From assembly GCA_038214755.1 (NCBI GenBank), contig JBBQRQ010000098.1, forward strand, positions 1 through 19,162: a stretch of 19,162 nt of DNA. The letters are read 5' to 3'. Position numbers and translations under genes: made by a program. The notes under the pieces were generated by a model. The model was not told the origin of the DNA. It ran no database searches and saw only the letters and a list, made by a program, of their open reading frames with translations. Shown piece after piece: positions 1 to 19,162 of the stretch; position 1 is the stretch's first letter; the number at the start of each line of letters is the position of its first letter. Source of the DNA: Verrucomicrobiota bacterium. GTDB taxonomy: Bacteria > Verrucomicrobiota > Verrucomicrobiia > Limisphaerales > CANJXF01.

Positions 1-42
1 CCCTCTCCCCCGAGGAGCAACGGTGTTCAAAAGCAAAGGAAA

Positions 43-1002
43 TTAAGCGGGTTGGATTTTGGTTTTTTGGCAATGGAGGGCGTGTTCTTTGAGGAGGCGA
101 TTCATTTGGAGGAGGAGTTTGCGCATGACCGCAGTGAGGGCGACCTTGGCCGGTTTGCCGGACGCGCGCAGATGCGCATAAAATTTACCCAGGGTGGTTT
201 GCTTCATCCGGGCCAATCCCACGGCGCTCATGTAGAGAGCGCGTCGCACCGCCGCACGACCGCCGCCAATATGGCGCTGGCCTTCCCAAGGACCGCTCTG
301 CCTGACCCACGGGGCCAGTCCCGCCAAGGCAGCGGCCTCCTGGCGGTTGAGCTGGCCCAGTTCCGGCAGGTGGCTTAACACGCTTAAGGCCGTGACGGTT
401 CCCACTGCCTCCAGCGTGGTGAGTTGCTGGACTTGCTCCTGAATGTAGGGCGCGCGATCCAGCGCCTTTTCACATTCTTTTTCCACCTCGGTCAATTGTT
501 TTTCCAAGTGGGCCACCAGCTTTTTTTGTTGCCGCGCCACGAAGGCGGGAACGCCGTGCTCCACCACTTGGCGGGCCCGGCTCAGATGTTCTTTGAGGTG
601 GTCGCGCCATTGCACCAGAGCCCGCAGTTCGACCCGGGCCGGCTCGCTCGGAGGCGTGGGCTCAGGGCGCAGAGCCACGCCGTAGGCGGTGAGAACCTGC
701 GCATCGAGCGGATCATTTTTAGCGCGTTGACCCTGAGCCAGGGCGAAGTGGCGGACCAGGGCGGGGTTGAGCACACTCACGGCCCGACCGGCGGCGTGGA
801 GCGCGGCGACGACACCTTTTTCATAGCCACCAGTCGCTTCGCAGACGATCTGCAGGCCGGGGAGGGCGCGGATCTTTTTGAGGAGATCGGCATAGCCTTT
901 GGGATTATTGTCCAGGACGTGGTGGACGTTTTGGAGGTGGAGTTGGAGGGTGGCTTTGGCAATATCCAACCCGGCATAGACGGTGGTGTTTTTTTCGTTC
1001 AT
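43..1002 (-). CDS. IS110-family DEDD transposase / bridge recombinase (319 aa)
   Basis: RuvC-like DEDD motifs GLDIAK, VCEATGGY and AKNDPLDA. C-terminal Tnp domain with AALAGLAPWVRQSG (catalytic Ser position) and GKPAKVALTAVMRKLL. ATG at 1002 (MNEKNTTVYAGLD) is preferred over the ORF-track start at 1044. Confidence 0.96.
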   Translation of the reverse strand: MNEKNTTVYAGLDIAKATLQLHLQNVHHVLDNNPKGYADLLKKIRALPGLQIVCEATGGYEKGVVAALHAAGRAVSVLNPALVRHFALAQGQRAKNDPLDAQVLTAYGVALRPEPTPPSEPARVELRALVQWRDHLKEHLSRARQVVEHGVPAFVARQQKKLVAHLEKQLTEVEKECEKALDRAPYIQEQVQQLTTLEAVGTVTALSVLSHLPELGQLNRQEAAALAGLAPWVRQSGPWEGQRHIGGGRAAVRRALYMSAVGLARMKQTTLGKFYAHLRASGKPAKVALTAVMRKLLLQMNRLLKEHALHCQKTKIQPA

Positions 1003-1009
1003 TTTATTA

Positions 1010-1220
1010 ATATTGTTCGATCTCTGACTTGCACATTCGAGCACGACGCGCCTGGTGGCGTGACGGCTCCATCAACGGTTCGAGTGCGGACAAGAAGGCC
1101 CGAGCGGCTCTGGCTCCTCGACAAACGTGGAAACGTTTCAGAGGGCAACGAGCGCGCCCGCGCCGCCGCCGTCCCCCCGGCCGGGGGGACGGCGGCCCCA
1201 TCTTCCCGTTCGGCGGAAAG
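1010..1220 (-). ncRNA. Predicted bridge RNA of the IS110 element (5' hairpins, target-binding loop, donor-binding loop); ends approximate
   Basis: Minus strand contains guide-like segments TTGCCCTCT (1148-1140) and CGAGGAG (1120-1114) around the stem AAACGT-TTCC-ACGTTT, and ACCGTTG (1079-1073) and TGTGCAAG (1035-1028) around a second stem. These match the reconstructed target and donor junctions. Confidence 0.85.
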
Positions 1221-1378
1221 CCAAACAAGAAAGATGAAAACAAACATACAAGAGGGAACCGGCAATCGACATTTCTTGGAAGTTCGGAAGCTCGTTGTGT
1301 CATCCCCGCGTTTTGGTTATTCGCAGCGGAAGACAGACAAAGACCCAGGTATCGACATTAACAGAACGCGGCGAAGAT

Positions 1379-1413
1379 TCTCCCTCTCCTCGGAGGAGAG
1401 GGGCGGGGTGAGG
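1379..1413 (+). repeat. REP-like palindrome (CCCTCTCCT-CGG-AGGAGAGGG followed by GCGGGGTGAGG); inverted partner of the copy interrupted by the IS110
   Basis: 9-bp hairpin at 1382-1402. Its reverse complement CCCTCTCCTCCGAGGAGAGGG differs by 1 nt from the reconstructed pre-insertion site CCCTCTCCCCCGAGGAGAGGG (1-17 joined to 1253-1256). Confidence 0.8.
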
Positions 1414-1427
1414 TCGAACGTTTCTTT

Positions 1428-2393
1428 TTACTGATTGATTCTGGCTGAGAGAATCGTCGCCCGCCTTTCAATGAATTGCGCCATGATGCTCACGGCAATT
1501 TCCTCCACGCTCCGCGATTGAATTTTAATTCCAACCGGACACGCGACGCGCTGGAGTTGTTCTCTCGTGGCAATTTTTTCTTCCAAAAAGTGATCGAAAA
1601 TAATTTGCGCTTTGCGCGCGCTGCCGATCATCCCGATGAAAGAAAAATCTTTTTGAATCCAGTCATTCAGAACCAAGGCGTCGTGGCGATGACCACGCGT
1701 GACGATCAGACCAAAGCTCGGCGCGTCCGGCAGCCGTTCCCCAAGAAGTTTTTCCCAGACATCGGCGCGCAACGAAATTTCACTCGGAAAATAATTGTGA
1801 TTGGCGAGCGCGGGTCGGTCGTCGAAAACGGTCACGGCAAAATCGAGTTGTGCAGCGAGCGGCGCGACGGCTTGGGCGATGTGGCCTGCGCCCGCGATCC
1901 AGAGGGCACATGGCGGAGTGATTGTTTCGTGATAGAGCCAGTCTGAATCAGGAAAGTGAGAAAGTGAGAAAGTGGGTGAGTGGGAGTCGAGGCGCACGAG
2001 ATCAAAGTTCTTCTTCACGCCCCAATCGAGGGATGATTTTCGCTCGGCAAGTTCACCCCAAAATTTATCTCCGACCTTTTGCGCGTTTGATAAAATCACT
2101 CCGAAAACTTTTCCGCCGCAAATCAGTCCATCGTCCCAGCCGAAATCATGATCGAGCAGCAAATCAAATGTAGAAGACTCGCCCGTTTGCAGCGAGCGAA
2201 TCGCGCGCTGTTGAATTTCCGCCTCGAGACAACCGCCGCCGAGCGTCCCGACGATTCGACCATCGAGATAAAATAAAGCTTTCGCTCCGATTTTTTGCGG
2301 GCTGGAACCTTTGACGCCAGTGATAATTCCCAGCGAAACTTTTTCTGGTTGGCGGGCGGCGTCGGCCAGCGCCGCGAAGACCGATGGTTTCAT
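1428..2393 (-). CDS. xdhC: XdhC/CoxI family molybdoenzyme (xanthine/CO dehydrogenase) maturation factor
   Basis: Motifs GSSPQKIGAK, GTLGGGCLE, GLICGG, IAGAGHIA, VFDDRP, VTRGHRHD, IGMIGSARK, CPVGI and EEIAVSIMAQ. ATG at 2393 (MKPSVF) avoids overlap with the upstream gene. Confidence 0.9.
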   Translation of the reverse strand: MKPSVFAALADAARQPEKVSLGIITGVKGSSPQKIGAKALFYLDGRIVGTLGGGCLEAEIQQRAIRSLQTGESSTFDLLLDHDFGWDDGLICGGKVFGVILSNAQKVGDKFWGELAERKSSLDWGVKKNFDLVRLDSHSPTFSLSHFPDSDWLYHETITPPCALWIAGAGHIAQAVAPLAAQLDFAVTVFDDRPALANHNYFPSEISLRADVWEKLLGERLPDAPSFGLIVTRGHRHDALVLNDWIQKDFSFIGMIGSARKAQIIFDHFLEEKIATREQLQRVACPVGIKIQSRSVEEIAVSIMAQFIERRATILSARINQ

Positions 2394-2433
2394 TTTGCGC
2401 CGATGATTTGGAAAAAATCTTTCACTCCTTAAA

Positions 2434-2931
2434 CTATTTTTTCTCCAACTCCTTTTTCTCCAATTCTTTTTTATCGAGGTCTTTCTTATCAAGCTCTTTG
2501 AGTTTTTTTACCGCCTGGCTGTTGCCGTTGGTCGCGGAGGAATAAAGCCATTTTCGCGCAAGCTTCGGATCTTTTTCCAAACCGTCGCCCGTCAGATAAC
2601 GCATGCCCAAATCGTATTGCGCCGATGGTGCGCCGGATTCCGCGCGTTTTTTTTGAAACTCGATGGTCTTGCGCAGCATCTCATCTTTTTGCTCCTTGGT
2701 TTTTTCGGGAACGACATTGGTCAAGATCGGCAAAGGCGGAGGAGTCGTTGTGATGCGCGGGGTCGCTGGAGGAGCGGGCGTGGCAGGCGCGCCAGGTTGG
2801 GAGGGTTGAACGAGCGTGTTGTCAGGGTTAACAACTCGGCGGGTTAATTTTCGCGCTTGTGCGCTGGCTGTAAATTCAACGGCGAAACAGGTGAGGAGAA
2901 TGACGAACGCGCTGACACGAAATGTTTTCAT
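2434..2931 (-). CDS. Secreted Sel1-like repeat protein with Pro-rich linker
   Basis: N-terminal signal peptide (MKTFRVSAFVILL...ASA), Pro/Thr-rich segment, Sel1 repeat AESGAPSAQYDLGMRYLTGDGLEKDPKLARKWLYSSATNGN, and a KKELE-type repeated tail. Confidence 0.8.
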   Translation of the reverse strand: MKTFRVSAFVILLTCFAVEFTASAQARKLTRRVVNPDNTLVQPSQPGAPATPAPPATPRITTTPPPLPILTNVVPEKTKEQKDEMLRKTIEFQKKRAESGAPSAQYDLGMRYLTGDGLEKDPKLARKWLYSSATNGNSQAVKKLKELDKKDLDKKELEKKELEKK

Positions 2932-3039
2932 AGGCGTGGCGAAGTTTAACGAGATTGAATTCGTTGTCGAATCGAACTTTGACAGCTTTCAGACTTGAGT
3001 ATCAACCGGACCGTCGCATGATGAAAGACGTTTTCCAAG

Positions 3040-3939
3040 GTGAATCCGAACCCCAAAATCTTTTCCGCAGGCGCAAATTTTCGCAAAGCGTTAAAGCGCG
3101 AACGTCCTCTCCAGATTGCCGGCACGATCAACGCGTACTGCGCATTGCTCGCGGAAAGAGCCGGTTTCCGCGCCATTTATCTCTCCGGCGCGGGCGTCGC
3201 CAATGCGTCTTACGGATTTCCCGATTTGGGCGTCACCACTTTGGAAAATATTTTGGAAGACGTGCGGCGAATTACCGGCGCGACAAAGTTGCCCTTGCTC
3301 GTTGACGCCGACACCGGCTGGAGCAATCCGCGAAAAACCGTTCGCGAAATGATTCGAGCGGGCGCGGCGGGAATTCATCTCGAAGATCAAGTTGAAACCA
3401 AACGTTGCGGACATCGACCGAACAAACAATTGGTCGGCTGCGACGAAATGATTGCACGCATCAAATCAGCGGTAGCGGGAAAAACGGATTTGGATTTTGT
3501 CGTGATGGCCCGGACGGATGCGGTGGCGGGAGAAGGATTGGAGCGAGGGATCGCGCGGGCGTGCGCCTACCGGGATGCGGGAGCGGACATGATTTTTGCC
3601 GAAGCGCTGACCGACTTGAGCCAATACAAACAGTTCAGCGAGGCGGTAAAAATTCCTGTCCTGGCGAACATCACCGAGTTTGGGAAGACGCCGCTTTACA
3701 CGACGGAGGAACTGGCAGCGGCGAAAGTCTCGCTTGCCCTTTATCCATTGTCCGCCTTTCGCGCGATGAGCGCCGCCGCGTTGAATGCCTATCGAACGAT
3801 TCGCTCTCGCGGGACGCAAAAAGATCTGTTGCCACAAATGCAAACGCGCGCCGAACTTTATGAAATTTTAAATTACGAGGCGTGCGAGAAAAAATTGGAT
3901 GACCAATTGAAGTCGAGAGTCAGAAGAGTTAAAAATTAA
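3040..3939 (+). CDS. prpB: 2-methylisocitrate lyase
   Basis: [30 protein letters not shown], catalytic [31 protein letters not shown] and [12 protein letters not shown] start; adjacent to prpC. Confidence 0.95.
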
Positions 3940-3952
3940 AAAAAATTTAAGC

Positions 3953-5062
3953 ATGAGCACTGAGAAAAAAACGGGCGGCCTCGCTGGAGTGGTTGCCGGA
4001 CAAACCTCGATTTGCACGGTCGGTAAAGAAGGCGTCGGACTGACTTATCGCGGCTATTCCATCGAAGAGTTGGCGGAGAAATCCACCTTTGAAGAAGTCG
4101 CCTACCTGCTGATTTACGGAAAACTCCCGACGCCTGCCGAACTCGACGGCTATAAAAAGAAACTCATTTCTCTGCGCGGGCTTCCCGCAAAGTTGAAAAC
4201 CGTTTTGGAACAATTGCCAGCCGAGGCGCATCCGATGGACGTGTTGCGCACCGGATGTTCTGCGCTTGGCTGTCTCGAACCGGAAAACAAAACGCACGAT
4301 CAATTTCAAATTTCTGACCGCCTGCTCGCGCTCTTTCCGCCGATGCTGCTTTATTGGTTTCATTTTGCGAACCACGGCAAGCGAATCGAAACCCAAACCG
4401 ACGATCCGAATATCGCCTCACATTTTCTCCATCTATTGCACGGCAAACCGGCGGATGATTTGCAGATTCGCGCAATGGATGCTTCGCTGATTCTTTACGC
4501 TGAACACGAATTCAACGCATCCACTTTTGCCGCGCGCATCACCGCTTCCACCCTCGCCGATTTTTATTCGGCCATCACGTCCGGCATCGGCGCGTTGCGC
4601 GGAAACCTTCATGGCGGCGCCAACGAGGCCGCGATGGAGTTGATTGAAAAATTCCAAACGGCGGACGAGGCCGAATCCGGCTTGATGAAAATGCTCACCG
4701 AAAAACAACTCATCATGGGCTTCGGCCATCGCGTTTATAAAACGTCTGACCCACGCTCCCCCGTGATCAAAAATTGGGCGAAGAAATTAGCGGATGCGGC
4801 CGGCGACAAAAAAATTTACGCAATCTCCGAGCGAATCGAATCGGTCATGTGGCGAGAAAAGAAACTTTTTCCGAACCTGGATTTTTACAGCGCGGCGGCG
4901 TATCATTTCTGCGGAATTCCAACGCCGCTCTTCACCCCGATTTTTGTCATCGCGCGAACGTCAGGCTGGTCGGCGCACATCATGGAGCAACGAGAGAATA
5001 ATCGTTTAATTCGACCGACCGCTGATTATATTGGTCCGCAGCCGCGACCGTTTCCACGATGA
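3953..5062 (+). CDS. prpC: 2-methylcitrate synthase (citrate synthase family)
   Basis: GLAGVVAGQT, LTYRGY, HPMDVLRTG, LILYAEHEFNASTF, LHGGANE, MGFGHRVY, DPR and FPNLDF. Lies between prpB and prpD. Confidence 0.93.
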   Translation: MSTEKKTGGLAGVVAGQTSICTVGKEGVGLTYRGYSIEELAEKSTFEEVAYLLIYGKLPTPAELDGYKKKLISLRGLPAKLKTVLEQLPAEAHPMDVLRTGCSALGCLEPENKTHDQFQISDRLLALFPPMLLYWFHFANHGKRIETQTDDPNIASHFLHLLHGKPADDLQIRAMDASLILYAEHEFNASTFAARITASTLADFYSAITSGIGALRGNLHGGANEAAMELIEKFQTADEAESGLMKMLTEKQLIMGFGHRVYKTSDPRSPVIKNWAKKLADAAGDKKIYAISERIESVMWREKKLFPNLDFYSAAAYHFCGIPTPLFTPIFVIARTSGWSAHIMEQRENNRLIRPTADYIGPQPRPFPR

Positions 5063-5072
5063 TTGAAAACGT

Positions 5073-5951
<879 letters not shown>

Positions 5952-5957
5952 AGGAAC

Positions 5958-6333
5958 GGGTTGCATCTCCTCTGGGGGTGCGAAGACCTTTCTTATTTCT
6001 CATTTCGATGTTCGATGTTCAGTGCTCGAGGTGTGGGAATTAAAACCAACATCGAACGCTCAACATCGAATGGTTTTTTCGCACCCGCCGGAGGCAGATG
6101 CTACCCGGTCGCGAGTAAAGCCGTGGATGAGAAAACGTTTCGGCGCGATTTGATTCGCCAAAAATTTCCGAGGCGAAAAATAAATACAGCGCGATAAAAA
6201 TCGGGAGTTTTATTTTAATTCAAACAGTTGGCTGGGTAGCATCTGCCTCCGGCGGGTGCGAATTCACCTTTGAGGTTTACCGTTGGATGTTCAGTGTTCG
6301 ATGTTATTTGTTTTTCCAACATCGAACATCCAA
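5958..6333. repeat. Composite intergenic repeat: three alternating copies of a 29-bp GTAG-type REP (GGGTAGCATCTGCCTCCGGCGGGTGCGAA) plus two inverted arrays of TTCGATG-like heptamers
   Basis: Degenerate copy at 5958-5984 and exact reverse-complement pair at 6078-6106 / 6234-6262. Heptamer arrays at 6004-6031 vs 6050-6070 and at 6283-6303 vs 6320-6333. Confidence 0.85.
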
Positions 6334-6385
6334 ACTAGTGATTCTTGCCACGGCGCATGATTTCCAAAACATTTCGTGAACACCC

Positions 6386-7888
6386 ATGAGTTCCATCTCT
6401 TCCCCAAACGCGCGTCCCGCGCCCGACGAGTTATTGACTCAAATCGCGAATTACGTTTGCGATTTTGAAATCACCAGCCGCGAAGCGTATGAGACGGCGC
6501 GCTACTGTTTGATGGACACATTAGGCTGCGGAATTTTGGCGTTGAACTATCCGGCCTGCACAAAACTTCTCGGACCAATTGTTCCCGGCACGATTGTTCC
6601 AAACGGCAGTCGCGTTCCCGGAACCAATTTTGAATTAGATCCCGTTTTAGCGGCGTTCAACATCGGCTGCATTATTCGGTGGCTCGATTTCAACGACACC
6701 TGGCTCGCAGCGGAATGGGGGCATCCATCCGATAACCTCGGCGGAATTTTAGCCGTGGCGGATTTTGTGAGTCGGAACGGCTGTAGCCGCCGACGTGAGA
6801 AGCCGGATCGTAAGACAGATTCGCCCGTTCTGCCTCCTCACGTCGGCGGTTACACCATGCACGACGTTTTGACCGCGATGATCAAGGCGCACGAAATTCA
6901 GGGAATACTCGCGCTGCAAAATAGTTTCAATCGCGTCGGACTCGACCACGTCATCCTCGTGCGCATCGCTTCCACCGCAGTCGTTACTCAAATGCTAGGC
7001 GGAACGCGCGAGCAAATTATAAACGCGATTTCAAATGCATGGCTCGATGGCGGAGCTTTGCGGACCTATCGCCACGCGCCGAACACTGGTTCGCGAAAAT
7101 CGTGGGCCGCAGGCGATGCGACGGCGCGCGCGGTGCAACATGCGTTCATGGCGATCAAAGGCGAGATGGGTTATCCGTCCGCGCTTTCGACGAAGGGCTG
7201 GGGGTTTCAAGACGTTCTCTTTCGCGGCCAGGAAATAAAATTGTCGCGACCGCTTGGTTCGTACGTGATCGAACATGTGCTTTTCAAAATTGCATTCCCC
7301 GCTGAGTTTCACGCGCAAACCGCAGTGGAAGCTGCATTCAAATTACATCCGCTCGTGAAAGATCGTTTCGGCGAGATTGAAAAAATTTCACTTCACACGC
7401 ACGAATCCGCCATCCGCATCATCGACAAATCCGGCCCGCTGCATAATCCCGCCGACCGCGATCACTGTCTGCAATACATGATGGCGATTGGATTGCTCTT
7501 CGGCGAACTCACGGCGGATCATTACGAAGATAAAATCGCGCGGGATCTACGCGTCGATGCGTTGCGCGCAAAAATGGTGGTGCAGGAAGAGTCGCGTTAC
7601 AGCCAGGAATATTTGGAGCCGGAGAAACGTTCGATTGCCAATGCGATTCAGATTTTTTTTACGGACGGAACTGCGACGGAAAAAATTGAAGTCGAATATC
7701 CCACCGGACACCGTCGTCGCCGCCAGGAAGCGATTCCGTTGTTGTTGGAAAAATTCAAAACGAATCTGGCGACGAAATTTTCTGACAAACAGGTGGAGAA
7801 AATTTTGCAGCTTTGTAGTGATACAAATCGCCTTCAAGCAACATCCGTAAGTGATTTCGTGAAACAGTTTGTCCTGAAGGAAAATTAG
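6386..7888 (+). CDS. prpD: 2-methylcitrate dehydratase (MmgE/PrpD family), with an in-frame palindromic insertion
   Basis: [81 protein letters not shown] and [10 protein letters not shown]. Confidence 0.96.
6782..6854. repeat. GTAG-type palindromic (REP doublet-like) element inside the prpD coding sequence
   Basis: Arms TGTAGCCGCCGACGTGAGAAGCCGGA (6782-6807) and TCTGCCTCCTCACGTCGGCGGTTACA (6829-6854) are reverse complements at 22/26 positions. Confidence 0.85.
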
Positions 7889-7904
7889 CGGGAGTCGTTT
7901 GGCT

Positions 7905-8150
7905 TTACCGGATTCGTTTACTTTTTTTCCCACGCAAAACGTTGGCAGGTTTCTCCACTCCCGCCACAAGTTGCAAGTTGACCCAACGCGACGCCCCGCT
8001 GGGCAGAGCGACTTGCACGACACGTTCGTTGGGCATAATCCAAATGAAATCCTGGTGAGGCACCAACAATCGTTCACCATTGGCCATGATTAACCAAAAG
8101 GCTTCAAACGGCTGGCTCTGCACAAATTCTTTGAGTTGCTCTATGTTCAT
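7905..8150 (-). CDS. Small hypothetical protein (81 aa)
   Basis: ATG at 8150 gives MNIEQLKEFVQSQPFEAFWLIMANGERLLVPHQDF. The QPF-x-F-x(4)-G-x(4)-V-x-H pattern resembles small uncharacterised proteins I recall from Planctomycetes/Verrucomicrobia. It fits between prpD and the 8230-8290 repeat without overlap. Confidence 0.7.
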   Translation of the reverse strand: MNIEQLKEFVQSQPFEAFWLIMANGERLLVPHQDFIWIMPNERVVQVALPSGASRWVNLQLVAGVEKPANVLRGKKSKRIR

Positions 8151-8229
8151 ACGTCCACTATGCGAACCGAAAATGCGGCTGTCAATTTGCGCCTCTCTCG
8201 TCGCCTCACATTTTCGCGACAGAAACGGA

Positions 8230-8290
8230 GCGCCGGTTTGCCACCGGCTTTTTACTGGATCGGTACGCAAAGCCGGTGGCAAATCGGCGC
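8230..8290. repeat. Inverted repeat / REP doublet downstream of the aminotransferase gene (may also act as a terminator)
   Basis: GCGCCGGTTTGCCACCGGCTTT (8230-8251) and AAAGCCGGTGGCAAATCGGCGC (8269-8290) are 21/22 complementary, and each arm is itself a small hairpin. Confidence 0.8.
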
Positions 8291-8329
8291 ACCCGCGTAT
8301 TGAGATTTGAGTTGATGAAATATCCTCCG

Positions 8330-9670
8330 CTAAATTTTTGCGAATGCCGCGTCAAAAACTTCGATGATGAAATCCGCGTCGGCTTCGGTGATGCACATCG
8401 GCGGCGCGAACCGAATCGTCTGTCCCCACAATCCACCTTTACCGATCAACAAACCCATTTCGCGAGCGGATTCCAACACTTGCGCGCACTCGGCTTTGGC
8501 CGGTTCTTTCGTCTCACGGTTCTTGACCATTTCGACGCCGAGCATCAAACCTTTGCCACGCACGTCACCGATGATTTGGTGTTTGGCTTTTAATTTTTCC
8601 AGACCTTGTTTGATGCGCGTTCCGATTTTTTGAGAATTTTCCTGAAGCTTTTCCTTCTCGATTACTTCAAGCACAGCTTTGCCAATGGCGCTGACGACGG
8701 GATTTCCGCCGAACGTATTGAAATGAACTTTGCCAACGAGCGATTGCGCAATTTTCGCCGTCGTCACGACTGCGGCGAGCGGCGCGCCATTGCCAATGCC
8801 CTTTGCCATCGTGACGATATCGGGAATGACGCCTTGCGTTTCGAATCCCCAGAAATGTGTTCCGGTGCGGCCGAAGCCAGTTTGAACTTCGTCGGCAATG
8901 CAGACGCCGCCCGCCGCGCGAACATATTCGTAAGTATGCTTGAGATAATTTTCGGGAAACTCCACGAAACCGCCAACGCCTTGAATCGATTCCGCGATGA
9001 ACCCGGCAACTTTTCCTGACGTGGCGTAATCAATCAACGACTTCACGTCGTCAGCATATTTCTTTCCGGCGTTCGCATCGTCATAACCGTACGGACCGCG
9101 ATACGGATACGGCGCGATAGCGTGATGGACGCCAAAGCTGTGCGGCACATTATATTTCCACGTGCTGTGCGCGGTCAGTCCCATTCCTGACGAATTGCCG
9201 CCGTGATACGCGTTGCGCAACGCGAGCATGTCGTAGTTGCTCGTGGAAGCGCGCGCCATCAGCAACGCGAGATCGTTCGCTTCGGAGCCGGAGTTGCAGA
9301 AGTAACAAACCTTCAAATCCCCCGGCATTTTCGACGCGAGTTTCTCGGCGAATTGCACAACGTTCGGATGCAGATAAATCGTCGTCGAGTGCTGAAGAAT
9401 TTCATTTTGCTTCTGCGCCGCCGCGACGACGTGCGGATGACAATGACCGACGCTAATTGTCACAATGCCGCCGAGTCCATCGAGATAACGCTTGCCCTTG
9501 TCGTCCCAAATGTATTGCCCCTTGCCCTCGACGAACATGATCGGCTCCTTGTAATAAAGGAAAATTCCGGGATTCATGAACTGCTTGCGCAGTTTTAAAA
9601 CTTCATCGGCAGACGGGCCGGAATATTTTGTCGGTTGATGGTCGCAGGGCGGTAGCGTCGGTGTTTTCAT
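8330..9670 (-). CDS. Class III PLP-dependent aminotransferase, alanine-glyoxylate aminotransferase 2 (AGXT2)-like (446 aa)
   Basis: EGKGQYIWDDKGKRYLD, SVGHCHP, NSGSEANDLA, AYHG, IAESIQGVGG, ADEVQTGFGRTG, PDIVTMAKGIGNG (PLP lysine), HFNTFGGNP and GDVRGKGLMLGVE. ATG at 9670 (MKTPTLPPCDHQP). Confidence 0.92.
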   Translation of the reverse strand: MKTPTLPPCDHQPTKYSGPSADEVLKLRKQFMNPGIFLYYKEPIMFVEGKGQYIWDDKGKRYLDGLGGIVTISVGHCHPHVVAAAQKQNEILQHSTTIYLHPNVVQFAEKLASKMPGDLKVCYFCNSGSEANDLALLMARASTSNYDMLALRNAYHGGNSSGMGLTAHSTWKYNVPHSFGVHHAIAPYPYRGPYGYDDANAGKKYADDVKSLIDYATSGKVAGFIAESIQGVGGFVEFPENYLKHTYEYVRAAGGVCIADEVQTGFGRTGTHFWGFETQGVIPDIVTMAKGIGNGAPLAAVVTTAKIAQSLVGKVHFNTFGGNPVVSAIGKAVLEVIEKEKLQENSQKIGTRIKQGLEKLKAKHQIIGDVRGKGLMLGVEMVKNRETKEPAKAECAQVLESAREMGLLIGKGGLWGQTIRFAPPMCITEADADFIIEVFDAAFAKI

Positions 9671-9679
9671 TTTTCCAAA

Positions 9680-9691
9680 TGGTTCGAACCA
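9680..9691. promoter_or_regulatory. Candidate transcription-factor operator (perfect palindrome TGGTTCGAACCA) just upstream of the aminotransferase start
   Basis: 12-bp perfect palindrome 9 bp upstream of the ATG and downstream of a TGGACA...TTAATAAA promoter-like stretch on the minus strand. Confidence 0.4.
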
Positions 9692-9953
9692 ATTTATTAA
9701 CCCTGAACGCAGCGGAATGTCCAACGAAAGTGTGTTCGGTCTCGTTCCGCATAACCGAATTGCGCGAGGTGCAAAGTCCGCTATGCTCCGTCGATGGGCT
9801 CGGCTGTTCACACTCATCCGTAATAAAATTCCCTTGCCTCTTCGCGATGGTGTGATTTGATCCACAGTACTTAAAGGACATAGGACTGCAAATAAAAACA
9901 GTAACCTCTCAGCTGTCGTCCATAGTCAAATTAGTCGCGCGAGGGGAAAAATC

Positions 9954-11645
9954 ATGAAACTGATTACGGATATATCTTTGCGAACTTACTCTCGGACCCT
10001 CCTGTTTGCCATCGCCTTTTGGCTGGCGTTCGCAAGCGTTAGCGACGCGATAGCAACCGTCCGTTATGTGGCTGTGAACAGCGCTACGCCAACGCCGCCT
10101 TATACGAGTTGGGCCACGGCGGCGACAGATATTCAAAGTGCCGTTGATGCGGCCAATGCTGGTGATCAAATCCTGGTTACAAATGGAGTTTACCAAACTG
10201 GCGGACGAGTCGTGTATGGCGCGCTAACCAATCGCGTGGCCGTGACTAAGGCGGTTACGGTGCAAAGTGTTAACGGTCCGGCTGCTACGGTGATTCAAGG
10301 CCTCGGAGCGGTTCGTTGCGTTTATTTAACTAACGACGCAACCCTGGTAGGTTTCACGCTAACCAATGGAAACACACGGTATTCAGGAGATATCAATTTT
10401 GAGCAAAGCGGTGGGGGAGTAAGCTGTGGATCGACCAGTGCAGTTGTCTTCAACTGTGTTTTCACCGGCAATAAGGCTGGGTGGGGCGGCGGCGGCGCCT
10501 CCGGTGGAACGCTTACTAGTTGTATCCTTTCCAACAACTTCGCTTTCAGCGGCAGCGGCGGCGGCGCATTGGGCGGCATACTTAACAGTTGTACGCTTTC
10601 TTATAACCAGGTTTCCTCGCAAGGGCTTTTTGGCGGTGGGGCAGCGGGCAGCACCCTTAACAACTGTGTTCTTAACAATAACTCAAGCGACTCCGGCGGG
10701 GGAGCTATCGGAGGCGTGCTTAATGGTTGCATCCTCAGCAATAATATTGCAACTGATGGAGGCGGAGCATCGCAAAGCACCCTGAACAATTGCATTCTCA
10801 CGCGCAACGCGGCGAACAATATGGGCGGCGGCGCATGGCGCGGCGTGTTGAACAATTGCACGATCACAGCAAACTCCGCCTTTGTGTCAGGCGGCGGTGT
10901 CTCCGAGGCCGCGCTCAATAATTGCACTGTCACGAGCAACTCGGTCAACTCCTCCATTCATGGTGGGGGTGCCGATGCAAGCACGCTGAACAACTGCATC
11001 GTCTTCTTTAATATGGCTAACAACGTCAACGTCGTGAATTGGTCCGGCGGGACTTTAAACTATTCCTGTACCCAGCCGTTGCCCACCAATGGAATCGCGA
11101 ACGTTACCAGTGCGCCGCTATTTGTAGCTCAGGCAGCCTCAAACTTTCGCCTCCAGGCCAATTCTCCTTGCATTAACTCTGGCAGAAATTTATACGCACC
11201 CGCTGGCCCCGACCTTGATGGCAATCCGCGCATTGTCGGCGGCGCGGTGGATATGGGCGCATATGAATTCCAAACACCGAGTTCCACGATTTCATTTGCT
11301 TGGCTTCAGCAATATGGTTTACCCAGCGACGGTTCTGCTGATTACGGGGATCCTGACGCTGACCGGATGAACAATTGGCAGGAGTGGATTGCCGGCACTA
11401 ATCCGACTAACGCCCTTTCACTATTGCGTCTGTTAAATCCAGCAATTGGATCGGGAGTAACTGTGAGTTGGCAAAGTGTGAGCAATCGCACTTACTCTCT
11501 ACAACGCAGCCGCGACGTCGGAGCGCAAACGCCTTTTCTAAATCTTAAAAGCAACATTGTTGGGCAACCGGGCACAACGAGCTACACGGATACCAATGTT
11601 GTTGTTGGGACTGGGGCATATTTTTATCGGGTGAGTGTCGAATAA
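9954..11645 (+). CDS. Secreted pectin-lyase-like beta-helix repeat protein with choice-of-anchor-Q-like and Ca-binding (DPDADRMNNWQEWIAGTNP) C-terminal modules
   Basis: Signal peptide and RBS GAGGGG. About 8 repeats of GGGAxxxxLNNCxLxxN; FRLQANSPCINSG...DLDGNPRIVGGAVDMGAYE; terminal YFYRVSVE. Confidence 0.85.
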   Translation: MKLITDISLRTYSRTLLFAIAFWLAFASVSDAIATVRYVAVNSATPTPPYTSWATAATDIQSAVDAANAGDQILVTNGVYQTGGRVVYGALTNRVAVTKAVTVQSVNGPAATVIQGLGAVRCVYLTNDATLVGFTLTNGNTRYSGDINFEQSGGGVSCGSTSAVVFNCVFTGNKAGWGGGGASGGTLTSCILSNNFAFSGSGGGALGGILNSCTLSYNQVSSQGLFGGGAAGSTLNNCVLNNNSSDSGGGAIGGVLNGCILSNNIATDGGGASQSTLNNCILTRNAANNMGGGAWRGVLNNCTITANSAFVSGGGVSEAALNNCTVTSNSVNSSIHGGGADASTLNNCIVFFNMANNVNVVNWSGGTLNYSCTQPLPTNGIANVTSAPLFVAQAASNFRLQANSPCINSGRNLYAPAGPDLDGNPRIVGGAVDMGAYEFQTPSSTISFAWLQQYGLPSDGSADYGDPDADRMNNWQEWIAGTNPTNALSLLRLLNPAIGSGVTVSWQSVSNRTYSLQRSRDVGAQTPFLNLKSNIVGQPGTTSYTDTNVVVGTGAYFYRVSVE

Positions 11646-11744
11646 AAGGGTCAGATATCTGCGGCCTGCCCGCGACCCGTTGGAGCTAAGTCTGGCCGCG
11701 TTTCAATTTGTGTTTCAACTGTCCGCAGAATTCCAAAAGGTAAA

Positions 11745-11773
11745 TTCGCACCCGCCGAAGGCAGATGCTACCC
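11745..11773. repeat. Fourth copy of the 29-bp GTAG-type REP
   Basis: TTCGCACCCGCCGAAGGCAGATGCTACCC is 28/29 identical to 6078-6106; the difference lies in the hairpin loop. Confidence 0.88.
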
Positions 11774-11843
11774 ACTGCGATAGCCCGGTCTGGCTTCGCG
11801 CAACTGGATAAAAAAAATTTTCGCGCGAAAAAACTGTCCACGT

Positions 11844-11871
11844 TTGACATCGACACTTCGACCGATACTAT
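11844..11871 (+). promoter_or_regulatory. Putative sigma70 promoter of the pil cluster
   Basis: TTGACA (11844-11849), 16-bp spacer, TACTAT (11866-11871), about 40 bp upstream of the pilB GTG. Confidence 0.45.
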
Positions 11872-11913
11872 TGACCCATCGCTTGCAAAATATTTTTTCC
11901 GAAAAGGTAAATC

Positions 11914-13620
11914 GTGGCCGCCAAAGATGATTATTTAGTAGATTTATTGGTCGATATGGGATTGGTGACCAACGAACAGTTGGCGCCGGTCCGGGAACAA
12001 GCTGCGTCCAACGGCGAGGGCATCGTGGACTTGCTTCTTGCACAAAAGATTATCCGGCCGCAAGACGTGGCGCAGGCCAAAGCGGGTCATTTCGGGTATG
12101 AACTGGTCAGCTTCGGCGACTTGCGGTTGACCGATGAGATTATTTCTGCCGTGCCGCGTCACATCGCCAAACGATATCGCGCTGTGCCAGTCGCCAAACA
12201 CGGTCACTCGATCACGATTGCGTTGAGTGACCCTTCTGATCTCGACACGATTGACAGTTTGCAACGCGCGTTGAATGCGGAGATCGAATTGCGCGTGGCG
12301 ACCGACGAAGACATCGATGCCGCGCTCAATAAATATTACGGCGCGTCAGATGATTCGGTGACGAAAGCGATTCAGGATATCACCGAGAGCGAAGTTGATG
12401 CGGCGGTGATCAAAGGCGCGCAATCCGACGACGGCGCGGTGGTCGATGCGGATGCGCCGATTATCAAGTTGGTCAACACCTTGATCGTCGAAGCGTTTAA
12501 AGCGCGCGCGTCCGATATTCATCTGGAACCGCTGGCCAAAACTTTTCGCGTGCGTTATCGCATCGACGGCGTTTTGCACGAGATGAAAAGTCCGCCGAAA
12601 CGGTTGCAGGCTTCGATCATCAGCCGTTTGAAAATTCAGTCGAACATGTCCATCGCCGAACGCCGCATCCCGCAGGACGGACGCATTCAAACACAAGTCG
12701 GCGGCAAGTTGATCGACTTGCGTGTTTCCTGTCTGCCGACCAATCACGGCGAAAGCATCGTGATGCGTATCTTGGACAAAGAAGGTTTGCGATTGGGTTT
12801 GCCGGAGCTTGGATTTTTCACAGACGACCAGCAAACGTTCGAGCGCATGATCGGTTTGCCCGACGGAATTTTGCTCGTCACCGGCCCGACTGGTTCCGGC
12901 AAAACGACTACGCTTTACTCTTGTCTAAATTTTATCAATCGCCCTGATCGAAAAATTATTACGGTGGAGGATCCTGTTGAATATTTGCTGTCCGGCATCA
13001 ATCAGGTGCAAGTGAGCGAAACGGTCGGGCTGACTTTTGCGACCGCCTTGCGCTCGATGCTCCGCCAGGCGCCGAACGTAATCATGCTGGGAGAAATTCG
13101 TGATATGGAAACGGCGACCATTGCGATCAACGCCTCGCTCACCGGCCATTTGGTTTTTTCCACGCTCCACACCAACGACGCACCCGGCGCGGTGACTCGT
13201 CTCATCGACATCGGCGTGAAACCATTTTTGGTGGCGTCCTCGACCCGCTGTTTGATGGCGCAGCGTCTCGTGCGAAAAATTTGCAAACGTTGCGCTGAGC
13301 CTTACGTGCCGACCGAAGCGGAATTGCGTTCGCTCGGACTCGATCCGAACAACGTGCAAGGCGCGACTTTCAAAAAAGGAAAAGGTTGCAGCGACTGCAA
13401 TAAAAATGGCTATCGCGGACGTTTTGGTGTGTTTGAAATTTTTGTGATCGACGATGAAGCGCGCAAATTAATTTATGATCGCGTGCCCAGTTCGGTGCTG
13501 CGAATTCGCGCGCGCGAAATGGGGATGCGCACGTTGCGCGAGGACGGCGCGCGAAAAGTTCTCGCCGGATTGACCACGCCGGAAGAAGTTATTCGCGCCA
13601 CGGTGGGCGATGTGGAGTGA
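11914..13620 (+). CDS. pilB: Type IV pilus / T2SS assembly ATPase PilB/GspE (paralogue 1)
   Basis: ASDIHLEP, ERRIPQDGR, Walker [49 protein letters not shown], and Zn-binding CxxC pairs (CKRC, CSDC). GTG start. Confidence 0.92.
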   Translation: MAAKDDYLVDLLVDMGLVTNEQLAPVREQAASNGEGIVDLLLAQKIIRPQDVAQAKAGHFGYELVSFGDLRLTDEIISAVPRHIAKRYRAVPVAKHGHSITIALSDPSDLDTIDSLQRALNAEIELRVATDEDIDAALNKYYGASDDSVTKAIQDITESEVDAAVIKGAQSDDGAVVDADAPIIKLVNTLIVEAFKARASDIHLEPLAKTFRVRYRIDGVLHEMKSPPKRLQASIISRLKIQSNMSIAERRIPQDGRIQTQVGGKLIDLRVSCLPTNHGESIVMRILDKEGLRLGLPELGFFTDDQQTFERMIGLPDGILLVTGPTGSGKTTTLYSCLNFINRPDRKIITVEDPVEYLLSGINQVQVSETVGLTFATALRSMLRQAPNVIMLGEIRDMETATIAINASLTGHLVFSTLHTNDAPGAVTRLIDIGVKPFLVASSTRCLMAQRLVRKICKRCAEPYVPTEAELRSLGLDPNNVQGATFKKGKGCSDCNKNGYRGRFGVFEIFVIDDEARKLIYDRVPSSVLRIRAREMGMRTLREDGARKVLAGLTTPEEVIRATVGDVE

Positions 13621-13700
13621 GTCGTGTGAAGCGTTGAAGCGTTGAAGCGTTAATGGTTAAATCGGAAGAATCTTTTGTGACCCGAACTTGCATTAGAAAC

Positions 13701-13796
13701 GTAGCGCAGGTTTTTAACCTGCTGTATCGCGGGTTTGCAACCCGCTGGATGGCGCGACGCCCGGCCGGTTGCAAACCGGCGATACAGCTGCGCTAC
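13701..13796. repeat. Nested-palindrome REP element with GTAG...CTAC ends
   Basis: Terminal inverted repeat GTAGCGCAG / CTGCGCTAC. Inner arms 13721-13745 and 13764-13788 are 23/25 complementary, with compensatory changes in their internal hairpins. Confidence 0.85.
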
Positions 13797-13798
13797 AG

Positions 13799-13879
13799 GA
13801 AGACGGCGCTCGAAAAGTTCTCGCCGGATTGACCACGCCGGAAGAAGTTATTCGCGCAACGGTGGGAGATGTGGAGTGA
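13799..13879 (+). repeat. 81-bp direct duplicate of the last 26 codons plus stop of pilB (13540-13620)
   Basis: 77/81 identical. All four differences are synonymous third-position changes, so both copies encode EDGARKVLAGLTTPEEVIRATVGDVE*. Confidence 0.95.
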
Positions 13880-13992
13880 TTTGTAAAACGTGAAACATGA
13901 ATTTCAAACGCCATAATCGGAAATGAAACAACGCCTTTCTATTTATCAAAAACTTTCTGTAGAGAGGCAAATGTTCGGGATCACGTGGCCCT

Positions 13993-14020
13993 TTTTACGT
14001 TTCACGTTTCACGTTTCACG
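13993..14020 (+). repeat. Heptamer tandem repeat (TTTCACG)x3 plus one degenerate unit immediately upstream of pilT
   Basis: TTTTACG-TTTCACG-TTTCACG-TTTCACG. Degenerate reverse-complement units (AAAACGTGAAACATGAA) occur at about 13885-13901. Confidence 0.75.
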
Positions 14021-14031
14021 TTTTTAAATTT

Positions 14032-15141
14032 ATGTCCTATTCAATGTCTGATTTGTTGCAGTTGGTTGTCTCGGAGGGCGCGTCGGATTTGCACTTGCGC
14101 GTCAATGTGCCGCCCGTGATCCGCCTTCATGGAATTCTTCACCGCGTGGAAGGTCCCTTGCTCAAACCCGAGGACACCGAGGAGTTGATGCGCAGTATTA
14201 CTTCAGAAGATCACATCCAACAGGTCCGCGAAAATGGCGGCGCGGATTTCGGTTTTGCGTTTGGCGAGTTGGCGCGATTTCGTGTCAGCGTTTTCAAGGA
14301 ACGCGGCAATTTCGGAATGGTCCTTCGCCAAATTCCGAATCGTTTGCTCACGCTCGAACAAATTGGTTTGCCGGAAACTATCATTCGTTCGCTCATTCAC
14401 AAACCGCGCGGTCTGGTCCTCGTCACTGGACCCACTGGCTCTGGAAAAACCACCACGCTTGCTTCGATGATCAACATCATTAACGAAGAACGCGACGACG
14501 CGCACATCATCACCATCGAAGATCCGATTGAGTATTATCATAAACACAAAAAAGCCATCGTCACCCAGCGCGAGGTTAACATCGATGTGCCGAATTTCGC
14601 GGAGGCATTGCGGCGTGCTTTGCGTCAGGACCCCGACGTGATTCTCGTCGGCGAATTGCGCGATCTTGAAACGATGGAAGCCGCCATCACTGCGGCGGAA
14701 ACGGGACATTTGGTTTTCGGCACTTTGCACACCACCGGCGCGGCCAAGACAATTGATCGTATCGTGAACGCATTTCCAGCGAACCAGCAGGAAACAATTC
14801 GCATTCAGCTTTCCACCGTCTTGCAGGCGGTTATTTCTCAATTGCTTTTGCCGCGCTCCGACAAACCTGGACGCGTCGCCATTTATGAAATCATGGTCAA
14901 CACTCCGGCCATCGCCGCGCTCATCCGCGATAACAAAACGTTCCGCATCAATTCCGACATCCAGACCGGCGCGAAGTACGGAATGGTGACGCTGGATAGT
15001 TTTCTCATGGACAAATATCAGCAGGGTTGGATTTCGCGCGAGGAAGTGGTGAACAAGGCGCAAGACCCGGCAACGGCGCTGATTAAATTGCAGGAATTTG
15101 AAGCGGCGCAAATGGCGCAAGCCGCAAAAAACGCCGCATAA
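14032..15141 (+). CDS. pilT: Type IV pilus retraction ATPase PilT/PilU family
   Basis: [71 protein letters not shown] and [13 protein letters not shown]. The AIRNLIRE-equivalent motif is AIAALIRD. Confidence 0.94.
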
Positions 15142-15147
15142 TTTTTT

Positions 15148-16851
15148 ATGGCTGAATTCGTTTCCAATCCATTGCTGGAGCTGATCAAAGAGAGAAGTCT
15201 GCTCGACGATTTGCAACTCGAAGAAGTTTTGCAGGAGCATGGCCGCAGCGGAAAACCGATCGCCCAACTCTTGCACGACTTCGGTTTCATCGATCGCGAC
15301 ACCCAGCTTCAAATCATCGCCGACCACCTCGGCACGGAAGTCGTGCAAATCCAGGAAAAAGATTTGACGCCCGAGGTGTTGAAAATTTTGCCGGGGAATA
15401 TCGCGCGGATGTATCAATGTCTGCCTCTGGCGGTTTTCGATTCCAGCGTCCGCGTGGCATTGGGTGATCCGTTGAATCCCGCCATCGTCGATGAACTTGG
15501 ATTCATCACCCGCCGGGACGTGCAACTCGTGGTGGCTGATCCCGGCGAAATCGAAAAAGCGATCAGCAAATTTTACGGCGACAGCAACGAAAGTTTTTCC
15601 GACATTTTAAAAGAACTGGGTGCAGACGGAGATTTGGCCAAAGAAGTTGAGGAACTTGGTTCGAGCGGGACGCAAGGCTTGACCACTTTGGCCAACGAAA
15701 CTCCCATCGTAAAATTTGTAAATCTCGTCGTTTATCAAGCGGTGCAAGATCGTGCCAGCGATATTCATTTCGAGCCGTTCGAAGATGAATTTAAAATCCG
15801 TTATCGCGTCGATGGCGCGCTTTACGAAATGGCGCCGCCGCCAAAACATTTGGCGCTGCCGGTGATTTCCCGCATCAAAGTCATGGCGAATCTGGATATT
15901 TCCGAACGGCGTCTTCCGCAGGACGGGCGCATCTCCATGCCGGTCGGCAACAAACAAATTGATTTACGCGTCTCCACATTGCCGACGCAATTCGGTGAAT
16001 CAGTGGTGTTGCGCATTCTGGATCGCTCGGCCGTCAATCTCGATCTCGACTCGCTTGGTTTGCCGAAGATGGTCAACGAGTACGTCTCCGAAGCGATTCT
16101 CCAACCCAATGGAATTTTCGTCGTCACCGGCCCCACTGGTTCTGGAAAAACGACGACGCTTTATTCCTGCTTGCGACGCATCAATACGATTGATTCAAAA
16201 CTCTTGACCGCGGAAGACCCGGTCGAATTTGACATCGAAGGAATCATGCAGGTCGCCGTGAACGATGCAGTCGGAATGACTTTCGGAAAAGCGTTGCGCT
16301 CATTTTTGCGGCAAGATCCGGACGTCATCATGCTCGGAGAAATGCGGGATTTGGAGACTTCGCAAATTGCCATTCAAGCGTCGCTCACCGGCCATTTGGT
16401 TTTGAGTACGCTTCACACGAACGACGCTCCCGGCGCAGTGACGCGACTCATCGATATGGGCGTGGAGCCGTTTCTAATTTCTTCCACGTTGATGGCCGTG
16501 CTCGGACAACGTCTGGTGCGCACGACCTGCAAAAAATGTCGCACGCCTTTTGAGCCGACGGAGAGTCAACTCTCCTTGTTGAATCTTTCTCCACATGACA
16601 TCGGCGACAAAGTTTTTTATTACGGGCGCGGCTGCGCGCTGTGCAACGACACTGGCTACAAAGGCCGAAAAGGAATCTACGAATTATTGGTGGTGAGCGA
16701 ACCGATCCGGGGGTTAATCAACCAGCGCGCGCCCACTGTCGTGGTGCGCCAAAAAGCGGTTGAGTTGGGAATGGTCACCTTGCGGGAAGACGGCTTGCGC
16801 AGTATCTTCGACGGTGATACAACCATTGAAGAAGTCGTAAAATACACCTGA
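15148..16851 (+). CDS. pilB: Type IV pilus / T2SS assembly ATPase PilB/GspE (paralogue 2)
   Basis: [65 protein letters not shown], and CKKC / CALC. Confidence 0.92.
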
Positions 16852-16856
16852 TTCTT

Positions 16857-18164
16857 ATGCCTAAATTTAATTACGTCGCCATGGATTCGCGAGGGAAGGA
16901 AACGAAAGGCACCCTCGAAGTCGCCAACCAAAACGAGGCCATCGGTCGCATCAAGGAGATGGGCTATTTTCCGACGAAAGTTGTCGAGGTGGACAAGGGC
17001 AAGCTCGACAAAAAAGCGCAACCCGTTGCCAAAGGAAAAGGCAAAAAAGGGGGGATGAATTTTCAGATCAAAATCCCCGGACTTAGCGGCAAAGTTAAAT
17101 CAAAAGTCCTCACCGTTTTTACCCGGCAATTAGCCACTCTCGTCGAAGCCGGTCTGCCTTTGTTGCGTGGTTTGCGTGTGCTGCAAAAACAGGAAAAAAA
17201 TGCCACGCTGAAAAATATCCTCGGCGATCTGTCCAACTCGATTGAAGGTGGCAGCACTTTTTCCGAAGGTCTAGCGCAGCATCCCAAAGTTTTCAATCGC
17301 CTCTTCATCAACATGGTCAAGGCCGGCGAACTGGGCGGTGTGCTCGAGGTCGTTTTGAAACGTCTCTCCGAGTTCATGGAAAAAGCGCAGAAGATCAAAG
17401 GCAAAGTGATTGCGGCGATGTTTTATCCCATCGCGGTCATGGTCGTCGCCGTCAGTATTTTAACGGTGTTAATGGTCTTCGTCGTGCCCAAGTTCAAAGA
17501 CATCTTTGCCGGAGCGTTGGGGGCCGGGAAGAGTCTTCCGAAGTTTACTGAATTCGTTTTGGGAATCAGCGATGCCATTGCTCACCACTTTTTTCTTACG
17601 GCGGGCGCACTGGTTGTTTTCGTTATCGCGCTGAATATTTTTATTCGCACCAAAGTCGGGCGAAGGCTCTTTGATAAATTCAAATTACACATGCCGGTGC
17701 TGGGGCCAGTTGTCACGAAAGTGGCGATCTCCCGTTTTACCCGCACGCTTGGAACTTTGGTCAGCAGCGGCGTTCCGATTCTTCAAGCTCTCACCATCGT
17801 AAAAGAAACTTCGGGTAATGTCGTCGTGGGCGAAGCCGTCGGCGCGGTTCACGAGAGTGTAAAAGAAGGTGAAACCATCACCGCGCCGTTGGAGGCCTCG
17901 AACGTTTTTCCTCCAATGGTCATCAGCATGGTGGATGTCGGCGAACAAACCGGCGCGCTCCCGGAAATGTTGATGAAGATTGCCGACAACTACGACGAAG
18001 AAGTGGATAACGCCGTCGCCGCCATGACCTCGTTGCTGGAGCCGATCATGATTGTCTTTCTGGCGTTAATTGTCGGCAGCATTGTCATCGCTCTGTTTCT
18101 TCCGTTGATCTCTTTGATGGACTCTGTCGGCGCGCCCGAAGGTGAAAAAGGGGAGAAGGAATAG
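16857..18164 (+). CDS. pilC: Type IV pilus inner-membrane platform protein PilC / GspF family
   Basis: FTRQLATLVEAGLPLLRGL, MVKAGELGGVL, AMFYP plus TM helix, RFTRTLGTLVSSGVPIL, VGEQTGAL, and LLEPIMIVFL plus TM helix. Confidence 0.94.
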   Translation: MPKFNYVAMDSRGKETKGTLEVANQNEAIGRIKEMGYFPTKVVEVDKGKLDKKAQPVAKGKGKKGGMNFQIKIPGLSGKVKSKVLTVFTRQLATLVEAGLPLLRGLRVLQKQEKNATLKNILGDLSNSIEGGSTFSEGLAQHPKVFNRLFINMVKAGELGGVLEVVLKRLSEFMEKAQKIKGKVIAAMFYPIAVMVVAVSILTVLMVFVVPKFKDIFAGALGAGKSLPKFTEFVLGISDAIAHHFFLTAGALVVFVIALNIFIRTKVGRRLFDKFKLHMPVLGPVVTKVAISRFTRTLGTLVSSGVPILQALTIVKETSGNVVVGEAVGAVHESVKEGETITAPLEASNVFPPMVISMVDVGEQTGALPEMLMKIADNYDEEVDNAVAAMTSLLEPIMIVFLALIVGSIVIALFLPLISLMDSVGAPEGEKGEKE

Positions 18165-18184
18165 GCTAACTATTTTGGATGAAC

Positions 18185-18213
18185 AACCGCCCGTTACTGG
18201 GCGGTTTTTTTTT
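18185..18213 (+). terminator. Rho-independent terminator after pilC
   Basis: CCGCCC-GTTACT-GGGCGG hairpin (extendable by AA/TT) followed by a run of 9 T. Confidence 0.85.
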
Positions 18214-18230
18214 GGAAACAAAATATTAAT

Positions 18231-18275
18231 TTGACAAGTCCCATCTCTCTCCGTAAATACAATGTAATCACATTG
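18231..18275 (+). promoter_or_regulatory. Putative promoter and inverted-repeat operator of the BrnT/BrnA-like pair
   Basis: TTGACA at 18231-18236, an AT-rich -10 region (TAAATACAAT, 18254-18263; exact register uncertain), and the palindrome CAATGT-AATC-ACATTG at 18260-18275. Confidence 0.55.
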
Positions 18276-18298
18276 CATGGCTAAACCATTTACAAAGT

Positions 18299-18586
18299 AT
18301 GGATTTTGACTGGAACAACCCGCCGTTCAACTTGGATCAAGCCCTCAAATTACCAGAGATTGAGGAATCGTTTGAGGATCCATTCGCAGTCCGTTTGCTT
18401 CCCGATTCATCGCGATTTGCCGTGCAGGCTCGTTTTTTCAACTTGGGCGTTTCGGCAAGCGGCACTGGAATTTTTACGATTTATCGCACAAACGGAAAAC
18501 AGGCCCGCGTGATTTTTGCGCGCGTGTTCCAGCCGGAAGAACAATTTTTTTATCAACGCAAATTGAATCAGTCCCTGGCGCAATAA
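18299..18586 (+). CDS. BrnT-like (DUF497-type) toxin homologue, divergent
   Basis: MDFDW start, EESFEDP, RFFNLG, and RVIFAR...EEQFFY parallel the BrnT pattern (FEWD...F.DP...R...LG...RIISAR...E...Y). 95 aa; toxin-before-antitoxin order. Confidence 0.7.
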   Translation: MDFDWNNPPFNLDQALKLPEIEESFEDPFAVRLLPDSSRFAVQARFFNLGVSASGTGIFTIYRTNGKQARVIFARVFQPEEQFFYQRKLNQSLAQ

Positions 18587-18587
18587 A

Positions 18588-18890
18588 ATGAATGCAATTT
18601 CAAATTGGAACGAAGTCCCCATGTTCGACCGCGAAGAAGCGGAGGCTTCGTTCTGGGCGGAGAATCGAATTGAAGTGCGGTTGATGGAATCGTCAGTGGC
18701 GGCGGGCAGCGAAATCTCCGATTCAGTCACGATCACGTTGCGGATCGATCCGCGAATGCTCGCGCGCATCAAGCGTCTGGCCCGGTCTCGCTATTTAAAT
18801 TATCAAAGCATGATCAAGCAATGGCTCAGCGAGCGGATGGAGCAGGAACTTGATCAACGCGCCAGTAGCAACAGCCGCGCGCAAAGTTAA
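18588..18890 (+). CDS. BrnA/CopG-type antitoxin with C-terminal ribbon-helix-helix domain
   Basis: VPMFDREEAEASFW at the N terminus and VTITLRIDPRMLARIKRLARSRYLNYQSMIKQWLSERM at the C terminus. Starts 1 bp after the toxin-like stop. Confidence 0.8.
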   Translation: MNAISNWNEVPMFDREEAEASFWAENRIEVRLMESSVAAGSEISDSVTITLRIDPRMLARIKRLARSRYLNYQSMIKQWLSERMEQELDQRASSNSRAQS

Positions 18891-18895
18891 TTTTT

Positions 18896-19162
18896 ATGGA
18901 AACGAATAATTTTAGACTGGGAAAAAAGCAACTGGGACAGAAGGCATTTACGCTGATTGAGTTGCTTGTCGTAATTGCCATCATCGGCCTTCTCGCCGCA
19001 CTCATTACCAATCTGGCAGGCCCAGCCGCCACCAAAAGAAAAATTGCCCGCGTCCAATCGGAGCTCGCGCAGATTGAAACCGCGATTGAGGCGTATCAGG
19101 CGAAGAAGAATTTTTATCCGCCGAACAACGGCAAGATGACGAGCGATGGCCCCGCTCGACCT
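18896..19162 (+). CDS. Prepilin-type / GspG-like pseudopilin, 3'-truncated by the window end
   Basis: Manual translation from ATG 18896: [76 protein letters not shown], open to the window end. Absent from the ORF track because it has no stop. Confidence 0.9.
   Translation, partial: METNNFRLGKKQLGQKAFTLIELLVVIAIIGLLAALITNLAGPAATKRKIARVQSELAQIETAIEAYQAKKNFYPPNNGKMTSDGPARP

What the first reader, a model, noticed from the sequence alone, without database searches (positions are those of the whole stretch)
1..1413. The IS110 is targeted to a REP-like hairpin, with an unoccupied second target about 130 bp away
Seen: joining 1-17 to 1253 onward restores CCCTCTCCCCCGAGGAGAGGG. An inverted sister copy at 1379-1413 contains TCTCCCT-CT-CCTCG (1379-1392), which matches the right target guide perfectly and the left guide at 7/9, yet is empty. 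Before insertion the two copies formed an inverted doublet downstream of xdhC. Established: IS621 targets REP sequences in E. coli. Inference: this element is programmed against a different, CCCTCTCC-type repeat family, giving it many intergenic safe sites. The guide mismatches fall where the two REP copies differ from each other or from the guide (positions 1-3).
Basis: partly seen in the sequence, partly recalled or inferred. Interest (0 to 1): 0.72.

Follow-up and report, generated by a model that had tools for sequence, protein, structure and literature searches.

The report
REP-targeting IS110 bridge-RNA insertion sequence
A small jumping gene of the RNA-guided IS110 type sits in one arm of a short palindromic repeat that occurs over a hundred times in this genome, which is a well-known habit of this transposon family and not a new mechanism.

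Summary
Window 18-1250 (minus strand) is a 1.2-kb IS110-family element flanked by the core dinucleotide CT (+ strand AG at 16-17 and 1251-1252). Removing it restores CCCTCTCCCCCGAGGAGAGGG, a hairpin present 40 times verbatim in this genome.

- **Guides.** Its left end encodes an IS621-type bridge RNA. The right target guide CGAGGAG (1114-1120) is the exact complement of CT+CCTCG. The left target guide UUGCCCUCU (1140-1148) matches CCCTCT plus 1 of 3 distal bases.
- **Covariation.** In 8 of 8 related elements with both junctions, the right guide matches its own flank 7/7.
- **Copies.** The genome holds at least 4 copies (4 distinct right-end and 3 left-end junctions). All lie at the same position and orientation in the same hairpin family.
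- **Targets.** The 11-mer CCCTCTCCTCG occurs 133 times, 128 in hairpin context and mostly outside long ORFs.
- **Sister site.** 1382-1392 is a perfect empty target. This is the norm: 80 of the 133 sites lie in 40 back-to-back pairs, because the repeats form the ends of two MITE-like composite families.
- **Empty allele.** None was found; relatives lack the composite altogether.

This is a new member of a known kind, like IS621, ISPpu9 and ISPpu10.

The parts
1..17 (-). Right-end flank: target right half (CT+CCTCG GGGGAGAGGG on the minus strand). Core CT = + strand AG at 16-17. Contig edge.
   Evidence: The same flank occurs at C30, C81, C109 and C14.
18..1250 (-). IS110-family insertion sequence body (1233 bp; 1235 bp with one core copy).
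   Evidence: The ends ACACCGTTG / TGTATG are conserved in relatives.
43..1005 (-). Transposase (bridge recombinase), 320 aa from the ATG at 1005. An upstream GTG at 1044 would give 333 aa.
   Evidence: PF01548 + PF02371. NF033542 at 182.5 bits, cut-off 140. IS621 8wt6 E 2.1e-25 and ISCro4 9t56 E 1.5e-26.
1006..1250 (-). Left non-coding end encoding the bridge RNA: two 5' hairpins, a target-binding loop and a donor-binding loop.
   Evidence: Fold z-score -6.1. Consensus structure of 9 elements: 69 pairs, 30 with compensatory changes.
1140..1148 (-). Left target guide UUGCCCUCU.
1114..1120 (-). Right target guide CGAGGAG, the complement of CT+CCTCG.
   Evidence: Right guides are 7/7 to their own flank in 8 of 8 elements.
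1071..1079 (-). Left donor guide ACCGUUGAU. It matches the right-end terminus ACCGTTG; the first core position is mismatched.
1028..1034 (-). Right donor guide GUGCAAG. It pairs with CT+TGTAT of the left-end start, using two G:T wobbles.
   Evidence: The consensus fold pairs columns 1-9 with 227-235.
1251..1256 (-). Core CT (1251-1252) and left target CCCT (1253-1256) on the transposase strand.
1253..1440 (.). Remainder of a roughly 280-bp MITE-like composite repeat: residual left hairpin arm, a conserved core of about 125 bp, then the right REP unit with its GGGGTGAGG tail.
   Evidence: 13 uninterrupted paralogues plus C8. (spacing class near 135).
1382..1402 (+). Sister hairpin CCCTCTCCTCGGAGGAGAGGG. 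The empty target is CCCT(1382-1385)-CT(1386-1387)-CCTCG(1388-1392).
   Evidence: The 21-mer is identical to the target restored by joining the C109 right-end flank to the shared left-end flank AGGG. Contiguous in the run's contigs (records 5 and 6).
1428..2492 (-). xdhC (XdhC_CoxI + XdhC_C), with its 3' end facing the repeat.

Best explanation
Window 18-1250 is an active-looking IS110-subgroup insertion sequence. Its left end encodes an IS621-type bridge RNA. The target-binding loop is programmed for CCCT-CT-CCTCG. This sequence is one arm plus the loop of a CCCTCTCC-type REP-like hairpin, specifically the arm away from the GGGGTGAGG tail. The element presumably excises as a circle. The bridge RNA would then pair its donor loop with the right-end/left-end junction (ACCGTTG-CT-TGTAT) and its target loop with the hairpin, and the recombinase would exchange strands at the CT core.

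The genome offers about 130 such sites, almost all in extragenic repeats, and at least 4 are occupied. The sister hairpin 130 bp away is simply another unused site. These repeats occur mostly as back-to-back pairs because they form the terminal inverted repeats of two composite MITE-like families.

Shown: the anatomy, guide-target complementarity, guide-flank covariation, multiple identical copies at one site type, and the target census. Inferred: circle formation, RNA expression and present-day activity.
For: - **Protein.** PF01548 + PF02371. NF033542 'IS110 family RNA-guided transposase' at 182.5 bits against a cut-off of 140. Homology to the IS621 and ISCro4 structures.
- **Ends.** CT core on both sides and no inverted repeats.
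- **RNA.** The left end folds with z-score -6.1. The consensus fold of 9 left ends has 69 pairs, 30 with compensatory changes, and pairs the right donor guide with the left-end start.
- **Right-guide covariation.** The right guide matches its own right-target flank 7/7 in 8 of 8 elements carrying 7 different guides. Non-cognate pairs average 2.0 of 5 non-core positions, maximum 4, n=54.
- **Copies.** Right-end junctions at C30 (the same junction as window 1-17), C81, C109 and C14. Left-end junctions at C98, C33 and C8. All lie in the same arm. The IS parts of the junction contigs are 100% identical. Summed depth over the IS bins is 49-108 against 24.7 for the unique flank.
- **Census.** 133 target 11-mers. 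128 of 133 have the distal arm within 1 mismatch and 122 of 133 have the tail. 32 of 133 lie in stop-to-stop ORFs of 200 aa or more, which cover 82% of the genome.
Against: - **Left-guide pairing is weak.** Left-guide positions 1-3 (UUG) do not match the flank at any of the three left-end junctions beyond 1 of 3 (GTT, TCT, CCT). None of the 121 of 133 listed target flanks ends in TTG. IS621 tolerates mismatches poorly (PMC11208160), so pairing here is only 4+2+5 nt, or something else adds specificity.
- **Two relatives fit badly.** L017 and L026 show poor left-guide/flank agreement (3/9 and 1/9). For L026 my left boundary is uncertain.
- **No promoter found.** No sigma-70-like promoter lies on the minus strand in the integrated context.
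- **No direct evidence of activity.** The only run found holds contigs, not raw reads.
- **This is a binned metagenome assembly.** Junction contigs could come from co-existing strains.
Confidence: 0.9

Rival explanations
1. The hairpin is recognised mainly by the protein, or as a DNA structure, and the RNA complementarity is secondary. The element would then be REP-specific because the recombinase reads the stem-loop.
For: Only 6-7 of 9 left-guide positions pair at natural sites. 128 of 133 target 11-mers lie in a hairpin, so sequence and structure cannot be separated here. A preprint on ISPpu10 reports a target stem-loop as an added specificity determinant (10.64898/2026.03.19.712850; abstract and section 7 read).
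Against: The right guide tracks the flank perfectly through 7 different guide sequences, including non-REP targets such as GCTA-CT-TCGGA in L015 and CT-GCCGT in L021/L022. A structure reader would not need that. On the nearly perfect palindrome CCCTCTCCTC-G-GAGGAGAGGG, both occupied sites of this type (2 of 2) use the strand whose centre base pairs with the guide.
Confidence: 0.07
2. The copies did not arise by targeted transposition. They arose by duplication or homologous recombination of a repeat that already carried the element.
For: All copies sit in members of repeat families, and the IS parts are identical.
Against: Flanks diverge completely beyond the roughly 65-nt repeat unit. The occupied repeats belong to different families (spacing classes near 135 for C98 and C8, near 78 for C33) and to two hairpin variants with loops CCCGA and TCCGA.
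Confidence: 0.02
3. Assembly artefact: the junction at the contig edge is chimeric and the element is not really next to xdhC.
For: The window begins at base 1 of contig C98. The element is a collapsed multi-copy repeat with 141-144-bp overlaps at contig ends.
Against: The left-end junction 1252/1253 is covered by a junction-specific contig in run X1 (1228-1394, depth 22.5) close to the unique flank depth of 24.7. The xdhB-like gene at the start of C30 lies next to the xdhC 3' end in two same-genus relatives, G003 and G004.
Confidence: 0.01

Closest known systems
IS621 of Escherichia coli (IS110 family; bridge RNA; Durrant 2024 PMC11208160, Hiraizumi 2024 PMC11208158)
   Same: - Two-domain DEDD/Ser recombinase, detectable by sequence (E 2.1e-25).
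- CT core.
- Bridge RNA in the left end with target and donor loops of the same geometry.
- Natural target is a REP element (stated in PMC11208160; original report by Choi 2003 seen only as a reference entry).
   Different: - The target is a different repeat family: CCCT-CT-CCTCG against ATCAGGC-CT-AC.
- Here the right guide pairs over 7 nt and the left guide effectively over 6. In IS621 the left side carries 7+2 and the natural right guide is 4 nt.
- The host is a Verrucomicrobiota metagenome-assembled genome (record titles of relatives).
ISPpu10 / ISPpu9 of Pseudomonas putida (Tobes & Pareja 2006 PMC1525189, abstract; preprint 10.64898/2026.03.19.712850, abstract and section 7; PMC12288879, abstract in listing)
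   Same: - IS110-family elements in several copies, all in REP sequences.
- Targets are almost all extragenic (97.1% reported) and often paired within 200 bp (40.8% reported).
- Here 101 of 133 targets lie outside long ORFs and 80 of 133 sit in back-to-back pairs.
   Different: - In ISPpu10 the stem-loop lies 5' of the target. Here the core lies inside the 5' arm of the hairpin, so insertion splits the stem.
- The repeat family is different.
REPIN / MITE-type repeat doublets
   Same: - Two inverted REP units flank a spacer.
- Many copies, extragenic.
   Different: - The spacers are long (about 125 and 68 bp) and themselves conserved at 72-80% identity, which is more MITE-like.
- No REP-flanked Y1 transposase was identified.

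Membership tests
IS110 family, IS110 subgroup (bridge-RNA-guided recombinase element) | [quoted passage not shown] | tested here: met
   (E 1.8e-17 and 3.2e-12, both above cut-off). (NF033542 at 182.5 bits, cut-off 140). (IS621, ISCro4).
IS110 family, IS110 subgroup (bridge-RNA-guided recombinase element) | No terminal inverted repeats; a short core (CT) at both junctions | tested here: met
   All junctions read ...ACACCGTTG-CT-target and target-CT-TGTATG...
IS110 family, IS110 subgroup (bridge-RNA-guided recombinase element) | Structured non-coding RNA in the left end, upstream of the recombinase gene, with two internal loops | tested here: met
   (69 pairs, 30 with compensatory changes in 9 elements). 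No Rfam family reached threshold.
IS110 family, IS110 subgroup (bridge-RNA-guided recombinase element) | Target-loop guides complementary to the target and covarying with it across orthologues | tested here: met
   Right guide 7/7 in 8 of 8 elements. Left guide 9, 8, 8, 7, 7, 6, 5, 3 and 1 of 9 in nine elements. So the right guide fully meets the feature and the left guide only partly.
IS110 family, IS110 subgroup (bridge-RNA-guided recombinase element) | Donor-loop guides complementary to the element's own ends | tested here: met
   ACCGUUG matches the right-end terminus. GUGCAAG pairs with the left-end start using two G:T wobbles. The first core position of the left donor guide is mismatched.
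IS110 family, IS110 subgroup (bridge-RNA-guided recombinase element) | Circular intermediate with a junction promoter; recombination activity | not testable with these tools
   Only contigs of one run were available. A conserved TTGC-17 nt-TATGT motif across the joined ends is read by eye. That is inference only.
REP elements | Short imperfect palindrome in high copy number | tested here: met
   154 perfect-stem hairpins; a unit of about 65 nt is conserved.
REP elements | Extragenic location | tested here: met
   32 of 133 lie in long ORFs that cover 82% of the genome. This is a crude ORF mask, not an annotation.
REP elements | Associated REP-flanked Y1 (RAYT) transposase | tested here: inconclusive
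   17 PF01797 matches, 6 of them strong. Two of the six were scanned against NCBIfam, and both hit IS200/IS605 at or just above the cut-off. None is closely flanked by these hairpins; the nearest is about 600 bp away on C58.

The most novel reading that the evidence does not exclude
In this Verrucomicrobiota clade of IS110 elements, natural retargeting works by flipping between the two arms and strands of one palindromic repeat family through changes in the right guide alone. On the nearly perfect palindrome CCCTCTCCTC-G-GAGGAGAGGG, the single 5' base of the right guide reads the central base and so sets both the arm and the orientation of insertion. The guide is C in this element and G in metagenome relative L038. 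The distal three left-guide bases are unpaired at all natural sites in this genome. They may be a leftover from an ancestor that targeted TTGCCCTCT, as L018 and L020 still do at 9/9. Specificity would then be made up by a longer right guide and perhaps by the hairpin itself.
Probability: 0.4. Interest if true: 0.45.

Novelty: new member of a known kind. Interest (0 to 1): 0.3.

Why it matters
It adds a clean natural example, from an uncultured Verrucomicrobiota lineage, of a bridge-RNA element whose guides can be read directly against more than 100 genomic targets and against relatives with reprogrammed guides. The set of closely related elements with right guides CGAGGAG, GGAGGAG, GGGGGAG, CGGGGAG and TGGGGAG is a ready-made natural series. 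It could be used to test how much of the left guide is needed and whether the target hairpin contributes to recognition. It does not change what is known about the mechanism.

Tried and rejected
- **Empty allele in relatives.** 40 related genomes were searched with window 1253-3000. xdhC is only 71-74% identical even within the genus. In G004 and G003 the xdhB-like gene and xdhC lie close together without the composite repeat.
- **Empty allele or circle in reads.** One run (X1, probably the source sample) holds the stretch, and only as contigs. No joint 17->1253 was reported, but with 17 bases on the left side none could be. The one joint near the site (1257->1376, side 26) looks like a repeat doublet from elsewhere. 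No conclusion.
- **Rfam.** No bridge-RNA family hit. Only sub-threshold chance-level hits and a weak whalefall-1 match to the repeat.
- **Promoter.** The sigma-70 scan found nothing on the minus strand near the left end.
- **RAYT link.** Y1 transposase genes are not flanked by these repeats.
- **Other IS110 paralogues.** tblastn of the transposase against the own genome found only this element's pieces.
- **L038 right-end junction.** The record is not held (error), so its right target is predicted, not seen.
- **Earlier scan notes.** None for this place.
- **Metagenome scan.** A search with the 24-nt left-end start gave a single locus.
Full report
**Observation.** The window is the first 19,162 bases of contig C98 of a 5.1-Mb, 175-contig genome.
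- Bases 1-17 read CCCTCTCCCCCGAGGAG and bases 1253 onward read AGGGAACC. Joined, they give CCCTCTCCCCCGAGGAGAGGG.
- The dinucleotide AG occurs at 16-17 and again at 1251-1252. It is CT on the transposase strand.
- The sister sequence TCTCCCTCTCCTCG is at 1379-1392 as stated. Its hairpin 1382-1402 folds as single-stranded DNA into a 9-bp stem with a 3-nt loop at -9.3 kcal/mol.

**The element.**
- The minus-strand ORF 43-1005 (320 aa from the ATG; 333 aa from an upstream GTG) carries PF01548 and PF02371.
- It scores 182.5 bits on NF033542, 'IS110 family RNA-guided transposase', whose cut-off is 140.
- It aligns to the solved IS621 (8wt6, E 2.1e-25) and ISCro4 (9t56, E 1.5e-26) recombinases.
- The gene is preceded by a 245-nt non-coding left end (1006-1250) and followed by a 25-nt right end (18-42). 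This is the IS110-subgroup layout.

**Bridge RNA.**
- The left end folds far better than shuffles (z-score -6.1).
- The search for related loci in genome contigs returned 16 loci (L014-L029), all from metagenome-assembled genomes and mostly titled Verrucomicrobiota or Pedosphaera.
- I aligned 9 left ends. I left out L018 (shortened left end), L023-L025 and L029 (copies of L022), L014 (no left end on its contig), and L027 and L028 (partial).
- The consensus fold has 69 pairs, 30 with compensatory changes. It pairs the 3' side of the second loop with the left-end start.
[quoted passage not shown] The 3' side pairs with the top strand over 4-7 nt, and both include the core.
- The four guides in this element are as follows.

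| Guide | Sequence | Window position | Match |
|---|---|---|---|
| Left target guide | UUGCCCUCU | 1140-1148 | CCCTCT plus 1 of 3 distal bases |
| Right target guide | CGAGGAG | 1114-1120 | Exact complement of CT+CCTCG |
| Left donor guide | ACCGUUGAU | 1071-1079 | Right-end terminus ACCGTTG |
| Right donor guide | GUGCAAG | 1028-1034 | CT+TGTAT of the left-end start, with two G:T wobbles |

**Covariation.**
- In the 8 elements for which both the right guide and the right-end flank are available (L019 ends before its right end), the right guide is complementary to its own flank at 7 of 7 positions in 8 of 8.
- There are seven different guide/flank pairs: CGAGGAG/CTCCTCG, TCCGAAG/CTTCGGA, GGGGGAG/CTCCCCC, CGGGGAG/CTCCCCG, TGGGGAG/CTCCCCA, ACGGCAG/CTGCCGT and AGCCCAG/CTGGGCT.
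- Non-cognate pairs match on average 2.0 of 5 non-core positions (maximum 4, n=54).
- The left guide agrees less well: 9, 8, 8, 7, 7, 6, 5, 3 and 1 of 9. The two worst are L017, whose left flank is not repeat-like, and L026, where my left boundary is uncertain.
- RNA guidance is therefore well supported for the right half and only partly supported for the left half.

**Other copies in this genome.**
- blastn of window 1-1420 against the genome and motif searches found right-end junctions at the ends of C30, C81, C109 and C14, besides window 1-17.
- All read ...CCTCACCC(C/T)(GG/AA)CC(C/A)TCTCC(C/T)CCGAGGAG|CAACGG.
- Left-end junctions are at C98, C33 and C8, all reading CATACAAG|AGGGA.
- The C30 junction is the same physical junction as window 1-17 (see 'Locus'). 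That leaves 4 distinct right-end and 3 left-end junctions, so at least 4 copies.
- The IS parts of these overlaps are 100% identical.
- Summed contig depth in the IS bins of run X1 is 49-108, against 24.7 in the unique flank.
- Flanks beyond the repeat unit are unrelated.
- Every junction is in the same arm of the hairpin and in the same orientation relative to the GGGGTGAGG tail.

**The target family.**

| Measure | Count |
|---|---|
| Occurrences of CCCTCTCCTCG, both strands (about 2.4 expected by length) | 133 |
| Perfect-stem hairpins CCCTCTCC-N3-8-GGAGAGGG | 154 |
| Loops among those hairpins | CCCGA 40, TCGGG 30, TCGGA 24, TCCGA 21 |
| 11-mers with the distal arm within one mismatch | 128 of 133 |
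| 11-mers with a GGGGTGAGG-like tail | 122 of 133 |
| 11-mers inside stop-to-stop ORFs of 200 aa or more (these ORFs cover 82% of the genome) | 32 of 133 |

- The conserved unit is about 65 nt.
- The ORF figure comes from a crude mask. One of the 32 is the window's own sister site, which lies inside a spurious antisense ORF.
- Among the 5-mers that precede the 11-mer, the 25 commonest (121 of 133 sites) include ATTCT (46) and AGGTT (21). None ends in TTG. Left-guide positions 1-3 are therefore unmatched genome-wide, not just at the sister site.

**Pairs and composites.**
- 94 of 133 sites have another site within 300 bp.
- 40 pairs are back-to-back with tails outward. Their spacings cluster near 78 (about 20 pairs) and near 135 (about 18 pairs).
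- The 135 class is a roughly 280-bp composite, shown by 13 uninterrupted paralogues of window 1251-1420 at 71-80% identity. It consists of a left REP unit (loop CCCGA), a conserved core of about 125 bp, and a right REP unit (loop TCGGA).
- The 78 class is a second composite family of about 215 bp (20 copies found, one at a contig edge without sequence shown).
- The insertions in C98 and C8 are in the left hairpin of 135-class copies. The insertion in C33 is in a 78-class copy.
- In all 3 of 3 known left-end flanks the partner hairpin is intact.
- With roughly 4 of 133 sites occupied, an empty partner is expected and says nothing about immunity.

**The sister site.**
- The sequence 1382-1402 is CCCTCTCCTCGGAGGAGAGGG. 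It is identical to the 21-nt target that results when the C109 right-end flank is joined to the left-end flank AGGG shared by all three left-end junctions.
- Its left-target triplet TCT equals that of the C33 insertion.
- It matches the right guide 7/7 and the left guide 7/9. The window's own occupied site is also 7/9.
- It is therefore a fully competent, unused target.
- It is contiguous in the contigs of run X1 (records 5 and 6).

**Arm choice.**
- This hairpin variant is a perfect 10-1-10 palindrome. The two strands differ only in the central base (CCTCG against CCTCC) and in the outside flanks.
- Both occupied sites of this variant (C109, C14) use the CCTCG strand.
- Metagenome relative L038 shares the first 24 nt of the left end. 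Its right guide is GGAGGAG, one base different, and its left flank is the tail-proximal arm (CCTCACCCCGGCCCT-CT). Its right-end flank could not be fetched.
- L016 and L018 also sit in the tail-proximal arm of CCCTCTCCCC-type hairpins, with right guides to match.
- L018 and L020 have left targets TTGCCCTCT, 9/9 to the same left guide as here (L020 scored).
- This suggests, but does not prove, that the window's element kept an ancestral left guide and changed arm through its right guide.

**Locus.**
- The gene at the start of C30 is a xanthine-dehydrogenase large-subunit-like ORF.
- Its homologue, at about 70-82% amino-acid identity by tblastx, lies directly beyond the 3' end of xdhC in same-genus genomes G004 and G003.
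- C30 in reverse is therefore the left neighbour of C98. The insertion lies between two convergent genes.
- In G004 the two genes nearly abut with no repeat between them. G003 has a different intergenic hairpin.
- The window's genome has an extra small ORF and the composite repeat at this position.
- The composite is thus itself lineage-specific. No empty allele of the IS site exists among the 40 relatives searched.
- The REP unit alone recurs at 85-95% identity in many genomes of the genus and order.

**Comparison with what is known.**
- REP targeting by IS110 elements is established:
  - for IS621 (PMC11208160);
  - for ISPpu9, ISPpu10, ISPa11, ISPsy8, ISRm19 and ISRm22 (Tobes & Pareja 2006, PMC1525189, abstract).
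- A 2026 preprint on ISPpu10 reports 97.1% extragenic targets and 40.8% in pairs under 200 bp. It also reports a target stem-loop as an added determinant (10.64898/2026.03.19.712850, abstract and section 7).
- The present case has the same logic with a different repeat family and host phylum, and with the pairing weight shifted to the right guide.
- I file it as a new member of a known kind.

**Caveats.**
- This is a binned metagenome assembly with collapsed repeats, so copy number and pairing of junctions are minimum estimates.
- Expression, circle formation and activity are inferred.
- A TTGC-17 nt-TATGT motif that would span the joined ends is conserved among the relatives. I read it by eye, and no tool tested it.

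Noticed in passing
window 1380-1415; L039 (G000:C14:1-3200) at 1285-2711; L041: The REP unit (hairpin plus GGGGTGAGG tail) gives repeated sub-threshold matches to Rfam whalefall-1 RNA (RF01762). Scores are 20-27 bits against a gathering score of 37, with E down to 5.8e-4. That orphan metagenome motif may be a repeat of this kind.
   Followed up: partly
L039 (G000:C14) 1262-2870: A tandem array of 6.2 copies of a 256-bp unit, each containing REP units (80% matches). It lies about 1.1 kb from another copy of the IS at the contig start. Two 7-bp microsatellites are at 693-878.
   Followed up: no
G000:C32, about 26072-26088: An exact 17-mer GAACACCGTTGCTCCTC, equal to the IS right-end terminus plus core plus the start of the target. 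It has no transposase nearby and sits in ORF-like sequence. Expected by chance about 6e-4 times. It could be a relic or a coincidence.
   Followed up: partly
L040 (G000:C30) 185-457, minus strand: A 90-aa ORF between the xdhB-like gene and the composite repeat. It is absent from the same position in relative G004. Function not examined.
   Followed up: no
window 1428-1445: The last codons and the stop of xdhC lie inside the tail of the right REP unit. The repeat therefore supplies the present C-terminus of the ORF.
   Followed up: no
L015 / L010 (G005:C183): The closest relative within the genus (77-78% aa) carries guides TTAGCTACT / TCCGAAG and sits at GCTA-CT-TCGGA. This is not a CCCTCTCC hairpin, so it is a natural reprogramming to another site.
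   Followed up: partly
L017: Its right-end junction is in a CCCTCTCCCC-type hairpin that matches its right guide. Its left flank (CGCAACC-CT) does not match its left guide (3/9). This may reflect a rearrangement at the left end.
   Followed up: no
G000, 17 places: There are many PF01797 (Y1 transposase) matches in the genome. Six are intact ORFs (four of 156-167 aa, two longer at 197 and 272 aa stop-to-stop). Two of the six were scanned against NCBIfam and hit IS200 at about the cut-off. None is closely flanked by the CCCTCTCC repeats.
   Followed up: partly

Follow-up and report, generated by a model that had tools for sequence, protein, structure and literature searches.

An IS110-Group Insertion Sequence With a Predicted Bridge RNA in Its Left End and a Target in a Host Hairpin Repeat

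Results

Organization of the Element and Its Recombinase

The window, i.e., the whole stretch of 19,162 nucleotides that was analyzed, begins inside a repeat and passes directly into an insertion sequence encoded on the minus strand (Table 1). The element measures 1,235 bp, made up of 1,233 bp and one core, and a copy of the CT core lies at both of its junctions. On this strand, ...GGTTCCCT-CT(1252-1251)-TGTATG... forms the left junction and ...ACACCGTTG(26-18)-CT(17-16)-CCTCGGGGGAGAGGG the right junction, where the right flank is ended by the contig start. A non-coding left end of 248 nt (1250-1003) precedes the recombinase gene, which is followed by a right end of 25 nt (42-18). In the definition of Durrant et al. 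(2024, PMC11208160), members of the IS110 group combine a short right end with a long left end that is non-coding and precedes the recombinase gene. The lengths of the two ends therefore place the element in the IS110 group and not in the IS1111 group.

Table 1. Features of the element and its flanks, in positions of the window.
Feature	Position	Strand	Basis
Whole IS110-group element	16..1252	minus	Junctions read; boundaries set by other copies and empty sites in the same genome
Recombinase coding sequence, 319 aa	43..1002	minus	ATG 1002-1000, stop 45-43
Left donor, ACCGTTG, final 7 bp of the right end before the core	18..24	minus	ACCGTTG in 80/81 loci
Right donor, CTTGTAT, core and first 5 bp of the left end	1246..1252	minus	CTTGTAT in 71/73 loci; identical in IS621
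Left half of target, GTTCCCT	1253..1259	minus	Read at the junction and at empty sites
Right half of target, CCTCGGGGGAGAGGG, loop and right arm of the repeated hairpin	1..15	minus	Cut by the contig start
Candidate -35 hexamer TTGCTT, right end	31..36	minus	TTG-initial hexamer conserved at this offset, 66 loci
Candidate -10 hexamer TATGTT, left end	1243..1248	minus	17 nt from the -35 hexamer when the ends are joined
5' hairpin 1	1197..1238	minus	MFE fold; consensus fold and covariation, 40 sequences
5' hairpin 2, GC-rich, 14-bp stem	1165..1196	minus	MFE fold; compensatory changes per pair in up to 19/40 sequences
Predicted bridge RNA core, target-binding and donor-binding loop modules	1009..1163	minus	Covariance model R1, 138.1 bits
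Predicted target-binding module	1101..1160	minus	Outer stem 1160-1150/1110-1101, inner hairpin 1138-1123
Predicted donor-binding module	1022..1084	minus	Closing stem CUC 1084-1082/GAG 1024-1022, inner hairpin 1069-1039
Left target guide (LTG) region UU-GCCCU-CU	1140..1148	minus	1145-1140 covarying; 1146 weakly; 1148-1147 constant
Right target guide (RTG) CGAGG-AG	1114..1120	minus	Complementary to CT-CCTCG (17-11); 7/7 in the window
Putative handshake guide of the target loop, CC	1112..1113	minus	C1113 complementary to donor position 7, G18
Left donor guide (LDG) ACCGUUG with AU at core positions	1071..1079	minus	7 nt (1079-1073) identical to right end 24-18
Right donor guide (RDG) AU-[GU]-G-CAAG	1028..1036	minus	Pairs with CTTGTAT (1252-1246)

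Protein sequence analysis with Pfam predicted an N-terminal DEDD RuvC-like domain (DEDD_Tnp_IS110, PF01548; E 1.7e-17, 64.1 bits, cut-off 29) and a C-terminal Tnp domain (Transposase_20, PF02371; E 3e-12, 47.2 bits, cut-off 21.3). Searching the Protein Data Bank (PDB) with the recombinase sequence revealed ISCro4 (9t56, E 1.5e-26) and IS621 (8wt6, E 2.1e-25). In the HMMER alignment to 8wt6, whose PDB chain numbering is shifted by two residues relative to the numbering of the IS621 paper, residues D13, E55, D97, D100, and S236-G237 of the recombinase face D11, E60, D102, D105, and S241-G242 of IS621, respectively. The catalytic roles of D11, E60, D102, D105, and S241 in IS621 are given in Hiraizumi et al. 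(2024, PMC11208158). This comparison supports the assignment of the recombinase to the IS110 family.

Related recombinases were found at 96 loci, 16 from species genomes and 80 from metagenome contigs. Assemblies bearing the labels Verrucomicrobiota, Pedosphaera, Verrucomicrobiia/-ae or subdivision 3 contributed 12 of the 16 genome loci, which suggests a PVC host for the element; the other genome loci were from Phycisphaerales, Binatia and a bin labelled Klebsiella. All guide-flank counts given below use a model-based alignment (A2), with the flanks taken at the nearest valid junction. Over-distant left-junction matches in two loci (L055 and L056) were replaced accordingly, and the internal CTTGTTTGG of hairpin 1 was rejected as a left junction in favor of the nearest valid one. 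In the three most distant relatives (L025, L102, and L106) the left junction was unlocated; these loci enter the RTG counts if their right end was found and do not enter the LTG counts.

Genomic Copies, Empty Sites and the Host Repeat

In the genome that carries the element (G000, 175 contigs), four further right ends (contigs C109, C81, C30, and C14) and two further left ends (C33 and C8) were found, giving totals of five right and three left ends that are 98.6-100% identical to those of the window. One full copy was assembled, and the other copies are fragments at contig ends. All extra ends lie at contig ends; the element is thus present in several copies, which interrupt the assembly. The right flanks of all copies read CTCCTCGG(G/A)GGAGA(G/T)GG followed by (CC/TT)(G/A)GGGTGAGG..., the left flanks finish in TCCCT, and every flank falls inside one same hairpin repeat. 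Three paralogues of the left flank of the window run on without the element. The unoccupied paralogous sites on contigs C153 and C1 read ...GTTCCCTCTCCTCGGGGGAGAGGG..., and the C153 site (...CTGTTCCCTCTCCTCGGGGGAGAGGG...) contains GTTCCCT-CT-CCTCG. This is the target that an earlier note on this DNA had reconstructed, and it is thus seen empty elsewhere in the genome. The occupied and empty sites demonstrate the insertion of the element into the repeat.

The 11-mer CCCTCTCCTCG has 133 exact occurrences in the host genome, while a random 11-mer would be expected about 2.4 times on both strands of 10.2 Mb (own arithmetic). The base preceding it is T at 120 of these sites and G at three, and the full hairpin is present at 115. 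The best explanation of these observations is that the natural target is (T)CCCT-CT-CCTCG, located where a hairpin repeat with more than 100 genome copies has its left arm and its loop. Among the homologous loci, the CT core was present in the target in 70 of 71. The Rfam family whalefall-1 (RF01762) was considered for the identity of the target repeat and rejected: it gave 86 matches at E up to 0.01, none of them above the cut-off, the best score being 31.1 bits against a gathering threshold of 37 bits. The same search also gave sub-threshold matches in two of 14 control genomes.

Predicted Fold of the Left End and Covariation of Its Helices

The bridge RNA layout published by Durrant et al. 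(2024, PMC11208160) consists of a 5' stem-loop and two stem-loops with internal loops. The minimum free energy (MFE) fold of 1252-1003 reached -126 kcal/mol (z = -6.3), and none of 200 shuffles folded equally well. This fold contains two 5' hairpins (1238-1197 and 1196-1165), an outer stem made of CGGGCG-c-GCUC (1160-1150) and GAGC-CGCUCG (1110-1101), and the inner hairpin AAACGU-UUCC-ACGUUU (1138-1123). Outer stem and inner hairpin had both been described in the earlier note from the letters of the DNA and were recovered here; all coordinates quoted there were correct on the minus strand.

RNAalifold was applied to an alignment of 58 distinct core sequences (A1). The consensus places the outer stem and the inner hairpin round a first internal loop, and a short invariant closing stem (CUC/GAG) together with a variable inner hairpin round a second internal loop. 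Two pairs between LDG and RDG (columns 100-148 and 101-147) were removed, being invariant and located inside the guides, and the pair counts refer to the structure without them. In this structure 95.5% of the cells were paired, compared to 30-44% when the partners were slid by 1-3 columns, and 15 of the 28 pairs were changed on both sides; none of 500 shuffles reached any of these measures. Changes on both sides affected 7 of the 12 pairs in helix 1 of the target-binding module and 4 of the 8 pairs in the inner hairpin of the donor-binding module, the closing stem of the latter being invariant. In the two 5' hairpins 19 of 30 pairs were changed on both sides (40 sequences); a natural variant, L017/L076, has lost these hairpins. 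These results demonstrated covariation of the helices across the family. Moreover, G-U and U-G pairs are abundant in the helices (e.g., GU:33/GC:18 and UG:35), as would be expected of an RNA that is read in the same direction as the recombinase gene.

A covariance model (R1) built from A1 gave a single match in the window (1163-1009, 138.1 bits) and a single match genome-wide. It matched 90 of 97 sources; six lack the 5' part at a contig end, and one (L107) matched weakly, with 28 bits. The seven R1-negative sources are without upstream DNA or carry a partial gene. A scan of positions 1-1500 against Rfam 15 at E up to 10 gave no match to a bridge-RNA family, and its matches were weak and at chance level (proV, BTH_s1, whalefall-1). 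The fold and its covariation support the view that the RNA predicted in the left end has the published bridge RNA layout, with two 5' hairpins in this clade.

Covariation of the Target Guides With the Flanks

In the first internal loop, the LTG region faces GT-TCCCT-CT of the left flank, and its guide part (1146-1140) matches this flank at 6 of 7 positions. The earlier note had read the whole segment TTGCCCTCT (1148-1140) as a guide; its location and its match to the left half of the target hold, whereas its first two bases, UU, do not behave as a guide. From position -9 to -1, identity between LTG region and left flank amounted to.34,.25,.47,.88,.82,.93,.93,.99, and.93 in 73 loci. Positions -6 to -3 were matched in 82-93% of these loci, a level reached by 0 of 10,000 permutations, and six loci matched at most two of them (L016, L028, L039, L041, L079, and L107). 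The UU (1148-1147) is constant across the clade and matched the flank in only 34 and 25% of the loci. By these counts the UU is best read as a constant linker, position -7 would be read weakly, if at all, and about 4-5 nt of the LTG plus the core would be programmable. G1146 of the window mismatches the T at -7 in all three left flanks of its own genome and at 120 of the 133 genomic sites. As -7 appears to be weakly read throughout the clade (47% match), this mismatch is typical and does not indicate a defect.

The RTG, which had been proposed in the earlier note as the exact reverse complement of CTCCTCG and was found to be so, tracks the right flank. Its five non-core positions matched the flank at 5/5 in 72 of 79 loci, at 4/5 in six and at three or fewer in one; the seven loci with misses were L051, L056, L067, L069, L095, L100, and L103. 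In total 387 of 395 positions were matched, whereas shuffles matched 242 positions on average and 273 at most, and 0 of 10,000 shuffles reached the observed value. The guide of the window (reading CCTCG) is rare in the clade, being present in 2 of 79 loci, and fits the repeat of its host exactly. Because the homologous loci are related by descent, such shuffles overstate independence, and the fairer, conservative count of guide-flank agreement is the table of RTG variants. It contains 13 distinct 5-mers, and the modal flank was the predicted one for 13 of 13. When each guide was counted once, the match was 65/65 positions (shuffle mean 32; 0 of 10,000 reached it). The guide-flank covariation in homologues, which the earlier note had proposed as a check, was thus present for the target loop. 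We consider this covariation, which goes beyond chance in the homologous sequences, as the decisive argument for a guide function of these segments.

Next to the RTG lies a putative handshake guide, a concept taken from the IS621 structure (Hiraizumi et al., 2024, PMC11208158). The C:G pair that it would form was present in 79 of 79 loci, and both of its sides are invariant. The chance of two exact 7-mers in a 250-nt leader is about (244/16384)^2, i.e., about 2e-4 (own arithmetic).

Donor Guides

The identity of ACCGTTG (1079-1073) with positions 24-18 at the far end of the element, reported in the earlier note, was confirmed. The LDG was ACCGUUG in 74 of 81 loci, and it matched the donor at 7/7 positions in 73 of 81 and at 6/7 in the other eight. 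The bases at its core positions were AT in 64 of 81 loci; in these loci, window included, the first core base of the LDG is A and not C.

For the other donor guide, the earlier note had placed TGTGCAAG (1035-1028) opposite CTTGTATG (1252-1245) with three contiguous G-T wobbles. The place was right, but instead of contiguous wobbles a discontiguous pairing of the IS621 type fits better. In the cryo-EM structure of IS621 (PMC11208158), the RDG comprises A157-U158, the flipped-out U159/U160, G161 paired with dT12, and C162-G165. In the window, the corresponding arrangement would be A1036-U1035, unpaired G1034 and U1033, G1032 facing T1248 as a wobble pair, and C1031-G1028. Among 90 sequences, the A, the U and CAAG are invariant or nearly so, and the middle bases vary (G/U/A/C and U/A/C). 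This conservation pattern corresponds to the IS621 scheme, and the RDG of the window was therefore read as discontiguous. At position 5 of right donor and RDG, two single changes compatible with pairing were found: L019 has CTTGCAT with ...GCAAG (G:C) and L020 has CTTGTAT with ...ACAAG (A:T). As the donor is nearly invariant in the clade, the reading of the donor loop rests on identity and on homology to IS621 and not on covariation. The handshake base of the donor loop pairs with target position 7 in 41 of 73 loci; in the window U1027 and T1253 are unpaired. A covariation of the second handshake base and of the LDG core base with the RDG bulge was also considered and set aside, as inspection gave no consistent pattern.

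Candidate Junction Promoter and Proposed Cycle

Durrant et al. (2024, PMC11208160) report that, once the ends are joined by excision, a promoter of the sigma-70 type is restored across the core and that the RNA starts there. Among the 66 loci for which both ends are available, TTGNNN (TTGCTT in 21) and TATNTN (TATGTT in 39) predominate at the two candidate positions. The hexamers of the window are weak, with 3/6 and 4/6 matches to the consensus. In the integrated copy TGTCGA occupies the -35 position, and a scan of 950-1450 of this copy for promoters and terminators found none of either. The candidate hexamers and the geometry known from IS621 are consistent with expression from the circle junction.

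On this basis, the following cycle may be proposed. After excision, the right and left ends of the element would join into a circle, in which the -35-like TTGCTT (36-31) would be placed 17 nt from the -10-like TATGTT (1248-1243); TTGCTT would serve as a -35 element in this joined form only. Transcription initiated near 1236 would give an RNA of about 220 nt that ends just before the start codon of the recombinase. The ACCGUUG (1079-1073) and AU..GCAAG (1036-1028) of the donor-binding loop would pair with the joined ends of the element. Finally, a recombinase tetramer, using its DEDD residues and Ser236, would exchange strands at the shared CT core.

Discussion

The element described here is very probably an intact IS110-group insertion sequence (16-1252, minus strand) that most likely works as IS621 does. 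It represents an orthologue of an already well-described kind of RNA-guided recombinase and leaves the concept unchanged. Both IS621 of Escherichia coli, as described in PMC11208160 and PMC11208158, and the element studied here have the same domain architecture and catalytic residues, a long left end that encodes a predicted or proven RNA, a CT core, and the same loop layout and strandedness; the protein homology extends over residues 9-299 (HMMER E 2e-25). The four guide segments lie at the LTG, RTG, LDG, and RDG places of IS621 with the right strandedness, so that the layout assigned to them in the earlier note holds. The right donor CTTGTAT is identical in both elements, which also share the RDG scheme AU-NN-GCAAG; the IS621 donor end CT-TGTAT, given in the earlier note, is found in Supplementary Table 1 of PMC11208160. 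The IS621 junction in the same table is TTGCAG-17-TATTAT, and the candidate hexamers of our element have the same 17-nt spacing across the core. A repeated sequence serves as the target in both.

Several features differ from the published description of IS621. The 5' part has two hairpins instead of one stem-loop, the left donor is ACCGTTG instead of ACAGTAT (Supplementary Table 1, PMC11208160), and the RNA is predicted to measure about 220 nt instead of 177 nt. In the clade of our element 4-5 nt of the LTG plus the core covary, compared to 7 plus the core in IS621, whereas the RTG reads 5 nt plus the core, compared to 2 plus the core; longer RTGs are carried by some orthologues (Durrant et al., 2024, PMC11208160). 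The first core base is matched by C130 in IS621 and is unmatched by the LDG of our element. The handshake bases also set the element apart from IS621: that of the target loop, C1113, is complementary to donor G18 with both sides invariant, and that of the donor loop pairs with the target in only 41 of 73 loci.

Among other relatives, ISCro4 (PDB 9t56) is the best-scoring solved one and has the same catalytic motifs in the alignment, a likeness that concerns the protein alone. ISPpu9 and ISPpu10 of Pseudomonas putida are described as IS110-family elements that insert in repetitive extragenic palindromic or conserved intergenic repeats (PMC12288879; bioRxiv 10.64898/2026.03.19.712850); they are likened to our element by this description, and both the host phylum and the repeat are different. 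The IS1111 group with its seekRNA shares the recombinase family and the RNA-guided principle, but has a short left and a long right end (PMC11208160), unlike the 248-nt left and 25-nt right ends found here. Durrant et al. predicted thousands of such orthologue RNAs and analyzed 5,511 target pairs (PMC11208160). A 20-nt string of the donor loop was not found in the examined portions of six supplementary files of this paper, nor was a 13-aa string of the recombinase in the examined portions of its Supplementary Table 1, where seven Verrucomicrobia rows were found, after 60% dereplication.

The likeness between left end and flanks might have other origins. The target is C/T-rich (CCCTCTCCTCG), and in a GC-rich, low-complexity leader the matches of the window could arise by coincidence, and the genome contains 1,188 copies of CCCTCT and 979 of CTCCTCG. 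However, the segments occupy exactly those loop positions whose bases covary with the flanks in 79 and 73 homologous loci, and the covariance model match reaches 138 bits. Given the guide-flank covariation, coincidence appears effectively refuted and hardly deserves credence. It is also very improbable, if slightly less so, that the left end acts as a leader in cis or as a DNA end recognized by protein, and that its likeness to the flanks reflects recognition at the DNA level and not an RNA guide. The donor-side segments are indeed invariant, as protein-binding sites would be. Such recognition would nevertheless leave unexplained why 13 RTGs track 13 flanks, as a fixed protein-DNA code predicts no such tracking; moreover, the helices are kept by compensatory changes with many strand-specific, RNA-like G-U pairs, and for IS621 a structure of the homologous RNA together with its DNAs is available (PMC11208158).

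A more serious objection accepts that the family uses a bridge RNA and takes the copies of this genome as immobile relics. One complete copy was assembled, its LTG is mismatched at -7, and the handshake base of its donor loop is unpaired. On the other hand, the open reading frame is uninterrupted with all catalytic residues present, and the identity of 98.6-100% among at least five right and three left ends suggests that the element spread recently. A mismatch at -7 is frequent in the clade, where 47% of loci match, and the RTG of the window, the rare variant CCTCG (2 of 79 loci), fits the repeat of the host exactly. We therefore consider it unlikely that the copies are relics, and prefer the reading of an intact element in which transcription from the circle junction, binding of the RNA, and catalysis would proceed as in IS621, and whose guides may be reprogrammable.

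Beyond this, the mostly verrucomicrobial clade might form a distinct architectural variant of bridge systems. It would be characterized by two conserved 5' hairpins, by a target code shifted to the right (left guide about 4-5 nt, right guide 5 nt), by an LDG that does not read the first core base, and by an RTG naturally rewritten at least 13 times to the loop-proximal bases of the hairpin repeats of the hosts. We put this forward tentatively, as a possibility somewhat short of an even chance. If the architectural differences are functional, the clade would provide a naturally orthogonal pair of recombinase and RNA, and also an evolutionary record of guide reprogramming.

For annotation, the stretch of 248 nt that precedes a gene labelled 'IS110 family transposase' can be read as a predicted RNA gene, with a defined donor ACCGTTG-CT-TGTAT and the natural target (T)CCCT-CT-CCTCG. 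The element also explains breaks of the draft genome at repeats, with the family of hairpin repeats as its landing pad. Finally, one well-documented orthologue is added together with about 90 relatives, for which guides and flanks are available in pairs, from a phylum that is sparse in the published tree, providing natural data on which guide positions matter.

The Hairpin Repeat Targeted by the Element in the Host Genome

The natural target of the IS110-group element is a hairpin repeat that reads (T)TCCCTCTCC-TCGG-(G/A)GGAGAGGG, followed by (CC/TT)(G/A)GGGTGAGG(G/T)CGAGC. Its exact 11-mer CCCTCTCCTCG occurs in 133 copies throughout the genome that holds the window (G000), and one perfect target, which is empty, lies on the opposite strand about 130 bp from the left end of the element. 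A search of the genome with the Rfam family whalefall-1 yielded 86 matches to the repeat, all below the cut-off of 37 bits (best, 31.1 bits). Because of these sub-threshold scores, the repeat is best described as resembling whalefall-1, but as falling short of membership.

Positions of the hairpin repeat in the window and in the host genome
Feature	Location	Strand	Basis
Hairpin repeat	window 1382-1402; also genome-wide in G000	+	11-mer count and whalefall-1 search
Recurrent hairpin repeat	G000 contig C14, 1285-2711, about 1.2-2.8 kb from one end		whalefall-1 search

In places in G000, copies recur about 255-260 nt apart, with at least five in a row at one place, and pairs with about 250 nt between copies were found on contigs C1, C4, C9, C60, and C108. 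It appears that a longer unit, arranged as a tandem array, includes the hairpin repeat.

Guides and Flanks of Related Elements

The complete chromosome OY760937.1 carries five identical copies of one relative (L021-L024 and L028; 54% identity). These copies are inserted in another repeat, ...GTAGCGCAG(A/G)(C/T)(T/A)TCC(A/T)(G/A)(T/C)CT | GCCGT.... The right guide matched the flank perfectly in all five, and the left guide had one or two mismatches per copy. These mismatches vary from site to site, and the copies illustrate a tolerance of mismatches on the left side.

In the remotest relatives (L025, L102, and L106; 45-51% identity), the right donor guide ends in ...UAAG, in place of ...CAAG, and their right donor is therefore predicted to begin with CTTA. 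Left junctions were sought in these three loci and were not located.

Two further loci, L018 and L026, are contigs of a single assembly labelled "MAG: Klebsiella pneumoniae". They bear this verrucomicrobial-type element together with GGGAGAGGG-type hairpins, and the species label of this bin looks doubtful.

A natural variant lacking both 5' hairpins of the bridge RNA was observed at L017:1343-1494 and L076:1045-1194, which represent one 50,558-bp contig present in two collections. Its left junction lies just about 13 nt upstream of the target-loop stem. Because its guides nevertheless match its own flanks (left, 9/9; right, 5/5), this variant hints that the 5' hairpins are dispensable for targeting.
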